DNA from: an uncultured Candidatus Saccharibacteria bacterium
Lineage (GTDB): Bacteria > Patescibacteriota > Saccharimonadia > Saccharimonadales > CAYLGV01
Length of the DNA stretch: 64,000 bases
Direction: 5' to 3'
Assembly: GCA_964394925.1 (NCBI GenBank)
Contig: CAYMZG010000004.1
Coordinates: 31,208 to 95,207, forward strand
Shown here: piece by piece, positions 1-64,000 of the stretch
How positions within the stretch are numbered: the first letter of the stretch is position 1
Layout: each line of letters begins with the position of its first letter
The notes under the pieces: generated by a model
What the model was told of the DNA's origin: nothing
What the model saw: only the letters and a program-made list of their open reading frames with translations
Database searches by the model: none
Position numbers and translations under genes: made by a program

Positions 1-405
1 GTAGTACGCGTTCCGGCTGAGCTAGCTAGTGAAGATACTGCTGTCCAAGCTGCCATCCAAAAAGCTGCTATTCGTGCGCTCAAGCAAGAAGCTCGACAGC
101 TCCTGCCAGGTAGACTAGATAGCTTAGCCAAGCAACATGGATTTTCGTACGCACAGCTAGATATTAAAATGCTCAAGAGCCGATGGGGTAGTTGCAATTC
201 TCGGCGTGAAATTGCTCTCAATTGCTATCTTATGCAACTGCCGTGGGACCTCATTGATTATGTGCTTTTGCACGAGCTGATGCACACCCGAATCATGGCT
301 CACGGACCTCGCTTTTGGGATGAGCTATCTGAGTATGTACCAAACTTGGTGGCCAAGCGAAAAGCAATTCGAAGCCACCAGCCATCTCTTATGCCACAAG
401 AATAA
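1..405 (+). CDS. YgjP/DUF45-like zinc metallohydrolase, 5' end outside window
   Basis: Frame 1 is open from nt 1 and runs into the 169..405 ORF. It has WGSC followed by HELMH (HExxH zinc motif), as in the DUF45/M48-like family. Confidence 0.6.
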   Translation, partial: VVRVPAELASEDTAVQAAIQKAAIRALKQEARQLLPGRLDSLAKQHGFSYAQLDIKMLKSRWGSCNSRREIALNCYLMQLPWDLIDYVLLHELMHTRIMAHGPRFWDELSEYVPNLVAKRKAIRSHQPSLMPQE

Positions 406-430
406 TGCCGAGGCTGGTATAATACTGTTT

Positions 431-1594
431 ATGGCAAATGCGTCTGCGAATACTAAGAAGTCACACCCGTTGCACTCGGCCAAGAAGATTGCCCAGGCAG
501 TCAAAAAATCAATTGCCCCCGACGCCGAACTGGAACGCGAACGCCTAACAAGTTTAATTAATAGTATGGCCGACGGCGTACTAGCCATAGATGAGCGCCA
601 CAAGATTGTGCTTTCGAATGGTGCAGCTTTGAATATTCTAGATGTCAACAGTACGCTAACTGGCAAAACCTTACCGCGTGTATTAAAAGTTGTTGATAAG
701 AATAATCAAGAGATCGACCTTGCTCAGGTAATTAGCGAAACAAAGACTCAATTTACGAACCGTGACTGGCGTATTCAGTATGCCGATGAGAGTACTGCTA
801 GCCTGTATATCAGCATCGCTCCCGTACGCCTTGGCTATGGCCAAGAGGGCATGAAGGGCTATGTTATACTGCTGCGTGATATAACTCGAGAAAAGTCCCT
901 CGAGGAAGAGCGTGACGAGTTCATCAGTGTAGTAAGCCACGAGCTGCGCACCCCAATCGCCATTGCCGAGGGTAACATTAGTAATGCCGAGTTTATCTTC
1001 GAAAAATCAGGTGTCAAGGACGAAGCAATTGCCGAAACGCTCAAACAAGCCCACAGTCAGATTAACTTCCTAGCAGGCATGATTAATGATCTGGCCACGT
1101 TATCACGCGCTGAACGCGGCAAGCTGCAAGTCGATATTGAATCAATAAACACCCACGAGCTCATTGATGAGCTCGCTAAAACCTACCAGCGCGATGCCCA
1201 AGAGAAGGGTCTGCAGCTGCATAGTACAATCGATCCGAAACTCGAGTTATTACAATCATCCAAATTATACGTTCGCGAGATTCTGCAGAATTTTATTACT
1301 AACGCTATAAAATACACCGAGAAGGGCTCGGTCACGATTGGCGCTAAAGCCAAGCCTGATGGCGTAGAGTTCTTTGTAACAGATACGGGCATTGGTATTA
1401 GTAAAAGTGATCAAGAAAAGGTTTTCGATAAGTTCTTTCGCTCTGAAGACTTTCGGACTCGACAGAATAACGGTACTGGTCTTGGTTTGTACGTGACCAT
1501 GAAACTCACTCGGCTGATCCATGCCGAGATTGACCTGGAAAGCGAGCTCAATAAGGGCTCTACCTTCAAGATCTTCATCCCAAACTTGCAGTAA
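431..1594 (+). CDS. Cytoplasmic PAS-type sensor histidine kinase
   Basis: H-box SHELRTPI, N-box NAIKYT, G-boxes DTGIGI and GTGLGLY. No TM segment. ATG at 431 chosen because the 320 start overlaps the upstream gene. Confidence 0.85.
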   Translation: MANASANTKKSHPLHSAKKIAQAVKKSIAPDAELERERLTSLINSMADGVLAIDERHKIVLSNGAALNILDVNSTLTGKTLPRVLKVVDKNNQEIDLAQVISETKTQFTNRDWRIQYADESTASLYISIAPVRLGYGQEGMKGYVILLRDITREKSLEEERDEFISVVSHELRTPIAIAEGNISNAEFIFEKSGVKDEAIAETLKQAHSQINFLAGMINDLATLSRAERGKLQVDIESINTHELIDELAKTYQRDAQEKGLQLHSTIDPKLELLQSSKLYVREILQNFITNAIKYTEKGSVTIGAKAKPDGVEFFVTDTGIGISKSDQEKVFDKFFRSEDFRTRQNNGTGLGLYVTMKLTRLIHAEIDLESELNKGSTFKIFIPNLQ

Positions 1595-1599
1595 TGAGA

Positions 1600-3105
1600 C
1601 TATTTGGCGCTTGAGCGAGGAGGCAATGGCGGCAGATGGGGTATGACATGCATGACCGGTATGCAAATATTGCGGTCCTTCCAGGTGACGGTAAGAAACT
1701 CATACATGACCATCGAGGCGATGCCAATGATCATTTCAGTTATCACAACAATTGGGAAATTCCATAGCGCCACCCAACGATTACTTGGATTGGTGGCCGA
1801 GACGATTTTGAAATGCGTGGCTACGAGGAAAGCACATGAGAGAACCGGCAGAATGATTGGGATATGCGGCCAGAACCATAGGCTTCCCACAACTTGTATG
1901 AATGGCATTAGCAGAAAAGCCATGACCCCGAAAGTGAGAAGCAGCGCCCACTCGGGGCGTCGCCGAATCTGGGCGTAACGCATGCGCAGGGCAGTCTTGC
2001 GTTGTTCCTGCAAATTCTTAACCGTATCAACCTCGAGTTCTCCATGGCTACGTATAAAGCTATACTCGTCGGTTTTAACGAGCTCGCGGGCAAAATAGCC
2101 CTCAGGGATAATGGCGTGGCTGACGCTTCCAAAGCCGCCCAACTTCTTGAGCCTCGAGCGACGAATCAGCCAACAGGTACTCAGAACTGGTGGGCGATTA
2201 AACCAGCGCCTCGGCAAAGCCAACTCCCACCAGTAGCGCATTGGCTGAATGAAAGCCGCTGAAACATCGTTATTAACCCGAACGGGCAAGACGCTCAACA
2301 TAGCCTTATTGCGTTCATGCATCAGATTTACCATCTGCCGAATAGCACTCGTGCCGAAGCGGACGTCTACGCCACAAAACAGCATAACTTCTCCAGTGGC
2401 TTCTTTGTAGAGCTTCTCGTAAGCTTGGTTTTTAGCCAGCCAACGATCAGCCGGCTCTTCGCCCTGCACAAAACGAACGCCGTCATGTGCGAAACTCTTA
2501 ATGATATCGGCCGTTCGTCCTTGTGAGCAGTCGTCGAGAACAATTACTTCAAGCTTGGGATAGTCATTCGCTAACACACTCTTCAGGCACTCCTCTAAGT
2601 CAGTTGTTTCGTTGCGCGCCGGAATTGCAACGGTCACAGTTGGCAGCTCACGATCCACCAAAAATGTCTTTGACGGTTGGTAGACAATTTTTTTTAGATT
2701 ACGTGAAGTAACGACGAACAAACCAAGCGCCACGGAAAACTGTACGAATAGGAAGATGTTGAGGAGTAACTGTCGTGAAGTAGTTGAAATAGCTGGCAGT
2801 AAAAATAACCATGCTAATAGCACAAAGAACACAAAGATCCACCAGCTGGTACGCCCGACTGCAAAGTGCAGATACTTTTCGTGCATACGACCCTTTAAGA
2901 TACGTGACAGATTGCCGAAACGCAGTATGGTGAGGAGCAAAACAGGGATACCCGCTGCCCAGCCGAGTTGCAGCGCCAGCCACCAGGTTGTCCAGGCGAT
3001 AAATAACATAACTAGTACGGCACCAAGACGTCGAAAGTGCCAAATTGGAGGCACGATAATCAGTAAAGCTTCTGCGGCAAAGGTGAGGATCCAGAGTTCC
3101 AACAT
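1600..3105 (-). CDS. Membrane-embedded family-2 glycosyltransferase
   Basis: N- and C-terminal TM bundles flank a GT2 core (VAIPARNE, VLDDCS, GVDVRF). A QPMRYW segment is reminiscent of processive synthases. Confidence 0.75.
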   Translation of the reverse strand: MLELWILTFAAEALLIIVPPIWHFRRLGAVLVMLFIAWTTWWLALQLGWAAGIPVLLLTILRFGNLSRILKGRMHEKYLHFAVGRTSWWIFVFFVLLAWLFLLPAISTTSRQLLLNIFLFVQFSVALGLFVVTSRNLKKIVYQPSKTFLVDRELPTVTVAIPARNETTDLEECLKSVLANDYPKLEVIVLDDCSQGRTADIIKSFAHDGVRFVQGEEPADRWLAKNQAYEKLYKEATGEVMLFCGVDVRFGTSAIRQMVNLMHERNKAMLSVLPVRVNNDVSAAFIQPMRYWWELALPRRWFNRPPVLSTCWLIRRSRLKKLGGFGSVSHAIIPEGYFARELVKTDEYSFIRSHGELEVDTVKNLQEQRKTALRMRYAQIRRRPEWALLLTFGVMAFLLMPFIQVVGSLWFWPHIPIILPVLSCAFLVATHFKIVSATNPSNRWVALWNFPIVVITEMIIGIASMVMYEFLTVTWKDRNICIPVMHVIPHLPPLPPRSSAK

Positions 3106-3139
3106 GCTTTAATGATAGCACTCTCATGACATGCATTCA

Positions 3140-3168
3140 TTGCAATCAAGTAAGTACTGTGGTATATT
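3140..3168 (+). promoter_or_regulatory. Sigma70-like promoter upstream of secE
   Basis: TTGCAA (3140-3145), 17-nt spacer, TGg-TATATT extended -10 (3163-3168). Confidence 0.35.
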
Positions 3169-3180
3169 GACATCTGACCA

Positions 3181-3205
3181 CCCTACTATCTTTAGTAGGG
3201 TTTTT
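3181..3205 (+). terminator. Intrinsic-terminator-like hairpin with no upstream plus-strand gene
   Basis: Perfect 8-bp stem CCCTACTA/TAGTAGGG, 4-nt loop, then TTTTT. It sits about 10 nt downstream of the predicted TSS and 18 nt before secE. Confidence 0.45.
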
Positions 3206-3222
3206 AAGTTTTAGGAGACAAT

Positions 3223-3651
3223 GTGGCTGAAGCAAAAGAACCCAGCAAGAAAAAACGCCAGCTCAAAAAGCCCCAGACCGTGCGTGAGCGAGCCGAGAAA
3301 GCGAGCATAGAACGCAAGCCTCGACGAATTAAGCAGGCCGGCAGTACCGCCGCTAAGCCATTCAAGGCATTAGGCCGTGTAATCGCTAAAATATTGCGAC
3401 CATTTCGATTCTTGCTATGGCCGTTTAAAACACGACCTGCGCGTTTTATTGGTCGTATTTTGAAGAAAGTTCTCCTCCTAAATTACTTCCGCGAAAGTTG
3501 GCGTGAGCTCAAACTCGTTGAGTGGCCCAATCGCAAACAGACCGCCAAGTTAACATTCGCCGTATTCATGTTCGCTATCTTCTTTAGCGTACTCGTAGGT
3601 GTTGTTGACTATGGTCTCGACAAGATATTTAAGCAACTCATTTTGAAATAG
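3223..3651 (+). CDS. secE: Preprotein translocase subunit SecE with long basic N-terminal extension
   Basis: GTG start after AGGAGA. Lies immediately upstream of nusG. C-terminal WPNRKQT motif plus a single TM (LTFAVFMFAIFFSVLVGVV). The first 90 aa or so are K/R/A-rich. Confidence 0.75.
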   Translation: MAEAKEPSKKKRQLKKPQTVRERAEKASIERKPRRIKQAGSTAAKPFKALGRVIAKILRPFRFLLWPFKTRPARFIGRILKKVLLLNYFRESWRELKLVEWPNRKQTAKLTFAVFMFAIFFSVLVGVVDYGLDKIFKQLILK

Positions 3652-3661
3652 GAGAATAACA

Positions 3662-4204
3662 GTGGCTAAACGATATGACGCAACTAAACAATGGTATGCC
3701 ATCCACACCTACAGTGGCTATGAAGAGAAGGTAGCTGAATCTATCCGTCAGCGTGCCGAGTCTCTCGACATGAAAGATAAGATCATCCAGGTACTCGTAC
3801 CAAAGGAAAAGATGATCGAAGTTAAGAACGGAAAGCGCAAAGTAGTTGAAAAGCGTATCTTCCAGGGCTATGTAATGGTTGAAATGAAGATGAGCGAAGA
3901 CGCGTGGTACATTGTTCGTAACACACCTTCAGTGACAGGCTTCGTAGGTTCAGGCACTGAACCAACACCAATTAGCAATGATGAAATTGAGAAGATCCTG
4001 AAGCGCATGGGTCGTGAAGAACCTAAGCACAAGATTGACTACAAGATCGGTGAAGTGGTTAACATCACAGACGGTCCATTCAAGGGCTTTGACGGCACGA
4101 TTAACGAAGTTGATCCAACCAAGGGCAAACTCAAAGTACTCGTAAACATGTTCGGCCGTGAAACGCCGGTTGAGCTAGACTCGCTGCAAGTTAAGCGAGT
4201 CTAG
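3662..4204 (+). CDS. nusG: Transcription termination/antitermination factor NusG
   Basis: WYAIHTYSGYE N-terminal NGN motif and C-terminal KOW (GEVVNITDGPFKGFDGTINEV). Synteny with secE. Confidence 0.95.
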   Translation: MAKRYDATKQWYAIHTYSGYEEKVAESIRQRAESLDMKDKIIQVLVPKEKMIEVKNGKRKVVEKRIFQGYVMVEMKMSEDAWYIVRNTPSVTGFVGSGTEPTPISNDEIEKILKRMGREEPKHKIDYKIGEVVNITDGPFKGFDGTINEVDPTKGKLKVLVNMFGRETPVELDSLQVKRV

Positions 4205-4207
4205 TGG

Positions 4208-4477
4208 ATGAAGCTACCGCAGGCACCTAATCTAGCACTTGACCCAGAGCTTTCACGCACTGATCGTTATGTTCATGGCGCACAGCTCGCTCTCGGAGGA
4301 ATCGTAACCTTGGAGGGTATGGCTGGCATCATTCAAGAGCACCAGGCCAACGTGCCGGGGTTGGTTTTTACATTTGGTCTTTTGTCTGTAATGCATGCCG
4401 TAACTCAACTTCGTGGCGGCTATCACCGAGAGACGATTGCGCCAACAGGAAATATAGACAACAATTCGCCAAGCTGA
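4208..4477 (+). CDS. Hypothetical small protein
   Basis: 89-aa ORF starting 3 nt after the nusG stop. No recognisable motif and a weak RBS. Confidence 0.3.
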   Translation: MKLPQAPNLALDPELSRTDRYVHGAQLALGGIVTLEGMAGIIQEHQANVPGLVFTFGLLSVMHAVTQLRGGYHRETIAPTGNIDNNSPS

Positions 4478-4488
4478 CAAAATTATAG

Positions 4489-4516
4489 TTGTATACATTA
4501 CTCTTTAAGTTATAAT
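4489..4516 (+). promoter_or_regulatory. Putative promoter for the 4525 ORF
   Basis: TTGTAT, 16-nt spacer, TATAAT (4511-4516). The ATG is 8 nt downstream, so the mRNA may be leaderless or near-leaderless. Confidence 0.35.
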
Positions 4517-4524
4517 TCTCATAA

Positions 4525-5352
4525 ATGAGTGATCGCTATGTACCCCTTGCAGAAAAGGACCGAATTCTTGAAGTTACCGACGGGGCGCTTGAATGTAATC
4601 TGCACCTGCCGGTTGGCGTAGACATAGAGCGGATCTTAGTAAATGCACCACGCCTTGGACGATTAACAAGATTGGCTGGTGCCAACAAACTACACGTGCT
4701 CACCGCCGACCAAGACCGAGACGGGTTCGAGCTCAATGCCACAGATGTACACATGCAAAGTGATGGTACCGCAACGCTCACGGGCATGCCGAAACCACCG
4801 AAGAAAAAGTACGCCGATCATGAGTACGATGATTCCGACCATCCAATGAAACTCCTCATGGGTCTGCAGCCAGTATCAGACAAAATGTTTGAAAATCACC
4901 TTGATCAAATGTATAAAGGTGGCCCATTGGCTATTTATCTCAACAAGAAGCAAATCGAGAAAGATATTTGGGAAAATGATAGTTATCAACAGGGTCTCAT
5001 TGATGCGGGCGGTTGGGCAGCGGGACTTGATAAAGCTACAAAAAGGGGACTCATTTCAGCATCTCAAGATCGATACTTCCCCACGAATCAAAAGCAAGTC
5101 ATAGATTTGGGTTTTAACGCCTTTTGGATGAGTCTTGGGACGGTGGATGTTCTCAATCACAGGTATGTACTGCCGGCGTTTCTTATAGGTACGAGCGCGG
5201 CCCGAAGAATAGCGCAACTATACAGAGTTACCACAAAACAATTGCCAGCTCGCGATTATAATTGGTCCCTCTTTACTGAGTATCGCGTGGATCGGGTTGT
5301 GGCAACGGCAGCCGTTGCTCACAGTGGTAAACTATTTAAGGTTGCCAAGTAA
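4525..5352 (+). CDS. Hypothetical protein (275 aa)
   Basis: Long ORF with its own promoter-like signal. No motif recognised. Confidence 0.5.
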   Translation: MSDRYVPLAEKDRILEVTDGALECNLHLPVGVDIERILVNAPRLGRLTRLAGANKLHVLTADQDRDGFELNATDVHMQSDGTATLTGMPKPPKKKYADHEYDDSDHPMKLLMGLQPVSDKMFENHLDQMYKGGPLAIYLNKKQIEKDIWENDSYQQGLIDAGGWAAGLDKATKRGLISASQDRYFPTNQKQVIDLGFNAFWMSLGTVDVLNHRYVLPAFLIGTSAARRIAQLYRVTTKQLPARDYNWSLFTEYRVDRVVATAAVAHSGKLFKVAK

Positions 5353-5407
5353 AAGCACACGTACTCAATGCCAAGGTCGGGCAACCCGCTCAAATGAGGA
5401 GTTGCTC

Positions 5408-5611
5408 ATGCTTGAAAGCCGACCCGATCAGCCACCGGCAGACGATCAGTCACACGAAACACTCGAAGAATTCAAGGCTCGGATTTCGATTGTCGTTGCA
5501 GGCTTGCGAGCATACGCCAATGCCTCACCCGAAGAACGTTCAGAAATCGCCCGTATGATTAGTACCGACCCACCAAGAATCGATAACGACGACACTAGAC
5601 AACAGGGGTAA
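5408..5611 (+). CDS. Hypothetical acidic small protein
   Basis: ATG at 5408 preceded by GAGGAG. This is an internal start of the 5297..5611 ORF, which otherwise overlaps the upstream gene. Confidence 0.35.
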   Translation: MLESRPDQPPADDQSHETLEEFKARISIVVAGLRAYANASPEERSEIARMISTDPPRIDNDDTRQQG

Positions 5612-5704
5612 ATTGTAGTAAACTGAACGACGTTACGCACTACTAAAAGGTAGGAGAATCATCAGATGCTTCAATCTGAATGGTTCGTTAAGAAGGAGAA
5701 CATC

Positions 5705-6133
5705 GTGGCAAAGCCCGTAAAAGCAAATTTAAAGATGAAGATTAAGGGTGGCCAAGCCAGTGCAGCGCCTCCCGTTGGTAGCACCCTGGGTCAGCATGGT
5801 GTGAACATGATGGATTTTATCCAACCGTTCAACGACCAAACCAAAGACAAGATGGGTCAGGACCTCACGGTTCACATTACCATTTATGAAGATCGCACTA
5901 TGGATTGGCGCGTAGTTGGCACACCAACCGATGACCTTATCCGCAAGGCCCTCGGCATTCAAAAGGGTTCCGGCAAACCAAATAGCGAAAAAATCGCTAA
6001 GAAGCTCAGCCAGGCACAACTTACTGAGATTGCCGAAGCTAAAGCTGAAGATATGAACGCCGATGACATTGAAGCCATCAAGAAGATGGTTGCTGGTACG
6101 GCGCGTTCAATGGGCGTTGAAATCGATGGCTAA
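5705..6133 (+). CDS. rplK: 50S ribosomal protein L11
   Basis: GTG at 5705 after AAGGAG. Sequence KIKGGQASAAPPVGSTLGQHGVNMMDF is the canonical L11 N-terminus. Confidence 0.95.
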   Translation: MAKPVKANLKMKIKGGQASAAPPVGSTLGQHGVNMMDFIQPFNDQTKDKMGQDLTVHITIYEDRTMDWRVVGTPTDDLIRKALGIQKGSGKPNSEKIAKKLSQAQLTEIAEAKAEDMNADDIEAIKKMVAGTARSMGVEIDG

Positions 6134-6392
6134 GTCATGTTCCTTTGAGATAGCACCACATGTTGATGCGTCTGATCCTCGTACGTTCAGTGACTTGTAT
6201 CAGGATTCTTTACGCAACGTTAGCGAAGCACTTAGTGTTTTTTTCGAAAGTGGAGAGGTCACCCAGGGTCAGATTGCCTGGCTTGATGACGGCCTGGAAG
6301 CCCTATGGGATATTGCCGATATACTCGAAGTGAAAATACCAAGAAATATTTTGGATACTCGTGTCGATTTACTTAGAACAATTAACCAGTAA
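6126..6392 (+). CDS. Hypothetical acidic protein between rplK and rplA
   Basis: ATG at 6126 overlaps the rplK stop. 88 aa with no recognisable motif. Confidence 0.35.
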   Translation: MAKSCSFEIAPHVDASDPRTFSDLYQDSLRNVSEALSVFFESGEVTQGQIAWLDDGLEALWDIADILEVKIPRNILDTRVDLLRTINQ

Positions 6393-6441
6393 ATAGTGGG
6401 AGGTGCCTCACGCACCGCATGCACCACAAAGGAGAATAATT

Positions 6442-7425
6442 ATGGCAGAAGCCAAGAAGAAAACCGCAGCTGAAGAAAAAGCTCAGCTCGAAGCAATCAA
6501 GAATGCTGCAACCGAAGTAGTAGCCGAAGAAGCAACGGAAGTCGTTGAAGAAGCTGCCGCTGAAGAAACTGAAGCAAATACAGCGAAGACGACCGCTAAG
6601 GCCGGCAAGCGAAGCGCAAAAGCTATCGCAGAGGTTGAAGCCAAGCAAGCCAAAGAAGAACGCAAGGCCGCGTCTAAAGAAGCTGACGCCGAGAAAGAAG
6701 CTCAGCCAAAGCCAGTCCAAAAAAGCCGCAGCGTTTTAGAGCGCAAAGGCAAGAAGTTCCGTAAAGTTGCTGAACTCGTTGAAAAAGACAAGCAGTACAA
6801 TCTGAAAGACGCGCTTGACCTTGCCACCAAGACCAATCCTGCTAGATTTGACGCTGCTGTTGAACTGCACGTTCGCCTTGGTGTTGACCCACGCCAGGCT
6901 GATCAGAACCTGCGTGACATTGTGTTGTTACCGGCTGGTACTGGCAAAACAGTTCGAGTAGCAGTTTTTGCTGATCCAGAGGGTACTAAAGTAGCCAAGA
7001 AGGCCGGTGCAGACATTGCTGCCAGCGATGAGTTCCTGCAACAGCTCGACAAGGGTACGATCGACTTTGATATTCTGATCTCAACACCTCAGAACATGGC
7101 CAAGCTCGGTAAGTATGCCCGTTTACTTGGACCGAAGGGTCTGATGCCGAACCCAAAGAGTGGTACGGTTACAACTGATATTGCTAAGGCTGTAGCCGAA
7201 GCGAAGGCTGGTCGTGTTGAGTATCGCGTAGATAGCACCGGCATTGTGCACGTAGCCGTTGGCAAGGTAAGCTTTGGCGCCGATAAGCTCCAGCAAAACG
7301 CCCGAGCCATTCTTGATAGCATTAAAGGCAATAAGCCAAGTACTATCAAGGGCACCTATGTTAAGTCTGTATATGTTACGACCAGCATGGGCCCAAGTAT
7401 CGCGATCGAAACATCCGAAGTATAA
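6442..7425 (+). CDS. rplA: 50S ribosomal protein L1 with ~100-aa A/E/K-rich N-terminal extension
   Basis: ATG after AAAGGAGA. The canonical L1 core begins near [24 protein letters not shown] and continues through VLLPAGTGK and [15 protein letters not shown]. Confidence 0.9.
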
Positions 7426-7443
7426 AGTAGTTGCGATTCTACT

Positions 7444-7486
7444 GCGTGCCCCCTATGCCAATTTGGTGTAAGGGGCGCGCTTTTTT
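7444..7486 (+). terminator. Intrinsic terminator after rplA
   Basis: GC-rich stem GCGTGCCCCCT / AGGGGCGCGC followed by TTTTTT. Confidence 0.6.
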
Positions 7487-7500
7487 GTTACAATGTGCTT

Positions 7501-8286
7501 ATGATAATCCTTGGCATGACCGGGCCAATTGGCCATGGCAAGACAACATTTGCTGACTCTATAGCGGCGCTTGAACCATCGACGGTCCATTTAGAGTCTT
7601 CATTGATCGTAGCCGAAGTGGGCAACGCTTTTCAGGCAGCCCTGACTGACATACCTGACCCATACAACGTTGAACGTATCAACAACTGGCTTCGAGCGTT
7701 GCCCGAGATTCTACTCGATATAGTGCACGTACGTTGCAGTTTTGATCAAATTAAGCTTGATCAGGTGGCCATGGAAGAGCATCCTATTGAGTACCAAAAA
7801 CTCATTCTCCACCTCGAGAACTTGCAACGTAACCCGACACTGATGAACCAAACAATCACCAAAGAGAATAAGGAGAGTTATCGGCCACTATTGCAATGGC
7901 TAGGTGGCTATTTGGTACAAAAGATAGATAGTGGTATTTGGTATAACGAAATCGTGCGGCGAATTCGCCAGGCGGCCGCGGCCGGTTGTAAGCTTTGTTT
8001 GGTCGGTGGGTTACGTTATCCCACCGATGCGGCTATCCTGCGTGGTGCCGGCGCAATCATCGTGAAGATATACCGACCAGGGCATTTGCAGAGCGACATG
8101 CTCGACCCAACCGAGCGCGAACGGCAAAACATACAAGTGGACTGTACAATCATGAGTAACGGTTCTGTCGCAGATGTGGCGATGTTCGCACAGCGCTTTT
8201 ATGATGATTTAGTTCACAACCGCCTGCAACATACGTATCGGACAGCTGAGGTTGCTGCACGAGCCCTAGAAACGCCTAGTGCCTAG
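7501..8286 (+). CDS. P-loop nucleotide/nucleoside kinase-like protein
   Basis: N-terminal Walker A GMTGPIGHGKTT. The GGLRYPTDAAILRGAGAIIV segment resembles the dNMP/dephospho-CoA kinase-like fold. Function not resolved. Confidence 0.5.
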   Translation: MIILGMTGPIGHGKTTFADSIAALEPSTVHLESSLIVAEVGNAFQAALTDIPDPYNVERINNWLRALPEILLDIVHVRCSFDQIKLDQVAMEEHPIEYQKLILHLENLQRNPTLMNQTITKENKESYRPLLQWLGGYLVQKIDSGIWYNEIVRRIRQAAAAGCKLCLVGGLRYPTDAAILRGAGAIIVKIYRPGHLQSDMLDPTERERQNIQVDCTIMSNGSVADVAMFAQRFYDDLVHNRLQHTYRTAEVAARALETPSA

Positions 8287-9967
8287 TGTGCTTGGCGCTA
8301 CGGTTCAGCGCCTTGTTTAAGGCATTAACGGTACGCGTAAAGTTACGGATGCCACCCCGATAGGCAATGTAGCGACTTTTCCACGTGGGTTCATATTTAC
8401 CCTTAAAGCGTCGTAAGCCGCTAAAACTATAGAAGCGGTCTCCATTGGCATATACAAACTTAAGTAGGCTATCAATAGCCGTGTTTTCTTGATCATTACT
8501 ATCAAGACCTGACAGCGGACATAACCCCAGATTAAAGCGCTCGAAGCCTGCCTCGGTAGCATAGTCGATAAACTGCATGAGTAGAAAGTCGTTGCTGTTG
8601 GTCAGTGACTGTTTGGTGTGACGAAGTAAATCATAATTTGCCTCGTGTTTATCAAAACTTGGAATTTGGTTAACGAAGGCCTGGATTGTTCCGGCCGCAT
8701 CTCGTAGAACCATGATCGGACACTGCTGAAGATACTCAGCATTAAAGAACCCCATCATAAAGCCACGCTCAGATCGGCCGGGCAAGGTAAGCCAGTCTGC
8801 TGAAACATCATGCAAACGTTGCATGAGGGCGTCATTGTGGGGTGGCTGAAGCAGTTCGGTCGTGTAGCCTTTCTTTTCGAATTTGTTGCGAATCTGACGG
8901 AAGTACTTGCTGCCACGTACCGTTTCCTGATATGGCTTGAGATAGAGGACAGCTTCCTCGCCAATCTTCTGCACGTTATAGCCTTGTTTAATATAGAGAT
9001 CGGTAAAGTGCTCTTCGGTGTGTATGAGGGCTGGAAGCCAATCGTTTACTTTACAGAATTCATGAAACTGTTTTAGGAGGCCCGGGAAATCAGCGTGCTT
9101 GCCGGCCGGATCTCCTGCACACAGAGCAACTCCGTTTTGTACGTGATAGGCCAAAGCCGCTGTATGGGTACGGTTAATAAAATACTGCTTGTCATGTGGC
9201 CACAACTTAAAGAAATCCTCGCTCGTCGCAGGGTGCTTTTCGAGTAAGGTTTTTACCTCATCGCGATTATGGGTTTCATCGGTTAAACGTGCTCGCAACG
9301 GCTGGAAAATTGCCAGAAAGCTATACGCAACCGCACCGATACTGATAATACTCAGAGAATCCATGAAGAGAGCAGCGCGTCGACTATAAGTATGTAATTC
9401 GCCGCTCGTCGTCAGATCAAATTGATCAATGGTTCGGTGGGCGGCTTCCCAAACACTAATTTGCTGATGAAAATCGTGATGGTCCATGAGTATAAAGCCG
9501 AGCACACCATAAGCAAAGGCAACAAGTAGAACCAGTAGTGTGGTACGTAGTGCAAGCGTGAAGCTTCGGACATCACTCTTGACGTTAAACAAGCTCCGGT
9601 AGCGCACCAAGCCGTAAACAACTATGAGCGGCAGTAATAGGTTGCGAATTGGTCCGAACGCTACAAGATGATGGTCGGCCAGTATTACCCCCCGCACAAT
9701 CCCCGTAAAGAGAATGAAACTGTAAACTGGCAGAACCACCAACCAAGCTGTACGCTTGCGACGACGCAAAAGAGTAGCCAGATAAATTAAAGTTATGCCT
9801 TCGAGTACTGGGAAGCTGGTTACAACACCCGTAATGAGTGGCACATCATGCAAAAATAATTGCTCCCGAAGCGAGTCAAGTAGCAAGATAAGGCCATTGG
9901 CTAGAACGCCGAAAGAGACAAGATTCAATATAACTTCGGGTCGAACTAACCGGGAGAAGAACTTCAT
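8276..9967 (-). CDS. MprF-like aminoacyl-phosphatidylglycerol synthase (TM domain + DUF2156-type C-terminal domain)
   Basis: The N-terminal ~230 aa are polytopic. The C-terminal part (ERGFMMGFF, NLGLCPLSG, FYSFSGLRRFKGKYEPTW) matches the LPG-synthase C-terminal domain from memory. Confidence 0.7.
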   Translation of the reverse strand: MKFFSRLVRPEVILNLVSFGVLANGLILLLDSLREQLFLHDVPLITGVVTSFPVLEGITLIYLATLLRRRKRTAWLVVLPVYSFILFTGIVRGVILADHHLVAFGPIRNLLLPLIVVYGLVRYRSLFNVKSDVRSFTLALRTTLLVLLVAFAYGVLGFILMDHHDFHQQISVWEAAHRTIDQFDLTTSGELHTYSRRAALFMDSLSIISIGAVAYSFLAIFQPLRARLTDETHNRDEVKTLLEKHPATSEDFFKLWPHDKQYFINRTHTAALAYHVQNGVALCAGDPAGKHADFPGLLKQFHEFCKVNDWLPALIHTEEHFTDLYIKQGYNVQKIGEEAVLYLKPYQETVRGSKYFRQIRNKFEKKGYTTELLQPPHNDALMQRLHDVSADWLTLPGRSERGFMMGFFNAEYLQQCPIMVLRDAAGTIQAFVNQIPSFDKHEANYDLLRHTKQSLTNSNDFLLMQFIDYATEAGFERFNLGLCPLSGLDSNDQENTAIDSLLKFVYANGDRFYSFSGLRRFKGKYEPTWKSRYIAYRGGIRNFTRTVNALNKALNRSAKHTRH

Positions 9968-10121
9968 ACTTGTCTATATTGTACCAGAGGCAGCTGGGAC
10001 TTATGCCATGGCTGCTAGTGCACAAAGAAAAGGTTGTAATATTTCCACATAACCTTGTGTGCGGGGCAAAATGTTTCGTACAATAGCATTCAGACATGAG
10101 GGTGGCTAAGGGGAGAGGGTT

Positions 10122-10835
10122 ATGAGCGTATACAGCAATAAGCAAATTCGAGAAGCCATAAAGAGCGGTCATATTGTATGTGCACCATTCAACCCAAAGC
10201 ACATAAGCCACGCCAGCCTCGATGTAACTCTAGGCTATTACTACTATCGCACGGGTCAAGAAAACAAGGGCTATGTATATAACCCATTCGTAGATACCGA
10301 CGTAAAACGCTACTTCGGGGACGTACGACAGGCCGTTGCTCACCAAGATTGGTGTATCGCTAATGGCGTTCGTATGCTCGACAATATTCCACCCGAACAT
10401 CCCGTTATTCCGCTCGGCCCAGGCGAACGTATTCTGGCTCACACACATGAGTTCTTTGGTATCAAACCACCTGGCGCATATATGGTTAAATCCCGCTCTA
10501 GTTGGGGGCGCAACGGCATTGCGGTTTGTTTCGACGCCGGTTGGGTTGACCCTGGCTACATTAATCGTTTGACGCTTGAGATATATAACCTCAACCAGCA
10601 CGAGACCGTACTGCTGCCAGTTGGTGAGCGTATTGCCCAAGCAGTTTTTCTGGAAACTGGTGAGGTTGAAGGCAACTACGGCGAAGGTCGTGACGATGGT
10701 ATGAGCGGCAAGTACCAGACAGGCACTAACCTTGATGAACTTATTGCCAATTGGACGCCAGATCAAATGCTGCCGAGGGCCTACAAAGACAAACGCCAAC
10801 TGCCGGAGGCAATTAACGGTTTAAAAGCACGTTAG
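10122..10835 (+). CDS. dcd: dCTP deaminase / dUTPase-superfamily protein
   Basis: N-terminus IREAIKSGHIV...ASLDVTLG and the beta-barrel core SSWGRNGI are typical of Dcd. RBS GGGGAGAGGG. Confidence 0.75.
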   Translation: MSVYSNKQIREAIKSGHIVCAPFNPKHISHASLDVTLGYYYYRTGQENKGYVYNPFVDTDVKRYFGDVRQAVAHQDWCIANGVRMLDNIPPEHPVIPLGPGERILAHTHEFFGIKPPGAYMVKSRSSWGRNGIAVCFDAGWVDPGYINRLTLEIYNLNQHETVLLPVGERIAQAVFLETGEVEGNYGEGRDDGMSGKYQTGTNLDELIANWTPDQMLPRAYKDKRQLPEAINGLKAR

Positions 10836-10849
10836 ACGAGGAACAGCCT

Positions 10850-13177
10850 ATGGGACGCGGAACATTTTTGGTAGTTGAAGGAACTGATGGCTCGGGCAAG
10901 GGCACGCAAGTTGCCAAGTTGGTTGAGCGCCTTGAACACGAAGGCTACGATGTGGCTGCGTTTGATTTTCCACAGTATGAGCAGCCGTCTTCATACTTCG
11001 TACGTGAATATTTAAATGGTAAATACGGCTCGGCCGAAGAAGTTGGCCCGTACACTGGATCGTTATTTTATGCCCTGGATCGTTATCAGGCGGCACCGGC
11101 AATCCGCGAAGCACTCGATGCCGGTAAGGTAGTTATTGCTAACCGTTTTACAGGCAGCAATATGGCACATCAAGGCACCAAGTTCGATGAAAGTGAACAC
11201 CGACGTGGCTACTTTATTTGGCTCGATAATCTCGAGTTTGAAATGCTCAAGATTCCACGCCCCGATCGCTCGATTGTACTCAGAGTACCGGCTGAAATCG
11301 CCCAAAAACTCGTTGATCAAAAAGATGCCCGCTCCTACACCGACAAGAAGCGCGACCTGCATGAAGCAGATTTGAGCCATATGCAGCGTGCAGTTGAGGT
11401 ATACGATGACCTCTGTCATTTGTTCCCCAAAGATTTTGTACGCGTTGACTGTGTCCGCGACGAAAAACTGCTGGAAATCGATACCATACACAAACTACTG
11501 TGGCAGGCAATTGAACCATTATTGCCACCGAAGCCAAAGCAATCAAGTGCTGCCGCTGCTGCCATGGCAACAAAACCAACGACACCCAAGCTTGAAAATC
11601 CATACGTGACCAAAGAGGGCGATCGCTACACCATAACCGCTGCCGGCGAAGCTTTCCTCAAAGACAGCGTGACCAGCGTTGACGGTAATGTGTATGCCTT
11701 TAATGACAATATGAGTCCGCTGACGGTGGCCGCTGCCATGGCGCGCTTGAGCCGCCGCGGCGACGATATGCGCATTACCATTCTTGACGAGTTTGCTGCA
11801 GCCATGGGCAAAGACGAGAAACTCTTACAGCGCGTAATCACCGCCTACGGGGATGATTCGGTGCAACAGCTAGTTGGCCAACACCTAGTAGTGGAGGGCG
11901 CCAGCAACCTACTCACCAAGAAGTTAGAATGGGGGCGCTTGGCGGCCTATCTTGAACAGTCAACGCGCTACATTTACTTTGATCAAAAAGATGCAAACGG
12001 CAAATATAAGTACTACACACCTACCGACTTAGATGCCAAAACAAGGGACAACTACGAAGAAGTTATGAATCGCATCTTCGATCTGTACTCTGAAATGGTC
12101 CGAAAAACCACCGCCTACGTACGCAGCAATTCCGATACACCTAAGGAAGAACAGGATGTAGCCTGGCAAGGTGCCACGCGCGCCCAGGCCTGCGACGCGA
12201 TCAGGCCAGTTCTGCCCGTGGCGACCAAGTCAACGGTCGGCATTTTTGCATCAGGCCAAGCCCTGGAAAGCCTCATTATGCACCTCATGAGCGATGACTT
12301 GCTCGAAGCCCGCGAGGTTGGAGCACAAATCCTTGAACAAGCGCGGAAGGTCATTCCAACGTTTCTGGAACGCGCCGACAAGCCCGACCGCGGCGGCGCC
12401 ACAATGGCATACGTGTCTAACACGCGTCGTTCCGTGAAAGATCTCGCCGAAAAATACCTGCCAGAGAATCATGCCAGCGAGACCGATGCCGTAACACTCA
12501 CGTCGGTTTGGCCACGGAACGAGCTCGATCTCGTACCCGACATGTTGTACGAACACAGCAACCTGCCATTACGTGACTTGCAGGCGGAGGTAGCCACCTG
12601 GCCAGTTGCCCGTCGGATGGACGTCTTTGAAGCATATATGGGCGAACGACTTAACCGCCGCCATCGCCCCGGCCGCGCTCTGGAAAAGGCCCACTACAGC
12701 TGGGATCTCGTGTGTGACTATGGCATCTTTCGTGATCTGCAACGTCACCGAATGGTAGACGACATGAACTGGCAACTACTCACTCCACGCTATGGCTACG
12801 ATGTGCCGCAGCTCGTTGAAGATGCGGGTATGACTGACCTATTTGAGGAATGCTTTGACCTCAGTCTGCAGCTCTTCAGTACAATGCAGGCGGCAGGCTA
12901 TGATCTAGAGGCACAGTACGCAACACTGCTCGGTCATAAGATGCGCTGGAAGGTTACCTACAATGCTCGTGAGGCTTTCCATCTGCATGAACTACGCACC
13001 AGTCCACAAGGTCATCCTGGCTACCGAAAACTTGTACAACAAATGCATGAACGCTTAAGTGAAGTGCACCCAATGATGGCCGAGGCCATGAAGTTTGTAA
13101 ACCAAGGTGAAGACGAAGCCCTAACCAGACTCGCTGCCGAACGCTATACGCAGTTTAAATTAAATCAGTTGAGCTAA
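10850..13177 (+). CDS. thyX: Fusion protein: thymidylate kinase (N-terminal ~210 aa) + flavin-dependent thymidylate synthase ThyX (C-terminal ~530 aa, two Thy1-like halves)
   Basis: Tmk P-loop VVEGTDGSGKGTQ and the DRY-type motif LDRYQ. ThyX-type elements ARLSRRG, EQSTRY, FRDLQRHRMV and LHELRTSPQGHPGYR. Single uninterrupted 775-codon ORF. Confidence 0.85.
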   Translation: MGRGTFLVVEGTDGSGKGTQVAKLVERLEHEGYDVAAFDFPQYEQPSSYFVREYLNGKYGSAEEVGPYTGSLFYALDRYQAAPAIREALDAGKVVIANRFTGSNMAHQGTKFDESEHRRGYFIWLDNLEFEMLKIPRPDRSIVLRVPAEIAQKLVDQKDARSYTDKKRDLHEADLSHMQRAVEVYDDLCHLFPKDFVRVDCVRDEKLLEIDTIHKLLWQAIEPLLPPKPKQSSAAAAAMATKPTTPKLENPYVTKEGDRYTITAAGEAFLKDSVTSVDGNVYAFNDNMSPLTVAAAMARLSRRGDDMRITILDEFAAAMGKDEKLLQRVITAYGDDSVQQLVGQHLVVEGASNLLTKKLEWGRLAAYLEQSTRYIYFDQKDANGKYKYYTPTDLDAKTRDNYEEVMNRIFDLYSEMVRKTTAYVRSNSDTPKEEQDVAWQGATRAQACDAIRPVLPVATKSTVGIFASGQALESLIMHLMSDDLLEAREVGAQILEQARKVIPTFLERADKPDRGGATMAYVSNTRRSVKDLAEKYLPENHASETDAVTLTSVWPRNELDLVPDMLYEHSNLPLRDLQAEVATWPVARRMDVFEAYMGERLNRRHRPGRALEKAHYSWDLVCDYGIFRDLQRHRMVDDMNWQLLTPRYGYDVPQLVEDAGMTDLFEECFDLSLQLFSTMQAAGYDLEAQYATLLGHKMRWKVTYNAREAFHLHELRTSPQGHPGYRKLVQQMHERLSEVHPMMAEAMKFVNQGEDEALTRLAAERYTQFKLNQLS

Positions 13178-13611
13178 TCAGCGATTGGATCTGGGCCCTC
13201 AAAGCCCTCAATACCTATGCTCATGTAGAAATGCAGGATAGTTACCGCGGCGTCAACGGGGCTAGCTTCGAAAAGTTGACTCTGCAATTCAATATCCTTG
13301 GCAAAAGTTATAGGGTCGGTATCAATGATAGGGTCACCGATCTCCTCTAAGACAATGTTTAGCTGCTCTTTAACGAGTCGGCCAAGCCGTTGATATACGT
13401 TTTCACGTGATGCTGGCGCCTCAGTTGCTTCAGCAAACTTACATGCTACGGCACCGAAGTAGCGGTCTTTCGTTTCAGCAGGCACTTCGCCGTCAAACAC
13501 AACGCCCTCAGCAATCATAGAGCGCGCCTCTGCAATTTCACGGACATATTGAAACGCACCAGCTGGTAATGCTGGTGGATCGAATGGCCGATCTGTCTCT
13601 GCGATTGTCAT
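13174..13611 (-). CDS. Hypothetical acidic protein (145 aa)
   Basis: Clean ORF convergent with thyX (4-nt overlap). No motif recognised. Confidence 0.5.
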   Translation of the reverse strand: MTIAETDRPFDPPALPAGAFQYVREIAEARSMIAEGVVFDGEVPAETKDRYFGAVACKFAEATEAPASRENVYQRLGRLVKEQLNIVLEEIGDPIIDTDPITFAKDIELQSQLFEASPVDAAVTILHFYMSIGIEGFEGPDPIAD

Positions 13612-13631
13612 GACTAAGGTTTTTGCTCCGT

Positions 13632-13658
13632 AAAAAAAGCTCCCTCATGGAGCCTTTT
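13632..13658 (-). terminator. Short hairpin + U-run on minus strand, upstream of the 13611 start (attenuator or sRNA terminator)
   Basis: GCTCC/GGAGC stem with a 5-nt loop. On the minus strand it is followed by T7. The stem is only 5 bp. Confidence 0.4.
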
Positions 13659-13795
13659 GTGTTCGATTTGTGATTTGAGGACTGTGTGTGAAACTGGCTC
13701 CGAGCGTTACGCACTCATAATCATCGCCTTGGAAACAAAGCGATTCGTATGACAGGTAAGCGCACGGCTTTTTTGTAGTTTGTTCACGAGGCAAC

Positions 13796-13824
13796 ACTTT
13801 ACGCCTAAACAAAACACTTGTCAA
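13796..13824 (-). promoter_or_regulatory. Minus-strand promoter (TTGACA-17-TAAAGT)
   Basis: Perfect -35 TTGACA (complement of 13819-13824), 17-nt spacer, TAAAGT (complement of 13796-13801). Confidence 0.35.
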
Positions 13825-13846
13825 TGAAGATTATTACGAGTATTGT
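13818..13846 (+). promoter_or_regulatory. Plus-strand promoter (TTGTCA-17-TATTGT), back-to-back with the minus-strand promoter
   Basis: The -35 hexamers of both promoters occupy the same TTGTCAA sequence. Confidence 0.3.
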
Positions 13847-13898
13847 AAATGTCATGCAAACAATGTTGAAGCAATTGAACCTCCTCCTCGGCCTTTCT

Positions 13899-13988
13899 GG
13901 GCTGTGCTTCAGCACGGTTGAAGCCTGAGCGTAAAAAACGCCAAGCACAGCCCCAACAAATCAGGCTTCACCAGATGAAGTCATTTTT
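13899..13988 (+). promoter_or_regulatory. Structured 5' leader candidate upstream of the 14006 ORF
   Basis: 11-bp helix GGGCTGTGCTT (13899-13909) / AAGCACAGCCC (13943-13953). It interleaves with a 10-bp helix TGAAGCCTGA (13919-13928) / TCAGGCTTCA (13961-13970). A small hairpin (13966-13980) plus T5 overlaps the second helix. Confidence 0.3.
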
Positions 13989-14005
13989 AATTTTGGAGGA
14001 AAATT

Positions 14006-14329
14006 ATGTCAAATCAAACACCAGAACATTGGCACAACGGGAGCGTAGATATGTCACCATCACCAGAACAGGCTGAGATACCGTACCAGAGAATCGTGAA
14101 CGACCCTGTTCAACGAGAAGCAGTAAGAAGGGCGATGTTTGCCAGGGCTGATGTTGACCCAAGAATTGTGCGCGCAATGGGCTTTGCGGTAGAGAGTACT
14201 GTTGCCACCCAGGGCATCACGGCCATCGATGCAGTACCGTGCGTACCGTATAGTGGCACGGAAGGCGCACCTGATGTACCAGCACAGGTAGTCGTACCTA
14301 ATGGCTTTCGGGCTCATTTACCAGCATAA
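14006..14329 (+). CDS. Hypothetical protein (107 aa)
   Basis: ATG after GGAGGA. No motif recognised. Confidence 0.45.
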   Translation: MSNQTPEHWHNGSVDMSPSPEQAEIPYQRIVNDPVQREAVRRAMFARADVDPRIVRAMGFAVESTVATQGITAIDAVPCVPYSGTEGAPDVPAQVVVPNGFRAHLPA

Positions 14330-14455
14330 CGGCACCACCCTTGACAACATCAACTCATAAGAGCAGACTAGTTACATGACTCATAACGCAATTATTAAGG
14401 TGATTGTCTGCTCGCTATCCGCGAGGCTGTGAGTCTTTGTAATTAAGAAAATCAA

Positions 14456-14486
14456 CAGCCCTCGCGGAATAAGCGAGGGCTGTTTT
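14456..14486 (+). terminator. Intrinsic terminator
   Basis: 10-bp stem CAGCCCTCGC/GCGAGGGCTG, 7-nt loop, TTTT. Confidence 0.65.
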
Positions 14487-14501
14487 AGTTAGGAGAAAAC
14501 T

Positions 14502-14714
14502 ATGGAAGCAGATGTAGCAAACAGGCCAGAATCTGGTGAACGTGACCAGGGCGAGGAACGTCCACCTTTTTGGCTACTTGAGACTACTGGTGATACCACA
14601 CGCAGAACTTTAACTGTTGATGACTTTAGGAAAGTAGGTGTGCCTGTTACGGCTGCAACCAAACCATATCTCGAACACGCCGGACCGCTCCCAAACGATG
14701 CTTTCAGCGATTGA
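14502..14714 (+). CDS. Hypothetical small acidic protein (70 aa)
   Basis: ATG after AGGAGAA. No motif recognised. Confidence 0.4.
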   Translation: MEADVANRPESGERDQGEERPPFWLLETTGDTTRRTLTVDDFRKVGVPVTAATKPYLEHAGPLPNDAFSD

Positions 14715-14739
14715 CACCAGGGGTGATTCGTGCTAGAGT
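14711..14739 (+). promoter_or_regulatory. Promoter of the rplJL operon
   Basis: TTGACA (14711-14716), 17-nt spacer, TAGAGT (14734-14739). Confidence 0.55.
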
Positions 14740-14744
14740 CATAG

Positions 14745-14875
14745 GGTTACCAAAGACAGTAGCGGCCGCGGATCGATACTCCAACGCTTAAGAATGCTAC
14801 CGAGGCACACATCCAGTAAAACTGTTTGTTTTTGTTTGTGAGCACTAGCCCTTGGTCAACGCCAGGGGCTTTTTG
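14745..14875 (+). ncRNA. Ribosomal protein L10 leader-like cis-regulatory RNA with terminator/attenuator
   Basis: ~200-nt untranslated leader before rplJ. Helix GTAGC (14759-14763)/GCTAC (14796-14800) encloses CGCTTAAGAATGC, which resembles the 23S GCUUAGAAGC L10/L11-region sequence. Followed by hairpin AGCCCTTGG/CCAGGGGCT plus TTTTT (14847-14875). Confidence 0.5.
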
Positions 14876-14945
14876 GTACAAGACAGCTACTAATAACAAG
14901 GTCGAAAGTATCTGTCTTAACTCATAAAAGTAAGGGAAGCATTAC

Positions 14946-15470
14946 ATGGCTCTTACAAAAGATAAGAAGAACGAAGTTGTCGCTGAAGTAAGCCAGTTAC
15001 TGGCCGATTCAAAGATGACCGTTATTGCAGCCTACCAGGGTACTCCTGTGAAGGCTATGCAGGCTCTCCGTAAAAGTGGCCGTGACAACGGCACCACGCT
15101 AAAGGTTGTCAAGAACCGTTTGGTTATCAAGGCTATTCAGTCTACCGATAACACCAAAGATGCTGACACCAGCGCACTTAACGGCATGCTCCTCTACGCT
15201 TTCAACAGCGAAGACGAAGTAGCACCTGCCCAAACCTTGGCAACCTTTGCCAAGACTCAGCCTACGATTGAATTTGTAGGCGCAATATCAGCTGACGGCA
15301 AATTCCTCACTGCCGACGAAGTGAAAGCACTCGCTACCTTGCCAAGCAAGAATGATCTGATCGCTCAGGTCATGGCGACATTGTCTTCACCTCTGAACGA
15401 TGTGATGGGTGGCTTGTCAGGTAACCTGCATGGCTTGCTCGACGGTGTCGAAGCAAAAGCTACTGCATAA
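14946..15470 (+). CDS. rplJ: 50S ribosomal protein L10
   Basis: Typical L10 sequence (KVVKNRL, YQGTPV). Position upstream of rplL. Confidence 0.95.
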   Translation: MALTKDKKNEVVAEVSQLLADSKMTVIAAYQGTPVKAMQALRKSGRDNGTTLKVVKNRLVIKAIQSTDNTKDADTSALNGMLLYAFNSEDEVAPAQTLATFAKTQPTIEFVGAISADGKFLTADEVKALATLPSKNDLIAQVMATLSSPLNDVMGGLSGNLHGLLDGVEAKATA

Positions 15471-15493
15471 AGAATTAAGAAAGGATAGCTAAC

Positions 15494-15877
15494 ATGGCTA
15501 CAGATTTGAAGAAGCTTGCAGAACAGCTCACTGGCTTGACTGTTTTGGAAGTAAACGACCTTAAGACAATCCTTAAAGACGAGTACGGCATTGAGCCTGC
15601 TGCTGCCGCAGTTGCAGTTGCTGGTCCAGCTGCTGGTGGCGAAGCCGCTCCTGCTGCTGACGAAAAGTCTGAGTACGACGTAGTATTGAAAGATGCTGGT
15701 GCTCAAAAGGTTGCTGTTATCAAGGCAGTTAAGGACCTCACTAACCTCGGTCTTGGCGAAGCTAAGGCATTGGTTGATGGTGCTCCAAAGACCATTCTTG
15801 AGAAGGCTAAGAAGGAAGACGCTGAGAACGCCAAGAAAGCTTTGGAAGAAGCTGGCGCTACCGTCGAGTTGGCTTAG
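15494..15877 (+). CDS. rplL: 50S ribosomal protein L7/L12
   Basis: Ala-rich hinge and C-terminal [28 protein letters not shown]. Confidence 0.95.
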
Positions 15878-15901
15878 TTATTCATAGCTAACATCAACTT
15901 G

Positions 15902-15928
15902 AAAAGAGCCCTTGATCAGGGCTCTTTT
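15902..15928 (+). terminator. Intrinsic terminator after rplL
   Basis: 10-bp stem AAAAGAGCCC/GGGCTCTTTT with a 7-nt loop. It is symmetric, so it may act in both directions. Confidence 0.7.
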
Positions 15929-16010
15929 CAATAACCGTATCTATTAGGGCGGCGTTTTCACTCTGAACTATTATTGTTTTAATTACCACTCGGTGTTATT
16001 ATACTTTTTT

Positions 16011-16643
16011 ATGAGTCGGAAAAGATTAACGAGAAGTCAGCAAGTCAGGTATCAGGGCCGACCTAGTGAGGCAGAGTCATCGGAGGCGTGTCGTGGCCTG
16101 CGAGTAGTCCGCTATTTGGATCCTGAGCAAGCCCTGGCAATACGCAGCGCACTGCGTGAAATTGATGATACACCTGCGAATACTATCATTCGAGGTGACG
16201 GTGGTAGTAATGAACCTGATTTTACTGTTATTGCCTGGCACGAATCAGAAGCCTGGAATTTCCTACGAGAACACGATGCTGATGATGTGAAGCAGAAAAT
16301 ATACGACGGTGTGCCGACTCTCCGCGAGCCACTCCATGCCCGCATCCAAAATATTGGTAAATTCGGAATGGGGAACACGGGCTTTCACATAGCTGCGAGT
16401 TTTGACACTAGTAATGCGCCAGATAGATACGTTGACCGAGGGAGTATTCAAACAGTGTTGTGTGAATTGAATGATTGGGGGCCAGTTCCTATGCATGAAC
16501 GTGCCAATCCCCATTCTTCATTGGCGAATCTTCCACCTACAACCCCACTTGATGTGATACAAGAGTATAAAAATGCCGTTGCCGCAATCCTGACGCCAGG
16601 AGTAGAATTACATTTTTCTCACGCCTTCGTCCAAACATCATAG
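16011..16643 (+). CDS. Hypothetical protein (210 aa) with NDWGPVP motif
   Basis: ATG at 16011 lies 5 nt after a TATACT -10-like hexamer. No family recognised. Confidence 0.5.
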   Translation: MSRKRLTRSQQVRYQGRPSEAESSEACRGLRVVRYLDPEQALAIRSALREIDDTPANTIIRGDGGSNEPDFTVIAWHESEAWNFLREHDADDVKQKIYDGVPTLREPLHARIQNIGKFGMGNTGFHIAASFDTSNAPDRYVDRGSIQTVLCELNDWGPVPMHERANPHSSLANLPPTTPLDVIQEYKNAVAAILTPGVELHFSHAFVQTS

Positions 16644-16746
16644 CCACTTATCCACAGTTTTTTCAGTTTTCTTTGACTAAATATTGGGCACGTGGTACGG
16701 TAAGGCCAAGAAGTGTATCAAATAAACACTTTTGAGAGACAGAGAA

Positions 16747-17256
16747 ATGGCAGAAGTACCAGAAAAACAAATCAAACGGTTGAAGTCGCTCATTGCAGAG
16801 GCAGAGACAAGCTTGGCTGCTGCCAAGGAATTGCTCACGAGTCTTGTTGGTGAGGATCCAGCTGTTGCTGCCAGCATCCAAGAAGAAGCTCTCGGCAAGA
16901 TTATCGAAGGTGTCTTCGACGGTCAAGCCATGGTTGGCTCAGATGGCAAGAACTATCCAGTACCCGCTAACTACGCAAGCAAATCTAAGCTCGTTCAAGG
17001 TGACATTCTAAAGCTTACCATCGCTGATGATGGCTCATTCCTGTATAAGCAAATCGGACCTGTGCCACGCAAACAAGTGGTTGGCATTCTCAAGCTCGAG
17101 AATGGTCACTACTTCGTCGACGTAAATGGCCGCCAACTTCGCGTACTGCTTGCCAGTGTTACCTACTTCAAGGCCAAGCCGGGCGACCAAGTGAGTGTCA
17201 ACGTTCCAGAAGATGACAGCCACGCCGAGTGGGCTGCGCTCGAAGCCGCACTTTAG
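16747..17256 (+). CDS. Hypothetical protein (169 aa)
   Basis: ATG at 16747 after a GAGAGA-rich RBS region. N-terminal coiled-coil-like segment and a beta-rich C-terminus. Confidence 0.55.
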   Translation: MAEVPEKQIKRLKSLIAEAETSLAAAKELLTSLVGEDPAVAASIQEEALGKIIEGVFDGQAMVGSDGKNYPVPANYASKSKLVQGDILKLTIADDGSFLYKQIGPVPRKQVVGILKLENGHYFVDVNGRQLRVLLASVTYFKAKPGDQVSVNVPEDDSHAEWAALEAAL

Positions 17257-17275
17257 TAACATCGAATGATTTTTT

Positions 17276-17303
17276 AAAACTGCTCGCACTTGAGCAGTTT
17301 TTT
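17276..17303 (+). terminator. Intrinsic terminator
   Basis: Stem AAAACTGCTC/GAGCAGTTTT, loop GCACTTG, T-run. Confidence 0.7.
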
Positions 17304-17358
17304 ATTGCTCATGGTTATCTTGCGGTTGGCACGTACAATATCATGAAAAGGAGAAGAC

Positions 17359-18078
17359 ATGTCTGAGAGAATAAAATCCAAGGGTATACGAGATATACTG
17401 ACAATACCTAATGCAATGACCACTGCACGCGCGTTGGCAATACCATGGCTCTATAAGCAGGTACGAGAGGATCCGGGGAAGAACTGGTGGAAAGCTGGTG
17501 TTTTTGCACTTTCAGACAAGGGAGATGGCTGGCTGGCTTCACAAGAAGATAAAGGTGAAAGCTGGGCAAAATTGGGATTCAGAAGGTCTGAGTTTGGACG
17601 CATCGAAGATCCTGTTGTTGACACAGCTTTCGGAGCAGCTATCATGCATGCCGGTATGAAAGCCGGGGCGATTCCAAAAAAGCTCGGTCTGGTGGGGCTT
17701 GGTCAAAAAGTTGCCAAAACCGCTGTGAGCACCTATGGTACAGCAACGGGTCATGAGCTACAGGTTTCTTACACTGGAAAATTAGGTGAAGCTATGACAG
17801 TGGCTGGTTTTGGTTTGCGTATGGGTGCTGAAGGCATCAAGCAACCAATTCTACGACGCGCAGCTCAGCTTGGATCAGAAGCACTCGCATGGACTGGCTT
17901 AGGGCTGTCGACAACAGCAGCGGTCGGCTATGCACGCGATGCTGAGATACTTCCCCAAGGAATGTCCTTCTTTGAAGTCACCGTGGAAGACTTTTCTGAA
18001 AGGGTTGTTAATATTCCAGGTTTCATAGTTAGCTCTATCCGTGGCGCACGTGGCGAAATCACAACACCAGAATCATAG
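17359..18078 (+). CDS. CDP-alcohol phosphatidyltransferase-like membrane protein (divergent)
   Basis: DKGDGWLAS ... GRIEDPVVD approximates the D-x2-D-G-x2-A-R ... G-x3-D-x3-D signature, with an insertion and R->S. Confidence 0.4.
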   Translation: MSERIKSKGIRDILTIPNAMTTARALAIPWLYKQVREDPGKNWWKAGVFALSDKGDGWLASQEDKGESWAKLGFRRSEFGRIEDPVVDTAFGAAIMHAGMKAGAIPKKLGLVGLGQKVAKTAVSTYGTATGHELQVSYTGKLGEAMTVAGFGLRMGAEGIKQPILRRAAQLGSEALAWTGLGLSTTAAVGYARDAEILPQGMSFFEVTVEDFSERVVNIPGFIVSSIRGARGEITTPES

Positions 18079-18102
18079 ATGCTTGTTCTATAATAAACCT
18101 AT

Positions 18103-19695
18103 ATGGGGAAAGCGTTGTACCGGGCCTACCGCCCGAAAAAACTTAGTGACGTCGTTGGTCAGGAGCATATCACTGACACGCTCACACGCGCCCTTGAACA
18201 AGACAGCATCAGCCACGCCTATCTCCTAACAGGGCCCCGTGGTGTTGGCAAAACGAGTATTGCGCGTATCTTGGCCTACGAAGTTAATAAATTGCCGTAC
18301 GACGAAGATGCCATTCACCTGGATATTATCGAGATCGATGCTGCCAGCAACCGACGCATTGATGAGATTCGTGATCTGAAAGAGCGTGTTAACGTCAGTC
18401 CGTCCAGCGCTCGCTATAAGGTGTACATCATTGATGAAGTCCACATGCTAACCAAAGAGGCTTTTAATGCATTATTGAAAACGCTCGAGGAACCACCTGA
18501 GCACGCCATTTTTATTCTTGCCACCACTGAAGCGCACAAAGTCCCTGAAACAATCGTAAGTCGCACACAACGCTTCACGTTCAAGCCGGTGGATCGCTCC
18601 AAAGTCATCGCTCATTTGCAGTCGATAGCCAAGCAAGAAAAGATTACGATCGACGATGGTGCACTAGAGCTGATAGCCACGCATGGCGAGGGTAGCTTCC
18701 GCGACAGCATTAGCTTGCTTGATCAGGTTCGCCACATCAACCAACACGTCACGCTTAAAGATGTGCAGCAAGCCATTGGTCAAGCACCGACCGAGCTGAT
18801 TGAACAACTGCTTACCGCTATAGCGACACATGATACCAACCAAATTATGACGGCACTTGATGAGCTGCGCCTTCAAGGCTCACAACCGGCCCAGATTGCC
18901 AAACAACTTGCCGCCCGCGTACGAAAGGGCATTACCGAAAACAATAGCCCCTTAGGCAATCATGACGGGCTGCGGTTATTGAAGCAACTATTGGGCGTAC
19001 CAAGTTCTCACGATCCTGCCTTAGCACTGGAGATCGCCATTTATGAGATAGCTCTTGAGGATAGCACACCAGTCGTAAACGCCACCGCACCAACGGCAAC
19101 ACGCGTGTCAGCCACCACACAAACAACGGTTACACCAAAGCAGCCAACCGCACAGCCAGCTCCAGATCCAGCTCAGGCACCCGTAAGCAAACCTTTACAG
19201 CCAGAACCCGAGACCGCAAAAGCAACGATTAAAGAGCCTCACGCGAGAAAAGACAAAGAAGCAGCATCCCAGTCCGAACCGTCCAAGCCAAAAAAAGCAC
19301 CGACTGAAGCACGTGAGCTAAACGCCGATTCGTGGCAGCTGGTATTGACGGCAATTCGTGGTAAATATAACACTCTGTATGGCATCTGTCGCATGGCTAC
19401 ACCAAAATTTGAGGGCGATACACTCATTTTGACCTTCACGTTTCCGTTTCACCAAAAACGGCTGAATGACGGCAAGCATCGCCAGGCCTTGCTCGATGAA
19501 ATCTACGAAGTAACGGGCCAAAATGTGAGCCTGGAAGTGTTAGTCGATAAGAACAGTACACCACCGCCCGCTCATGCACCCATAGAAGCAGTACCAAAAA
19601 CCCCGACAGCTGCACCAGAAGCACCCAATGAAGCGCCTTCGGCCGATTTAGAAGCCATAAGCAATATCTTCGGTGGCGCAGAGATAGTAGAATAG
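18103..19695 (+). CDS. dnaX: DNA polymerase III subunit gamma/tau
   Basis: Walker A GPRGVGKTS, IIDEVHMLT, SRTQRF, and a P/A/T-rich linker. Confidence 0.9.
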   Translation: MGKALYRAYRPKKLSDVVGQEHITDTLTRALEQDSISHAYLLTGPRGVGKTSIARILAYEVNKLPYDEDAIHLDIIEIDAASNRRIDEIRDLKERVNVSPSSARYKVYIIDEVHMLTKEAFNALLKTLEEPPEHAIFILATTEAHKVPETIVSRTQRFTFKPVDRSKVIAHLQSIAKQEKITIDDGALELIATHGEGSFRDSISLLDQVRHINQHVTLKDVQQAIGQAPTELIEQLLTAIATHDTNQIMTALDELRLQGSQPAQIAKQLAARVRKGITENNSPLGNHDGLRLLKQLLGVPSSHDPALALEIAIYEIALEDSTPVVNATAPTATRVSATTQTTVTPKQPTAQPAPDPAQAPVSKPLQPEPETAKATIKEPHARKDKEAASQSEPSKPKKAPTEARELNADSWQLVLTAIRGKYNTLYGICRMATPKFEGDTLILTFTFPFHQKRLNDGKHRQALLDEIYEVTGQNVSLEVLVDKNSTPPPAHAPIEAVPKTPTAAPEAPNEAPSADLEAISNIFGGAEIVE

Positions 19696-19699
19696 AATC

Positions 19700-21058
19700 A
19701 TGGAACCAAAGGGGGTCGCTCTACCACCACAAAATACCGATGCCGAAGCGAGTTTGCTCGGCGCGATTTTGATTGATACCGACGCCTTGGTACGTATTGC
19801 CGACAAAATCGCAGCTGATGATTTTTACGATGAGAAACACCGCTACATTTATGAAGCGATTATTCAATTATATGAAAAGCACAGCCCGATTGATGTTTTA
19901 ACCCTTGCAGACCAGTTGAAAGCCAATGGCACCCTCGATGCAATTGGCGGTTCATCATACCTTGCTGAGCTGACAAACTTTGTGCCGACTGCCAGCCATG
20001 TCGAACAATACGCCGACATTGTGGCCCAAAAGTCATTGCGCCGAAAACTTATTAAGGCTGCTCAAGACATCACGGGCCTTGGGTATAACGAAAGTACCGC
20101 CTTACAAGAATTAATTGAAGAGGCTGAGGCGCGCTTGTTTGAGGTAAGCCAAAAGCACATCAAGCAAGACATCACCAGCTTAGAAACCATCTTGAGTGAA
20201 AGTTTTGACCGTCTTGATGAACTCCACAAAGACAAAGGCAAGATCCGCGGTGTGCCGACCGGCTATAAGGATATGGACAATATTTTGGCCGGGTTGCAGC
20301 GCTCAGATCTGTTCATCCTGGCTGCAAGACCGTCGATGGGCAAAACCGCCCTGGCGTTGAACCTCGCCCACAACGTGTCCGTACAAGCCAAACAACCGGT
20401 GCTTATTTTTAGCCTCGAAATGAGCAAAGAACAGCTAGTGGACCGTATGCTTGCTATGGAATCAGGTGTGGATGCCTGGGCGCTCAGGACAGGCAACCTC
20501 ACGGACTCTGACTTTGAGAAAATTGGCCAGGCCATGGGCACGCTGAGCGAGGCCGAGATATACATTGATGATACGCCTGGTATTACCGTCAGTGAACTGC
20601 GCACCAAGGCGCGCCGCGAAGCCCACCTACATGATCTCGGCCTGATTATTGTTGACTATTTGCAGCTGATGAGTGGCGGTAATAAGTTTGGCGGTGAAGG
20701 TAACCGTGTGCAGGAAATTAGTGAAATATCCCGTGGTCTCAAGGGCGTTGCACGTGAGCTGAACGTGCCGCTCATTGCGCTCAGTCAGCTCAGTCGTTCG
20801 GTTGAAAGTCGAAGCCCGCAGATTCCACAGCTGGCCGACCTTCGTGAATCCGGTTCGATCGAGCAGGATGCCGACGTGGTAGCCTTCATTTACCGTGAAG
20901 ACTATTACAATCCCGAAACAGATCGCCGTAATGTCACTGATATTTTCATTAAGAAACACCGTAATGGCCCCACCGGTGCCGTTGAACTTTACTTCGACAA
21001 AGACAAGCAGCGCTTCCGAAGCCTGGACACCAAACACTCGCAGCCCTTCGAATCGTAA
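19700..21058 (+). CDS. dnaB: Replicative DNA helicase DnaB
   Basis: PPQNTDAEASLLGAIL N-terminus, Walker A ARPSMGKTA, IIVDYLQLM, SQLSR. Confidence 0.95.
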   Translation: MEPKGVALPPQNTDAEASLLGAILIDTDALVRIADKIAADDFYDEKHRYIYEAIIQLYEKHSPIDVLTLADQLKANGTLDAIGGSSYLAELTNFVPTASHVEQYADIVAQKSLRRKLIKAAQDITGLGYNESTALQELIEEAEARLFEVSQKHIKQDITSLETILSESFDRLDELHKDKGKIRGVPTGYKDMDNILAGLQRSDLFILAARPSMGKTALALNLAHNVSVQAKQPVLIFSLEMSKEQLVDRMLAMESGVDAWALRTGNLTDSDFEKIGQAMGTLSEAEIYIDDTPGITVSELRTKARREAHLHDLGLIIVDYLQLMSGGNKFGGEGNRVQEISEISRGLKGVARELNVPLIALSQLSRSVESRSPQIPQLADLRESGSIEQDADVVAFIYREDYYNPETDRRNVTDIFIKKHRNGPTGAVELYFDKDKQRFRSLDTKHSQPFES

Positions 21059-21075
21059 TGTATACTTAGGTTCAA

Positions 21076-22272
21076 ATGAAGAAGTTTAAGCTTTGGGTGC
21101 AGCTCATGTGGCGACCCATACTCATCGGGCTGGGCGTTGCGGGAGTGGTAGCTATCTTCTATGGCTTTAAGCTTGGCACCTTAACGCCTGGGGCAAGTCG
21201 TCCTGAGGTTGCCTATATAACAAGCCTACGATCAGGCAAGGCTATTGTAGACAATCCGGTCTTTGCGATGCACAAGCTGCCGGTGTACGGATTGTTTAAG
21301 TTAGGCATCAATACTATCGCTGCCTTCCGCGCCGTCAGCGCCTTTTTTGCAGCACTTTCGATTATGGGCTGTTTCTTTGTGCTCCGTGAGTGGTACACCG
21401 CGCGTGTGGCCGTACTTGGAACCGGGCTGTACATGACAAGCGCCTGGATCCTGCACATTGGTAGATTGGCCACACCAGAAGCTACCTTCTTGCTCATCAT
21501 GCCGTTTGTATGGGCAGTTATTTGGCTGTACTTTACCACGCTGCACAAGAGCGCCTTAGCATTGCTGGCGGTATTAACGGCCATGTGTTTCTACGTACCA
21601 GGTTTTTTGTGGCTGATTATCTTTATTAGTATCTGGCAGCACAAACGTATCTGGAAGGAAATCAAGAATGTGCCCGTATGGTTCCGCATTGTGTGCGTGT
21701 TTATGATGGCGATCATTTTGGTGCCACTTGCTAAAGCGATTGTTTTGCATCCGAGCGTTGGCCTTGAAGTACTCGGTTTGCCAAACAGGCTGCCAACCAT
21801 CCAGCTCCTGTGGCATAATCTTGTCCAAACACCGAGGAGCTTTGTGATTAGTGCGCCGTATGATCCAGTCCGCTGGCTTGGCCGCTTGCCACTTCTTGAT
21901 ATCTTCTGTATCGCTATGGCTGTTTTGGGCGCCTATAGCCTCCGCTACCGCATGAAAGAGGTACGGTCACATCTGATTGTTGGTGGTAGCCTCATATTAT
22001 TCGTACTCGTTGTTCTAGGCGGAATACCAATTACCGTTCTGTTCTTGCCACTGTTTGTACTCATCGCTGATGGCATCGCCTTCTTACTGAGGCAGTGGTT
22101 TACGGTCTTCCCCAAGAATCCCTTTGCTCGAGTGGTAGCCACTACAACCATTTCACTGGCTGTGCTATTTGTAGCGTTTTACCATATCAACCAATACTTC
22201 ATAGCCTGGCCACAGAACCCCGCCACCCGTGCTGCCTATAGCTATCGATTACCACCGAATCCGAACAAGTAG
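21076..22272 (+). CDS. Polytopic membrane protein (possibly GT-C/ArnT-like)
   Basis: About 10 predicted TM segments. No catalytic motif could be verified. Confidence 0.45.
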   Translation: MKKFKLWVQLMWRPILIGLGVAGVVAIFYGFKLGTLTPGASRPEVAYITSLRSGKAIVDNPVFAMHKLPVYGLFKLGINTIAAFRAVSAFFAALSIMGCFFVLREWYTARVAVLGTGLYMTSAWILHIGRLATPEATFLLIMPFVWAVIWLYFTTLHKSALALLAVLTAMCFYVPGFLWLIIFISIWQHKRIWKEIKNVPVWFRIVCVFMMAIILVPLAKAIVLHPSVGLEVLGLPNRLPTIQLLWHNLVQTPRSFVISAPYDPVRWLGRLPLLDIFCIAMAVLGAYSLRYRMKEVRSHLIVGGSLILFVLVVLGGIPITVLFLPLFVLIADGIAFLLRQWFTVFPKNPFARVVATTTISLAVLFVAFYHINQYFIAWPQNPATRAAYSYRLPPNPNK

Positions 22273-22339
22273 CCCTCTAGCGCTACCCTAGTTGAGAAAA
22301 GATTGATACAATGAAACAGATCAAACAAGGAGAGATGTT

Positions 22340-22633
22340 TTGAGTAAGCTAGACCAAGCCAAGTTGTTAATGAAGGTAAAGAAGCTGCAGAAAGAATTGC
22401 AGAAAATGATCATCGAGATTGAGAAGGGTGACGGTGCTGTTAAGGTAGAGATTACTGGAGAGCAAAAGATCAAGAAGATCAAAATCGACCCTGAGTACGT
22501 TGACCTTGACGACATTGGACAATTGGAGCGTTGGCTCGAAGACGCCGTGAAAGAAGCTATTCAAGAAAGCCAGAAGATTGCCGCCGAAAAAATGCAGCCT
22601 ATGATGGGTGCTCTCGGCGAGCTCGGTCTGTAG
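22340..22633 (+). CDS. ybaB: Nucleoid-associated protein YbaB/EbfC
   Basis: TTG start. KLQKELQK...GDGAVKVEITGEQKIKKIKIDPE is typical. Lies upstream of recR. Confidence 0.85.
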   Translation: MSKLDQAKLLMKVKKLQKELQKMIIEIEKGDGAVKVEITGEQKIKKIKIDPEYVDLDDIGQLERWLEDAVKEAIQESQKIAAEKMQPMMGALGELGL

Positions 22634-22659
22634 GCCGTTAGTTATCTGACCTACGTCGT

Positions 22660-23265
22660 ATGAGTGTTTTGCCACCAGCTCTTGAAGATCTTGTTGAAGC
22701 CCTGGGCAGTTTGCCAGGGGTTGGTTCACGTACCGCTGAGCGTTATGCATACTACTTGCTGCGCACCGATCCGGTAGTAGCGAGTCGACTGGCGGCAAGC
22801 CTTTCCGGACTTCACGACGGCGTTGGCTACTGCAAAAAAACGTTTGCCCTCGTACCAAAGGGGCAAGAGCTATCTGATCTGTACACCGATCCAAAGCGTG
22901 ACAAGCAACTCGTAGCAGTGGTGGCCGAGCCATTTGACATTCTGGCGCTCGAAAAAACTGCGCAATTTCATGGTACATATCATGTACTTGGCGGACTTGT
23001 CTCGCCGATAGATGGCATTGGGCCCGAACAGCTCCATGTAGCAGAATTGCTTCAGCGCATAGATGACGACGAAGTGAAAGAAATCATATTAGCCACCAAT
23101 GCGAGCGTGGAAGGGGAATCGACTGCGCTGTATATTCAGCAGCAAGTCGGTGACCGCACAGTGACAATTACCCGACTGGCGCGTGGCTTACCTGTCGGGG
23201 TTGATCTAGAATACGCTGATCAAATTACGCTTGGTCGCGCTCTCGAGGGCCGAACTACGCTATAG
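22660..23265 (+). CDS. recR: Recombination protein RecR
   Basis: LPGVGSRTAERYAY helix-hairpin-helix, Toprim segment, GLPVGVDLEYAD C-terminus. Confidence 0.95.
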   Translation: MSVLPPALEDLVEALGSLPGVGSRTAERYAYYLLRTDPVVASRLAASLSGLHDGVGYCKKTFALVPKGQELSDLYTDPKRDKQLVAVVAEPFDILALEKTAQFHGTYHVLGGLVSPIDGIGPEQLHVAELLQRIDDDEVKEIILATNASVEGESTALYIQQQVGDRTVTITRLARGLPVGVDLEYADQITLGRALEGRTTL

Positions 23266-23320
23266 CAGATAGGGTACAGAGCGGTACCCGCAGCACCTCT
23301 GATACGGTATACTAGAGCCA

Positions 23321-24340
23321 ATGGACGACACAAAGAAGTTGGTTGAAACGCTTGAAGCGGCACATAACGTGGTGATTATTCAGGCCGACAACCCCGATGG
23401 CGACAGCCTGGCCTCAGCCTTGGCGCTTGAACAAATCTTGGCCGACCTTGGCAAGGAACCGTTTTTATACTGCGGCGTCGAGATTCCCAGTTATCTTCAC
23501 TATATGGAAGGTTGGTCGCGTGTAAGCAAAGAGCTGCCAAGCCAATTCGACCTATCGATCATTGTTGACGACAGTTCATTGACCCTGCTCGAAACCCTTG
23601 AGCGGAGTGGTCAAAAGGGTTGGGTCGCAGGTAAGCCATGCGCTGTTATTGACCACCATAATGTTGAACTTACCATCCCATTTGCGAGCATCAACATTAA
23701 TCGGCGAGCCGTGGCCACAGGTGAAGTTATCTATGAACTAGCACATGAGCAGGGCTGGCCCCTAAACGTGACCGCAAAAAATATGCTAGCCATCTCAATT
23801 ATGTCGGATAGCCTTGGTTTGGTGAGTGAAGGCACATCACCACGTAGCATTCATATCATTGCCGAACTTGTTGAAGGAGGTGTAAGCCTCGCACTCCTCG
23901 ACAACGCCCGCCGTGAACTCATGCGCAAAAGCCCCGAGCTCGTACGCTACAAAGGGGAGCTACTTCAGCGCGTTGAGTATAGCGAAGGGAACCATGTGGC
24001 TACTATCACCATTCCGTGGGAAGAGATCGAGAAATACAGTCATGCCTACAATCCTTCGATGCTCGTGCTCGATGACATGCGTCTTACCGAAGGCACCGAT
24101 GTAGCTATCGCTTTTAAACTATACAGCGGCAACAAAGTGACGGCTAAGATCCGCTGCAACTATGGCAAAGGCATTGGCAACAAGCTGGCGGAACATTTCG
24201 GCGGCGGTGGACACCCCTATGCCAGCGGTTTTAAAGTACAAGACGGGCGTAGTTTTGAGCAGATCAAACAAGAGTGTATCGCGCTGGCCAGCCAGCTGCT
24301 CAACGAACTTGATCAACCGACTAACCAAGGAATTGCTTAA
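23321..24340 (+). CDS. nrnA: DHH/DHHA1 phosphoesterase (NrnA-like oligoribonuclease/pAp phosphatase)
   Basis: DNPDGDSLAS, IDHHN, GGGGHPYASG motifs. Confidence 0.8.
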   Translation: MDDTKKLVETLEAAHNVVIIQADNPDGDSLASALALEQILADLGKEPFLYCGVEIPSYLHYMEGWSRVSKELPSQFDLSIIVDDSSLTLLETLERSGQKGWVAGKPCAVIDHHNVELTIPFASININRRAVATGEVIYELAHEQGWPLNVTAKNMLAISIMSDSLGLVSEGTSPRSIHIIAELVEGGVSLALLDNARRELMRKSPELVRYKGELLQRVEYSEGNHVATITIPWEEIEKYSHAYNPSMLVLDDMRLTEGTDVAIAFKLYSGNKVTAKIRCNYGKGIGNKLAEHFGGGGHPYASGFKVQDGRSFEQIKQECIALASQLLNELDQPTNQGIA

Positions 24341-24343
24341 ACC

Positions 24344-25723
24344 ATGAAACTATTCAACACCTTATCCCGCGAAGTTGAAACTTTCACACCGCTCGAAGAT
24401 AAAAACGTTAAGATGTACACTTGTGGTCTCACTGTATACTCACAGCCACAAATTGGCAACTGGGTGGCATATATTTACTCCGACGTTTTAACGCGCACTT
24501 TAGCGGCAAGTGGCTTTGACGTTACGCGCATTCAGAATATTACCGATGTTGGTCACCTAGTAAGCGACGATGACGCAGGTGAAGATAAAATGGAGAAGGG
24601 CGCCAAAAAAGAGGGCCTCACCGCCTGGCAGGTCGCCGAAAAATACATCAAGATTGCTGACCATGAAGCATATGAGCTACTCGGGCTCAAACGCCCCACA
24701 AAACTGGTACGTGCCACCGACCTAATTCAAGAGCAGATTGACTTTGTGAAAAAGCTCGATAAGAAGGGCTACACCTACATTACTGATGATGGAGTATATT
24801 TTGACACGAGTAAACTGAGCGACTACGGTAAGCTGGCCAAGCTCGACATTAGTGGCCTTGAAGCTGGCGCCCGCGTAGATGTGCGTGGCAAGAAAAACAA
24901 AACCGACTTCGCCCTCTGGAAGTTCTCACCAAAAGACCAACAACGTGATATGGAATGGGATTCGCCGTGGGGCAAAGGCTTCCCGGGCTGGCATCTTGAG
25001 TGCTCGGTGATTGCGTACGAGAACCTCGGTGAACAAATCGACTTACACACTGGCGGCATTGACCACATACCCGTTCACCACACCAACGAAATTGCCCAAA
25101 CTGAATCAGTTACCGGTAAGCAGTTCTCCAAATACTGGTTTCACAACAACCACATTAAGGTGAATGGCACCAAGCTCAGCAAGTCGCTAGGCAACAGCTA
25201 CACCTTGCAGGACATTCTCGATAAAGGCTTTAGCTTAGAGGCATTTAAGCTGCTTGTGCTCTCGAGTCATTACCGCACCGAAGGCAACTTTAGTTGGGAG
25301 ATTCTGGAAGCAGCCCAAAACAGAATTGATCGCTGGCGCGAGATGTTCAACCGCCGCTGGCAACGAGATGTGCTGACCGACGACCAAACCGACATTTCAA
25401 GCGATATTCTAATAGCCCTACAAAACGATCTTGATACTCCAAAAGTACTAGCTCTCATCGACGAATACTTTGACACCGTTGATGCAAACGCTGCTATGCC
25501 AAACCGCGATACCTTGGTGAGCATTCGTGATTTGCTGGGTATTGACCTGCAGGGTGATGACATCACCGATAAGCAGAAAGCCACACTAGCCAAGAGACAG
25601 GATGCCCGTGATGCTAAAGACTGGGCCGAAGCCGACAAGCTCCGTGACACCATGGCAGAAGCAGGCCTTGGTGTACGCGACACAAGCAATGGCCAGATCT
25701 GGTATCGAATAAATCTGTCGTAG
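24344..25723 (+). CDS. cysS: Cysteine--tRNA ligase
   Basis: MYTCG, FPGWHLECS, GGIDHIPVHHTNEIAQ, KLSKSLGN (KMSKS). The HIGH position reads QIGN. Confidence 0.9.
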   Translation: MKLFNTLSREVETFTPLEDKNVKMYTCGLTVYSQPQIGNWVAYIYSDVLTRTLAASGFDVTRIQNITDVGHLVSDDDAGEDKMEKGAKKEGLTAWQVAEKYIKIADHEAYELLGLKRPTKLVRATDLIQEQIDFVKKLDKKGYTYITDDGVYFDTSKLSDYGKLAKLDISGLEAGARVDVRGKKNKTDFALWKFSPKDQQRDMEWDSPWGKGFPGWHLECSVIAYENLGEQIDLHTGGIDHIPVHHTNEIAQTESVTGKQFSKYWFHNNHIKVNGTKLSKSLGNSYTLQDILDKGFSLEAFKLLVLSSHYRTEGNFSWEILEAAQNRIDRWREMFNRRWQRDVLTDDQTDISSDILIALQNDLDTPKVLALIDEYFDTVDANAAMPNRDTLVSIRDLLGIDLQGDDITDKQKATLAKRQDARDAKDWAEADKLRDTMAEAGLGVRDTSNGQIWYRINLS

Positions 25724-25753
25724 AATTGTACAACTTTAATTTTTCGTTAATAA

Positions 25754-26044
25754 ATGTTGTCTATAATGGCAGCTATGCATGATCTTGATGATGATTCAAT
25801 TAAGGCGTTATTTGGTGAAGCAATAATTGACGAATTGAAAGCCATTCGTGAATACCTTGGTATGGTGCCGCTTGCTGGCCAACGACTCCTAACCTTAGAA
25901 GACCACGTAGCAAACATGGATGACACGCTTAAAGTCGTTTCTGCATTGGGCAGGGCACACGAAAAAGATATCGGGAAAATAAAGCAGAATATTCGAACAG
26001 TCAAAGAAGCAAGTATCCGGCTCGGCAATGAACTGACCGCATAA
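25754..26044 (+). CDS. Hypothetical small helical protein
   Basis: 96-aa ORF. The start is uncertain (in-frame ATGs at codons 5 and 8). Confidence 0.4.
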   Translation: MLSIMAAMHDLDDDSIKALFGEAIIDELKAIREYLGMVPLAGQRLLTLEDHVANMDDTLKVVSALGRAHEKDIGKIKQNIRTVKEASIRLGNELTA

Positions 26045-26232
26045 AACATAAACATAGTAAGCATTATGATGTTTCTCAACATCCACATGTGCCTTTTTGC
26101 TACAGTTCTGCTATCATAACAGCAGTAATGAACAACGGAGCTTGGGGTTATTTAGAGCACCGTTGGATGGGAGGGAGCTATTAGCATTACCGAGATAACA
26201 CTCGACTATTAATCATAACGAAAGGTAATATT

Positions 26233-26589
26233 ATGGATAAAACTATGCTGATGCTCGTGTGGTTGGTAACTTTGCTGATCACGGTACTTGTTCTTATTGG
26301 CTGGTGGAAGATATTTGAAAAAGCTGGTGAAGCAGGTTGGAAAGTGTTGATCCCATTCTATAACACCTACACCTACTTCCGCATTGCTGGTCGCAATGGC
26401 TGGGGCTTTTTACTACTCCTCATACCATTCGTGAACTTCATTGTGAGCATTGTAATTTCTGTTGATTTGGCTAAACACTTTGGCAAGGGTGCTGCATACG
26501 GCATCTTTGCGCTGTGGCTGCTGCCATTCATTGGTGCGTTGGACCTCGGCCTTGGTGATGCCAAGTACGTTGGCACAAAGCACGCCTAA
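26233..26589 (+). CDS. Small 3-TM membrane protein (DUF5684-like by recollection)
   Basis: WWKIFEKAGEAGWKVLIPFYNTY motif and hydrophobic segments. Confidence 0.5.
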   Translation: MDKTMLMLVWLVTLLITVLVLIGWWKIFEKAGEAGWKVLIPFYNTYTYFRIAGRNGWGFLLLLIPFVNFIVSIVISVDLAKHFGKGAAYGIFALWLLPFIGALDLGLGDAKYVGTKHA

Positions 26590-26625
26590 CTTTACTTAGC
26601 TAATAGACAAATCCATTACCACGAA

Positions 26626-26657
26626 ACACCCGCCTACAACCCAGGGCGGGTGTTTTA
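26626..26657 (+). terminator. Intrinsic terminator between convergent genes
   Basis: 9-bp stem ACACCCGCC/GGCGGGTGT, 10-nt loop, TTTT. Confidence 0.6.
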
Positions 26658-26667
26658 TACTTTAAGG

Positions 26668-27807
26668 TTACTTGTTGTACGCAGCTGCTTTGGCTTCGCG
26701 AGATGTAATACTGTCTTTTTCGGCTTTCGTTAGATAGCCACGACTTGTAAGGTAATCCAGTACAACAATACGGATACAACCTGCTAGTGGAATAGCAACG
26801 AGACCACCAAATATACCACTGAAGCTCACACCAATAATAACCGCGCTAAAAACCAGCAGCGGAGACATGTTGGTGGAATTGGCCTGAATCTTAGGTTGCA
26901 AAACATAGTTCTCTATCTGTTGGTACAAAATATAATAGGCTAAAATGAAAACCGCTGACCATGGCGAGTGGAAGAGCGCTACCGTCGTAACAATGGCAGC
27001 ACCAATGGTGTGGCCAACCAGCGGGATGAGCCCACAAATGAAGACAATAACCATCAGGGCTATCGGGTAGCTTACATGCAAAGCCAGTAGGGGGATGAGA
27101 ATAAGAAACGCCGCCAGGGCCGCAAGAGTGACCTGTCCATTTACAAAGCCAGTAACAACTTTGTACATATCTGCCGCCATACTCGAGAAATGATTCTCAT
27201 GTTCATCGGGAATGAGTTTTCTGAAGAACGCCAGCCAGCGCGGCCCCTCAATCAGCATCATATAGGTCAGCACAAGCACGGTAAGGGTTGAGAAAACGCT
27301 ACTGCCAACTTTACCAACACCCGTCACGGCAGTACCACTCATGTTCTGGAGTCGATCTTTGAGCTGACCTGAGACTTTATCGACTTGATCTTCAAGGTTG
27401 TAGCGGCGGATAAACCGGCCAACTGAGCTGTCGTCGCCACGAGCATTGTCGAGGATGGTCGGTGCATTGTCTATAAACGTTTGAGTTTGACGGACGATTG
27501 GTGGGGTAATGCTCGCAAGGAATGCGATCAAAAACAGAATAATAATCAAAAATGATAGACCAGTAGCTAGCGTACGGCTGCCACGGCGTTTACCCGGCAA
27601 GCGCTGAGCCAACCAGTGGACTGGCATGTTTAGAGCAAGCGCCAAGAAAAATGCCGTGAAGATAAGCACGATGGCGTGAGCAGCGTGGCGGATAGCCGCT
27701 ACCGCAACCACAGCCACGATAACCATTAGTAGCACGCGGATCACGGTCGAGTTCGAAACCGTAACTTCTACTGCTTGATCGCTGTCTTTGCGGCGTAATC
27801 GAAACAT
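26668..27807 (-). CDS. AI-2E family transporter (PerM/UPF0118)
   Basis: 8-TM profile with the typical central soluble loop and a GLIPLVG-type segment. Confidence 0.75.
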   Translation of the reverse strand: MFRLRRKDSDQAVEVTVSNSTVIRVLLMVIVAVVAVAAIRHAAHAIVLIFTAFFLALALNMPVHWLAQRLPGKRRGSRTLATGLSFLIIILFLIAFLASITPPIVRQTQTFIDNAPTILDNARGDDSSVGRFIRRYNLEDQVDKVSGQLKDRLQNMSGTAVTGVGKVGSSVFSTLTVLVLTYMMLIEGPRWLAFFRKLIPDEHENHFSSMAADMYKVVTGFVNGQVTLAALAAFLILIPLLALHVSYPIALMVIVFICGLIPLVGHTIGAAIVTTVALFHSPWSAVFILAYYILYQQIENYVLQPKIQANSTNMSPLLVFSAVIIGVSFSGIFGGLVAIPLAGCIRIVVLDYLTSRGYLTKAEKDSITSREAKAAAYNK

Positions 27808-27818
27808 ATTACGTTTAA

Positions 27819-28964
27819 TTATGGCAGGTTTGCTCGTCTTTTCAACAAGGCATGGTTATAAACTTCTAGTAACTGCTGTCCGACCACATGGATGTCGTAG
27901 TGCTGCACCGCTTTGGTCTGCCAACGCAACGCAGCATGGCGGGCCCGAGCGGAGACAATAAAATGCAGAAGCTGCTTGGCGAAGCTCTCTGTTTCGTTAA
28001 GGGTAATAAGCTGATCGGCCCGTTCACCGAGAACCGTTTCGTAGCCAACATTACTGCCACCGAGTACAACTTTTGCACCCGCTGCCATGGCCTCAACCAA
28101 GACAATACCAAAACTCTCACCACCCGTACTCGGGAAAACCGCAACATCGGCACTGGCCAGATAGTTCGGTTTTTCGGCTTCTGGTACATAGCCAATAAAG
28201 TGCACGATGTGTCCCAGGTGATTCTGATGCACGTACGCTTCGAGCTTGGCTTGGAGTGGACCCTTGCCGCCTATGAGGACCCGGGTGTTATCGAGCTTGT
28301 GTGCAGCATGCAGCTTTTCAATGGCTTGCAAGAAGTACATACAGCCCTTGCGCTCAACCAAACGACCGAGAAAAACTATGTTCAATTTATCGTCATCATA
28401 CTTCGCAAGTTGTCGACCTTTGCTGAATCGCCCGACATCAACAGCGTTTGGTATGACTACAGACGCGAGCTTGAATGACTCTTTCAAAAATATAGCGGCT
28501 GGCTTCGAAACACTCACCACGGCGTCGAACCGCTGGCGACTACTGCGAAGTGCCATGCCAAGCAAGCGGGTGGCTTTCTTCTCGAGGCCCGAAAAAGGAA
28601 TGATGTGGAAGGTGCCGACTACGGCCGTAGAGTTCGGGGCGGCTTTGATGATTTTGGCTGCCATAAGTGGGCTGTAGGGCATCTGTACGTGCAGCACATC
28701 AAAGTTTTCACGATCTAATAAGGTCTTGATGCGTTTGGCAGAAGCGGGTAGTGGGGTGCTCATACGGTTTTGGTTAAAATGCACTTGCAAGTTACGAGAC
28801 AGGCTGTGAATATGCTTGAGGTCTTTTCGCTCAGTTTGCCCAACCAGGTAATGCACTTCGTAGCCAAGGTGTTGATAGTAGGCGCCGAGCGTCGTCACGT
28901 ACTGCTGCACCCCGTCGGTTTTGTCGAGGCTGTCGTCGAGCACGAAGCCGATTTTAAGCGGCAT
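27819..28964 (-). CDS. Family-4 (GT-B) glycosyltransferase
   Basis: MPLKIGFVLDD N-terminus and the E-x7-E region GGESFGIVLVEAMAAG. Start set at the MPLKIG methionine; the ORF is open further upstream. Confidence 0.8.
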   Translation of the reverse strand: MPLKIGFVLDDSLDKTDGVQQYVTTLGAYYQHLGYEVHYLVGQTERKDLKHIHSLSRNLQVHFNQNRMSTPLPASAKRIKTLLDRENFDVLHVQMPYSPLMAAKIIKAAPNSTAVVGTFHIIPFSGLEKKATRLLGMALRSSRQRFDAVVSVSKPAAIFLKESFKLASVVIPNAVDVGRFSKGRQLAKYDDDKLNIVFLGRLVERKGCMYFLQAIEKLHAAHKLDNTRVLIGGKGPLQAKLEAYVHQNHLGHIVHFIGYVPEAEKPNYLASADVAVFPSTGGESFGIVLVEAMAAGAKVVLGGSNVGYETVLGERADQLITLNETESFAKQLLHFIVSARARHAALRWQTKAVQHYDIHVVGQQLLEVYNHALLKRRANLP

Positions 28965-30048
28965 AGAGGCGTTCGTATGCATCGACAACGTTCGGGTAGT
29001 TATATTGTTTAACCGTTTCCAGCGCCCACTTGCGCCAGACATCACGCAATTGTTCGTTATACGCCATAAGCTCAAGCGTGCGCACAAAATCTGCCGTTTC
29101 TTTGGGGTTTACGAGCGACAATTGGCCCGTGCCATCCAAAACCGCCGAATAACCGGGGTTATCGCCAGCTACCACCGGCACACCGCAGGCCATGGCTTCA
29201 AGCAAGACAATACCAAAACTCTCACCATAAATTGCAGGTGAGCAAAAGACAGTGGCACTACGAAGTAGTTGCAGTTTTTCGGCGTCGGAAACACGACCTC
29301 GGAACTCAACATTAACCCCTTGATCTTTAGCATAATTGGTCAGTCGCTGCCTATCCGGGCCATCGCCAGCAATGATGAGCTTTAGTGGCTGGGAGCCCCG
29401 CTGCTGTAATGCCATGGCTTTAATGAGATATTTAAGACCCTTGCGGCCTTCCAGCCGTCCAATATAGAGAACATACTTTTCAGCTGCTGGCTTGCCGACC
29501 TTATACTTCGTTAAATCTATGCCATTTGGAATAATCGTAATTTCCTGATTGGTAAGGCTACGAGCATACTCCGCACCCGCTTCGGACACTGCTGTTAACA
29601 AGTTGGGATATTTAAGAACTGCTTTGGTGTATGGAGTGATCACACGTTCAATGGTACGGCTCATAACCGTGTCGGGAAGCTTAGCATGAAAGGTGGCAAC
29701 GTTCTTGGTTTGGCTACGCTGCAGCATTTGCCATGATAAGAAAGGCACCCACGGCTCGTGAAAATGCAGCACATCAAATTGTTCTGTGTCGAGTAGCTGG
29801 ACTAACTGTTTGGTATCAACGCTAACAGAGATCTGGGCGGTCGTATTTTGAAAGGGCGACTTAATGTCTCGAGCTCGGCCCAGCAGGCGCACGTACGGTT
29901 CAACGTGCTCGGGCACTTCACGAGGTTGTGGTGTAACGATCAATGCGTCGTGTCCACGCCGGCTGAGTTCGGCTTGCAGCGCAAATACCACTTCTTGAAC
30001 GCCACCACCCTTATAGATGTTGTAGGGACAAATAAGGCCAATTTTCAT
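28954..30048 (-). CDS. Family-4 (GT-B) glycosyltransferase
   Basis: MKIGLICPYNIYKGGGVQE N-terminus and YGESFGIVLLEAMACGVPVV. Confidence 0.85.
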   Translation of the reverse strand: MKIGLICPYNIYKGGGVQEVVFALQAELSRRGHDALIVTPQPREVPEHVEPYVRLLGRARDIKSPFQNTTAQISVSVDTKQLVQLLDTEQFDVLHFHEPWVPFLSWQMLQRSQTKNVATFHAKLPDTVMSRTIERVITPYTKAVLKYPNLLTAVSEAGAEYARSLTNQEITIIPNGIDLTKYKVGKPAAEKYVLYIGRLEGRKGLKYLIKAMALQQRGSQPLKLIIAGDGPDRQRLTNYAKDQGVNVEFRGRVSDAEKLQLLRSATVFCSPAIYGESFGIVLLEAMACGVPVVAGDNPGYSAVLDGTGQLSLVNPKETADFVRTLELMAYNEQLRDVWRKWALETVKQYNYPNVVDAYERLYAA

Positions 30049-30072
30049 CTTAAATACAGTATAGCAAATTAG

Positions 30073-31008
30073 CTATTTGGGTTGGCGCGCCAACATTCGT
30101 CGTATCTGTTTGGGTATGAGTGGAGCAACCTCTTCGGCAGTTGCCAGCACCGACGGCGCATGATTATTAAGATCAGCGTGGACCACATGTACATCTTTGT
30201 AAATCACTTTTAAGTGCTGTTCAACACGGTGTTTGTCAAAATAGTTATCGGCGTCGACGGATATATGCCACAGCGGCAGGTCAACGCGCTGCTGGCAGTT
30301 GTCCAGGTTTAAGAATTGATCAGACGTATAGGCGTGCGTGCGCATATCATTGCAGTGCCATAGATGAATCTCAAAATCCATCATATTCTTTGTTTGCTGC
30401 TTGTCCATATCCTTGAATTTGTGTTTGGCGTTATTCGTGCGATGGTAAGCCAACCTCAGAACCACTGGGTTAAGGGCAATTGTGCGGAACATCCAAGCAG
30501 GTATGCGGTAAGACGTCGTGCGCGCCACAAAACGGTAGAAATTCCAACGAGTTTTACTAAATGTAAAGTCGTCTTTATGTGAAAAACCAACCACGCTCAC
30601 CAATAGGTCAACCTTCTTCACCAGATCAGGATAGCGTTGCAGCATGCGGGTTGCCACCACAAAACCAAAGCTGAGACCGGCGATTGTTACTTTTTTTCGC
30701 TTATACCTAAGCTTAATAAAGGTTGCAAGGTAGTCGGCGAGCGTGTCGATGTCGGGCTTGCGGCCAATTTTGTACAGACTCTCCATGCCACCAAAGCCTG
30801 GCAGATCTGGCACGGTGACCGCACCATACTGGTTGAGATCTTGAATCAGCCCCCACCAACGCTCAAGCGAGGAGTGGTGACCATACACAAATAGAATCTC
30901 CCGTTTTTTGCCTTTGGGCGCTGGCATGCGCAGCATGCGACCCTGTAAACCATTAATGTACAGTGGCACAATGAAATCAGCCGGCAGTGGTGTGCTCGTT
31001 TTCGTCAT
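30073..31008 (-). CDS. Alpha/beta-fold hydrolase
   Basis: HG-type oxyanion region (VYGHHSS) and nucleophile elbow GLSFG. Confidence 0.65.
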   Translation of the reverse strand: MTKTSTPLPADFIVPLYINGLQGRMLRMPAPKGKKREILFVYGHHSSLERWWGLIQDLNQYGAVTVPDLPGFGGMESLYKIGRKPDIDTLADYLATFIKLRYKRKKVTIAGLSFGFVVATRMLQRYPDLVKKVDLLVSVVGFSHKDDFTFSKTRWNFYRFVARTTSYRIPAWMFRTIALNPVVLRLAYHRTNNAKHKFKDMDKQQTKNMMDFEIHLWHCNDMRTHAYTSDQFLNLDNCQQRVDLPLWHISVDADNYFDKHRVEQHLKVIYKDVHVVHADLNNHAPSVLATAEEVAPLIPKQIRRMLARQPK

Positions 31009-31064
31009 GTTATATACACCTTACCGAAAGAGAGGGCAAGGGGCAAGCCGTGATAATCACATCA

Positions 31065-32324
31065 CTATAAATAGCCGCCGGCATGTGTGAGTCGCCACGG
31101 AATGGAACCTGAGCTTATAGCTCCTGTTGCCTCGGCCGTGAGCGGATAGGTCTGGTTTCCAACGTGCACCTGGACCGTGCCGACATCATCACCTTGCTTT
31201 ACACTCTTACCAAGGTTCGCGCCAACCAGCTCCGCCGAAGGTGCTTGGCCAGCCCACACAAGGGTGCGTAAGCCTTGGCGAGCTACCACCGTAGTGCTGC
31301 TGCCACCCGATTGATTCACCTTGCCAACAACCTGACCAGTTTTTACGACTTCAATGTTTTGGAAGTTCTTGAAGGTTTCATCTACCAACGGCTGTGACGA
31401 TTTAATGGCTTCGTATAGGTTCGTTGCGCCCATAACGGTGCCAACAACCGTAACTTTTTGACCTTCTACCTCACGACGAGCCGCAAACATAAAACAACCG
31501 CCGGCTTCGTCGGTATTCCCAGTCTTAACACCCACAATACCATCCTGGCCAAGCATGAAGTTCACGTTTGTAACAGTACCTGCAACAGGCAGGTCGGCTT
31601 CGGTTTGGCCAACAATCTCGGATATGACTGGGTGATTCATGGCAATTTCAGCGAGCTTAGTAAGATCAACTGCGGTGCTGGTGGTTTGGGGCGAAAAGCC
31701 GCTGGCGTCGGCCATGGTGGTGTTGGTCATACCAAGTGTCTTAGTAAAGGGGTTTACGTACGCCAGGTAATCGTTTGTTGAGCCAAAGGCCCAACGTGCC
31801 AGTACATCAGCCATGTTGTTAGCCGAAGGCAAGAGCAGCGCTTGTAAGGCCTGGTATTCGGTGAGCGTCTCGCCGGCGGTAACCTTAATGGTAGACTGCC
31901 CTTGAGCAGCGTAGGATTCATATGTTTTAACGTCTTCAGGAGTAATAGTAATCGTTTCGCCTTTGCCACCAGCAGGGATTGGCTTAGCCTTGAGTACTGC
32001 CAAAGCAGTAAGCACCTTGGCGACACTTGCGGTTGGCAGAGGCTTTTCATCACCATGTTTGGTTAAGAGTCCATAGCCTACAGCACCAACTGCCGCTTGA
32101 CCCTGCTCGGGCCATGGCATGCTGACTGGCTGAGCACCCCGCAGCTGTAATTTATCTGACGCCACCTGCAAAGAGGGCACGGGCAAGATCATCACAATCC
32201 CCACATAGAGTGCAATACACAACAGCAAGACGCGCCACCACAGATGTTTGCGTTTCTTCTTGTGCTGCGTCTTAACACGATGGTCACGACGCTCCTCCAG
32301 CTCCTTTGGATCCAACACTCGCAT
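31065..32324 (-). CDS. Serine-type D-Ala-D-Ala carboxypeptidase (PBP5/S11-like), membrane anchored
   Basis: SVAK (SxxK), SANN (SxN), KTGNT (KTG), and an N-terminal TM. Confidence 0.85.
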   Translation of the reverse strand: MRVLDPKELEERRDHRVKTQHKKKRKHLWWRVLLLCIALYVGIVMILPVPSLQVASDKLQLRGAQPVSMPWPEQGQAAVGAVGYGLLTKHGDEKPLPTASVAKVLTALAVLKAKPIPAGGKGETITITPEDVKTYESYAAQGQSTIKVTAGETLTEYQALQALLLPSANNMADVLARWAFGSTNDYLAYVNPFTKTLGMTNTTMADASGFSPQTTSTAVDLTKLAEIAMNHPVISEIVGQTEADLPVAGTVTNVNFMLGQDGIVGVKTGNTDEAGGCFMFAARREVEGQKVTVVGTVMGATNLYEAIKSSQPLVDETFKNFQNIEVVKTGQVVGKVNQSGGSSTTVVARQGLRTLVWAGQAPSAELVGANLGKSVKQGDDVGTVQVHVGNQTYPLTAEATGAISSGSIPWRLTHAGGYL

Positions 32325-32415
32325 TCTGCCTATGATTATAGCTGAACTGCTGTGTTTTTGGTTAGAAAAATGCTTATGGATATTATTGGTTTCGCGCTGC
32401 GGATTTTTAGAGATG

Positions 32416-32444
32416 TTGAGAAATTACCACTTCTGCGTTAAAAT
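32416..32444 (+). promoter_or_regulatory. Putative tRNA-Gln promoter
   Basis: TTGAGA, 17-nt spacer, TAAAAT, about 48 nt upstream of the tRNA 5' end. Confidence 0.35.
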
Positions 32445-32492
32445 CTATCTGTTTAACAGGCTAGTAATTCTAGCTTTGTAGTAACAGTATAT

Positions 32493-32567
32493 TAGGGCGT
32501 GGCCAAGTGGTAAGGCACCAGGTTTTGGTCCTGGCATTCGGGGGTTCGAATCCCTCCGCCCTAGCCA
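32493..32567 (+). tRNA. tRNA-Gln (anticodon UUG), CCA encoded
   Basis: Cloverleaf read by hand: acceptor TAGGGCG/CGCCCTA with the U1:A72 pair typical of tRNA-Gln, D-arm GCCAAGTGGTAAGGCA, anticodon arm CCAGG-TTTTGGT-CCTGG, T-arm GGGGG-TTCGAAT-CCCTC, then GCCA. Aligns position by position with E. coli tRNA-Gln. Confidence 0.92.
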
Positions 32568-32610
32568 AAAAGGTTTGGCAGTGAGCATCGCTTGCTGGCA
32601 AACCTTTTTT
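32568..32610 (+). terminator. Intrinsic terminator after tRNA-Gln
   Basis: Stem AAAGGTTTGGCAG/CTGGCAAACCTTT (one mismatch) followed by TTTTTT. Confidence 0.65.
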
Positions 32611-32693
32611 ACTTGGCTGAAGGATTATATGAACGAGGTTCGGCGTAGCGGCGGCTTTGCCGTCCGCGGAGAAGCCCACCTTTGGTAGGCGCT

Positions 32694-32764
32694 ATCCCTC
32701 CGTCCTAGCCATAAGCATTTTGACCTCTGTTCGCAGAGGTTTTTGTTTTCGGTCGTGCTTGCAA
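32694..32764 (+). repeat. Cassette-array repeat copy A (carries tRNA 3'-end duplicate instead of the 5' box)
   Basis: ATCCCTCCGTCCTAGCCA (32694-32711) matches tRNA positions 32550-32567 at 17/18. It continues TAAGCATTTTGACCTCTG-TTCG-CAGAGGTTTTTGTTTT ... GCTTGCAA. Confidence 0.8.
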
Positions 32765-32809
32765 TCCGAGACTTACTACAAGACAATATGTCTATAAAGG
32801 AGTAAAGAA

Positions 32810-33121
32810 ATGGAACGCAAAGATATAGCATCTTCATACGGGCCGCGTGAGCCGCGACACGACAGAGTGTCTTTTGATGGAAGTGGTCGAGAAGCAGAAC
32901 TTCTCGTTACTGGATTACGAGCACTTGCAGCACAAATTGCGATTCGTGATGTAACCACGGAGGCTAGCAATGGCTATTTTTATCCACACGGTTCACGACA
33001 CCAAGGAGACGGTGTTCCTCTTGCTGGAGAAATAGCAACTCTGCTTGCACAGATTGAGAATCCAAATTTTGTTGAAGCCGAGACGGCATCCGAAACTCCA
33101 AAACCTGTAGTCAGTAGCTAG
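32810..33121 (+). CDS. Cassette 1: hypothetical protein (103 aa)
   Basis: ATG after AAGGAG. No motif recognised. Confidence 0.5.
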   Translation: MERKDIASSYGPREPRHDRVSFDGSGREAELLVTGLRALAAQIAIRDVTTEASNGYFYPHGSRHQGDGVPLAGEIATLLAQIENPNFVEAETASETPKPVVSS

Positions 33122-33146
33122 TCTAAGTTTTAACGATAACCTTAAA

Positions 33147-33234
33147 GTTCCGAAGTACATCAACCAAAGGTAGCCATAAGCACTTTAACCTCTGTTATGT
33201 CAGAGGTTTTTGTTTTTTGATATAATGATTATAT
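33147..33234 (+). repeat. Cassette-array repeat copy B
   Basis: GTTCCGAAGTACATCAACCAAAGGTAGCCATAAGCACTTTAACCTCTG-TTATGT-CAGAGGTTTTTGTTTTTT, then TGaTATAAT (extended -10) inside the palindrome ATATAATGATTATAT. Confidence 0.85.
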
Positions 33235-33484
33235 GGCTGAGGTAATCACACCAAATAGAACCGATATGCTTCTTGGAGTAATTAACGAGACACCTCCAGA
33301 AGAGCTGACTTCAAGCTATTTACTTGAAACGATGAAGGGCTATGAGGCGTTCTCGAAGTTTACACGGCGTGCTGTTATTGAATCATTGGCGCATCTAGAG
33401 ACTAATGGCCGTGTTGCGTTTGACCCTAAATTACACATCACCGACATTGGCTCGCAACGCCTCCATGACGTTGGGCTAATTTAA
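33233..33484 (+). CDS. Cassette 2: small protein (83 aa), possible winged-helix
   Basis: The ATG lies 6 nt after TATAAT (leaderless-looking). The FSKFTRRAVIESLAHLETNGRV segment looks like a wHTH recognition helix plus wing. This is inference only. Confidence 0.45.
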   Translation: MAEVITPNRTDMLLGVINETPPEELTSSYLLETMKGYEAFSKFTRRAVIESLAHLETNGRVAFDPKLHITDIGSQRLHDVGLI

Positions 33485-33499
33485 CGCATTAGCTCTCAA

Positions 33500-33590
33500 G
33501 TTCCGAAGTACATCGACCAAACCTAGCCAAGCATAAGCGGGATGAAGACTTCTTCGGAAGTCTTTTGTTTTCGTATACAATAAATGCATG
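33500..33590 (+). repeat. Cassette-array repeat copy C (divergent hairpin stem, same architecture)
   Basis: GTTCCGAAGTACATCGACCAAACCTAGCCAAGCATAAGC, then hairpin AAGACTTC-TTCG-GAAGTCTT plus T-run, then TACAAT and the ATGCAT palindrome. Confidence 0.75.
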
Positions 33591-34085
33591 TACAGTAAAG
33601 ATCTTGAGGGTAATCAGTATATAATATCTGACGATCAACTTTCTTGGCGACCTTCCGCTTACGGCATAGTAATTATGGATAATAAGATCCTTTTGGTGAG
33701 AGAAAATGGCAAATACCATCTTCCTGGAGGTGGCTTGGACTTTGGAGAAGACCCTAAAAACGCGGTGATACGTGAAGTAAGAGAAGAGACCGGCATAACA
33801 ACGGAGGATCCCATAATAATTGATGTAGTTAGCTCATTCTTTAGCTACGGTGCTAATGATAACCCTCCTAACTTGCAACACGTGAACTCACTACTTATCT
33901 ACTATTCCTGTAAATTTGTGAGCGAAGACGCAGGAGATATCAAATTAGATGAATATGAGAGAGAGGCTGGCTTATCACATGAATGGGTAGAAGTTAGTCA
34001 ACTTAATGAAATAACTGTCGGAACTACTGTTGACTGGCGCCCTCTCATAGCCCAGGTAGTTCCGAAGTACATCAACCAAAGGTAG
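33588..34085 (+). CDS. Cassette 3: NUDIX hydrolase
   Basis: Nudix box GGGLDFGEDPKNAVIREVREETGI. The ATG lies 6 nt after TACAAT. The last 8 codons plus the stop are encoded by repeat copy D. Confidence 0.8.
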   Translation: MYSKDLEGNQYIISDDQLSWRPSAYGIVIMDNKILLVRENGKYHLPGGGLDFGEDPKNAVIREVREETGITTEDPIIIDVVSSFFSYGANDNPPNLQHVNSLLIYYSCKFVSEDAGDIKLDEYEREAGLSHEWVEVSQLNEITVGTTVDWRPLIAQVVPKYINQR

Positions 34086-34142
34086 TCATAAGCACTTTAA
34101 CCTCTGTCCGCAGAGGTTTTTGTTTTACGCATATGCTTGCAA
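34059..34142 (+). repeat. Cassette-array repeat copy D
   Basis: GTTCCGAAGTACATCAACCAAAGGTAGTCATAAGCACTTTAACCTCTG-TCCG-CAGAGGTTTTTGTTTT-AC-GCATATGCTTGCAA. Confidence 0.85.
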
Positions 34143-34561
34143 TATATCCAACGCGGGACTTTAATAGTGTTATGCCAAGGAAAAGATGGGACAACCCTAC
34201 TACTATCAGCTTGTTTGAAGTTCATGATGAATTTCCATATGGCAGGCCACCCGTGATACACACCGAAGACATGACTCCAGAAGCGGTCAATGCTCGTGTC
34301 GCAAACAGAATGAACCAGCTACTAATGGAGCAGGTTGTAAAAACATTTGATGCCTATAGGGAAGATCCTGACACTCCACAAACCGTACTCCAGTCTCTAG
34401 CTGCTGGGGAGAATCTCTCTCTGAGCCAGATTGCAGCAATGCTTCAGGTCGTTCCGAGCACTGTTGAGCAAGATTTAGGTGTATTATGCGAAGTAGGTTG
34501 GGTGGCTGTAGATGACGATGGTATTATTCCAAAATATTCAATGATTGCCACTGAACGTTAG
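34133..34561 (+). CDS. Cassette 4: hypothetical protein with C-terminal winged-helix-like segment
   Basis: The ORF opens at the repeat-borne ATG (34133). The alternative start at 34172 lies 6 nt after TTGCAA-17-TTTAAT. The LSLSQIAAMLQVVPSTVEQDLGVLCEVGWV segment looks HTH-like. Confidence 0.5.
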   Translation: MLAIYPTRDFNSVMPRKRWDNPTTISLFEVHDEFPYGRPPVIHTEDMTPEAVNARVANRMNQLLMEQVVKTFDAYREDPDTPQTVLQSLAAGENLSLSQIAAMLQVVPSTVEQDLGVLCEVGWVAVDDDGIIPKYSMIATER

Positions 34562-34565
34562 AAAG

Positions 34566-34648
34566 GTTCCGAAGTACATCAACCAAAGGTAGCCATAAGC
34601 ACTTTGACCTCTGTTCGCAGAGGTTTTTGTTTTTGCATATGCTTGCAA
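34566..34648 (+). repeat. Cassette-array repeat copy E
   Basis: GTTCCGAAGTACATCAACCAAAGGTAGCCATAAGCACTTTGACCTCTG-TTCG-CAGAGGTTTTTGTTTTT-GCATATGCTTGCAA. Confidence 0.85.
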
Positions 34649-34677
34649 CCGAAAAACCAAAGGTATTAACTAGTCGT

Positions 34678-35085
34678 ATGAGTACAACAACCATCGAGAC
34701 AACCAAGACAGAAAAAGAAACACCCATCGAGAAACTTCAACAGGTTCGAAGAGCTGGGCTATTCATTGGTTCAGTTTGGGCATACGGACTTAAGGATGGG
34801 GATACATTCACCAAGGCTAAAGCGCTATGGACACCTACGGGCTACAATGTTGATAGTGGAAGACTTGCGGTATCAATTAATGAATGGGGGCCCGTACCAA
34901 TAAACGGCGCAGAGCAAATGGTTGTGGGCACTGGGGAGTTGGAGCGTGGGCAACAGCTACTCATGGACATTTTTGAAACTATGGCAAATAGGGGCATCAT
35001 TCAAATGGTAGCCGCGCCAGAGGTGCCGCCAACATATGAAGATAACTTGACTGCGATGCTTGTTGAAAGAGACGCTACTATCTAA
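34678..35085 (+). CDS. Cassette 5: hypothetical protein with NEWGPVP motif
   Basis: The ATG at 34678 lies 6 nt after TTGCAA-17-TTAACT. The ORF is also open from the repeat-borne ATG at 34639. Confidence 0.5.
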   Translation: MSTTTIETTKTEKETPIEKLQQVRRAGLFIGSVWAYGLKDGDTFTKAKALWTPTGYNVDSGRLAVSINEWGPVPINGAEQMVVGTGELERGQQLLMDIFETMANRGIIQMVAAPEVPPTYEDNLTAMLVERDATI

Positions 35086-35108
35086 CACTGACCTCGGTGT
35101 TCATACTA

Positions 35109-35181
35109 GTCCGATGGGGACGTAGCAATAAGCGTTTTGACCTCTGTTCGCATAGGTCTTTGTTTTTGCTATTGCTTGTAG
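35109..35181 (+). repeat. Cassette-array repeat copy F (degenerate)
   Basis: GTCCGATGGGGACGTAGCAATAAGCGTTTTGACCTCTG-TTCG-CATAGGTCTTTGTTTTTGCTATTGCTTGTAG. The hairpin has one mismatch. Confidence 0.65.
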
Positions 35182-35203
35182 TTTAGTAGGCAATACTTAT
35201 AAT
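35176..35203 (+). promoter_or_regulatory. Putative promoter of cassette 6
   Basis: TTGTAG (aligned with TTGCAA of the other copies), 16-nt spacer, TATAAT (35198-35203). Confidence 0.4.
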
Positions 35204-35221
35204 TATGCGCATGGAGAAAAT

Positions 35222-35629
35222 ATGACATCTGAGAAAACCCCACAGACTAAAGAACCATTTTCGGTAGAACGAATGGATCTACGTCAAACCGCACGTGTAT
35301 TGGGCGCAATGACCGGATATTTAGAGGCAGAGGCGACAGTGCGTGCTGCACATGGCATGAAAGAGGACGGTCCGCTCTTAGAACAAGTACGTGCTGAATA
35401 TGACCGCATTACACGATTAGTCGAGGACTCCGAGCCAGGCATTCGAGAAGACTTCTTTGCCGAACACCAGCCAAGATATGACGTACTAGATGGTATCTAC
35501 GACTGTGCGAGTGAAACATGCCCGCGCGTCGGCTACGAATCTCCCGAGTCCCGAAAAGAACATCATCGTATGTGGGGATTCGACAATCCGCTCATCGATA
35601 TACGGCAAACTCAATCACAAACTGAATAA
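35222..35629 (+). CDS. Cassette 6: hypothetical protein (135 aa)
   Basis: ATG after GGAGAAAA. No motif recognised. Confidence 0.5.
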   Translation: MTSEKTPQTKEPFSVERMDLRQTARVLGAMTGYLEAEATVRAAHGMKEDGPLLEQVRAEYDRITRLVEDSEPGIREDFFAEHQPRYDVLDGIYDCASETCPRVGYESPESRKEHHRMWGFDNPLIDIRQTQSQTE

Positions 35630-35672
35630 TTCCAGCGTAATACTGACCAAAGGTAACCAAAACAGCATATGC
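35629..35672 (+). repeat. Cassette-array repeat vestige G (5' box and GCATATGC junction, hairpin missing)
   Basis: ATTCCAGCGTAATACTGACCAAAGGTAACCAAAACAGCATATGC aligns with the 5' box (..ACCAAAGGTARCCA) and with the junction palindrome. Confidence 0.45.
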
Positions 35673-35956
35673 CAAACTACGAGGAACCCTATCTACAGAT
35701 TGAACATGATATGAGCGAAAATAGCCTGAAGCAACTGAGCTTCACAAAGACGCTCGGCTATGTGGGGGTTGGATTATGCGTGATAAGTTCAGTTGGTGAA
35801 ATGATCGTAGGTGCTACCGATAAGATTGCCAGCAATGCCATACCGCTCGCACTGAGTGCAGCGGTTATTTATGCATCTAATCGAAGAATGAGAGATCATG
35901 AGCAGAGGCTAGAGGAAATACAGGTTCTGTCTGAATACGAGAAGGAGCTTGGCTAA
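35669..35956 (+). CDS. Small membrane protein (95 aa)
   Basis: The start ATG is the one inside GCATATGC. Two hydrophobic segments. Confidence 0.45.
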   Translation: MPNYEEPYLQIEHDMSENSLKQLSFTKTLGYVGVGLCVISSVGEMIVGATDKIASNAIPLALSAAVIYASNRRMRDHEQRLEEIQVLSEYEKELG

Positions 35957-36032
35957 GTAACACGCGCCGCTCGCATATTATTATGCTGCGCAATACATCG
36001 GTGCTATCATTGACCAAATAACAGGAGAGTGT

Positions 36033-37070
36033 ATGGAAGTTCGCCACCTTATTCATCAAGTGACAGAGTCGGTAAAAGTCGGGCTTGAGTTAGGTCGAGA
36101 GACCACGCCACACATCGATGCACAGTTCATGGCAATTGCCAACCGTGAAGCCTCTAAGCCGGGTGCCTTCTTTGGTGTTGTTGGTGAAGAACAATTGCAG
36201 CCACCGAACCGACCGGACGCTATTAATCATAACCTGACGCTACTGCCTCCCAATGCCCTAAACAACCGAGAGATTAATGAGGCACTCAGCCTTGTAGATA
36301 TTATGCTTGGCACAGAACAAACGGCCCAAATCACGGAAAAGTTTGCTGAAGCAGCTGACGAGGTTGGCATTTTTGACAGGTTACAGCATGACCACAAGCG
36401 ACAGGGTGCAAAGTTAATTGTATTGAGTAATCACTTGGAACTACCAGACCAGGGCTTCACGATGGGCTTTTTGCACAAGGCGGCCGCCGAGCACGGTGTA
36501 GAACGACTTGAGAATTATCTGACTGCCGTAATTGGTCGTGTGGTTGGTTACTTTACGCTTGGCGAAACAAACGTTATTGATGGCATTTTACGCAGAGCTG
36601 GCAGCATTCTAAAGACATTTCCACGAGGGGGTAGTGAAGCACTCACCGAAGATGAGGAATTTGCCTTGGCCCTTTATCGGGGATACTGCAATCACAAAAC
36701 AAAAGAAGCGTTTTCTGATCTGATGAGCACCCAAGATGGTCGTATAGTTACCATTGCTCCAAGCGGCGAGCAGGACCATTTTGATGCCGAAGAAGGCACC
36801 GTAAAAATGCGTGCCTTTGGCGACGGAACCTGCAACATGATCATAGATGCCTGCAAAAGGGGCGCCATGGTTTTGCCGGTATTTGTGGACTACAGCACAA
36901 CCTCGAGTATTGTGGAGTTTCTTGAGCCACGTACCACAACGAGCACAGAAGATTGTCATGCCATCGGCCAGGAATTAGCCGCCGTTGGTACCGATGCTCG
37001 TGCCATCAAAACCAAAGAGTTACCCGAAGAAAAGCGCTATCAAGCCAGCATTAGCTATAGCAGCAACTAG
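36033..37070 (+). CDS. PlsC-like (LPLAT-family) acyltransferase candidate
   Basis: SNHLELPD (NHx4D), TFPRGGSE (FPEGT-like) and VLPVFVDY (VPV-like) occur in the expected order. RBS AGGAGAG. Confidence 0.5.
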   Translation: MEVRHLIHQVTESVKVGLELGRETTPHIDAQFMAIANREASKPGAFFGVVGEEQLQPPNRPDAINHNLTLLPPNALNNREINEALSLVDIMLGTEQTAQITEKFAEAADEVGIFDRLQHDHKRQGAKLIVLSNHLELPDQGFTMGFLHKAAAEHGVERLENYLTAVIGRVVGYFTLGETNVIDGILRRAGSILKTFPRGGSEALTEDEEFALALYRGYCNHKTKEAFSDLMSTQDGRIVTIAPSGEQDHFDAEEGTVKMRAFGDGTCNMIIDACKRGAMVLPVFVDYSTTSSIVEFLEPRTTTSTEDCHAIGQELAAVGTDARAIKTKELPEEKRYQASISYSSN

Positions 37071-37585
37071 TCGCGCGTGCCATACAACATACCAATCGGC
37101 ACTGCACAAATGGCCAACACCAACACGAGCCCAGGGATAAAGAACGGCAAAAACTCTGAGTTTGGTGTGGGGTGGTTTTGGTAGAGCCACCACAGTGCGC
37201 TCGCTACGGTCAAAACCAAAAATAAAGCAGCACCAACATGTGTGAAGGCAAACACTTTGTCGACCCAATCAATCTTGGCGGTTGATCGGCGAACGTAGAA
37301 AATGTAAATGTAGCAAACTGCGCGCAGGCCAAGAAATATTGCAGCTAGGAAGGCTGGCCAAAACAGGGCAGTTGCCAATGAATCGATAGAAGTTGTGAAC
37401 ATCATGAGCAACATCACCACCGCAAAAACTAACAGCGTGTGCGTAAACTCCCAGGTTGCAGTTACATAGCCGTTACGGCCACGACGCGGATATTTGAGAC
37501 GATAAAAACTAAGGAACGTTTCGTACAAGAAGGCGACCACAAATATAAGCGTAGGCACCAAGAAAAGTACTAGCGCGGCGGTCAT
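37067..37585 (-). CDS. Short 5-TM partner subunit of cytochrome bd-type oxidase (in the CydB position)
   Basis: ATGA overlap with the cydA stop. 172 aa with five hydrophobic helices. About half the length of canonical CydB. Confidence 0.55.
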   Translation of the reverse strand: MTAALVLFLVPTLIFVVAFLYETFLSFYRLKYPRRGRNGYVTATWEFTHTLLVFAVVMLLMMFTTSIDSLATALFWPAFLAAIFLGLRAVCYIYIFYVRRSTAKIDWVDKVFAFTHVGAALFLVLTVASALWWLYQNHPTPNSEFLPFFIPGLVLVLAICAVPIGMLYGTRD

Positions 37586-38973
37586 TTCTTGGCTCCTTTC
37601 TTGGCAGGTGCTTTGGTAGCCAGCTTAGCCTTATTGTCTGGTCGAGCACCAGCCCGCTCATCATCAATAATCCGCTTTACGCCCCAAATAGTCACCACAA
37701 ATAGTGCCAAGTAAGCGAGTGGGAAGATATAGCCAAAGCTGCGAACATCGTGCGTTTTTGTTAAGGCTTCCTGTGTGGTTACATAGGCACGCACGGCCCA
37801 CGGCTGACGGCCAATTTCGGTCATCATCCAGCCAAGTTCAACCAGAATAATACCAAGGGGAGCCAACACCACCAGCGTTAGCAGGTACAAGTTAGAAGTG
37901 GCCCACTTACGGCGCCACAGCCACACTGCTCCTAGCCCTACAAAGGCAATAGCCATAAAGGTAATAATGGTCATTTTAATGTCGAACAAGGTGTGCACAT
38001 ACAGCGGTGGTCGCTCGCTCTCTTTAAATTCGTTCAAGCCTTGCACCTTGGTGTCGGGACTATTGCCAGCCAAAATACTGAGGGCATTTGGGATTTCAAA
38101 ATGCGGACCGGCAATTGTTTGGTCTGGTTGCCCAACCCCTCCGATGAGGAGCGGTGCATTACTGCGCGTATTATAGTTAAGCTCAATAGCTGCTAGTTTG
38201 GCTGGTTCGTATTTTGCTAGGTATTTTCCCGTTAGATCGGCGGTTATACCAGAGAGCAAAAACATCACGAGCGCAAATACAACAAGGCGTTTCAACACAA
38301 ATCGATCAGTGGCCGAGGCCTTGGCACGGCGATCTTTGCGGCGCTTAAGAAGTAGCTTGAACGCATATGCACCTATAATTAGAAGCGAAGCCGCCACATA
38401 GTAACCGGGCATGGAATGGAAGAACTCAATCAGAGCCGTGCGCGAGAACATGGCATGCCATACGTTAATATTCACCAGTTCGCCGTTCTTATATTCAAAA
38501 CCAGTCGGCAGGTTCATCCAACCGTTAATGCTCGTGATGGCGTAAGCACTCAAAGTACTGCCAATGACTACACCAATACCGAACAGCCAGTGAACCCATT
38601 TCGAGATGCGCTTGTTGTTCCAGGTGCTCATATAGAGTGCTAAGAAGCTGGCTTCAATTAGGAACGCGTAGGTCTCGAACATAAATGGCAGGCCAATAAC
38701 CTTGCCGCCAAACTTGAGAATACCGGGCCATACCAGTGACATCTGAAGGGCAATGACAGTCCCCGATATAACGCCCGTTATAACCAAGAGGGCCATGAAT
38801 TTTGACCAGAACTTGGCAACACCAATCAGCTTGTCGTCTTTGCGACGAATGCCCATGTATTCAAACCAAACTACCAGAACAGGGAGCGCCAGGCTCATAA
38901 GTACAAATATTATGTGAAAGCCAAGGCTGTCACCCATTAAAACGCGGGCCGCCACAAGCGGTGAATGATCCAT
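37582..38973 (-). CDS. cydA: Cytochrome bd-type quinol oxidase subunit I
   Basis: N-terminal LGFHIIF (heme-ligand His), FMFETYAFLIEA, short Q-loop with KYEPAKLAAIE, GWMMTEIGRQPW. K/A-rich C-terminal tail. Confidence 0.9.
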   Translation of the reverse strand: MDHSPLVAARVLMGDSLGFHIIFVLMSLALPVLVVWFEYMGIRRKDDKLIGVAKFWSKFMALLVITGVISGTVIALQMSLVWPGILKFGGKVIGLPFMFETYAFLIEASFLALYMSTWNNKRISKWVHWLFGIGVVIGSTLSAYAITSINGWMNLPTGFEYKNGELVNINVWHAMFSRTALIEFFHSMPGYYVAASLLIIGAYAFKLLLKRRKDRRAKASATDRFVLKRLVVFALVMFLLSGITADLTGKYLAKYEPAKLAAIELNYNTRSNAPLLIGGVGQPDQTIAGPHFEIPNALSILAGNSPDTKVQGLNEFKESERPPLYVHTLFDIKMTIITFMAIAFVGLGAVWLWRRKWATSNLYLLTLVVLAPLGIILVELGWMMTEIGRQPWAVRAYVTTQEALTKTHDVRSFGYIFPLAYLALFVVTIWGVKRIIDDERAGARPDNKAKLATKAPAKKGAKK

Positions 38974-39182
38974 GACGTTATTATAACCACAACCATAAGC
39001 GTAATGCTATTGATTTAAATCACAGCTCACTTGAACAGGCATGGCCTATAGTATTTGTCCTGATTGTGTGCGTCGGTGGCCATCTTCCTATGATCACCGA
39101 TGAGGTGTACCATTATAGGGTGAGTAGAGAAACTGTAGCCGAGAAAGAAGCCGCGCTCAAGCAAAGCCGCGACGAGCATTTT

Positions 39183-40922
39183 ATGGCCAAAGTTCGCTCC
39201 ATCTATCACTCCTTGTTTTTCCCACCGCTGGTTATTTTTATTGCCATTCTGGCTCTTACCACTTGGACATGGCGTGCCACACGGGGCAATGTGAATCGAA
39301 GTATTGCGAACGTAATTAGTACGCGCGAAGACGAAATCCGTGATAGTCTCAAGCAACGCCTCGCTTCTTACGAACAGATTCTGCTTGGCGGTGCGGGGCT
39401 GTTTAGATCTTCCGACAACGTGTCTGCTAACGAGTGGCACAACTACGTTTCAACCTTTAGTATTCAAACGCAGTACCCTGGCGTTCAGAGCATCGGCTAT
39501 TTATTAAATACGCCAGCCGATCAGCTTAATAACGCCGTAACGTTTATGCAAGATCAGGGCGAAGCGTTTGCCATCAACCCATCAGGTGAGCGCACAAACT
39601 ATACGCCAATTATGTATCTTGAGCCAAAGTCGAACGGTGTCGGGCTGGACATGTCGGTTGACCCGGTGCGAAAGTCCACGCTCGAAACAGCACGTGACAG
39701 TGGGCATTCCACGCTCACGCCGCCTACCGACGCCTTGCTGCCGAGTAGCAATAGCGACGACTTAGTATTCTTCCTCTTTACGCCACAATATCGGCCCAAC
39801 CAACCAATAGATACCACTGCCCAGCGTCAGCAAGCGTTGCAGGGATATGTGTATGCCGGGTTTAAATCGCAAGATTTCTTTAACAGTCTGTTTCGCATTT
39901 CGGAAACTGATTCAAACTTGGGCTTCCGCGTCTCAGCAGTAGCAGACGGGGGCCAAAAAGCCTTTTACCAAACGCCAAACTACGAAAAACTCAACAAAGT
40001 TGCCGGCCATAAGTCCGACAAAAAAACCATCGAGCTGTATGGTCAAACTTGGACGTTTGAATATGTAATCGGCATTGACACACTTGCTTCGCAGCAACAG
40101 CGTAATGGACCATGGTGGGTGCTCATTATTGGTCTCACGCTTGGCTTGCTACTTTGCTCGGTTATTTATTTGCTTTTAAAAACGCGGGCCAATGAACTCT
40201 CAATTCAAAAGGAGCGTGAAGTCGATATTGCCAAAGATGAGCTGCTCTCGCTGGCTTCACACCAGCTACGCACACCGGCCACAACAGTAAAACAATACCT
40301 CGGCATGGTGCTACAAGGTTTTTCGGGAGATATTTCACATACGCAGCGTAATCTCCTCCAAAGCGCTTACGCCGGAAACGAACGGCAGCTGTACATCATT
40401 AACGAAATGCTGCACGTGGCAAAAGTTGATTCGGGGCGTATCACATTAGCACGCAAGAAGGCTGATATTGTGAAGCTGGTAAAGGAAGTTGTGAAAGAGC
40501 TCGAACCAGATATTACACAGGCGGGGCACAAACTCAAAACGCATTACCCCAAGAAAGCTGTCACCCTTAATATCGACGAGCATATGCTGCGCATGGCTAT
40601 CGAGAACCTGCTGAGTAACGCCATAAAGTACACGCCAACGGGTGGAAAAATTGATGTGACTGTGGCCACTAAAGGTAACCGCGTGCGCATTAGCATTAGT
40701 GACAACGGTGTTGGCATTGAACAATCCGACATTCCCAAAATCTACAAGCTGTTTACTCGTCTCGACAATAGCATGACCGAAACGGTCAGTGGTACGGGCG
40801 TTGGGCTGTATTTAACAAAACACCTTGTTGAGCTGCACCACGGGCGTGTTCACGTTGAGTCCGAGCCCGGCACCGGTTCAACCTTTACCATTTCATTGCC
40901 GTATCGTAGAATCTATCAGTAA
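39183..40922 (+). CDS. CHASE-domain sensor histidine kinase
   Basis: TM, then a periplasmic CHASE-like region (W..Y...YPGVQSIGY, YTPIMYLEP, GLDMS), a second TM, H-box SHQLRTPA, and NAIKYT/DNGVGI/GTGVGLY. Start placed at MAKVRSIY. Confidence 0.85.
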   Translation: MAKVRSIYHSLFFPPLVIFIAILALTTWTWRATRGNVNRSIANVISTREDEIRDSLKQRLASYEQILLGGAGLFRSSDNVSANEWHNYVSTFSIQTQYPGVQSIGYLLNTPADQLNNAVTFMQDQGEAFAINPSGERTNYTPIMYLEPKSNGVGLDMSVDPVRKSTLETARDSGHSTLTPPTDALLPSSNSDDLVFFLFTPQYRPNQPIDTTAQRQQALQGYVYAGFKSQDFFNSLFRISETDSNLGFRVSAVADGGQKAFYQTPNYEKLNKVAGHKSDKKTIELYGQTWTFEYVIGIDTLASQQQRNGPWWVLIIGLTLGLLLCSVIYLLLKTRANELSIQKEREVDIAKDELLSLASHQLRTPATTVKQYLGMVLQGFSGDISHTQRNLLQSAYAGNERQLYIINEMLHVAKVDSGRITLARKKADIVKLVKEVVKELEPDITQAGHKLKTHYPKKAVTLNIDEHMLRMAIENLLSNAIKYTPTGGKIDVTVATKGNRVRISISDNGVGIEQSDIPKIYKLFTRLDNSMTETVSGTGVGLYLTKHLVELHHGRVHVESEPGTGSTFTISLPYRRIYQ

Positions 40923-40986
40923 TATTTATTACAGTTAGCTGGTTACCATCTGTTATGATTGATGCACACGGTGAAACAGGAGCTCC

Positions 40987-41370
40987 ATGAAACAGCCCGC
41001 CACAATCTTAGTCGTTGAAGATGAAGTTTCGCTCAATGAAGCGTATGAGATGATACTCACACAAGCGGGTTATGTGGTACATACTGCCTTTAACGGCAAA
41101 GAAGCGCTCGAGAAGAGTGAAAAACAAGAGCCGGATCTCATTTTACTTGACCTTCGTATGCCGCAAATGGACGGTGTGGCTTTCTTGCGTGAGTACAACC
41201 TAAAAGAGAACCACCCAAAGGTTAAGGTAATCGTGTTCAGCAACTACGACATGCAAAAAGAGATTGATGAAGCCTACCAATATGGCGCCCACCGCTACAT
41301 TCTTAAAACCTGGGCTTCGCCAAAAGAGTTGCTCCAGATCGTCGAAACAACACTCAAGACCAAGAACTAA
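40987..41370 (+). CDS. Single-domain response regulator (CheY-like receiver)
   Basis: VVEDE, LILLDLRMP, and the conserved Lys in YILKTW. Confidence 0.9.
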   Translation: MKQPATILVVEDEVSLNEAYEMILTQAGYVVHTAFNGKEALEKSEKQEPDLILLDLRMPQMDGVAFLREYNLKENHPKVKVIVFSNYDMQKEIDEAYQYGAHRYILKTWASPKELLQIVETTLKTKN

Positions 41371-41402
41371 ACCTATAACCTGGAGAATGCTAGACTATTA
41401 CT

Positions 41403-41648
41403 ATGGCTACTGATGAATTTACTAAACTATTCAAATATATGAGCAACCGATTTAATTCCATCGATAAATCACTCGAGTCAACGGCAAAACGCGATGATAT
41501 AGAGCGGATACTTGGACTGCTTGACTCGTTTGCAAAACGAGTTGAAATTTCAGATGACGAGCGAATTGTTATGGGCCATCAGCTCGATCGCCTTGATCGA
41601 TGGACACATGAACTTGCTCAAAAAATTGGACACGAACTAGCCGTATAG
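41403..41648 (+). CDS. Hypothetical small helical protein
   Basis: 81-aa ORF with no motif recognised. Confidence 0.4.
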   Translation: MATDEFTKLFKYMSNRFNSIDKSLESTAKRDDIERILGLLDSFAKRVEISDDERIVMGHQLDRLDRWTHELAQKIGHELAV

Positions 41649-41649
41649 T

Positions 41650-42312
41650 TTAGGTATTGAGCGAGTTGAAGGTGTCTTCGCCCATGGCTCGCTCGAGTTT
41701 TTGACGGTCAATAATATATTCTTTGCTATTGTATGTAACCACACCGGCTTTTTTGAGTTTATTCATTTCGACCGCGGTTGTTTCGCGCGCAATGCCAACC
41801 ATGTCGGCAATAACCGTATGCGTAAGGTTCATTTGCACCGAGTAAATGCCAGGTTTAATTTCGCGGCCATAGCGGAAAACGAGATAGTACAACGTAAAGC
41901 TAATCTTCTCGCCGGCACGCGACTGTTCCAGAGAAGTAATGCGCATGAGCGAGCTGGTGTAGTTCGTCATGATGTAATCGAACATTTTTTTCTGTAAGTG
42001 CGGCTTTTCTTCGAGTGTTTTAAGAAGTGTTTCCTTATCGACAGCCAACACCTTACAGTCGGTCATGGCTTCGTAGTAGTAGAGCGTACTACTGGTATGA
42101 CCAAAGATCCAGGTGGCCGGGAAGACGTCGCCAACCGTGAAAAAGGCTACAATCTGCTCGTTGCCACTTGAGTTAATGGTGTAGACCTTCATGACGCCGC
42201 TGGTAATAAAGTAGGCGCTGCGCGGCACCTCACCCTGATACAACAAGATTGTATGCTTGCGTACACTTCGAGCAATCGTGTGCGGTTTAAGCTGATCAAT
42301 TATCTCTTGCAT
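41650..42312 (-). CDS. Crp/Fnr-family transcriptional regulator (Crp-type, no Cys cluster)
   Basis: cNMP-binding beta-roll (LYQGEVPRSAYFITSGVMKVY) and C-terminal HTH (THTVIADMVGIARETTAVEMNKLKKAG). Confidence 0.85.
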   Translation of the reverse strand: MQEIIDQLKPHTIARSVRKHTILLYQGEVPRSAYFITSGVMKVYTINSSGNEQIVAFFTVGDVFPATWIFGHTSSTLYYYEAMTDCKVLAVDKETLLKTLEEKPHLQKKMFDYIMTNYTSSLMRITSLEQSRAGEKISFTLYYLVFRYGREIKPGIYSVQMNLTHTVIADMVGIARETTAVEMNKLKKAGVVTYNSKEYIIDRQKLERAMGEDTFNSLNT

Positions 42313-42480
42313 ATCTGGACCTTTTCACCCTCATTGTAACACTAGCTTATATTGCTGAGGTTACGCGTAATTTTTCTCACAAAAGTATCGTTAGGTACCT
42401 TACAGCAATAAATACGTACAACCATCATAGTAGAGGTCAGCTTAACCAAGCACCATGGCAACAATAATTGAGGAGGGGAC

Positions 42481-42672
42481 ATGGAACGAATGAGCGATAA
42501 GCAGCTTGATAAACGAATAGACAGCTTCATGAAACGCAAAGCCGAACAATTCCCAATGCTTGCAGAAGATGCAAGCGGGGGAAGAGAAAATTCGTTGTCG
42601 CTCCTATCGCGCTTGAGTGCTGGAGCACACCAGCTGCCAAGATTCCACAGACCACGACACCTGTCGGTATAG
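42481..42672 (+). CDS. Hypothetical small protein (63 aa)
   Basis: ATG after GAGGAGGGG. Confidence 0.4.
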   Translation: MERMSDKQLDKRIDSFMKRKAEQFPMLAEDASGGRENSLSLLSRLSAGAHQLPRFHRPRHLSV

Positions 42673-42714
42673 CCCCAGCTGCTCGCAATAAAAATGTAAA
42701 AAGGAGACAGCTAC

Positions 42715-42972
42715 ATGATTATCAACCTTATTATATGGGCCATCTTTGGGGGGCTGGCAGGATGGATAGCATCGCTGCTCATGCGTACTAATGATCAGCA
42801 AGGGACTGTGGCGAATATTGTGGTCGGTATCTCCGGCGCCATGATTGGTGGCTTCATAGTGCGCACATTGGGCGGTAGCGGCATTACCGGCTTTAACGCC
42901 AGCAGCCTGATTGTTGCCATATTTGGCTCAGTTGTATTGCTTGCCATTGTTCGGACCTTTGTTAGATCGTAA
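42715..42972 (+). CDS. GlsB/YeaQ/YmgE (transglycosylase-associated) stress membrane protein
   Basis: IWAIFGGLAGWIA and NIVVGISGAMIGGF repeats. Confidence 0.8.
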   Translation: MIINLIIWAIFGGLAGWIASLLMRTNDQQGTVANIVVGISGAMIGGFIVRTLGGSGITGFNASSLIVAIFGSVVLLAIVRTFVRS

Positions 42973-42995
42973 CTAAACGTAAGTCAGGAGATATT

Positions 42996-43274
42996 ATGAA
43001 TCAATCAACCGCCTCACACATGCGTGACACTAAGCTGCTTTTGCTGGGCGCAACACTTGGCGCTGGGCTGGCTGCCTTGTTCGCACCACGATCCGGTGCC
43101 GAAATACGCAATCATTTACACAGTACACTTAACCAGACAAAGGATCATGTTAAAGACTCGGCGAGCAGCCTTGCCGATGAAGCCAAAGAAAGAATTGAGG
43201 AAGCGCGCAATGATATAGCAACACCGGATCGTTTAGCAAAACGAGATTCATTAGAGGAGGGTTTAGGTGAATAA
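42996..43274 (+). CDS. YtxH-domain protein
   Basis: GATLGAGLAALFAPRSGAEIR N-terminal signature. Confidence 0.7.
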   Translation: MNQSTASHMRDTKLLLLGATLGAGLAALFAPRSGAEIRNHLHSTLNQTKDHVKDSASSLADEAKERIEEARNDIATPDRLAKRDSLEEGLGE

Positions 43275-43296
43275 AATAATAGGGTGGAGGAATAAA

Positions 43297-43443
43297 ATGA
43301 AACGTACTAACCGAGTGCTCGCAACGCCAACCGATGTCAAAGATCTCATGTTCGAGGACTACTTCGATGACACTACTAGCAATACCAAGGCTGAACGTAG
43401 TGCCGTCAAAGCCCAGCGCAAGCTGAAGCATCAGCTAAGCTGA
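43297..43443 (+). CDS. Unlisted 48-aa ORF (MKRTNRVLATPTDVKDLMFEDYFDD...)
   Basis: ATG 6 nt after GGTGGAGG. It is below the 60-aa cutoff of the ORF track and sits in the stress-protein cluster. Confidence 0.4.
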   Translation: MKRTNRVLATPTDVKDLMFEDYFDDTTSNTKAERSAVKAQRKLKHQLS

Positions 43444-43498
43444 GCCGTGTGAGCAATCAACAACAGACAAAGCCGTTTGCCTACGGTAAAATGGAGGC

Positions 43499-46339
43499 AT
43501 GGATGAGGCAACGGTTAGTGATCAGTTAAACCGCGCACAACGCCAGGCGGTAGATATCAACGACGGTCCAGCGCTGATTGTTGCCGGTGCCGGCACGGGC
43601 AAAACGCGCGTTCTGGTGGAGCGCATTGCACGCTTATTGTCTGACGGTAAAGGTCCACGCAGTCTGCTTGCCCTGACATTTACCGAAAAAGCGGCTGCCG
43701 AAATGCAAGACCGGGTAAACACTACAACCGGCCATCTTCAAACAGACGTCACTCTCATGACATTTAATGCCTTCGGCGAATCCTTACTGCGCGAGTTCGC
43801 CGCCGACGTTGGTCTAAACCGAAATTTTAAGGTGATGGGCGACAACGCGCAAATTGTCTTCCTGCGCGAACGAATCGACGCCATACAATTGGATTATTTT
43901 GCACCACTGTCTGCACCAGATAGCCAGCTCGGTAATTTATCTGATTATTTTTCGACCCTAAAACAAAATGTTATTACACCCGAAAGCTATCTGGCTTTTG
44001 CTAAGCAAATGCCCGCCAACGATGACGCCACCAAGCTTGATAAACAGAAACATCTTGAGCTGGCGCAATGCTACGAAACGTATCTTCACCTATGCCGCGA
44101 AGCCAGCGTGATTGACTATGATGACCAGATTTACGCGGTGATTGAGCTGCTCAAGCAGCGACCAAATATTTTACATACCCTCCAGCAACGCTATGAATAC
44201 CTACTCGTTGATGAGTTCCAAGACACGAACCGAATGCAGTCTGTGTTGGTAGATATGTTGGCCGCCAAGCGCCTCAACCTATTTGTAGTCGGTGACGACG
44301 ACCAGAGTATTTACGGATGGCGCGGTGCTACGCTAGCAAACATTCTCGACTTTAAAGAACGTTACCCGAAGGCTTCCGAAGTAACCCTTACCGAAAATTA
44401 TCGCTCCACGCAAGACATTCTTGATGCCGCCTACAGGCTAATAACTCACAATAATCCAAACCGTCTAGAAGAGCGCCTTAACATTAACAAACGATTAAAG
44501 GCACAGCGTGATGGTGCAGCACCAACGGTTAAACATTTTGAACGCCTCGAAGATGAGTTCCATTGGATTGCCGAAGATATCGCCAAACGGCTCGCCGCAG
44601 GTGCAGCGCCCGGAGATATTGCAATATTGTCACGCCGAAATGCGACCGTTGGGCGTTTGTCTGAGCAACTAACACATGCCGACATAGACCACGTCATTAT
44701 TGGGCAGCGCTTTGACCTATACGCCGAGCCATTGGTGCGTAGCTTGCTGGAAGGGCTACGGGCCGTAACGGAGCAGGGCAACAATGCCGTTTACCACACT
44801 CTAACAGGTCCACTTTTCGACATTCCAATAGCCGACGTTGCAGAAGCGATGGCCTTGGCAAAGTTGCACCACACCAAACTAAGCGACGAACTTCAAGAAA
44901 CTAAGGCAGCTAATCTTCAATTGGCCATGGAAAAGCTACATGCCTGGCGAAGCGTTTCGGGCACCATGAGCGTTGGGCAACTAACCTTTCATCTGCTCGA
45001 AGACAGCGGCCTAAAAGACAGACTATTTGCTGCTGTGCAGCATGACCCAACGCTGGGCACGTCATTAAACCGCCTGACAGAATTCTTTCAAACCCTCAAG
45101 GAGTTTGAGCGAGTGGCGATCCAGCCCAGTGCCGTGCAGTATCTCGATGCCTTGCCAGCCCTTATGGCGGCCGATGGCAGCAGTGAAGACGGTACCCTTG
45201 ACCTGAGCGGAGAGGTGGTTAATGTACTAAGTGTTCACAAAGCCAAGGGCTTGGAGTGGCCAATCGTATACATTACTGACTGTACCGAGGGCTCGTTCCC
45301 ATTAACCAACCGTCGCAGCGGGATTACTCTGCCCGAAGGTCTACAACCAGCGTCCAGCGAAGCCGATGAGCACATGGCCGAAGAGCGGCGCTTGATGTAT
45401 GTTGCCATGACACGAGCCAAAAATGAGCTTATTCTGACGTTTTCAGATAGCCATGGTGGCGCACGGCTTCGCAAACCATCGCGTTTCTTGCAAGAAGCCT
45501 TCGAAACCGATAAGTTTGGGCCAGTAAAAAACCAAACCAGCTTTGATCTAACAAGCCTGGGCAATTACGCAGCCAAAACGCAACCGTTGCCCATGCCATC
45601 GAGCATACTTGAGGGCGAACACGTGAGGCTTAGTGTTAGTCAAGTTACGAAATACTTGGAGTGCCCGCTCGACTTCTATTATCGCTACGTTTTACGAGTG
45701 CCGACTGAGTCGTCCCCCAGCCAAGCCTATGGCACGCTGATGCATAGTATTTTGGAGGATCTTAATCGATGCGTGATGGCGGGGGATCAGTTGCCAGAAC
45801 TGGCTGAACTACAAGCACGATTAACGCAAGAGTGGCCACAGGGAGGTTATCTTTCGGCAGCTCAACGCGAACGAGCGCAAACACAAGGCCAACGCACCCT
45901 TGAGCGCCTGTATAACACCATCAAAGTCGAGCCGCGAATGCCACTTGCCATTGAAGAACCATTTGAAGTACGTGTGCCAGATAGTAAACTCACCGTTCGA
46001 GGTCGTTTCGATGCCGTCTTTACACTTGGTGATAGTGTAGAAATTGTTGACTACAAGACGTCGAGCAGCGTAGACACGGCCGAAAAAGCCAAAAGCCGTG
46101 CCAGCTCGAGCGAGCAGCTAACGCTGTATGCACTTGCTTGGCAAGCCCAGCACGATGAACTACCGAGCTTGGTAACACTTGATTTTATTGAGACCGGCAA
46201 GCGGGGGAGCCTTAAGAAAACGCAGCGGGGCATTGACGGCGCCTATGCGCGCCTAGCTAACGTTGCCGATGGCATTCGTAAGCAAGCCTTCGGGCCTGGT
46301 AAAGAACACCGCTATTGCATTCATCCACCGCTGGATTAG
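43499..46339 (+). CDS. UvrD/PcrA-family helicase fused to C-terminal PD-(D/E)xK (RecB-type) nuclease domain
   Basis: AGAGTGKT, DEFQDTN, VGDDDQSIYGWRGA, TENYRS, VHKAKGLEW, YVAMTRAKNEL. C-terminal GRFDAV...EIVDYKTS nuclease motif. Confidence 0.85.
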   Translation: MDEATVSDQLNRAQRQAVDINDGPALIVAGAGTGKTRVLVERIARLLSDGKGPRSLLALTFTEKAAAEMQDRVNTTTGHLQTDVTLMTFNAFGESLLREFAADVGLNRNFKVMGDNAQIVFLRERIDAIQLDYFAPLSAPDSQLGNLSDYFSTLKQNVITPESYLAFAKQMPANDDATKLDKQKHLELAQCYETYLHLCREASVIDYDDQIYAVIELLKQRPNILHTLQQRYEYLLVDEFQDTNRMQSVLVDMLAAKRLNLFVVGDDDQSIYGWRGATLANILDFKERYPKASEVTLTENYRSTQDILDAAYRLITHNNPNRLEERLNINKRLKAQRDGAAPTVKHFERLEDEFHWIAEDIAKRLAAGAAPGDIAILSRRNATVGRLSEQLTHADIDHVIIGQRFDLYAEPLVRSLLEGLRAVTEQGNNAVYHTLTGPLFDIPIADVAEAMALAKLHHTKLSDELQETKAANLQLAMEKLHAWRSVSGTMSVGQLTFHLLEDSGLKDRLFAAVQHDPTLGTSLNRLTEFFQTLKEFERVAIQPSAVQYLDALPALMAADGSSEDGTLDLSGEVVNVLSVHKAKGLEWPIVYITDCTEGSFPLTNRRSGITLPEGLQPASSEADEHMAEERRLMYVAMTRAKNELILTFSDSHGGARLRKPSRFLQEAFETDKFGPVKNQTSFDLTSLGNYAAKTQPLPMPSSILEGEHVRLSVSQVTKYLECPLDFYYRYVLRVPTESSPSQAYGTLMHSILEDLNRCVMAGDQLPELAELQARLTQEWPQGGYLSAAQRERAQTQGQRTLERLYNTIKVEPRMPLAIEEPFEVRVPDSKLTVRGRFDAVFTLGDSVEIVDYKTSSSVDTAEKAKSRASSSEQLTLYALAWQAQHDELPSLVTLDFIETGKRGSLKKTQRGIDGAYARLANVADGIRKQAFGPGKEHRYCIHPPLD

Positions 46340-46406
46340 CTTGTAATCGAGCATCGGTGGCACTATTACTTAACAGCCCCATCCCCGACTCATGTGCCAA
46401 AAAACT

Positions 46407-47432
46407 CTAAGCAGCCGCTTCACCATCTTCGACAGGTAATCGCGCTTCGACTTCCAGTGATCCGTCGGTCAAATTAATGAGCGTTGCGAGTGCGTCAGCA
46501 AGTATAAATGGTGCATCATCGCCAAAGTTTTCCATAATGTACCAAACGTCTAACCCAAAGGCATTGTATTCACCATCGGTGAGCATGTTCATTTTGCCAC
46601 TATTTAGGGTTGTCCCGTGAACAAAGTTAAGGACCACTTTAAACTCATTGTGATTGCCGGTCTTCACGCGTTTTGCATCTTTATTGAACTTCTCTAGATA
46701 CTCTAGAATGTCTGGCTTGCCAGCAAAGTAACTGTTGGATATTTCAGATAGAGCCTTAGCATTCTGTTGGAGTGTCTCAGCAAAGTTATCGTGCAGCTTC
46801 TTTCCGGCGAGATCCATGACTGCACCAGTAACACCACTGATCGCATCGACTAAACCAGCATCCTCATAATAGCCAAGTTTTACTTCTTGCCCCTTAAGTG
46901 CACCACAACCAAACTCACCATCTGGCGTATGGTCATCGGTATGACCAGAAGGAAGGTATTTTTGAGATGTGTTGCTCACTAATTCATCAATGTCTGACTC
47001 GAGCTTTGCGTCAACATCTACACCTTTGCGCAGGCGACGGGCGACTGCAATGTCTGGAGTACCACCCTGGACCTGTGGGCCAACCTCATATGACTTCGGA
47101 TCCTCGTCGTCATATCCCAAAATACCTCGGCCATCAACACAACGCAGGCTTGCGCCAGGCGTTGTTGGTACGTAGCTTTTATGCAAGGCCTCGTTTGCTT
47201 GAGCCAAACCTTCAATGGTTGCCGAGCCTGTTTCCAGGCGACGTGTTATTGAAATGTTTCCCCTAAATGTAACATCAGGTAGTAAATCACTTAGTTTTCC
47301 GAGCGATACGACTTTTGCTTCTTGTGACATTACTTCAAACTCTCCTTTAAGTTGCACAAATGGATCAGTCAGCAGGTGATCACTACCTGTTTCTACGTTT
47401 AAATCAAAAAGTGGTGGGGTGTGTTCTGGCAT
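46407..47432 (-). CDS. Hypothetical protein (341 aa) with CVDGR ... GCGA signature
   Basis: Clean ORF. It has a weak resemblance to the beta-carbonic-anhydrase CxDxR/HxxC ligand pattern, unverified. Confidence 0.5.
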   Translation of the reverse strand: MPEHTPPLFDLNVETGSDHLLTDPFVQLKGEFEVMSQEAKVVSLGKLSDLLPDVTFRGNISITRRLETGSATIEGLAQANEALHKSYVPTTPGASLRCVDGRGILGYDDEDPKSYEVGPQVQGGTPDIAVARRLRKGVDVDAKLESDIDELVSNTSQKYLPSGHTDDHTPDGEFGCGALKGQEVKLGYYEDAGLVDAISGVTGAVMDLAGKKLHDNFAETLQQNAKALSEISNSYFAGKPDILEYLEKFNKDAKRVKTGNHNEFKVVLNFVHGTTLNSGKMNMLTDGEYNAFGLDVWYIMENFGDDAPFILADALATLINLTDGSLEVEARLPVEDGEAAA

Positions 47433-47612
47433 AATTCCTAATATTGCGTACTTTTTATTAACAACTTTTTAGTATTTTACCCCTGTTATTACATAAAATC
47501 AAGGGCTTATTTCATGCAAGCGCAATGAGCAAAACAGCACATATAGCGTATGATATTTATCACACTACGCTACAGCATTTGCACGCTATACTTTCTATAG
47601 AAGGAGGCAACA

Positions 47613-47963
47613 ATGGCCCTAGCTGAAGCACTCGATCATATTGACCCGATAAAACATCTGAAAGATGTTAAGCCCGACGTGCTTCATATGACCAGTGAAG
47701 CCCGACAACAAGACGGACACGCTTTTGACCATGATTTAGTTCGAGCCAATGGCTCCTTGATGTTAAGGCTCGTTACTGAGGCTCATGAGCGCTATCCGAA
47801 TGATGCAAGTGCTCGTGAAGCGTACGTCAACGGTGCTCAAGTAGGAATGAACTTTATGCGTGAAGTCTGGGCGGCTCAGAATTTAGCCGAGATTGTACCG
47901 TTTGATACTATCGTTGGGATAGATGGCCTCGAGCCTATACACCCCGACGGTTTCGGCGCTTAA
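47613..47963 (+). CDS. Hypothetical protein (116 aa)
   Basis: ATG after GAAGGAGG. The 3' end overlaps the atpC 3' end convergently. Confidence 0.5.
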   Translation: MALAEALDHIDPIKHLKDVKPDVLHMTSEARQQDGHAFDHDLVRANGSLMLRLVTEAHERYPNDASAREAYVNGAQVGMNFMREVWAAQNLAEIVPFDTIVGIDGLEPIHPDGFGA

Positions 47964-48366
47964 GGCCAGCAACCTGCAATCGAACCGCCGAACGGTCAAC
48001 TAATGACTGAGCGTGTTCAAGGCTCACTTGGTCATTGGCTTCGGCTAGCATCTTGTGGGCTTCATCGTATGCTTTTTGGGCTTCAGCTTCGTTGATCTCG
48101 TCGGCGTGGTCAGCCTCGTCTACCAATACACGCAGGGTGTCATTTTCGACTTCAATCACTCCACCACTAATGGCAAAGTGATCCATCATGTCATCGCGCG
48201 TGGTGGCTTCTTTTCGGACACTTACCATGCCCGTTGCGGCCACGCTAATGAGTGGCATGTGGCCAGGCAACACTGCAATCAGACCATCCATAGTCGGCAA
48301 AATAATCTCGTACGCTTCATCGTCGAGTTTCACGCCGCCGAGGCTGACTAATTGAAAGTGGATCAT
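47935..48366 (-). CDS. atpC: F1 ATP synthase subunit epsilon
   Basis: Position after atpD. N-terminal beta-sandwich (LPGHMPLI) plus a C-terminal helical hairpin. Confidence 0.85.
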   Translation of the reverse strand: MIHFQLVSLGGVKLDDEAYEIILPTMDGLIAVLPGHMPLISVAATGMVSVRKEATTRDDMMDHFAISGGVIEVENDTLRVLVDEADHADEINEAEAQKAYDEAHKMLAEANDQVSLEHAQSLVDRSAVRLQVAGLKRRNRRGV

Positions 48367-48369
48367 GAA

Positions 48370-50144
<1,775 letters not shown>

Positions 50145-50262
50145 TATGCTTTAACCCCTTGTGCAATAAGTACGTCTAGTGGTATGCGTTGCACTTCATC
50201 GACGTTGCCATGATCTCTATCATGCAAGAAAACAGCCGTAGGATAAAGGCTGACGGGCCGAC

Positions 50263-51132
50263 TCATTTGATTGCCTCCGCGCCGCCCGTGATTTCGGCTA
50301 GTTCTTGTGTGATAGCCGCCTGGCGGGCAGTGTTAAATTCTAGGGTCAAATCATCAATAATATCCGAGGCGTTGTCGCTGGCGTTCTTCATGGCCATCAT
50401 ACGCATAGAGTGCTCGCTGGCGAGTGACTCAAGCAGAGCTTGCCACACCTGCACCTCAAGCAAACGCTCGGTTACATTGTCGAGAACGGCCTGAATTGAT
50501 GGCTCAAAGGTAGTGTTGCTTAAGGCGTTCTCGGCCTCTTCGGTATCTTCAAACTTAGCAGGGAGCAGGCTCAACGCGTTGGCGGTTTGCACCAGGTTCG
50601 ATTTGAACTGCGTATAGAGCACTTGCACGTTGTCGACTTGTTTGTCGCTGTACATTTGTACCAAGGTGTTCAAAATTGGACGAATATCATTGGCGTCAGG
50701 GTGGTCCTGGAAATCCGTATAGGCAGCGACTAAGTCAACGCCCTCGATGCGCCGGATAAACTTAGCGCCTTGCTTGCCGATGGCAATCACTTGCACCGCA
50801 ACGCCATCTTTTTGGTCTTGCAAAATAGCCCGTGTGAGCATGCGAATAATGTTGGCATTATAGGCACCTGCTAGCGAGCCGTTGCTCGTAATAACCACAT
50901 ACATCCGTCGCTTAACGGGGCGCGATACAAATAGTGGATGATCGTTTACCTCTGTTATTGCACTGAGGCGTGTCAACAGGGAATAGGCAAATTCACGATA
51001 GGTACGGCCCGAAACAGCGCGCTCAATAGCACGGCGCATCTTGCTCGCCGCTACCAACTCCATAGCCTTGGTAATCTGCCTCGTGTTCTTAACAGAGCCA
51101 ATGCGTCGCTTAAGGGTTATCGTGTTAGCCAT
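50263..51132 (-). CDS. atpG: F1 ATP synthase subunit gamma
   Basis: ATG at 51132 after AAGGAG. MANTITLKRRIGSVKNTRQITKAMELVAASKMRRA and C-terminal ITQELAEITGGAEA. Confidence 0.95.
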   Translation of the reverse strand: MANTITLKRRIGSVKNTRQITKAMELVAASKMRRAIERAVSGRTYREFAYSLLTRLSAITEVNDHPLFVSRPVKRRMYVVITSNGSLAGAYNANIIRMLTRAILQDQKDGVAVQVIAIGKQGAKFIRRIEGVDLVAAYTDFQDHPDANDIRPILNTLVQMYSDKQVDNVQVLYTQFKSNLVQTANALSLLPAKFEDTEEAENALSNTTFEPSIQAVLDNVTERLLEVQVWQALLESLASEHSMRMMAMKNASDNASDIIDDLTLEFNTARQAAITQELAEITGGAEAIK

Positions 51133-51445
51133 TACTAGCTCCTTGATTGATAGGCTTTTCGATGCCTGCCATTTGCCCATACATGTAGCCCATCAAAAAA
51201 ATCATATTTAGTCTGTCAGGTTCATCATGAACGCCAAATTCTGCTCCAAAATTAAGTTGGGCAAAGACTTCTCCTGGGCTGCCAATGATAGGCGTTGGTT
51301 GGTCTGCGAAACGTGGTAGGGTAGCAAATTGGCCAGTAGCAGTATCAAATTCATTTCCATTCGAAACGGACATGTAAGCAGCGTTTTGATACGCACGCTG
51401 TGCCCATTCAATATTCGGAAGTGGATTTGACATTCTCTTGCCCAT
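51125..51445 (-). CDS. Unknown ~106-aa protein embedded between atpA and atpG
   Basis: Starts 4 nt after the atpA stop. Its last codons contain the atpG RBS and ATG. No motif recognised. Confidence 0.5.
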   Translation of the reverse strand: MGKRMSNPLPNIEWAQRAYQNAAYMSVSNGNEFDTATGQFATLPRFADQPTPIIGSPGEVFAQLNFGAEFGVHDEPDRLNMIFLMGYMYGQMAGIEKPINQGASNG

Positions 51446-51449
51446 AAAC

Positions 51450-53000
51450 TTACTTCTCCGCCTTAACCTCTTCAGGTTTGTAGCTGACGGCAATCTTGTT
51501 TGCGAGGTCAATGATCATCTTCTGAATCTTCTCATCTGGTTCGGCACCAGTGTCTACTTGTGCCATTTCTTTGGCGTGGTCGTGCTTAAGGTCACGTAGT
51601 AGTCCGGCCTGGGCCAACTTTACTTTCTCCAGAGGAACAGCGTCAAAACAACCATTGTTAGCCGCGAGTAGCGTAGCGTACATTTCCCAGATTGCATACG
51701 GACTGTACTGGGGTTGCTTCAAAAGTTCAGTCAAACGTTGACCACGCTCGATAGTGTGGCGGGTATCAGCGTCGAGGTCGGTCGAGAACTGGCTAAAGGC
51801 AGCAAGTTCGCGGAACTGAGCCAAGCTCAGCTTAAGACCACCACCAACCTTCTTAATTGCCTTAGTCTGAGCCGATGAGCCCACACGGGACACCGACAAA
51901 CCAACCGAAATAGCGGGGCGAATACCCTGATAGAACAAGTTGGTCTCCAGGAAAATCTGACCATCGGTAATAGAGATTACGTTGGTTGGAATGTAAGCAG
52001 AAATGTCACCAGCCTGCGTTTCGATGATTGGCAGGGCGGTCAGTGAACCGCTGCCAAGTGCTTCCGACAACTTAGCAGCACGCTCAAGCAAACGTGAGTG
52101 CAGATAGAACACATCACCAGGATAGGCTTCACGGCCTGGTGGGCGGCGCAGCAGCAGTGACATTTGGCGGTACGCTGCAGCGTGCTTCGACAGGTCATCG
52201 TAAATAATCAAAGCATGTTGCTTGTTATCACGGAAGTATTCAGCCATGGCAGCACCGGCGTATGGAGCCAAGTATTGCAGTGGGGCAGGGTCAGCAGCCG
52301 AAGTTGCCACCACAATGGTTTGATCCATCACACCTTCACGCTTCAAGCGCTCAATCAGGCGAGCTACTTTACTAAGCTTCTGGCCAACAGCAACGTACAC
52401 GTTGATAACACCGGTATTTTGGCGGTGCTGGTTGATCATGGTATCGAGGGCAATGGCAGTTTTACCGGTCTGGCGGTCACCAATCAACAGCTCACGCTGA
52501 CCACGACCAATTGGCACCATGGCGTCAATTGCCGTAATACCAGTCATGAGTGGTTCATGCACTTCGTAGCGATCAAGCACGCCAGGGGCAGGGCGTTCAA
52601 TACGGCTCATTTGGGTCGACTTAATAGCACCCTTACCATCCAGTGGACGGCCCATTGGATCAACCACGCGGCCAATCAGCTCAGGACCAACAGGAACTTC
52701 AAGCACCTTACCGGTGAGCTTGGCGGTGGCACCAGCTTTAATTTGCGTGTCGTCACCAAGAATCACAGCACCAATCTCGTCTTCACCAAGGTTAAAGGCG
52801 AAGGCGGTGATGGGCATGCCGTCTTGCGAGGTGATGTCGATCATTTCTGAGTAACCAGCTTTGGTCAGGCCATAGATCCAGGCCACACCGTCACCAACAC
52901 GGGTAACCACGCCAACATTTTCAATCTCGGGGCGTTTCTTGAGCTCGCTAATAGCGGAGCGAATATCATCGGACAGTTCTTGGATCGAAATATCGTTCAT
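51450..53000 (-). CDS. atpA: F1 ATP synthase subunit alpha
   Basis: Walker [42 protein letters not shown]. Confidence 0.97.
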
Positions 53001-53003
53001 GTT

Positions 53004-53405
53004 TTATCCTTCTTCAGAAGTTAAGCGTTTGAAGGTAGCCAATTTAGTACCAACAGTCATATCGAGCTGTTCGTTAGCCATATCAATGCGGACGCCACCA
53101 ATTACATTTGGTTCGAGGCGAGTCGACACATGGACCGCTTTTGTATCTGGGTAGGCAGTTTGTAGTAATTGCTTGGCGTGCTCGAGCACGTCGTCACCAA
53201 TTGGGTGAGCAGTCACTACTTCTGCTTCCAAAACACCATGGTCCATGCGGTATTGCATGATATCGCGCAGAATTGATTCCAATTCTGCCGTGCGGCGCTC
53301 CGCCAACAAATAAGCAGCTATTTCTTTAGCTAACAATTTGTCGTCAGTCACATGCATCGTTTTTTCAGCGATAGCTTGTGCAAGCGTGTGCCGCGGTACC
53401 TTCAT
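53004..53405 (-). CDS. atpH: F1 ATP synthase subunit delta (short form, 133 aa)
   Basis: Operon position. C-terminal IGGVRIDMANEQLDMTVGTKL matches the OSCP/delta C-terminal motif. The N-terminal domain is shortened. Confidence 0.75.
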   Translation of the reverse strand: MKVPRHTLAQAIAEKTMHVTDDKLLAKEIAAYLLAERRTAELESILRDIMQYRMDHGVLEAEVVTAHPIGDDVLEHAKQLLQTAYPDTKAVHVSTRLEPNVIGGVRIDMANEQLDMTVGTKLATFKRLTSEEG

Positions 53406-53411
53406 AGTCTT

Positions 53412-53945
53412 TTACTTCTGGCCTTTAAGGGCCTTATCGATCAATTTGGCATCTTTCGTAGCGTCGACCTTTTCGTCTACGATTGCCTCTGTTGCATCAG
53501 AGACCATGCCTACAATTTCTTTTTCTAGCTTGCGTTTAGCTTGCTGTGTTTCTTCAGCAATCCGCGCTTCGGCGTCAGCCAACATTGTATCTACCTTGCG
53601 CTGTCCAGACTTTTCGGCTTCGCGAATAATTTCACGAGCTTCTTTCTGGCCATTGCTAATGATTTTGTCGGCTTCAGTACGAGCGTCGCGCATGAGTTGC
53701 TTGACTTCAGCGTCGAGCTTGGCGCGCTCTTTTTCCATTTCAAGACCCATCTTTACACCATCGTCGATAACCTGACGACGCTGCGATAGCAAACGTGTAA
53801 TAGGCTTGAAGGCAAAACGCTTGAGCACGATCAGTACGAGGACAAAAGTGATCAGCTGGATCAGGAATGCCTTGCCGTTGACGCCAAGTGCATCCAGTGG
53901 TGATCCGCCTGCGGCGGCTTCGCTTGCAAAATATAATTGCACCAC
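53412..53945 (-). CDS. atpF: Fo ATP synthase subunit b
   Basis: One N-terminal TM followed by a long charged helix. Operon position. Confidence 0.85.
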   Translation of the reverse strand: MVQLYFASEAAAGGSPLDALGVNGKAFLIQLITFVLVLIVLKRFAFKPITRLLSQRRQVIDDGVKMGLEMEKERAKLDAEVKQLMRDARTEADKIISNGQKEAREIIREAEKSGQRKVDTMLADAEARIAEETQQAKRKLEKEIVGMVSDATEAIVDEKVDATKDAKLIDKALKGQK

Positions 53946-53967
53946 GTCTTAACTTCCTTTCGACTAC

Positions 53968-54198
53968 TTAAATGATGAACAATGAGGCAAACACGAGAAG
54001 AGCCATCAATTCGATGATAGCAATGATAACCAAGAGCTGACCAAGGTACTTGCTTGATTCAGGATTACGACCAACCGCATTCATGAAAGCTGCACCGATC
54101 AGACCGATACCAATAGCTGGGCCAAGCATACCAAAGGCCATCATAATGCCCTTAGCAAGCACGTCTAGGCTATCTGCTGCTGCGACTACGTTAAACAT
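53968..54198 (-). CDS. atpE: Fo ATP synthase subunit c
   Basis: Two-helix hairpin with GPAIGIGLIG, the GRNPE loop, and the conserved carboxylate in IAIIELMALL. Confidence 0.95.
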   Translation of the reverse strand: MFNVVAAADSLDVLAKGIMMAFGMLGPAIGIGLIGAAFMNAVGRNPESSKYLGQLLVIIAIIELMALLVFASLFII

Positions 54199-54224
54199 GT
54201 ATTACTCCTTATTACTTTCTTTAC

Positions 54225-55097
54225 TTAATTTCCACTCGCTGTGCCAAGCTCAGCCTGTACGACATCGTCGACGGTGAGTTCGTGGTCAGGATCTTCATGA
54301 GCCTCATGATCGGCGTGCTTCACGGCAACCGCCAGATACATAATGGCCAGCATGACAAAAATATACGCCTGCAAGGCGCCAACCAAGAATTCCAAAATGG
54401 TAAATGGCAGAGCGGTGATTGGGGCCGCAACACTACCAAGGTAGGCAAAGACTGCAATGATGATTTCACCGATGGTAACGTTTAAGAACAAACGTAGGGC
54501 AAGGCTGAAAATACGAGTAAGCTCGCTAAACATTTCAAAAATACCGAGGAATAAGGTAAGGGGATTCTTGAGGCTACCGTTAAAGTAGTGGCGCAGGTGT
54601 TTCTTGACACCAGTCTCTTTAATTGAGAAGTACTGCACCATAACTATAGTGATTGTTGCGATAGCCAAGGTTCCGTTCAGATCGCCCGTAAACGGTCGGA
54701 ACAATGGGGCTTCTACACCTGCAGTGTGAGCGGAGGTAAAGGCTTCACCAACAATTGGCAGCAACCCGAGCCAGTTACTAAAGAGCACGAACCAGAAGAC
54801 GGTGACAAAGTACGGCGCGTATTTAACGGCCTTTTCACGACTTTCGAGTGATGACTCTAGTAAGTTGGTTATAAAGTCGGTGCCCACTTCTACTATTTGT
54901 GTAAAACCACCCTTAGGCCGTAGGGTCATGCGCTTAGCGATATACACTAACACGATCATGGTTAATAGCCCACAAATTGCTCCGTAGAGCATTGAGTTAG
55001 TAACCTGAAACTCCCCGATCGTAAACACAACGGTCGGTGTAATATGAACCGCTGGGCCACTTTCTGCGGCAAATCGTCCGAGCAAACTACTTAACAC
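54225..55097 (-). CDS. atpB: Fo ATP synthase subunit a
   Basis: Polytopic. Essential Arg motif SLALRLFLNV. Confidence 0.92.
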   Translation of the reverse strand: MLSSLLGRFAAESGPAVHITPTVVFTIGEFQVTNSMLYGAICGLLTMIVLVYIAKRMTLRPKGGFTQIVEVGTDFITNLLESSLESREKAVKYAPYFVTVFWFVLFSNWLGLLPIVGEAFTSAHTAGVEAPLFRPFTGDLNGTLAIATITIVMVQYFSIKETGVKKHLRHYFNGSLKNPLTLFLGIFEMFSELTRIFSLALRLFLNVTIGEIIIAVFAYLGSVAAPITALPFTILEFLVGALQAYIFVMLAIMYLAVAVKHADHEAHEDPDHELTVDDVVQAELGTASGN

Positions 55098-55419
55098 GCT
55101 TTTCCTCCTGTTCTTTCATCTCTTCTTCGGCTTGTTCTTTATTTACTTCTTTCACGGTAGCCCATACCGCATACGCGCCGGCCGCGGCGGCAATCATGAA
55201 GCCTGCCAGCGTGTACGATGGACTCGAGTGAAAATGTTGGTCAAGTTTAATACCAGCAATGAGTGGTATCAATACGGTAATTGCCAATCGCCAGCCAAGG
55301 GTAAACGTGGCGCCAAAGAATTGCTTCTGTGCGCTGGTGTTTATGCTACGGAGCTTTTCATCCAACTCATCTCGAGCAACAGTCGTCGTCTCGTCTCTCT
55401 GGGCGGCGGCTTTTTTCAT
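55087..55419 (-). CDS. AtpZ/AtpI-family small membrane protein
   Basis: First gene of the atp operon, with two TM helices. The start is uncertain (ATG 55419 or 55428, TTG 55458). Confidence 0.6.
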   Translation of the reverse strand: MKKAAAQRDETTTVARDELDEKLRSINTSAQKQFFGATFTLGWRLAITVLIPLIAGIKLDQHFHSSPSYTLAGFMIAAAAGAYAVWATVKEVNKEQAEEEMKEQEEKRVK

Positions 55420-55428
55420 CCAACTCAT

Positions 55429-55458
55429 AGTATAGCAAGCTTCTTGAGGTGACTGCAA
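55429..55458 (-). promoter_or_regulatory. Putative atp operon promoter
   Basis: Minus strand TTGCAG, 18-nt spacer, TATACT. Confidence 0.3.
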
Positions 55459-55464
55459 CTACAT

Positions 55465-56148
55465 TTAGCCAGCCGTAAAACCAAGGGCTTGCTTAAGCCT
55501 ATTAAGCGGTGTCAAGCCTTCACCACCCTGACAAGCAGCAGGGTCTTTGGTGACATTGTAGTGATGTGCATCTTTTGGAATTGCATCGTAGCGCGTCTGC
55601 AGGGCCTTGACGTCGTCTTGGCCATAATTAATAAGAAGGACGTCTTCACTCTTAATAACAGTATTAGCTATATGTGTGGCGGGCTGACCGTTAATCGTAA
55701 AGGTAAGCTTGTTACCATCTTGGCCATCAACATAGGTGCCTTTTTCGGTAACCAACACCGTATCACCAAGCGTGTAGCCAAGGTTAGCAAAGAAATCTCC
55801 CCAAGTCACACTATGATCGTGTACATGTATGACATGGTTAACGTTCTCATGCATATGGGTGCGAGAACTAACATCCTCGTGATTATGCGTATTGCAGGCC
55901 GTGACTTCTTCATAGTACCCCGGTCCCTCAAACTGATCCTGTTGGCCGTTTACATACAACCCAAAGTTAGCATGGTAGTGTACGCTCGTATCTTTGATGG
56001 TTGCATAACGAATAGCCACCATCAAGAGAGCGCCTGTTAATATGAGTAAGATCCAAAGTGCCCATTTTGGATGGGCAATGTTACGCAGGGGCTTACGAGG
56101 AGGGCGTTTTGCTTCATGTACCTCAGTAACGTCTGCTTCATCTTTCAT
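55465..56148 (-). CDS. Membrane-anchored extracytoplasmic His-rich protein
   Basis: N-terminal TM. HYHANFGLYVNG and HNHEDVSSRTHMHENVNHVIHVHDH suggest metal binding. Family not identified. Confidence 0.5.
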   Translation of the reverse strand: MKDEADVTEVHEAKRPPRKPLRNIAHPKWALWILLILTGALLMVAIRYATIKDTSVHYHANFGLYVNGQQDQFEGPGYYEEVTACNTHNHEDVSSRTHMHENVNHVIHVHDHSVTWGDFFANLGYTLGDTVLVTEKGTYVDGQDGNKLTFTINGQPATHIANTVIKSEDVLLINYGQDDVKALQTRYDAIPKDAHHYNVTKDPAACQGGEGLTPLNRLKQALGFTAG

Positions 56149-56181
56149 AGCACTCTCAGTCTAACATGGTAAAATATATGT

Positions 56182-56421
56182 ATGGTTACAATATATTCAG
56201 CTGTATGGTGTGCGTACTGTCATGCCGCCAAAGATTACTTAGATAAGCTCGGTGTCACGTACACCGATTTAGATGTTGAAAAAGATCCTGCCAACGCTAC
56301 AGCTTCTGTTGAGAAATCACATCAGATGGGCATCCCCGTTATTGATATCGACGGTGACATTATTGTTGGGTTTGATAAGCCAAAAATTGACGCTGCCCTG
56401 AAAGCACACAAACTGGTATAG
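56182..56421 (+). CDS. Glutaredoxin/NrdH-like thiol-disulfide oxidoreductase
   Basis: VTIYSAVWCAYCHAAKDYL (CxxC) and GIPVIDIDG in a thioredoxin-fold layout. Confidence 0.8.
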   Translation: MVTIYSAVWCAYCHAAKDYLDKLGVTYTDLDVEKDPANATASVEKSHQMGIPVIDIDGDIIVGFDKPKIDAALKAHKLV

Positions 56422-56524
56422 TTTTCTTTTCTGATACCTGAAGTGTGATATTTAGCACATATATAGCGTTGTCACTTCCATTATAAACACCATATCTGGT
56501 ATCATTTAGGTGTTAGGGGGTTAT

Positions 56525-56977
56525 ATGGCTGAATCAATTGAAGTACCAGGTTTTGCTAGCTTAAACTGTGAAGATGCAGACACCGAACATCTGCTTAACG
56601 AGCTTGAGATAGCCTTGCTACAAAGGCCCGAGGAGTTTGGCGAGGCAATAGCATTGATACGTGTGGTGGGCATTGAGGCTGTTGGCAAAATGGTAGATGT
56701 CGTTAGTCAGAGCCCTGAACATCTACATGCCGTGCAACAAGCTTATGAAGTATTTTCGTCGGGTGCCGACAAAGGGGTTGTTGCGTTTGATACGACCACC
56801 GAGGCACAAATTGACGCCAACCCAAAACTACAAGCGCTTATCCACAATCAACAGATGGACCCTGAGCTACGCAGCGCACGTGTAAGACAGCACCGTTTCG
56901 AGATATTTGCTAAACGAGTACTAGACTGGCGAGCAAGCATGAACAAAGACGACGCAACTCTGAAACAAACTGCTTAA
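56525..56977 (+). CDS. Hypothetical acidic protein (150 aa)
   Basis: ATG after TAGGGGG. No motif recognised. Confidence 0.45.
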   Translation: MAESIEVPGFASLNCEDADTEHLLNELEIALLQRPEEFGEAIALIRVVGIEAVGKMVDVVSQSPEHLHAVQQAYEVFSSGADKGVVAFDTTTEAQIDANPKLQALIHNQQMDPELRSARVRQHRFEIFAKRVLDWRASMNKDDATLKQTA

Positions 56978-56998
56978 TCATTGCTATACTAGACGGTA

Positions 56999-57568
56999 AT
57001 GGCACTCGAGGACTATAAACAAAAAGAAGCCGTAGTGGTCGTCTACACGGGAGAGTCAAAGGGTAAAACCAGTGCCTCGGTTGGCTTAATGGCCCGCGCC
57101 CTCGGCACCCGTTGGAAGGTAGCATTTGTTCAGTTCATTAAATACTGGGGTGTTGGCGAACACGTATTCATTCGTGACATTCAGCCGCTCTTTAAAGATC
57201 AACTGTACTTTTACAAAGGCGGTAAGGGTTTCTACAACGCCGGCGAGCTTAGTGCCGACTTCGTAAGCGAAGAGCAGCACAAACAGGCTGCTCAGGAGAC
57301 CTATAATATTGCCCTAGAGTGCGCTTCGAGCGGTGAGTATGATCTAGTCATTTGTGACGAGATTAACAACGCTGTGCACGATGGACTAATTAGCGAAAAA
57401 CAGCTTGAAGAACTCTTTAAAAAACGCGCCAAGAACACGAGTCTGTGTGTAACAGGGCGCAATTTCCCTGAAAAGTTCATTACGTATGCAGATATTGCGA
57501 CAAACATGACTAAAGTTAAACACCACTTCGACGATAAGTTCTTGGCCAATAAAGGGATCGACTTCTAA
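56999..57568 (+). CDS. CobA/CobO/BtuR-type ATP:corrinoid adenosyltransferase-like P-loop protein
   Basis: VVVYTGESKGKTSASVGLMARALG, FVQFIK and LVICDEIN are in the typical family layout. Confidence 0.7.
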   Translation: MALEDYKQKEAVVVVYTGESKGKTSASVGLMARALGTRWKVAFVQFIKYWGVGEHVFIRDIQPLFKDQLYFYKGGKGFYNAGELSADFVSEEQHKQAAQETYNIALECASSGEYDLVICDEINNAVHDGLISEKQLEELFKKRAKNTSLCVTGRNFPEKFITYADIATNMTKVKHHFDDKFLANKGIDF

Positions 57569-57570
57569 TC

Positions 57571-58077
57571 GTGGCCAAGCTATATATGATGTTTGGTTAC
57601 GCTGGGGCAGGCAAAACGACTACCGCCAACGTACTTCATGAGCTGACAGGTGCAGCCCATCTGTCATCAGATGCGGTGCGATCAGCACTATTTAGCAAAC
57701 CTACCTTTTCAGAGGCAGAGCATGAAGAACTCTACCGCTACCTAGACTCTACAACCGAAAGCCTTCTAAAGGCAGGCAATGATGTAATTTACGATGCAAA
57801 TTTAAATCGCAGACAACACCGCCAAGATAAGTACGACATATGTCGACGTACAAATGCGCAGCCAATTCTTATATGGGTTAAAACTCCTCGAGACATGGCC
57901 AAAAAACGATCGGCAGATACGAGCCGTCAACACCTATGGCCACCTAATACGTCACCAGAGCAACTGTTCGAGCGAGTTGCAGAGGCAATTGAAGAACCCG
58001 GCTCCGACGAGCCTCACATTGAAGTCGATGGCACAAGAGTATCACCAGGATATATACAGGGGCTTATTACTCAGTGA
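57571..58077 (+). CDS. AAA_33 / polynucleotide-kinase-like P-loop kinase
   Basis: GTG start 3 nt after the upstream stop. Walker A GYAGAGKTT, followed by SSD and DANL motifs. Confidence 0.6.
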   Translation: MAKLYMMFGYAGAGKTTTANVLHELTGAAHLSSDAVRSALFSKPTFSEAEHEELYRYLDSTTESLLKAGNDVIYDANLNRRQHRQDKYDICRRTNAQPILIWVKTPRDMAKKRSADTSRQHLWPPNTSPEQLFERVAEAIEEPGSDEPHIEVDGTRVSPGYIQGLITQ

Positions 58078-58673
58078 GTAGTCAAGGGGCGGGAAAGTTA
58101 ACCAGACGCCAGCAGAAACGTCTAATTGGGCTTGGCTTTTCACTAGCTTTGCTGGGCATTGCTTGGTATGCCAATAAGCACCCCTTGAGCCAGCCAGGTA
58201 AGGTGTTATCGCAAACTTCGCCCGGCATGTACCACGTCACCGAATTTGTTGATGGCGACACTATTAAAGTTGATATGGACGGCAAAACCGAGACAATTCG
58301 TATGATAGGCATGGATACGCCCGAGACGCATGATCCGCGCAAAGCGGTGCAGTGTTTTGGTATAGCAGCCGCAGCCTACACGAAGCAGCTCATTGGGGAT
58401 AAGCCTGTGCGACTAGAGGCAGACCCGTTAAGTACCAACCGCGACCGTTACAACCGGTTACTCCGTTACGTGTACACTTACGATGGCAAACTTATTGAGG
58501 CCGAAGACATAAAAAATGGTTATGCGTTTGCCTATACGAGTTTTCCATTTACCAAAGCCGACGAGTTCAGGGCCTATGAGAAGGCGGCTCGCGAAGCAAA
58601 CCGTGGGCTTTGGAGTTCGTGCAAGCCAACGCAAAATCAGTATGGCGGCTACACGTCGAACGATGCCCAATAA
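58074..58673 (+). CDS. Membrane-anchored thermonuclease (SNase-like)
   Basis: 4-nt overlap with the upstream gene. N-terminal TM. DGDTIKV, IRMIGMDTPE, DRYNRLLRYV. Confidence 0.8.
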   Translation: MSSQGAGKLTRRQQKRLIGLGFSLALLGIAWYANKHPLSQPGKVLSQTSPGMYHVTEFVDGDTIKVDMDGKTETIRMIGMDTPETHDPRKAVQCFGIAAAAYTKQLIGDKPVRLEADPLSTNRDRYNRLLRYVYTYDGKLIEAEDIKNGYAFAYTSFPFTKADEFRAYEKAAREANRGLWSSCKPTQNQYGGYTSNDAQ

Positions 58674-59516
58674 CTAGTGTTTCATAGGGTTTTTACGGGC
58701 TCGGCGGCGGCGAAACAATTGTGTAATAGTATGCTTTTGCGTGCGATCATCATACGCCAGTCGAACCGGGCGTATCGTACAGTAACCAACCCAGTAAATG
58801 GTCGTAGCGATCCGTGGGCCAAATAAACCAATGCCATGCACTCGATATGAGTTGAGATACATCCCCATATACACTCTGAATTGCGAAATACTGTCATCCC
58901 ACCGCCTCGCAGATACCCCAGCTAACATATGTTCATCGTAGAGAATATTAAAACCAGCCTGATACAGGTGTATAGCCAAGTCTAGGTCTTCATGAACATC
59001 GCTACGGTCACAGAGATCACGGCGCACTGTTTGCCATGCCGAGCGCCGTAGTGCCGCATTGCTCCCAAATAGAAACGGGGCATGTCCCATATGGTTATAG
59101 AGCGCTTGGCGAATACGGTGATCAACTTTGTAGTTCTTGTGTGGCAGAGGGTATTCATAGTAATAAACGGGACCAGTTACAGCAGCATAGCGCTCATCTT
59201 GCATGAGCTCTCTTACGGTTCGTGTCCAGGTTGGTGGCAAAATGGTATCGGCGTCAATTCGCGCAATAATATCACTCTCAGCTTTGTCAAAGCCCTTCGT
59301 GCGAGCATAAAGTACTCCTTGCCGTTTTTCGTTTAGCAATCGTACAAAAGGATACGTCTTGGCGATAGCCACCGTGGAGTCGGTACAATTATTGTTAACT
59401 ACAATAACTTCCTCAGGCATGTCACGTTGCTTGGCTATGGCATCGAGACACCGCTTCAAATGAAGTTCTTCATTATAAACAGGGATAACAATAGATAACG
59501 TTAATGCTTTTTTCAT
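58674..59516 (-). CDS. Family-2 glycosyltransferase
   Basis: LSIVIPVYNEE, VVNNNCTDST, RIDADT. Start placed at MKKALTLS. Confidence 0.8.
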   Translation of the reverse strand: MKKALTLSIVIPVYNEELHLKRCLDAIAKQRDMPEEVIVVNNNCTDSTVAIAKTYPFVRLLNEKRQGVLYARTKGFDKAESDIIARIDADTILPPTWTRTVRELMQDERYAAVTGPVYYYEYPLPHKNYKVDHRIRQALYNHMGHAPFLFGSNAALRRSAWQTVRRDLCDRSDVHEDLDLAIHLYQAGFNILYDEHMLAGVSARRWDDSISQFRVYMGMYLNSYRVHGIGLFGPRIATTIYWVGYCTIRPVRLAYDDRTQKHTITQLFRRRRARKNPMKH

Positions 59517-59544
59517 GAGTTTCGTAGTAAACTTATAGTAACAG

Positions 59545-60708
59545 ATGAAGGCACAATCCAAGAAACAAAAGGGGGCATCCTCAAAACGTGGCATCGACAA
59601 GAACTCGCCACGCTATTTCTGGCGCCAGTTCGTTGGGTGGTGGCACCGCACCTGGTGGCATAAAGCAATAGTTCTGTGTGGAATGGCTTTGGTTATTACT
59701 ATCACAAGTATGTACGGCATTGCGCAGTGGTACATCTATAGTAATCGTCAAGAACCGACTCGACTGGGAGCTACCTTCATTTCCGGCTACGCCACATATT
59801 TAGGTGTTGACCCACATGAAACGTTGTATGCAACCATTCATGATCTTGGTGTACAGCACTTGCGCCTCGTAAGTTACTGGGACAAGATTGAAAAGCAACA
59901 GGGCACTTATGACTTTAGCGATCTTGACTGGCAAATGAAGATGGCTCAAGACGCCGGAGTGCCTGTGTCGCTAGCAATTGGGCTGCGACAACCCAGGTGG
60001 CCCGAGTGTCATATGCCTACTTGGGCATTAAACGAGCCGAAAGATGTATGGCAACCGCAACTTAACCAATTTATAACGGCCGTGATCGAGCGCTATAAAC
60101 ACAATCCAACCCTAGAAAGCTACCAGCTTGAAAATGAATTCTTTCTATCTGCTTTTGGTGAATGTAAAGACTTCGATCGCAACCGGTTAGTTGCCGAAGC
60201 TGAGCTTGTTAAAAAACTCGACCCAAATCATGAACTTATCATAAGTCGTAGCAATAATGCAGTTGGTCTACCGATTGGCAAACCAACACCTGATACCTTT
60301 GGGGTGTCCGTGTATAAGCGTGTTTGGGACAAAACTATCACACATCGTTACTACGAATATCCATTCCCAGCTTGGTTTTACGCTTATTTAGCAGGGGCTG
60401 GCAAAATTATTACTGGTAAAGATATGATTATTCATGAGCTTCAAACTGAAGCGTGGCTACCAGGGGGCTATGACATTAAAAACGCCCCCGTTAGCGAACT
60501 TGATAAATCAATGAACCCCGACCGCCTGTGGCACCGTATCGAATACGGCAAAGGCTCAGGCATGAAGACTATCGACTTGTGGGGAGTAGAGTGGTGGTAC
60601 CAGATGAAGCAACTACGTGGCGAACCTGGGTTATGGGACACGGCTAAAGAAGAGATCAAGAGCACGAAAGCAGAAAATTCACTACGGGCAAATGGCGTGG
60701 ATATCTAG
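59545..60708 (+). CDS. Membrane-anchored clan GH-A (TIM-barrel) glycoside hydrolase candidate
   Basis: N-terminal TM. YQLENEFF (acid/base NE) and IIHELQTEAW (candidate nucleophile Glu). Confidence 0.5.
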   Translation: MKAQSKKQKGASSKRGIDKNSPRYFWRQFVGWWHRTWWHKAIVLCGMALVITITSMYGIAQWYIYSNRQEPTRLGATFISGYATYLGVDPHETLYATIHDLGVQHLRLVSYWDKIEKQQGTYDFSDLDWQMKMAQDAGVPVSLAIGLRQPRWPECHMPTWALNEPKDVWQPQLNQFITAVIERYKHNPTLESYQLENEFFLSAFGECKDFDRNRLVAEAELVKKLDPNHELIISRSNNAVGLPIGKPTPDTFGVSVYKRVWDKTITHRYYEYPFPAWFYAYLAGAGKIITGKDMIIHELQTEAWLPGGYDIKNAPVSELDKSMNPDRLWHRIEYGKGSGMKTIDLWGVEWWYQMKQLRGEPGLWDTAKEEIKSTKAENSLRANGVDI

Positions 60709-61532
60709 TTTCTCAGCAGCCGAGCAAAGATAACTGTGTTCTGTGAATAATGACCAGTACTGGCGTTAAAGCTACCGCCACAGGTAATAAGCCGTAGGCC
60801 TGCATAGGGAATATTGCCGTAAATAGTGTCTGTTGGAAAACTATCTTGCTCAAATTGTCCGGTTGACTCTACTGCAAACGTAGCAACAGTACCATCGACA
60901 CGGGTCACCTTAATCTGATCGCTTACCTGAAGCTCGTGAAGTCGCCAAAACACCGATGGACCCTTATAGGTATCAACATGGCCCACAATAACTGCCGGTC
61001 CAATTTCGCCGGGGGTAGGGCCATATTGATACCAACCCGTAACGGCGTCAAACACACCAGGTGTGGCCATAGAGCCATCAGCATTACGTCCGACAGGCGA
61101 AGTGGCTACATCTACGCCTATGCGTGGTATTTGGAGAGAGCTTGGCAGCGATTTGGGCAAGGAATAGTACTCAGACTTAACAGATGCCTTCGTTACTGCG
61201 GGTAGCATTGCTGAGCTTTCGGCCTGAAGGTGTGGTGTTTTGGTTAGCTGCCAAGCAAAAAAGACAACTCCGACAAGACCAGCAACAACGAGAGCCCAAG
61301 AAGCATGACTCTTTGTATGCTTACTACGAGGTTGATGATACTTTGAACGTTTAGACAGGGAAATCAGCTCGACAGAAATCTGTCGTATACCCCTAAGGTT
61401 AGTACTTAAAACAAGCTGACGATTTGTTCTTGAACGATGGCTTTTAGAAACACGAAAGCGACGCAAGCGAACCAGGAGCACCTTAGTATAAGAGACTCGT
61501 AGGGTTATCGCTGTGGTGCGTCGCTTGTGCAT
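60705..61532 (-). CDS. Sortase-family transpeptidase
   Basis: TM anchor. VIVGHVD and LRLITCGG (TLxTC-type catalytic Cys), with a conserved Arg near the C-terminus. Confidence 0.75.
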   Translation of the reverse strand: MHKRRTTAITLRVSYTKVLLVRLRRFRVSKSHRSRTNRQLVLSTNLRGIRQISVELISLSKRSKYHQPRSKHTKSHASWALVVAGLVGVVFFAWQLTKTPHLQAESSAMLPAVTKASVKSEYYSLPKSLPSSLQIPRIGVDVATSPVGRNADGSMATPGVFDAVTGWYQYGPTPGEIGPAVIVGHVDTYKGPSVFWRLHELQVSDQIKVTRVDGTVATFAVESTGQFEQDSFPTDTIYGNIPYAGLRLITCGGSFNASTGHYSQNTVIFARLLRN

Positions 61533-61557
61533 AATAGAGACCCGGAATACTACCGAA

Positions 61558-62235
61558 TTAAGCTACGAACTTACGGACCAAGCCAACTGCGAGAGCAGTA
61601 GTTGAGCCGATGAGACCAAATAGTGCAGCTGAGCTGTTCTGAGCACCACCGCCACCGGCGTATACACCGCCAGTTGGTACAACCTTCACCTGTGGTGTTG
61701 GTGTTGTTGCCGAAGCAGTTGTTGCAGTCACACAGCCAGTCGGTGCGTTAATAGTGTAGGTCCAACTTGTAGGGGTACCTTGGTCAAAGGCGTAACCCTG
61801 TTGTGCAACGGCCACAATAGTTACAGTTGTACCATTAGGAACCGTGTGGTTGCCAGCAGCAACAACTTGACCATCAACGGTGTAATTCACGCCTACCGTT
61901 GTAGGAATTATGTAAAAACCAAGCTGATCACAGGTAGGATCTACAGAGGTTGCAGGAGTAGCCGTGACACAGGTAACTTCTTGATTCTGTTTATGATGAC
62001 GATTGTGTCGGTCCATGCCATCGTTATTAAAGTAGTTTGTACTATATAGTTCGTTGTCACGGGGAATCTCAACCAAGTCATCGGAACAATCTGGCTTGTC
62101 TTCATTATGATACTGATTATGATGTCGGTCGTTATTATTGTAACGTTCTGCAGATACAGAACTTACGGCTACAACTGGCACTGCAAGTGCCGTTAAAATA
62201 AGACCAATTAGTAATTTATGTGAGGCTCGTGTCAT
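61558..62235 (-). CDS. Secreted surface protein with C-terminal sorting-signal-like tail
   Basis: Signal peptide, His/Asn-rich region, and an Ig-like beta-rich domain bounded by Cys residues. The C-terminus is VPTGG, a Gly-rich stretch, a hydrophobic helix, then RKFVA. Confidence 0.6.
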   Translation of the reverse strand: MTRASHKLLIGLILTALAVPVVAVSSVSAERYNNNDRHHNQYHNEDKPDCSDDLVEIPRDNELYSTNYFNNDGMDRHNRHHKQNQEVTCVTATPATSVDPTCDQLGFYIIPTTVGVNYTVDGQVVAAGNHTVPNGTTVTIVAVAQQGYAFDQGTPTSWTYTINAPTGCVTATTASATTPTPQVKVVPTGGVYAGGGGAQNSSAALFGLIGSTTALAVGLVRKFVA

Positions 62236-62382
62236 GGTACCCTCGTACTCCCATTGATTATTAATACTAATTGGATTCTGTACTATGTTTTACTGTATGT
62301 CAAATATCTTATAGAGCTTAAGCTTATGTTATTTTGAAAGAAATATCATATTAAGGTAAGACTAGCCAGTAATTTTGGTAAT

Positions 62383-63981
62383 TTATGCTTCGTTCGTAGG
62401 CATGTAAATTAACAACGGTCCTTTGGAGGAGTCGTCATTTTCTACAGCCTGGACGTATGTAGAGTTACGTGAGGTATGGTACCTCAGTTGCTGTAAACGA
62501 CTGAGCACTTCTAGGTCTTCACCTTCAACTTCCAAACACTTTCTCCAACGGTCAGGACTATAGTGTTGGCCTTCGGGCAAAAGTCGTAGGTGAGCAATGC
62601 GGCTCACAAGAGCATTCTTTTCGTCGTTAATTGGTCCCTCTTCAGTATCTAGAGCATCTGCGCACATAAAGAAAGTAAGTAACTCGGCCGCCACGGCATT
62701 GAATGCTAGAAGTTTCTCTTTTGATCGTACGCGTTTATTACCAAGCTGAAACTGTAAGTCATGGTTCATTAGTACTTGGACACGTAACGGGTGTTCATCA
62801 CTTTGAACATCGAAGGTACAAATATAGTATTGTGGGTTCTTCGGATGCTTAACAATGCTTATCCCTAGTGAGTCATCGCCATCGAGATTGTAGCGAATAC
62901 CTCGACTGTTCAAAAACCGACGCCGTTCAAGTAACACTTTCTGGCGCGCATCCTCAATGATCGATTGAAACAGCTTAACGTCACTCTCGTCGACTTTATC
63001 AACCTGGTTAAGAAGTTTGTCGATAGGGTGGAAGGCTCGACGATCTTCCTCACTTTCGGGTCGAATAGTAACATGTAAACCAAGTTCAGGATCAGATATA
63101 ATGTGTGACTTTCGCCTTTGGCCAGTAGTTTCACTGATTATCTGCCTTCCTTCTTCAAGTTGGACCTTATAGTACTCAAGCAGATCCTCCCATTCAGCAG
63201 TAGTAATCTCGGGATCATTAGCAGATGACATAACAGTCACAACATAGCCATCATCCGTCACATACTCATCTGTACGCATTTGTGACATAGAATCAAGGAA
63301 TGACATCCCAGGCTCATAACCCTGTTCGCGAAGTTGCTCTGCTGTCTCTGGATCTTCGTAGAGTGTTTCGTACATAGCATCAACCGAACTACCAATATCG
63401 TCAATCACGCTGTGTCTGCTAGCTCTCATAATATTAGTAAGGTTGGAGCTCATATCGGGAACATAGTTTGGTAACTCATGGAGTACTTCATAGTCGGCGT
63501 TGGTAAATTCAAGCAGGAAGTCACGCATATCAGGCATTTCCTCACAAACAGCTTCGACGGCAATATCAGCTAAATGCGGCACCTCATCTAAAACATCTTG
63601 ATGACGCGAACGTGAGCCAAACTCCTCGATAAATCGGTTTATAGCTGCTTCACCGTTCAACTGTTCGGTATACATCTCCATCGCCAACATCCTGCGCTGG
63701 AACTCTTCTGCACCAAGTGCCATAACTGCAATTGAGCCATGCTGTAATCCAACACGACCAAAATGGCTTTCTAATGCTCGGTATTGCTCATCCGTTAGCC
63801 TACCGCTTTCGATGCTTTGCTGAATGGTTGCATTTGCTTCTGTGTATATGTTACCTCGACTAGACATCACAAATTCAACATCGTGGTGAATACGCAGTAC
63901 ATTAAGTGCTCGCAAACATGACATAGAGTAACCAAACAAACTAGGTTGATCGAGACGAAAACGAGGAATTGCCTGGATCAT
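62383..63981 (-). CDS. Hypothetical large protein (532 aa)
   Basis: Uninterrupted ORF with no motif recognised. Confidence 0.5.
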   Translation of the reverse strand: MIQAIPRFRLDQPSLFGYSMSCLRALNVLRIHHDVEFVMSSRGNIYTEANATIQQSIESGRLTDEQYRALESHFGRVGLQHGSIAVMALGAEEFQRRMLAMEMYTEQLNGEAAINRFIEEFGSRSRHQDVLDEVPHLADIAVEAVCEEMPDMRDFLLEFTNADYEVLHELPNYVPDMSSNLTNIMRASRHSVIDDIGSSVDAMYETLYEDPETAEQLREQGYEPGMSFLDSMSQMRTDEYVTDDGYVVTVMSSANDPEITTAEWEDLLEYYKVQLEEGRQIISETTGQRRKSHIISDPELGLHVTIRPESEEDRRAFHPIDKLLNQVDKVDESDVKLFQSIIEDARQKVLLERRRFLNSRGIRYNLDGDDSLGISIVKHPKNPQYYICTFDVQSDEHPLRVQVLMNHDLQFQLGNKRVRSKEKLLAFNAVAAELLTFFMCADALDTEEGPINDEKNALVSRIAHLRLLPEGQHYSPDRWRKCLEVEGEDLEVLSRLQQLRYHTSRNSTYVQAVENDDSSKGPLLIYMPTNEA

Positions 63982-64000
63982 ACCACTATACAGGCTTCTA

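Follow-up and report, generated by a model that had tools for sequence, protein, structure and literature searches.

A tRNA-Gln-anchored array of single-gene cassettes in Saccharibacteria is bounded by a composite repeat that looks like an undescribed kind of gene-capture site

In an ultra-small Saccharibacteria (CPR) bacterium, an array of cassettes sits directly 3' of tRNA-Gln(UUG). Seven unrelated ORFs on the same strand lie between this tRNA and an acyltransferase-like gene and are separated by direct copies, A to G, of a composite unit. Where does this unit come from, and how did the genes between its copies get there? We analyzed the window, meaning the whole 64-kb stretch of DNA containing the locus, and compared four arrays (window, L001, L008 and L009) from one narrow Saccharimonadales clade. 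The G+C content of the array is 41-46%, versus 49-53% in the flanks. The anchor and flanks are as follows.

31065-32324, minus strand: D-Ala-D-Ala carboxypeptidase (Peptidase_S11; Pfam PF00768, E = 3.7e-23), conserved left flank, divergent from tRNA-Gln
32493-32567, plus strand: tRNA-Gln(UUG) with encoded CCA (ARAGORN; Rfam tRNA, 63.6 bits)
32568-32693, plus strand: 126-bp non-coding insert between tRNA-Gln and a displaced 3'-end copy, carrying a separate terminator hairpin, seen as an inverted repeat, at about 32570-32612
36033-37070, plus strand: soluble GPAT/PatA-like acyltransferase, 345 aa, conserved right flank (AlphaFold pLDDT 83; Foldseek 8ia1_A, E = 3e-5)

Homologues of the carboxypeptidase place the organism in Saccharimonadales. 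Its gene has tRNA-Gln as a neighbor in 12 distant loci as well as in L001, and orthologues of the 345-aa protein border the variable region in L001, L008, L009 and L092. The 345-aa protein is not a recombinase.

The unit is about 85-90 bp long and is composed of a 24-nt X box (GTTCCGAAGTAYATCAACCARNGG) and a right part that reads TAGCCA (the core), TAAGCAC, a hairpin with T-run, and GCTTGC. Its copies, all on the plus strand, are listed below.

32694-32764, plus strand: unit A, 18-nt copy of the 3' end of tRNA-Gln (32694-32711, 17/18 identical), TAAGCA, hairpin 32722-32741 with T-run, TTGCAA 32759-32764 (nhmmer E = 1.4e-16)
33147-33226, plus strand: unit B, X 33147-33170, core TAGCCA 33171-33176, hairpin 33187-33208 (nhmmer E = 9.5e-21)
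33500-33581, plus strand: unit C, X 33500-33523, core 33524-33529, deviating hairpin GAAGACTTCTTCGGAAGTCTT 33544-33565, -10 element TACAAT 33576-33581
34059-34142, plus strand: unit D, X 34059-34082, core TAGTCA 34083-34088, hairpin 34099-34118, TTGCAA 34137-34142 (nhmmer E = 1.6e-23)
34566-34648, plus strand: unit E, X 34566-34589, core 34590-34595, hairpin 34606-34625, TTGCAA 34643-34648 (nhmmer E = 2.2e-26)
35099-35181, plus strand: unit F, degenerate X, one-mismatch hairpin, TTGTAG 35176-35181, 16-nt spacer, TATAAT (nhmmer E = 8.3e-15)
35629-35672, plus strand: unit G, a vestige with recognizable X and core (ACCAAAGGTAACCA) fused to GCATATGC, no terminator hairpin

All seven copies exist at or near the places where an earlier note had put them; for copy F, the end at 35181 was right and the start is 35099 rather than 35109. 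Units B, D and E, described there as near-identical over about 70 nt, show 82-100% identity in an ungapped comparison of 68 nt, the lower identity of B being due to a loop that is 2 nt longer. These three also match a 35-nt box pattern with at most one mismatch (0 matches expected in shuffled sequences), and a unit profile retrieved A to F with nhmmer at E = 1e-14 to 2e-26. The three-part layout ascribed to every repeat does not hold for all copies: A has 18 nt of the tRNA 3' end in place of the 5' box and G is without a hairpin. The hairpin is not the same throughout, since that of C differs; the C hairpin recurs in L001, 3' of a partial-tRNA copy. The -35-like TTGCAA, which lies in the right part 3' of the intrinsic terminator, had likewise been claimed for every repeat and was found in A, D and E. 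In B and C, the T-run instead leads straight into the -10 element (in B an extended one, TGATATAAT, ending at 33226), and F has TTGTAG. By manual count, F keeps 13/30 matches to X plus core, including the ends GTTC... and ...GTAGCAA. The G vestige is present in L008 as well.

The unit is not a terminator family scattered behind unrelated genes. Its profile gave no further match in the 64-kb window, the unit was absent from related loci outside the arrays, and its only match in one related genome of the species-representative collection was at the tRNA-Gln locus. Rfam, a phage collection and the literature yielded no match, in line with the earlier statement that the repeat family was not recognizable.

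The ORF listing bore out that each interval carries one ORF on the same strand.

32810-33121, plus strand: c1, 103-aa orphan, singleton cluster, AGGAG Shine-Dalgarno sequence
33233-33484, plus strand: c2, 83-aa orphan, ATG 6 nt 3' of the -10 element
33588-34085, plus strand: c3, NUDIX hydrolase, 165 aa (Pfam NUDIX, E = 1.2e-17)
34172-34561, plus strand: c4, 129 aa (this form being the cluster representative), weak winged-helix match (sub-threshold Pfam HTH)
34678-35085, plus strand: c5, 135-aa orphan, promoter geometry TTGCAA, 17 nt, TTAACT, 6 nt, ATG
35222-35629, plus strand: c6, 135 aa, GGAG Shine-Dalgarno sequence
35669-35956, plus strand: c7, 95-aa predicted membrane protein, 93% identical in L008

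All-against-all BLASTP of the cassette ORFs detected no mutual similarity, in agreement with the earlier remark that the intervening segments do not resemble each other; the genes are not mutual homologues. No match to c1 was found in Pfam, PHROG or PADLOC. The c3 ORF runs on into unit D, through its X box to the TAG of the core, which serves as the stop. For c6, only 12 related clusters exist among 1.84 billion representatives; the protein shares 94% amino-acid identity with its L008 counterpart and, with 20 synonymous and 8 non-synonymous codon differences, is under purifying selection. As for c7, it is a cassette or possibly the native downstream gene.

A terminator scan placed an intrinsic-terminator hairpin after the cassettes, and promoter-like elements of consistent geometry precede them (for c4: TTGCAA, 17 nt, TTTAAT, 6 nt, ATG). 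This agrees with the proposal that each cassette has its own predicted terminator and promoter. We infer that the unit would end transcription of the upstream cassette and give the next one its -35 or extended -10 element. Several cassettes appear to be leaderless, probably including c2 because its ATG lies 6 nt past the -10 element. Since unit G has no terminator hairpin, c6 and c7 are probably cotranscribed.

The origin of the right part became clear from L009, in which no insert follows tRNA-Gln and the intact tRNA runs straight into TAAGCACTTTGACCTCTGTTCGCAGAGGTTTTTGTTTTTGGTTATGCTTGCG. The right part is thus the last 6 nt of tRNA-Gln, TAGCCA, which form the core of every repeat unit, plus the native 3' flank of this tRNA. 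The tRNA-proximal flank of L009 is identical to unit E of the window at 55/59 positions, whereas third codon positions of the neighboring carboxypeptidase gene are only 42% identical between the two. Even in the distant relative L063, CATAAGCACTTTG...ATGCTTATGG is kept directly 3' of tRNA-Gln. When the tRNA site is compared with the cassette junctions, homology begins exactly at TAGCCA; leftward lies either tRNA sequence or X. The earlier note had rightly anchored the array at tRNA-Gln but had missed this derivation and the nature of copy A, a partial tRNA duplicate. Together, the two link the array to tRNA-targeted recombination.

The X box is cassette-borne and forms the left part of the unit. 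Conservation is highest in X together with TAGCCA (mean pairwise identity 87-90%, versus 60-62% for the 45 nt to the right), and between lineages with saturated synonymous sites, X plus core remains 83-89% identical. X-TAGCCA is retained even in units with unrelated hairpins (C, L009a and L001r). No RNA structure is predicted for X and it is normally non-coding, which fits a protein-binding DNA site.

Further findings mark this tRNA as a target of recombinases. Duplicates of its 3' end measure 18 nt in the window and 19 nt in L001, and the inserts that they flank, of 126 bp and about 150 bp at the same position, are non-homologous; in our interpretation, the 126-bp insert is a scar left when an element once integrated at the tRNA. 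In L012 and L077, partial tRNA-Gln copies of 25-29 nt flank single genes, and in the distant relatives L061 and L016, tRNA-Gln is directly adjoined by elements that encode a large serine recombinase together with Replic_Relax.

Array content is variable by lineage and strain, and the single-gene cassettes are independently transcribed units by their predicted signals. The window, L001 and L009 have no cassette in common. L008 and the window are about 94% identical (93-95%) from c6 to the 345-aa gene and share only c6 and c7. Their homology starts at the GTAG in the unit F core, and the gene upstream of it is different: L008 has an HD-domain gene where the window has c5. Near-consensus units are tRNA-proximal (B-E) and degenerate ones distal (F, G); in L009, too, the array ends distally in a mere vestige.

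These comparative data suggest that the cassettes are mobile. Our preferred reading, a tentative one, is site-specific recombination in trans: the cassette-borne X-TAGCCA would recombine with the tRNA-Gln 3' end, or with another unit, and cassettes would thereby be acquired, lost or exchanged. New cassettes would enter at the tRNA-proximal end and displace older ones with their decaying units distally. The recombinase gene would lie elsewhere and its product act in trans. In agreement with the earlier note, a search of the 64-kb window revealed no recombinase of any type; about 50 kb from closely related loci gave none either, so the catalyst is hypothetical. As a parallel, CIMEs, IMEX elements and pdif modules depend on a borrowed recombinase. 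Several observations count against this mechanism. Beyond TAGCCA, X shows no significant similarity to the 3' half of the tRNA; excised circles, empty sites and cassettes present at two positions were not seen; and c5 and the HD cassette of L008 both have degenerate X boxes and yet differ between strains about 94% identical, a misfit with X-dependent insertion.

Such variation of degenerate-X cassettes speaks for homologous recombination as at the PeSLs (promoter-early stem-loops) of T4-type phages (PMC2839356, PMC4122927), over which we slightly favor site-specific recombination in trans and which we consider possible but somewhat unlikely. Units would chiefly be regulatory terminator/promoter modules whose 60-90 bp of common sequence let RecA-dependent exchange loop out, re-insert and swap single genes with no dedicated recombinase, new cassettes coming in by natural transformation with DNA of related strains. 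The make-up of the unit matches that of PeSLs, the window and close relatives are without a recombinase, and Saccharibacteria are naturally competent (PMC10633639). X copies are more alike within a genome (0.94) than between genomes (0.83), and two right-part SNPs occur in all four combinations among the units (profile alignment), a four-gamete mosaic that suggests gene conversion or homologous exchange and also speaks against the preferred mechanism. However, units C, L009a and L001r share X and core only, 30-36 nt, which is marginal for RecA, and still lie at junctions. Homologous exchange leaves unexplained why tRNA homology starts exactly at the last 6 nt, why X is the best-conserved segment, and why the units are confined to one tRNA locus when PeSLs are dispersed; between direct repeats, it favors loss over gain.

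The elements with a large serine recombinase at tRNA-Gln in L061 and L016 point to another, unlikely, history: each cassette would be the last cargo gene of a larger integrative element that had repeatedly integrated there, X being an attP arm, before genome-reducing deletions removed the recombination and replication genes. Integrase-less segments flanked by partial tRNA copies occur in L012, L077, L001 and the window (copy A), and tycheposon islands are stacked elements with fragmented integrases and scattered partial tRNAs (10.1101/2020.12.28.424599). But this history needs 6-7 independent decays, each stopping precisely at a single intact ORF that has a promoter of its own and is separated from X by a 3' untranslated region of only 0-25 nt. 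Neither pseudogenes nor integrase fragments were found, the L061 and L016 elements are without an X box within the sequence compared, and X-flanked junctions hold 6 nt of tRNA versus 18-29 nt in true partial copies. Still less probable is that the units are no mobility device but duplicated regulatory or RNA modules, with X as an activator site at about -85 of the next promoter or a 3'-UTR processing/stability motif with a tRNA-like ...GCCA end. X does lie within the 3' untranslated region of each cassette, just in front of the terminator and 5' of the promoter that follows, and the right part evidently works as tRNA-Gln's own predicted terminator. Lineage differences would then stem from deletion or flank homologous recombination, as in Neisseria 'minimal mobile elements', with the carboxypeptidase/tRNA and 345-aa gene/cytochrome bd flanks as long homology arms. 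This does not explain why the same unit brackets unrelated genes; X has neither a predicted structure nor an Rfam match, and the first cassette after the tRNA, which has no upstream X, is organized alike.

Which known system does the array resemble? It has features of both integrons and phage PeSL arrays but is neither. The earlier comparison with integrons fits the layout. As in chromosomal integrons (Vibrio cholerae VCR superintegron), a one-directional array of mostly orphan single genes, each with a conserved end repeat, has a fixed chromosomal anchor, strain-variable content, and an older distal part common to strains. The comparison fails elsewhere: no intI lies beside the array or in the window, the anchor is a tRNA 3' end rather than attI, and cassettes have their own terminators and promoters rather than a common Pc. 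The repeat is not attC, as had been noted, having no R''/L''-L'/R' palindrome and no GTTRRRY box. Xer-dependent modules (Acinetobacter pdif, IMEX) are also small, recombinase-less gene modules with short conserved sites that would use a host recombinase in trans. The unit seems unlike a dif site: by eye, its left arm GGTAGCCATAA matches 8/11 positions of the E. coli XerC arm, which may not be that of the host, but nothing matches the XerD arm. Phage morons are autonomous promoter-gene-terminator units inserted among other genes as well, but the locus does not lie in a prophage and gave no PHROG match, and morons lack a shared bounding repeat. Tycheposons (10.1101/2020.12.28.424599) and ICE/CIME accretion share the tRNA 3' end as target, the partial tRNA repeats, newcomers proposed to push older elements inward, and integrase-less units that may move in trans. 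They differ, however, in measuring kilobases and in having, now or until recently, replication genes and a tyrosine recombinase; the units here are one-gene segments of 350-560 bp, most of their junctions have only 6 nt of tRNA, and no remnant of a recombinase is left. PeSLs of T4-type phages lie on either side of orphan genes, bring about indels and give rise to mini-circles (PMC2839356, PMC4122927). Like them, the unit is a short composite terminator-plus-promoter repeat found on both sides of single orphan genes, within a hyperplastic region, and indels or replacements among close relatives map to it. PeSLs are dispersed in phage genomes and rely on phage homologous recombination, whereas the unit occupies one tRNA locus of a bacterial chromosome, and X-TAGCCA, the segment conserved best, belongs to neither its promoter nor its terminator. 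The array has the look of a previously undescribed kind of gene-capture site.

The array between tRNA-Gln(UUG) and the 345-amino-acid (aa) acyltransferase-like gene is a real, locus-specific set of self-contained single-gene units that varies between lineages and strains. The tRNA gene (32493-32567) was located by ARAGORN and Rfam. The junction repeats downstream of it, units A to G, which the earlier note had picked out from the sequence alone, were recovered at or near the same places by direct-repeat analysis and alignment. A 35-nucleotide (nt) box pattern matched units B, D, and E with at most one mismatch (chance expectation 0), and an nhmmer profile of 11 units scored A to F at E = 1e-14 to 2e-26. 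The profile found no further copy elsewhere in the 64-kb window; its matches were confined to arrays, in the related loci as well, and within this sequence the repeat is not the scattered intergenic terminator or REP-like family that would have spoken against the earlier description. Every interval holds one ORF on the plus strand, as described, and all-against-all BLASTP of the cassette proteins gave nothing below E = 1. The ORFs are thus not mutual homologues, which rules out tandem gene duplication.

A pattern for X, the 24-nt left box borne by the cassettes, gave a single match in the 185,579 species-representative genomes; it lies at the L001 locus, in the one related genome of that set. 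X was absent from the viral and JGI metagenome collections (the latter scanned with a relaxed X-core pattern, 0 matches), and the terminator part and box also had 0 matches in the viral collection. Judging by homologues of the adjacent D-Ala-D-Ala carboxypeptidase (DD-CPase), the organism belongs to Saccharimonadales (CPR). Relatives whose DD-CPase is 39-54% identical supplied 80 loci, and X was absent from all 12 in which tRNA-Gln still adjoins the DD-CPase gene. Rfam at a permissive threshold found the tRNA alone and no family for the unit. The stretch from the DD-CPase start to the tRNA-Gln promoter contains an inverted partial copy of the unit center (32367-32391). Read on the opposite strand, it is AACCAATAATATCCATAAGCATTTT, which agrees in 20/25 positions with AACCAAAGGTAGCCATAAGCACTTT in units B and E. 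An AAAATGC motif recurs at this place in relatives.

The repeat at the junctions is composite: one part is a box borne by the cassettes, the other the end of tRNA-Gln together with its flanking sequence. The relative L009 has a DD-CPase (on partner contig L002) that is 88% identical in protein and only 42% in third codon positions. Its contig begins within tRNA-Gln and reads ...CCCTCCGCCCTAGCCA/TAAGCACTTTGACCTCTGTTCGCAGAGGTTTTTGTTTTTGGTTATGCTTGCG. Here the intact tRNA end runs into its flank, showing that the right part of the window repeat is the tRNA-Gln end plus native 3' flank. This part covers the core TAGCCA (the last 6 nt of the tRNA), TAAGCAC, the hairpin with its T-run, and GCTTGCAA. 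The L009 flank is identical to window unit E at 55/59 positions, and the distant relative L063 keeps CATAAGCACTTTG...ATGCTTATGG past its tRNA-Gln. In the window, a 126-bp insert with its own terminator separates the tRNA from its flank, and copy A opens with an 18-nt duplicate of the tRNA 3' end (17/18 identity; direct-repeat family D8). In L001, a nonhomologous insert of ~150 bp occupies this position, and a 19-nt duplicate comes after it. An insert with such a tRNA 3'-end duplicate is what integration into a tRNA gene classically leaves behind. The partial-tRNA direct repeat is clear for copy A and minimal (6 nt, TAGCCA) for B to G.

X (GTTCCGAAGTACATCAACCAAAGG) forms the left part of units B to E. 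It begins 0-25 nt past each stop codon; the c3 ORF enters X, and the TAG of the core serves as its stop codon. X was not found beside the tRNA itself, and folding predicted no structure for it. A derivation of X from a diverged tRNA 3' half was considered and set aside as possible and not demonstrable: without TAGCCA, the alignment score was no better than for shuffled sequence. Among seven full units from three lineages, X plus core had a mean pairwise identity of 87-90% (83-89% between lineages). The corresponding value for the 45 nt right of the core was 60-62%, low because several units carry unrelated hairpins. The spacer between DD-CPase and tRNA is ~65-70% identical, and synonymous sites are saturated. 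Since X and core were kept at this divergence, X-TAGCCA is either under constraint or passed from lineage to lineage. Cassette 3' ends carry it as their constant signature.

The hairpin with T-run is present in A to F; five units were detected as intrinsic-terminator-like sites, and hairpins were seen on folding. The earlier note had given every copy three parts, including a TTGCAA junction motif. This is not strictly so, as units B and C lack TTGCAA. Its reading of the same hexamer in the secE promoter was correct (TTGCAA, 17 nt, TATATT). The predicted -35 lies within the shared unit, and the predicted -10 is specific to the cassette. Terminator and -35/-10 geometry precede each cassette, so that each, as had been proposed, would have its own terminator and promoter. 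The geometry, read from sequence only, is listed here.

Predicted promoters of the single-gene cassettes c1 to c6
c1: GACAAT as -10, then Shine-Dalgarno; predicted short leader
c2: T-run passing straight into an extended -10 (TGATATAAT), 6 nt, ATG; probably leaderless
c3: TACAAT, 6 nt, ATG; probably leaderless
c4: TTGCAA, 17 nt, TTTAAT, 6 nt, ATG; probably leaderless
c5: TTGCAA, 17 nt, TTAACT, 6 nt, ATG; probably leaderless
c6: TATAAT as -10, then Shine-Dalgarno; predicted short leader

In four cassettes, the ATG follows a -10-like hexamer by exactly 6 nt with no Shine-Dalgarno (33221-33235, 33576-33590, 34160-34174, and 34666-34680), which suggests leaderless mRNAs in this Saccharimonadales lineage. 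A ribosomal protein L10 leader (Rfam RF00557, 53.5 bits) at 14732-14884, upstream of rplJ/rplL, is an ordinary feature.

The flanks are conserved among relatives (DD-CPase and tRNA-Gln on the left, the 345-aa gene and cytochrome bd on the right), and the content between them varies.

Content between the conserved flanks in the window and related loci
Window: cassettes c1 to c7
L001 (GCA_964383395.1): another NUDIX gene (35% identical), one X unit, 79-aa membrane protein; beyond the 353-aa orthologue, a 603-aa orphan
L009: 99-aa gene, X unit with unrelated hairpin, 258-aa gene, X unit, DUF218 gene, vestige (GCTTATGCTTGCAA), PafA-like gene
L008: 93-95% identical to the window across c6, c7, and the 345-aa gene; HD-domain gene in place of c5
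L092: a different gene again, upstream of its orthologue of the 345-aa gene

By tblastn, no cassette was common to the window, L001, and L009 arrays, and L008 and the window had only c6 and c7 in common; their homology ends at the GTAG of unit F. Content is therefore not invariant among relatives, invariance being part of the outcome that the earlier note had named as counting against it, and an indel/replacement pattern is visible between them. The X unit of L001 has a compensatory change in its hairpin. G+C content is 41-46% in the array versus 49-53% in the flanks. Every cassette protein is a singleton or belongs to a two-member cluster (90% identity, ~15 billion proteins), and comparison with PHROGs and PADLOC gave nothing usable. 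Judging from 20 synonymous versus 8 nonsynonymous differences, c6 is under purifying selection; its family comprises only 12 clusters among 1.84 billion representatives. Beyond its own 90% cluster, the nearest c6 homologue (57% identical) lies at L095:901-1308, on an AT-rich contig that has no X units, where it belongs to a gene cluster tightly coupled by Shine-Dalgarno sequences. Its stop is followed by TAGTTCCG...TTGCAA...ATCAAC, recalling the start of the X box. Larger lineage-specific genes in the variable region are the PafA (Pup-ligase)-like gene (L009:2195-3688), preceded by the vestige, and the 603-aa orphan (L001:5693-7504); the window has neither. Contig breaks in tRNA-Gln (L002, L003, and L009) were rejected as a sign of array heterogeneity: they fall in the anticodon stem, where the tRNA variants of co-occurring species diverge.

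In agreement with the earlier reading of the window, neither a tyrosine nor a serine recombinase was found there or in close relatives. An XerD sequence, used with phmmer and without a positive control, matched none of the ORFs (90 aa or longer) of the window and 91 loci; the recombinases of the distant relatives L061 and L016 also served as queries. Pfam revealed no recombinase among unannotated window ORFs, and the Pfam domains precomputed for L001 and L009 include none. The 345-aa neighbor (36033-37070) was considered as a hidden recombinase and rejected. It has no Pfam match, its confidently predicted fold (pLDDT 83) is that of a soluble glycerol-3-phosphate acyltransferase (GPAT)/PatA-like protein, and it has an NHxxxxD motif (SNHLELPD). 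Only 13 of 5.8 billion proteins belong to its family. A 53% identical homologue at L094:917-1948, on a high-G+C contig of actinobacterial look, may reflect gene transfer between Saccharibacteria and the Actinobacteria that are their hosts. GC skew, inspected for the location of the terminus and dif, had an amplitude too small for interpretation. DnaB carries a LAGLIDADG intein (~800 aa) in two relatives at 88-89% DD-CPase identity (L001, 20823-end; L002, 11277-end) and is intein-free (452 aa) in the window (19700-21058) and L003.

In relatives, tRNA-Gln is a recombination hot spot. A large serine recombinase (Resolvase + Recombinase + Zn_ribbon) and a Replic_Relax gene abut it in L061 and L016, the only loci with such recombinases at this tRNA. 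In the distant relatives L012 and L077, single genes are bracketed by 25-29-nt partial tRNA-Gln copies. A second att site of the L061 and L016 elements was not found within the sequence fetched. Their recombinase ORFs (L061:8097-9923 and L016:4557-6074) read antisense through the whole tRNA-Gln gene before the stop, and the C terminus may be encoded across the attachment site; the Resolvase domain was not detected in L016. A ~65-nt segment common to L012 and L077 (TGTAAGCTA..ATAGGG..GA.TCC..ACGG) lies immediately upstream of the distal partial tRNA-Gln copies, ~2420-2490 nt (L012, reverse strand) and ~990-1050 nt (L077) downstream of the tRNA. An att arm and a small RNA are both conceivable.

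We infer that the units are points of cassette exchange. The explanation that we favor, if tentatively, is site-specific recombination in which a trans-acting recombinase would use X-TAGCCA and the tRNA end as partner sites. The homology boundary falls exactly at the last 6 nt of the tRNA, and X plus core is conserved even where the flanking hairpin is unrelated. Moreover, tRNA 3' ends are canonical recombinase targets, this tRNA-Gln is demonstrably used, and the array appears polar, with good proximal and decayed distal units. In a further and more doubtful reading, the tRNA-Gln 3' end would take the role of attI and the 30-nt cassette-borne X-TAGCCA that of attC. Minimal single-gene cassettes, each bringing its terminator and promoter, would enter at the tRNA-proximal end. 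Their recombinase, unlinked to the array, would be of the host's Xer type or the integrase of an element present only transiently. The array would then be a previously undescribed gene-capture platform of CPR/Saccharibacteria, tRNA-anchored, integron-like, and arisen independently of IntI and attC.

The main rival is homologous recombination in the manner of the promoter-early stem-loop (PeSL) cassettes of T4-type phages, combined with natural transformation. The lack of a recombinase, the regulatory make-up of the unit, homogenization within genomes, a four-gamete SNP pattern, and the turnover of cassettes even with degenerate X boxes all speak for it; facing the sharp boundary at the tRNA end, we hold it possible and rather unlikely. 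Accretion and decay of larger elements, such as those abutting the same tRNA in L061 and L016, is improbable for these single-gene units. A purely regulatory repeat is less probable still.

Saccharibacteria and other CPR bacteria have ~1-Mb genomes with few recognized mobile elements, and little is known about their gene acquisition. A hot spot devoted to stacking and swapping single genes, each with its own expression signals, would give these epibionts a compact means of gene flux. The stacked genes are mostly orphans; the recognizable ones are NUDIX, HD, DUF218, and PafA-like. If a trans-acting recombinase is involved, the array would represent a second, independent invention of the integron principle, and X-TAGCCA with the tRNA-Gln end could be a landing pad for engineering Saccharibacteria, for which natural transformation is known (PMC10633639). 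If exchange is driven by homology, the phage PeSL principle would extend to a cellular chromosome.

Literature searches found no comparable system in Saccharibacteria or Patescibacteria. The integron-like character proposed in the earlier note holds for the layout, but not for intI, attC, or Pc. Integrons have a gene for an IntI-type tyrosine recombinase beside the array, whereas none was found here. Their attC sites are imperfect palindromes (R''-L''...L'-R') with a GTTRRRY core that recombine as folded single strands. In contrast, and as the note had judged, the unit is not attC-like: its only palindrome is the 8-bp terminator stem, and the box opens with GTTCCGA, which does not fit GTTRRRY. 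Integron cassettes are promoterless and read from a common Pc next to attI, whereas each window cassette has its own putative promoter. The units resemble PeSLs in their apparent composition, since these combine a sigma-70-like promoter and a terminator stem-loop flanking nonessential ORFs. Mini-circles and indels arise when PeSLs recombine with each other. However, PeSLs are dispersed in hyperplastic regions of T4-type phage genomes, whereas this array is neither phage-borne nor dispersed; the window is a piece of Saccharimonadales chromosome with housekeeping genes and had no phage match except the tRNA. With tRNA islands and tycheposons (tRNA-anchored integrative islands), the array has the tRNA anchoring and the partial-tRNA scar in common. 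Their units are an order of magnitude larger, and tycheposons carry a tyrosine recombinase and replication genes, whereas the array has neither integrase nor replication genes. It is a repeat-bounded gene-cassette array that departs from the defining features of both the integron and the PeSL.

Follow-up and report, generated by a model that had tools for sequence, protein, structure and literature searches.

The DNA behind the single tRNA-Gln(UUG) gene of the 64-kb stretch analysed here (the window) is a hotspot, whose content is wholly different in a relative with flanking proteins that are 89% and 69% identical. This hotspot is ordered as regular one-gene units, each with its own expression signals. 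The island was probably built by serial site-specific integration at tRNA-Gln, and an 18-nt repeat downstream of the gene would then be a displaced tRNA end. Saccharibacteria are ultra-small epibionts with reduced genomes, and the ways in which they acquire genes are poorly understood.

The repeated tRNA-Gln 3′ end and the spacer

ARAGORN calls tRNA-Gln(ttg) as the only tRNA in the window, and the repeated segment, ATCCCTCCGCCCTAGCCA (32550-32567), comprises its terminal 18 nt. The second copy follows the intact gene on the same strand and reads ATCCCTCCGTCCTAGCCA, with one mismatch. The head of the island has the following elements.

32493..32567, plus strand: tRNA-Gln(UUG), the intact target gene and attL-like side (ARAGORN; Rfam tRNA, 63.6 bits)
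32568..32693, plus strand: 126-nt spacer, with the present terminator hairpin of the tRNA followed by 83 nt of lineage-specific non-coding DNA
32694..32711, plus strand: second copy of the tRNA-Gln 3′ end, 17/18 identical, tRNA positions 59-76 including CCA; left part of junction A

The 17/18 duplicate claimed in the original prediction is confirmed. Allowing up to three mismatches, ATCCCTCCGCCCTAGCCA has exactly one other match in the window, at 32694-32711, with 0.03 matches expected by chance per window and two matches in 0 of 100 shuffles. The second copy was also said to pass straight into sequence shared by the array repeats, and it does so, its CCA being fused to TAAGCATTTTGACCTCTG... 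common to those repeats. The copy is most likely a displaced, attR-like tRNA 3′ end.

The same prediction gave the segment between the copies as about 126 bp holding just the tRNA terminator; the length stands, but 83 nt lie beyond the terminator, which is formed by a strong hairpin and T-run at 32568 to about 32610. The 126-nt spacer holds no ORF, and no promoter-like site was found for the spacer or the second copy. Apart from the terminator, the fold of the spacer is not significant against shuffles (z-score -0.98), and neither are those of the corresponding regions in the relatives L001 and L019 (-0.61 and -1.27). nhmmer detects no homology between the window spacer and those of L001, L002 and L019, and the spacer has no significant similarity to tRNA positions 1-57. 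Shared motifs apparent in an alignment of the spacers (GAACGAGGGGTTCGGC and GTAGGCG) are unsupported by nhmmer. The spacer is best read as the remnant or stub of the most recent insertion, with an insert that brought its own terminator, as phages do.

Architecture of the cassette array

The stretch from the second copy to a conserved 345-aa gene contains seven small ORFs, all seven of them single-ORF units co-oriented with the tRNA (103, 83, 165, 129, 135, 135 and 95 aa, the third a NUDIX protein). The units are single genes of about 350-530 bp, and the GC content of the island is 0.444, compared with 0.483 for the window. Most cassettes are separated by a junction of the form GTTC..N..TAGCCA followed by TAAGCA, a terminator and the -35 box TTGCAA. 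A full junction opens with a left part, which is GTTCCGAAGTACATCAACCAAAGG in B-E, GTTCATACTAGTCCGATGGGGAC in F and the tRNA-end copy in A. It continues with the core (T)AGCCA and TAAGCAYTTTG, and then with an intrinsic terminator that has an 8-9-bp stem and a T-run, five of which were found by a scan. The -35-like box TGCTTGCAA ends junctions A, D, E and F, while -10 regions and start codons fall within cassette-specific DNA.

32705..32775, plus strand: junction A, TAGCCA-TAAGCATTTTG, hairpin at 32722-32741 with T-run, then TGCTTGCAA (nhmmer E 8.6e-21)
32810..33121, plus strand: cassette 1, 103-aa ORF with no family match (ORF list, family searches)
33147..33237, plus strand: junction B, left part GTTCCGAAGTACATCAACCAAAGGTAGCCA, then the module; terminator at 33187-33208
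33233..33484, plus strand: cassette 2, 83-aa ORF (ORF list)
33500..33575, plus strand: junction C, B-type left part with CCTAGCCA, then AGCATAAGC and a different terminator at 33544-33565
33588..34085, plus strand: cassette 3, 165-aa NUDIX hydrolase (Pfam PF00293, E 1.2e-17)
34059..34151, plus strand: junction D, GGTAGTCA variant with the module (nhmmer E 1.5e-19)
34172..34561, plus strand: cassette 4, 129 aa with weak winged-HTH matches; 142 aa if the start is at 34133, within the -35 motif
34566..34660, plus strand: junction E, the best copy, left part and module (nhmmer E 8.3e-23)
34678..35085, plus strand: cassette 5, 135-aa ORF; an HD-domain cassette holds this place in strain L043
35099..35193, plus strand: junction F, divergent, left part GTTCATACTAGTCCGATGGGGAC, then GTAGCAATAAGCG and the module (nhmmer E 2.1e-18)
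35222..35629, plus strand: cassette 6, 135-aa ORF, common to L043 at 93% nucleotide identity
35646..35668, plus strand: junction G, eroded, ACCAAAGGTAACCA...GCATATGC; terminator hairpin gone
35669..35956, plus strand: cassette 7, 95-aa ORF, probably a membrane protein, common to L043
36033..37070, plus strand: conserved 345-aa ORF, the right-hand island border, 69% identical in L001

Beyond the repeats B-E described earlier, the window holds a sixth junction, the divergent F, and a seventh, the eroded G. A single reading had been given for the position in B-E equivalent to the end of the second copy, together with a common start for these repeats, and neither holds throughout: the position reads GGTAGCCATAAGC in B and E, GGTAGTCATAAGC in D and CCTAGCCAAGCATAAGC in C, and the start GGTTCCGAA is confined to E, with B, C and D starting AGTTCCGAA. 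The ORF of cassette 3 extends across the left part of junction D, whose TAG serves as its stop codon, and the terminator type of junction C also precedes the NUDIX cassette of L001. Cassette 4 is an ORFan that matches itself alone among 5.8 billion protein clusters. Searches of the cassettes with PHROGs and PADLOC gave nothing useful and no phage or defence family of note, and the proteins of cassettes 4 and 6 have no relatives in viral contigs. Cassettes 2 to 4 keep the same order in three samples of the window's own population.

The junction is specific to these islands. A profile built from the five modules of the window finds those five sites alone in 64 kb, and it also matches four junctions in L019 (E 8.5e-7 to 0.011) and one in L001, always within the island and on the tRNA strand. 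Since the flanking D-Ala-D-Ala carboxypeptidase (PBP) of the window and that of L019 are only 46% identical, the junction is either mobile between genera or strongly constrained. Profile E-values are used for this comparison because identity at aligned positions between genera, 83-86%, is inflated, unrelated intergenic DNA reaching 76%. A metagenome scan with the left part GAAGTACATCAAYCAAAGGTA gave a chance match only, in an AT-rich, Flavobacteria-like contig (L015), and three junction patterns searched in viral contigs returned nothing relevant. A dif/Xer-type site was rejected, as the CATAA in the junction has no partner arm TTATG at a distance of 6-8 nt. The inverted repeat GCATAAGCA/TGCTTATGC of L019 was likewise discarded as a pair of Xer arms, its halves being 27 nt apart and not retained in the window.

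Likeness between the junctions and the tRNA end is uneven. In local alignments assessed by shuffling, the terminal 26 nt of the tRNA resemble the type 1 left part of the window (p = 0.004) and two left-part types of L019 (p = 0.04 and 0.025), whereas the left parts of window junction F, L001 and L043 show no similarity (p about 0.55 each); Fisher's combined p is 0.005 over the six junction types, three of which show nothing. The pattern GTTC-N12-24-AGCCA has 11 sites on the tRNA strand within 23.4 kb of islands and 21 in 295 kb of background, a 6.6-fold enrichment in the islands of seven genomes (Poisson P = 1.5e-6), with about seven of the 11 island sites being independent types. Descent of the array repeats from att sites is moderately supported by these comparisons. 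The original prediction, that the array repeat may derive from serial att-site duplications, thus keeps moderate statistical backing, and the three of six types without tRNA likeness weigh against it.

Three kinds of left part (tRNA-like in A, type 1 in E and type 2 in F) are joined to nearly the same right part, which points to reassortment at the core. A sister strain from another study (L043, a Logan contig) is 93% identical to the window over 35122-36844, a stretch running from cassette 6 through cassette 7 into the 345-aa gene, and has upstream of it the HD-domain cassette in place of cassette 5. Homology begins at 35122, the first base of the GTAG(C/G)(A/C)ATAAGC core (GTAGCAA in the window). 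The variable stretch before the core would thus move together with the gene upstream of it, and the terminator and promoter with the gene that follows. The right part being generic, the exchange point in L043 may lie anywhere from the core to the -35 box, and a break at the start of generic junction sequence does not discriminate between site-specific and homologous exchange. That L043 has the distal cassettes in common with the window but not the proximal one fits insertion near the tRNA end in this single comparison.

Phage attachment at tRNA-Gln and tRNA-end copies in relatives

Viral contigs were scanned with the terminal 23 nt of tRNA-Gln, and four of them matched (L032-L035, 22-44 kb). 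They carry a 34-nt block, GCATTCGGGGGTTCGAATCCCTCCGCCC(T/C)AGCCA, without a complete tRNA, and this block adjoins a tyrosine integrase about 290 aa long (PF00589, E 6e-32). The terminal 34 nt of the window tRNA-Gln (32534-32567) constitute this phage attP block, which is identical in L032, L035 and the lysogen L044. The four integrases share 44-53% mutual identity, and their family comprises about 80 clusters at 43% identity or more, mostly on contigs of 30-49 kb. In GenBank phages the integrase has no close relative (34% identity at most), and att matches there are to true tRNA-Gln genes only.

The lysogen, a 431-kb contig, has portal and terminase genes, the integrase, a 155-nt gap, the 34-nt block at 11008-11041, a terminator and host genes, in the order of a classical attR, and no cassette array follows. 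The attP block and integrase, found together in viral contigs and in a lysogen, identify tRNA-Gln(UUG) as a genuine phage attachment site. As the phage block measures 34 nt and the second copy in the window 18 nt, the latter is not a fresh attR of this phage family. No integrase, resolvase or transposase is present among the 38 window ORFs tested (no PF00589 or other recombinase), and the phage integrases have no tblastn match in the window. The loci of relatives hold no homologue of these integrases either, and their island parts contain no recombinase.

The PBP gene places the window in Candidatus Saccharimonadales. Synteny of this gene beside tRNA-Gln is kept down to 46% protein identity, which allows the locus to be compared across distant Saccharimonadales relatives. 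Second copies lie 22-165 nt after the resident tRNA-Gln in four of these.

L001, 9595-9577: second copy with one extra base
L002, 2546-2529: second copy AACCCTCCTCCCCAGCCA, 17/18 to its own tRNA, 162 nt downstream; PBP 55% identical
L019 (GCA_023253175.1), 7651-7634: second copy 18/18 to its own tRNA, extending into the T loop; PBP 46% identical
L027, 7534-7517: second copy 15/18, 22 nt downstream

In L001, whose PBP protein is 89% identical, the tRNA is followed by a different terminator, about 150 nt and then ATCCCTCCGCCCCCAGCCA. Next, before the 345-aa gene, come one junction variant and two unrelated cassettes, which encode a NUDIX protein and a small membrane protein; no cassette is shared with the window despite the similarity of the flanking proteins. 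The tRNA end of L002 differs from that of the window, and its second copy bears the acceptor variant of its own tRNA, CTCCCCA. The copy in L019 is fused to ATCATAAGCACTTTG, a terminator and TTATGCTTGCA, and at least five further one-gene units with the same module follow, their left parts starting with GTTCG and ending with AGCCA. A Phd/RelE-type toxin-antitoxin pair lies between the tRNA and a partial tRNA end in L018, and further tRNA-end-like remnants such as GTTCGAGTCCTACCGCCACAGCCA occur in L018 and L023. The contigs of the closest relatives by the PBP gene (L016, L017, L003, L022 and L024) end inside the tRNA and are uninformative for comparing islands.

Identity starts at tRNA position 59 in four of the five genomes, as expected for a fixed core boundary. 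A second copy in relatives that lack the array had been named as a sign of an ancient fixed duplication unrelated to integration, and L027 and, largely, L002 have no module-type array but do have such a copy; yet both regions are variable islands. Since copies match the resident tRNA (as in L002), the spacers are unrelated, the identity start is fixed and the islands vary, recurrent lineage-specific events fit better than one ancient fixed duplication. Cassette content differs among the window, L043 and L001, and no strict empty and occupied pair for one element was found between the window's lineage and its relatives, nor was a circular form seen for that lineage. The original prediction took a direct repeat of a tRNA 3′ end as a mark of site-specific integration, and the phage attP with its integrase, the copies in relatives and the turnover of content lend it support.

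Proposed assembly of the island and known systems

Serial integration, the preferred reading, would take tRNA-Gln(UUG) as the attachment site for integration driven by a tyrosine recombinase, and the DNA from this gene to the 345-aa gene as an island formed by repeated insertions. Each insertion would use the 3′-end copy that it carries to rebuild the tRNA and would supply a terminator, and the earlier 3′ end would be shifted downstream each time. The copy at 32694-32711 would be such an end, and the 126-nt spacer what is left of the latest insert. Older units would be the one-gene cassettes, mostly bounded by att-derived junctions (a degenerate GTTC...TAGCCA fused at CCA to TAAGCA, the terminator and the -35 box). 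These cassettes would be gained, lost and swapped at the junctions, with the break at or just past the TAGCCA core. We infer that cassettes, besides phages, enter by site-specific recombination, together with the position of the crossover and, since none is encoded nearby, a recombinase acting in trans. Junctions B-E have one common left part that is not tRNA, and so did not each decay independently from a perfect tRNA end; they would need att sites that were already degenerate on inserting at a secondary site such as junction A, or else homogenisation. The 126-nt spacer is far too small for an element, and the cassette proteins and junction patterns are absent from the viral contigs; these observations count against serial integration, as do the lack of a recombinase in the window, the 34-nt length of the phage block, the junction types unlike the tRNA end and the single cassette order in three samples.

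Homologous exchange offers a possible, if somewhat unlikely, alternative, in which the junctions of about 70-90 nt act as portable homology, RecA swaps or adds cassettes obtained by natural transformation, and the tRNA-end copy is an old phage relic with no present role. It agrees with the lack of a recombinase nearby and with junctions that are 80-90% alike over about 64 nt, and it would equally place the L043 breakpoint at the start of generic junction sequence, while the regulatory signals in the junctions could be conserved by selection. However, RecA acts poorly on homology arms of 60-90 nt with 80-90% identity. Homologous exchange also leaves unexplained the GTTC start and AGCCA end of otherwise different left parts in two genera, the position of a tRNA-end copy as first junction in the window, L001 and L019, and the match of the copy to the resident tRNA in L002 and L019. 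Natural competence, on which such exchange would draw, is reported for Saccharibacteria (PMC10633639). It is quite improbable that the second copy is instead a maintained decoy, an analogue of attI that spares the single tRNA-Gln. In that case a phage integrase, or a chromosomal Xer-like one, would mobilise cassettes with imperfect att sites in trans, and the newest cassette would lie nearest the decoy. The window, L001 and L019 do share the order of tRNA, short spacer, tRNA-end copy fused to the right part of a junction, and cassettes, and the spacer has lost all recognisable similarity, whereas the copy remains nearly identical to the tRNA. The distal cassettes 6 and 7 common to L043, beside a different proximal one, would suit such polarity, and the ORFan cassettes, with the toxin-antitoxin cassettes of relatives, resemble those of chromosomal integrons. 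Yet recurrent independent events account for the same facts without selection on the copy, which has an extra base in L001 and three mismatches in L027; no integrase is linked to the array, and the polarity comes from one strain comparison.

It is highly improbable that the second copy forms part of a pseudo-tRNA or structured non-coding RNA (such as a decayed tandem tRNA-Gln or a tRNA-like 3′ element), or that it arose by chance or slippage duplication. In the minimum free energy fold of 32611-32711, a pairing of UGGCU with AGCCA encloses three hairpins in a cloverleaf-like outline, and the L002 spacer starts TTGGGAGTAGG, resembling a tRNA 5′ end. Against this, the fold z-scores given above are not significant, Rfam (at E up to 5) and ARAGORN find the true tRNA only, and the spacer is unlike tRNA positions 1-57 and unlike the spacers of other genomes, with no promoter-like site. 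A pseudo-tRNA or structured RNA within the spacer was rejected on the same folds, the lack of an Rfam match and the lack of tRNA similarity, and a chance duplication is excluded by the shuffles. The repeat, being the 3′-terminal 18 nt (positions 59-76), also recalls retroviral primer-binding sites, but tRNA-primed reverse transcription is very unlikely, as the ORF orientation is wrong and there is no reverse transcriptase.

Broader significance depends on how the units move. Provided that they are truly mobilised in trans, the locus would give the candidate phyla radiation a compact system for gene capture and would offer genetic tools a natural insertion site that spares the tRNA; otherwise it exemplifies an ordinary, if clean, tRNA-anchored island. 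An integrase-less, integron-like capture platform in Saccharimonadales is an unlikely form of the former. In such a platform the tRNA-Gln 3′-end decoy would be the fixed recipient, and a phage or chromosomal Xer-like enzyme acting in trans would insert one-gene cassettes with their own terminator, promoter and GTTC...AGCCA att site. These cassettes would pass from genus to genus.

Tyrosine integrases target tRNA genes, and direct repeats of tRNA 3′ ends flank phages, ICEs and pathogenicity islands, with cores that typically measure 16-50 bp and extend to the CCA end. The principle of such repeats is described in 10.1101/2020.12.28.424599. The window conforms to this principle, as its repeat is the exact tRNA 3′ terminus and follows the intact gene in the same orientation, and as phage contigs carry a matching attP with an integrase and a lysogen has the order integrase, attR, host. 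It departs from it in that the copies are only 126 non-coding nt apart, with no integrase in or near the island, and in that the repeat has 18 nt, compared with 34 nt in the identified phage family.

Tycheposon islands of Prochlorococcus arise by repeated integrations at one site that push older elements inward (10.1101/2020.12.28.424599), and tRNA-anchored hypervariable regions of streamlined genomes invite a similar comparison (10.64898/2026.04.03.716430). Like tycheposon-seeded islands, the window combines a small streamlined genome with a tRNA-adjacent island, scattered degenerate partial tRNAs and strain-specific cargo. Unlike them, it lacks hallmark recombinase and replication or packaging genes, its cassettes are ORFan, NUDIX or HTH-like, and its units are single genes with a regular terminator and promoter junction kept between genera.

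Chromosomal integrons carry cassettes that are mostly promoterless single ORFs, and clusters of attC sites without an integrase are known as CALINs. The island shares with them a row of co-oriented single-ORF cassettes, each a few hundred bp long and most of them ORFans. Further shared traits are toxin-antitoxin cassettes (in relatives), junction repeats that are near-identical inside one genome, a distinct first site and full turnover of content between relatives. In contrast, it has no intI, and its head site is a tRNA-end copy. The junctions do not have attC architecture: GTTRRRY/RYYYAAC boxes are not at fixed positions, and GTTRRRY is not enriched. As single-stranded DNA they fold into the 7-8-bp terminator hairpin only (z -1.4 to -1.9). 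Since they include a terminator and the -35-like box TTGCAA, the cassettes are not promoterless. Judged by its sequence features, the array is not an integron.

The CIMEs of Streptococcus thermophilus are kilobase-long, ICE-derived elements that lack an integrase, stand in tandem at one att site and are thought to be mobilised in trans. The island resembles them in its integrase-less units stacked in tandem between att-type sites, whereas its units are small, lie beside a tRNA-Gln gene, which is not the target of CIMEs, and show no link to an ICE. We found no account of this locus in Saccharibacteria in the literature searched. Among these systems, the island represents the familiar process of tRNA integration in an unusually tidy form, and the repeat itself is its textbook signature.

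Expression signals at the cassette junctions

In the row of one-gene cassettes and junction repeats downstream of tRNA-Gln, the ORF of the NUDIX cassette (window 33588-34085) continues into junction D across its left part (34059-34088), which encodes …VVPKYINQR, and terminates at the TAG of the GGTAGTCA core of that junction. In the start region of cassette 4 (window 34133-34174), the longest ORF begins at an ATG within the -35-like ATGCTTGCAA, and the NCBI call of 129 aa starts at 34172. This NCBI start is compatible with a leaderless mRNA downstream of a TTTAAT -10 box. Cassettes 2, 3, 4 and 5 all appear leaderless.

Directly 5′ of the TTGCAA -35 box, junctions D and E carry a GCATATGC palindrome, which is also present in the sister-strain contig L043.

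Positions of the GCATATGC palindrome, 5′ of the -35 box
Window 34130-34141, junction D
Window 34636-34647, junction E
L043, ~950-962

At the equivalent position, the locus of a Saccharimonadales relative (L019) has TTATGCTTGCA. The palindrome may represent an operator or an extended promoter element. Junction G (window 35646-35668) has lost its terminator hairpin, and cassettes 6 and 7 are therefore probably expressed as a joint transcript. The sister strain retains the same arrangement of cassette 6, junction G and cassette 7.

Other genes and RNAs in the window

The putative DnaB ORF at window 19700-21058, taken to be such by synteny, comprises 452 aa, in contrast to 799 aa for DnaB in L016, an 88%-related genome. 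The L016 protein has a LAGLIDADG match at 11277-11460, which is probably an intein. A 341-aa ORF at window 46407-47432 (-) gives a hit to PF18484, the cadmium carbonic anhydrase repeat (E 2.5e-10). This match seems unexpected in a Saccharibacteria genome, as the family is known mainly from diatoms. At window 10850-13177 (+), a 775-aa fusion joins a thymidylate kinase to two stretches of ThyX (Thy1). A short CydB-like ORF of 172 aa (window 37067-37585, -), which may be truncated, adjoins a 463-aa ORF (37582-38973) taken to be a putative CydA. A ribosomal protein L10 leader (RF00557, 53.5 bits) lies at window 14732-14884 (+); apart from it and tRNA-Gln, nothing in the window passes the Rfam threshold.

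tRNA-Gln islands in relatives and phage DNA

The contigs of five relatives (L003, L016, L017, L022 and L024) stop within tRNA-Gln or exactly at its end, with stop points at the CCA and in the anticodon arm, T loop and T stem. These stops are compatible with strain heterogeneity or with k-mers shared past that point. Islands at tRNA-Gln are thus systematically absent from short-read assemblies. In two relatives, L018 and L023, the islands contain toxin-antitoxin pairs (Phd/YefM with ParE/RelE).

Toxin-antitoxin pairs in tRNA-Gln islands
L018, ~6950-7440 (-), directly flanked by the tRNA on one side and a partial tRNA end on the other
L023, 1582-2699

The viral contig L034, whose tyrosine integrase lies beside a partial tRNA-Gln (attP), carries AGCATTTTGACCTC at 2470-2483 (-), ~75 nt past the attP CCA. 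This stretch is identical to 14 nt of the window junction core (32714-32727). The chance expectation for such a match is ~0.8 over all DNA compared and ~3e-4 so near the att site. The identity may point to a tie between the right part of the junction and phage att-flanking DNA.

Extent of the repeated tRNA-Gln 3′ end

The repeated 18-mer (window 32550-32567 and 32694-32711) extends exactly over tRNA positions 59-76, beginning right after A58. Second-copy identity likewise begins at position 59 in three relatives' loci (L001, L002 and L027). The orientation of the ORFs counts against a retro-mechanism for this repeat, as does the lack of a reverse transcriptase. Its extent is shared with retroviral primer-binding sites, which copy the same 3′-terminal 18 nt of a tRNA.

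Follow-up and report, generated by a model that had tools for sequence, protein, structure and literature searches.

The hairpin followed up here lies in copy C, the third of six copies (A to F) of an intergenic repeat in a 64,000-nt stretch of Saccharimonadales DNA, the whole of which we call the window. Judging from its sequence and from related loci, the element is most likely an intrinsic terminator inside a composite module resembling the promoter-early stem-loops (PeSLs) of T4-type phages, set in a tRNA-anchored, hypervariable array of ORFan genes. A sequence-only reading had proposed that the stem of copy C was replaced by compensatory change and that a hairpin preserved through such a swap is a selected structure, either a terminator or a recombination structure. 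The view of the hairpin as a maintained structure is supported, with three stems in one slot, a T-A to C-G double change and pairing above that of controls.

The repeat unit and its predicted signals

The window is bacterial chromosome, carrying genes for ribosomal proteins L11 and L1, the L10 leader, SecE, NusG, DnaX, DnaB, CysS, ATP synthase and cytochrome bd, and a phage origin of the locus was rejected: none of 50,697 phage records matched 30-38 kb in megablast, and PHROGs matches were to generic NUDIX and HTH families alone. Its assignment to Candidatus Saccharimonadales (TM7, Patescibacteria) comes from named homologues of the D-Ala-D-Ala carboxypeptidase encoded in the flank. Immediately 3′ of a tRNA-Gln gene begins an array of single small genes, in units of 350-560 bp, whose products are, in order, 103, 83, 165 (NUDIX), 142 or 129 (weak wHTH), 135, 135 and 95 aa long. 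The NUDIX protein is the sole array product with a significant family match in Pfam, PHROGs, NCBIfam and PADLOC; a defence island was rejected as the PADLOC and NCBIfam matches were weak or generic. Tandem gene duplication was likewise rejected, since all-against-all BLASTP found no paralogs among the array proteins.

The six repeat copies lie within 32.7-35.2 kb in a single orientation, with unit starts at 32682, 33147, 33500, 34059, 34566 and 35099 by repeat search and nhmmer, and an nhmmer profile found no further copy in the 64 kb. The motif ACCTCTG-N4-CAGAGGT occurs at 32723, 34100 and 34607, with a one-mismatch match at 35140, giving 4 matches against 0.02 expected. The five type-1 copies of the window are near-identical (96-97%), and a T-run follows the hairpin in all six.

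Table 1 Coordinates of the tRNA-Gln locus, the repeat copies and their parts in the window
Feature	Position	Strand	Basis or remark
tRNA-Gln (anticodon UUG), encoded CCA	32493..32567	+	ARAGORN; Rfam tRNA 63.6 bits
Present tRNA-Gln terminator (AAAAGGTTTGGCAG...CTGGCAAACCTTTTTT)	32568..32611	+	Read from sequence; unrelated to the repeat hairpins
Seven small co-oriented genes, repeat-separated	32810..35956	+	
Copy A	32694..32787	+	Repeat search, alignment, terminator scan, folding
Copy A, pseudo tRNA-Gln 3′ end ATCCCTCCGTCCTAGCCA	32694-32711	+	17/18 identical to 32550-32567
Copy A, trailer TAAGCATTTT, then hairpin GACCTCTG-TTCG-CAGAGGTT	32722-32741 (hairpin)	+	U-run to 32749
Copy A, promoter-like: -35-like TTGCAA; -10-like GACAAT	32759-64; 32782-87	+	
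Copy B	33147..33226	+	Box + TAGCCA 33147-33176
Copy B, hairpin AACCTCTG-TTATGT-CAGAGGTT	33187-33208	+	Then U-run
Copy B, TG-extended -10 TATAAT	33221-26	+	ATG of 83-aa gene 6 nt on (33233)
Copy C	33500..33581	+	Box 33500-33529: one A->G, CC for GG, 4-nt insertion
Copy C, hairpin GAAGACTTC-TTCG-GAAGTCTTT	33544-33565	+	U-run to 33571
Copy C, -10-like TACAAT	33576-81	+	NUDIX-gene ATG 6 nt on (33588)
Copy D	34059..34165	+	Box 34059-34088; NUDIX ORF enters box, ends at its TAG (34083-85)
Copy D, hairpin AACCTCTG-TCCG-CAGAGGTT	34099-34118	+	Then U-run
Copy D, -35-like TTGCAA; 17-nt spacer; -10-like TTTAAT	34137-42; 34160-65	+	In-frame ATG 34172
Copy E	34566..34671	+	Box 34566-34595
Copy E, hairpin GACCTCTG-TTCG-CAGAGGTT	34606-34625	+	Then U-run
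Copy E, -35-like TTGCAA; -10-like TATTAA/TTAACT	34643-48; 34664-71	+	ATG 34678
Copy F	35123..35203	+	Without box; homology begins at TAGCAA (35123-28)
Copy F, hairpin GACCTCTG-TTCG-CATAGGTC	35139-35158	+	One C.T mismatch; then U-run
Copy F, -35-like TTGTAG; -10 TATAAT	35176-81; 35198-35203	+	Next gene (35222) with GGAG Shine-Dalgarno
Degenerate seventh box without hairpin (TTCCAGCGTAATACTGACCAAAGGTAACCAAAAC), between 135-aa and 95-aa genes	35630..35668	+	Alignment; sequence
Conserved 345-aa gene, first beyond the array	36033..37070	+	Sole array-side gene common to the relatives

Alignment of the copies gives a fixed order of parts: a 5′ box of about 24-30 nt, TAGCCA, a trailer of ~11 nt (TAAGCA(C/T)TTT(A/G)), the stem-loop, TTTTGTTTT and a promoter-like region, ~85 nt in all (~70-95 nt among the copies). 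TAGCCA is the last 6 nt of tRNA-Gln. The 22-nt box sequence GTTCCGAAGTACATC[A/G]ACCAAA is found in copies B to E alone; its position is held in A by a tRNA-Gln 3′-end fragment and in F by unrelated sequence, and the tail of F reads CTTTGTTTT. The box motif CAAAGGT is similar to CAGAGGT, the 3′ strand of the stem. On its left side the repeat has a sharp edge, and in copy D the native NUDIX ORF end has given way to the box. The alignment revealed neither terminal inverted repeats nor target-site duplications.

All 12 copies examined, those of relatives included, combine a stem of 8-9 bp and a loop of 4-6 nt with 5-8 T among the 9 nt that follow, and the hairpin formed part of the minimum-free-energy fold in 11 of them. 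A terminator scan detected copies A to E. The consensus fold consists of the hairpin and a weak 5-pair extension, in which AAGCA of the trailer pairs with the U-run. In copies B to F the hairpin begins 18-66 nt past a co-oriented stop codon, which in D falls inside the box, and copy A stands 3′ of the tRNA region. In textbook form, an intrinsic terminator follows a stop codon and consists of a short stem containing GC, a small loop and a U-run that begins at once. Other genes of the window end in a similar hairpin and T-run, for example at 17276-17301, 8294-8312 and 3180-3201.

Of the two roles offered in the sequence-only reading, termination is the better reading of the hairpin, predicted from its stem, small loop, U-run and co-oriented position, and the data hold no positive support for a recombination structure. 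We consider it likely, on these features, that hairpin and T-run form a Rho-independent terminator at the middle of a composite terminator-promoter intergenic module. The hairpin alone would be an ordinary terminator; its context is more informative. The promoter-like signals, all of them purely matches to consensus, take two forms. Copies A, D, E and F show, beyond the U-run, GCTTGCAA or GCTTGTAG (-35-like), a 15-17-nt spacer and a -10-like hexamer; in B and C a -10-like element (TGATATAAT, TATACAAT) stands directly 3′ of the U-run. An ATG lies 6-8 nt 3′ of the -10 in B, C, D, E and the copies L007_1, L010_1 and L016_1 from other genomes, a spacing that suggests leaderless mRNAs for the genes after B, C, D and E. 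Copies A and F have Shine-Dalgarno sequences instead of this close spacing. The longer ORF called for the fourth gene (142 aa) opens at 34133, within the repeat and ahead of its own -35; the in-frame ATG at 34172 (129 aa) is the more likely start.

We infer a module made up of an optional box, TAGCCA, the ~11-nt trailer, the hairpin, the U-run and a sigma-70-like promoter, which would terminate one small gene while its promoter-like part restarts transcription for the next. As each module would close one gene and open another, the array would be read as single-gene transcripts, several of them probably leaderless. A reduced Saccharimonadales genome thus appears to keep a compact tRNA-anchored array in which unrelated, mostly ORFan genes each have a standard terminator-promoter spacer, and the modules are candidate native terminator and promoter parts, possibly leaderless, for new Saccharibacteria genetics.

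The terminator role does not account for the box, which has no predicted fold and is highly conserved: the box of copy E is 85% and 80% identical to those of copies in two relatives, compared with 77% for the coding flanks. Nor is the identity of trailer, hairpin and loop between genomes explained, as it exceeds what a terminator requires. A coding remnant (VPKYINQR*) was rejected for the box: counted by hand, substitutions at the three codon positions stand at roughly 5:4:2, a difference without significance, and copy D alone has its box in frame with the upstream ORF and no stop between the two. Searches with the 5′ box returned one genome-contig and two metagenome-contig matches, all at chance level and without a hairpin, and viral-contig scans with the box and with trailer plus stem gave 11 loci, none a credible covariance-model match.

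Box and hairpin might instead constitute a functional RNA, either a 3′-UTR-derived small RNA or a switch in which the box acts as an antiterminator or binds protein or RNA. Such a role would fit the conservation of the box between copy E and copies in two relatives, its constant place just 5′ of the hairpin and the resemblance of its CAAAGGT to the 3′ stem strand. We regard it as very unlikely, given that Rfam covariance models at E<=10 over 32400-35300 yielded no credible match to the repeat (at gathering score, the tRNA and the L10 leader were the only matches in the window), and that the box is unstructured in single-sequence and consensus folds, on which ground an antiterminator or structured RNA was rejected. 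Furthermore, A, F, L007_1, L010_1 and L016_1 keep the hairpin without a box, and the antiterminator match is lost in copy C.

Stem variants and the composition of copy C

The stem ACCTCTG/CAGAGGT, attributed earlier to A, D, E and F, is exact in A, D and E and belongs to B as well; in F the 3′ strand reads CATAGGT, which leaves a C.T mismatch. The loops are as had been read from the sequence, TTCG in A, E and F, TCCG in D and TTATGT (6 nt) in B, and C also has TTCG. Across the genomes compared, three unrelated stem sequences share one slot between the box or trailer and the U-run. MAFFT did not bring the three stem types into register, so a covariance model was needed; built from type-1 copies, it recovers all six window copies, three from the relative L010 and one from the relative L007, ten in all, with L010 copy 2 aligned only locally. 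The model found no copies in ~120 kb of other Saccharimonadales loci and relatives' flanks outside the array, nor in the viral matches.

Across window and relatives' copies, 95.9% of stem cells pair, compared with 87.0 +/- 1.7% in shuffles (0 of 500 reach the observed value), and changes on both sides are seen in 5 of 8 stem pairs. Because the alignment was itself made to fit the structure, its counts lean towards pairing, and the sequences are related, so these statistics are supportive rather than decisive. When the partners were slid by 1-3 columns, stem pairing was 23-60%. The loops vary freely. As the type-1 copies of the window are near-identical, their stem conservation alone is uninformative, and the independent events behind the case are few, namely one compensatory pair and two alternative stems. 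Maintenance of the hairpin is not absolute, as indicated by the mismatch in F, a C.A closing pair in L007_1, the loss of the 5′ strand in the locus L035 and, in L010 copy 3, one mismatch in the 7-bp core stem, with two of the eight modelled pairs non-standard.

The near-identity of the type-1 window copies is also what would be expected if the repeats were passive leftovers of tandem duplication, with stems conserved by recency alone, an unselected hairpin and a coincidental palindrome in copy C. This explanation, already disfavoured, we now hold to be extremely improbable: the genes between the repeats are not paralogs, three stems and one compensatory pair occur at the same position in several genomes, and the hairpin of the type found in copy C is kept in the distant locus L016 despite only 67% identity of the adjacent protein.

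Copy C carries AAGACTTC-TTCG-GAAGTCTT at 33545-33564, unique in the window, confirming that a wholly different stem (AAGACTTC/GAAGTCTT) is combined with the same loop. The T-run ascribed to it is present, with the qualification that the string quoted, TTTTGTTTT, includes the last two T of the stem. The distance from the 5′ box is not the same: box start and stem start are 45 nt apart in C as against 41 nt in B, D and E, the difference being 4 nt inserted in C between TAGCC and ATAAGC. Replacement of the stem in place by compensatory change is not supported, since all 8 of 8 stem positions differ and the C-type hairpin is found elsewhere beside NUDIX genes. Together with its downstream -10 region it recurs upstream of NUDIX genes in L007, in L016 and, partly decayed, in L035. 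In L007 it reads GAAGACTTC-TTCG-AAAGTCTT, with a pseudo tRNA 3′ end 5′ of the hairpin. In L016, from a more distant member of the Saccharimonadales, it reads GGAGACTTC-ATCG-GAAGTCTTT, at a locus with no array and no tRNA within 16.6 kb. The L016 NUDIX protein is 67% identical to that of the window, whereas L007 and window proteins share 35%. In L035 to L042 the 5′ strand has decayed, whereas the 3′ strand and the -10 survive.

These two observations indicate that copy C is chimeric rather than mutated. Read from its sequence, it is a junction, with the family box on its left and a separate, older NUDIX-linked terminator-promoter unit on its right, and the seam lies between TAGCC and ATGAAGAC. 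Such a composition does not support compensatory evolution in place, and copy C may be the product of joining between repeat modules. With the stem swap explained by recombination, the original finding becomes unsurprising. That two lineages each keep a hairpin supports selection for a hairpin at that position.

Gene turnover and the origin of the module

Three relatives were recovered through the flanking D-Ala-D-Ala carboxypeptidase (88-89% and 79% protein identity) and the conserved 345-aa gene. The flanks of the array are syntenic in the window, L007 (GCA_964383395.1) and L010 (a Logan SRR29476932 contig). In L007 the same flanks enclose genes for NUDIX′ and for proteins of 79, 353 and 603 aa, and a box copy 3′ of the NUDIX′ gene has the stem ACCTCCG-TTCA-CGGAGGT, in which a T-A pair of the window stem has become C-G, the double change mentioned above. 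L010 begins inside the T-arm of tRNA-Gln with GGGGGTTCGAATCCCTCCGCCCTAGCCA followed by TAAGCACTTTGACCTCTGTTCGCAGAGGTTTTTG, read as ...CCCTAGCCA followed by TAAGCACTTTGACCTCTGTTCGCAGAGGTTTTTGTTTTTGGTTATGCTTGCG, which places a type-1 hairpin directly 3′ of a tRNA-Gln 3′ end; this end may belong to a functional tRNA or to a long pseudo-copy, and a companion contig, L008, ends inside the anticodon arm. The second L010 copy has the box and then a third, unrelated stem, AATACCAC-AGATA-GTGGTATT, with a T-run, and the third has the imperfect GCCTCCG-TTAT-CTGAGGT.

By all-against-all BLASTP, the array genes of window, L007 and L010 have none in common except the 345-aa gene. Repeat copies stand at most junctions of the proximal array and at none of the distal junctions near that conserved gene. 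With 88-89% protein identity in the flanks and wholly different gene content in three genomes, the array is, on sequence comparison, a hotspot of gene content.

Copies are more alike within a genome than between genomes and carry private variants, TAC/CAA in the window and TAT or AAT with CAG in L010, and the right half of the module is identical at 55 of 58 positions between window and L010, compared with 77-78% in flanking coding DNA, a combination that points to recombination or gene conversion among copies. Greater likeness within a genome would also be expected of a mobile element of the MITE/REP/Correia type, small and non-autonomous, which carried the hairpin by chance and had spread between genes, and the repeat is short (~70-95 nt), intergenic, multi-copy and hairpin-bearing, as such elements are. 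We give this explanation hardly any weight. The copies are confined to a single 3-kb array, where all point the same way; the remaining 61 kb of the window and ~120 kb of flanking sequence beyond the array in relatives contain none. The repeat also has neither terminal inverted repeats nor target-site duplications, and in L010 its right half runs on without a break from the tRNA-Gln 3′ end.

This continuity bears on where the module came from: its 3′ half matches the sequence after the tRNA-Gln 3′ end in L010, so the repeat family probably arose from the trailer and terminator of tRNA-Gln. In the window and L007, a different terminator comes after the intact tRNA-Gln, then ~80-125 nt of spacer and a pseudo tRNA 3′ end, and the spacers of the two genomes do not align. 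The partial tRNA repeat spans 17 of 18 nt in copy A and is found in L007_1 too; B to E have TAGCCA alone. TAGCCA and the trailer are the sole parts demonstrably common to the box copies and the tRNA end, and the box as a decayed tRNA T-arm was rejected after its local alignment to the tRNA body proved to be at chance (3297/5000 shuffles; no better than 66% of shuffles).

The layout could also be taken to mean that the repeats are att or recombination sites of a site-specific system that captures single-gene cassettes at the tRNA-Gln 3′ end, much as an integron or a tRNA-targeting island does, with box, hairpin or both recognised by a recombinase encoded at a distance and termination a secondary matter. 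The array starts at a tRNA gene, partial tRNA 3′ ends past the intact tRNA (copy A, L007_1) resemble attL/attR scars, and islands studded with partial tRNAs are known from tycheposons. The sharp left edge, with the box in place of the NUDIX ORF end in copy D, the exact sharing of TAGCCA and trailer with the tRNA end, the complete gene turnover between close relatives with repeats at the junctions, and a box and trailer more conserved than a terminator needs all speak in the same direction. We nevertheless judge this reading unlikely. No integrase, transposase or other recombinase family was found among ~50 ORFs in the 64-kb window, nor in L007 and L010 over flanks of roughly 10 kb. The conserved protein at the array end looks like an acyltransferase, with an NHxxxxD motif and an AlphaFold model (pLDDT 81.5) that matches the acyltransferases GPAT and PatA, which argues against a hidden recombinase. 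The box contains neither an inverted-repeat core arranged about a spacer nor integron cores of the GTTRRRY/RYYYAAC kind. A promoter-like signal accompanies every cassette, the box resembles the tRNA body no more than chance predicts, and the box motif gave chance matches alone in viral, genome and metagenome collections. What keeps an att-like reading alive is the unexplained box and the scar-like tRNA layout.

Under the terminator-promoter reading, the most economical mechanism for gene turnover would be recombination between repeat copies, as for PeSLs. Saccharibacteria are naturally competent (PMC10633639), and natural competence may supply donor DNA. If recombination between modules does drive gain and loss, it would offer a testable route for accessory-gene turnover where classical mobile elements are largely lacking. 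A bolder proposal is an undescribed gene-capture platform of Patescibacteria, integrase-independent or trans-acting, in which box and TAGCCA form the recombination site and single-gene units with tRNA-Gln-derived modules are inserted, swapped and lost; we think this unlikely. If true, an ultrasmall epibiont with natural competence would have, on its chromosome, an equivalent of integrons or of the PeSL shuffling seen in phages.

Comparison with known systems

The hairpin agrees with intrinsic terminators in its 8-9 bp stem, its loop of 4-6 nt (often UUCG), its immediate U-run, its position just past co-oriented stops and the retention of pairing while sequence varies. It differs in being embedded in a repeat of ~85 nt whose box, trailer and loop are also strongly conserved.

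PeSLs (Arbiol et al. 2010, PMC2839356; Comeau et al. 2014, PMC4122927) are terminator-promoter motifs upstream of ORFans in hyperplastic regions of T4-type phages, where recombination shuffles genes (PMC2839356). The present module would likewise be a composite of stem-loop terminator and sigma-70-like promoter, both predicted here, repeated between ORFans, and the gene content of close relatives likewise differs at positions bounded by the motif. We found no description of a PeSL-like pattern for Patescibacteria in the literature searched. The present module lies in a Saccharimonadales chromosome, not a T4-type phage, and its stem-loop precedes the promoter, whereas that of PeSLs is most often within or overlapping it. 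It also has an extra 5′ box and is sequence-continuous with the tRNA-Gln 3′ end and trailer, and it forms one array, known from sequence, as opposed to about 50 dispersed PeSL copies.

Tycheposon islands of Prochlorococcus (bioRxiv 10.1101/2020.12.28.424599) share with this locus a variable region directly 3′ of a tRNA and a duplicated partial tRNA 3′ end inside it, represented here by copy A and L007_1. Unlike those islands, the locus has no detected tyrosine recombinase or mobility gene, its units are single genes of 350-560 bp, and most repeats have the last 6 nt of the tRNA alone.

Integron cassettes and their attC sites are similar in that unrelated small genes are arrayed in a single orientation, and behind each stands a hairpin repeat whose structure is better conserved than its sequence. 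The present array differs in having no intI, no attI and no R″/L″-L′/R′ architecture; its repeat starts with GTTCCGA rather than GTTRRRY, its sole palindrome is a short perfect stem with a U-run, and its genes have promoter-like signals of their own.

Conservation of the repeat and the end of the NUDIX gene

One half of the repeat, running from the trailer (the ~11 nt just before the hairpin) through the hairpin and U-run to the -35, was identical at 55/58 positions between the window and L010, a relative with syntenic flanks and different array genes, while the coding DNA flanking these repeats was 77-78% identical between the two. By this comparison, the sequence conservation of the segment is greater than a terminator would need. 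The NUDIX ORF enters the 5' box of copy D for 27 nt, using the TAG of the box as its stop codon, and the protein tail encoded there is VPKYINQR*. Alignments with NUDIX orthologues cover only 96-97% of the length of the window protein, and the gene's native 3' end has apparently been supplanted by the repeat.

Predicted starts of array genes and neighboring genes

At many array genes, both in the window and in relatives, an ATG recurs 6-8 nt after a -10-like hexamer, a spacing that suggests leaderless mRNAs for these genes. The 142-aa ORF, called from 34133, probably has its true start at 34172.

Coordinates of features in the window and in related loci
Feature	Sequence	Position
-10-like hexamer and ATG	window	33221-33235; 33576-33590; 34160-34174; 34664-34680
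-10-like hexamer and ATG	L007 (relative, syntenic flanks)	~9535-9522
-10-like hexamer and ATG	L016 (more distant NUDIX locus)	~9988-10005
Trailer to -35 half	window	34590-34648
Trailer to -35 half	L010	22-80
NUDIX ORF	window	33588-34085
NUDIX ORF within copy D box	window	34059-34085
Terminator, spacer and pseudo-end after tRNA-Gln	window	32568-32711
Terminator, spacer and pseudo-end after tRNA-Gln	L007	9744-9577 (- strand)
345-aa protein	window	36033-37070
775-aa ORF	window	10850-13177
Ribosomal protein L1	window	6403-7425
SecE	window	3223-3651
Lys/Glu/Ala-rich repeat	window	6675-6712; 28922; 39125
DnaB	window	19700-21058
DnaB with intein	L007	20823-21260+
DnaB with intein	L008 (L010's companion contig)	11277+

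The 345-aa protein, conserved across Saccharimonadales and present as three tandem paralogs at one locus (L013), had no match in Pfam, NCBIfam or PHROG, and it carries an invariant NHxxxxD motif. Since its AlphaFold model (pLDDT 81.5) best fits glycerol-3-phosphate acyltransferase 8ia1 and PatA 5f2z, it probably represents an unannotated acyltransferase family.

Elsewhere in the window, the 775-aa ORF is a Tmk-ThyX fusion, joining an N-terminal thymidylate kinase domain to flavin-dependent thymidylate synthase. The longest ORFs from GTG give 340 aa for L1, with its domain from residue 143, and 142 aa for SecE, with its domain at residues 87-140; these long N-terminal extensions may be mis-set starts. 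A Lys/Glu/Ala-rich repeat occurs at three places. The window's DnaB has 452 aa; its counterparts in L007 and L008, the closest two relatives, reach ~800 aa and contain a LAGLIDADG intein.

Assembly breaks and the tRNA-Gln 3' end

Short-read contigs of three relatives (L008, L009 and L010, position 1) end in the tRNA-Gln interior, and contigs from the window's own population (L001-L003) end within repeat copies. Assemblies are broken by the repeats or by duplicated tRNA ends, and arrays of this kind are therefore probably under-represented in metagenome-assembled genomes.

Downstream of the intact tRNA-Gln in the window lie, in order, a terminator of its own that is distinct from that of the repeat, a spacer that cannot be aligned across genomes, and an 18-nt pseudo tRNA 3' end, 17/18 identical to the tRNA-Gln end, which runs into copy A. 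The same arrangement is found in L007, and in both genomes the region looks like an attL/attR-type scar left by an insertion that took place long ago at the 3' end of the tRNA.
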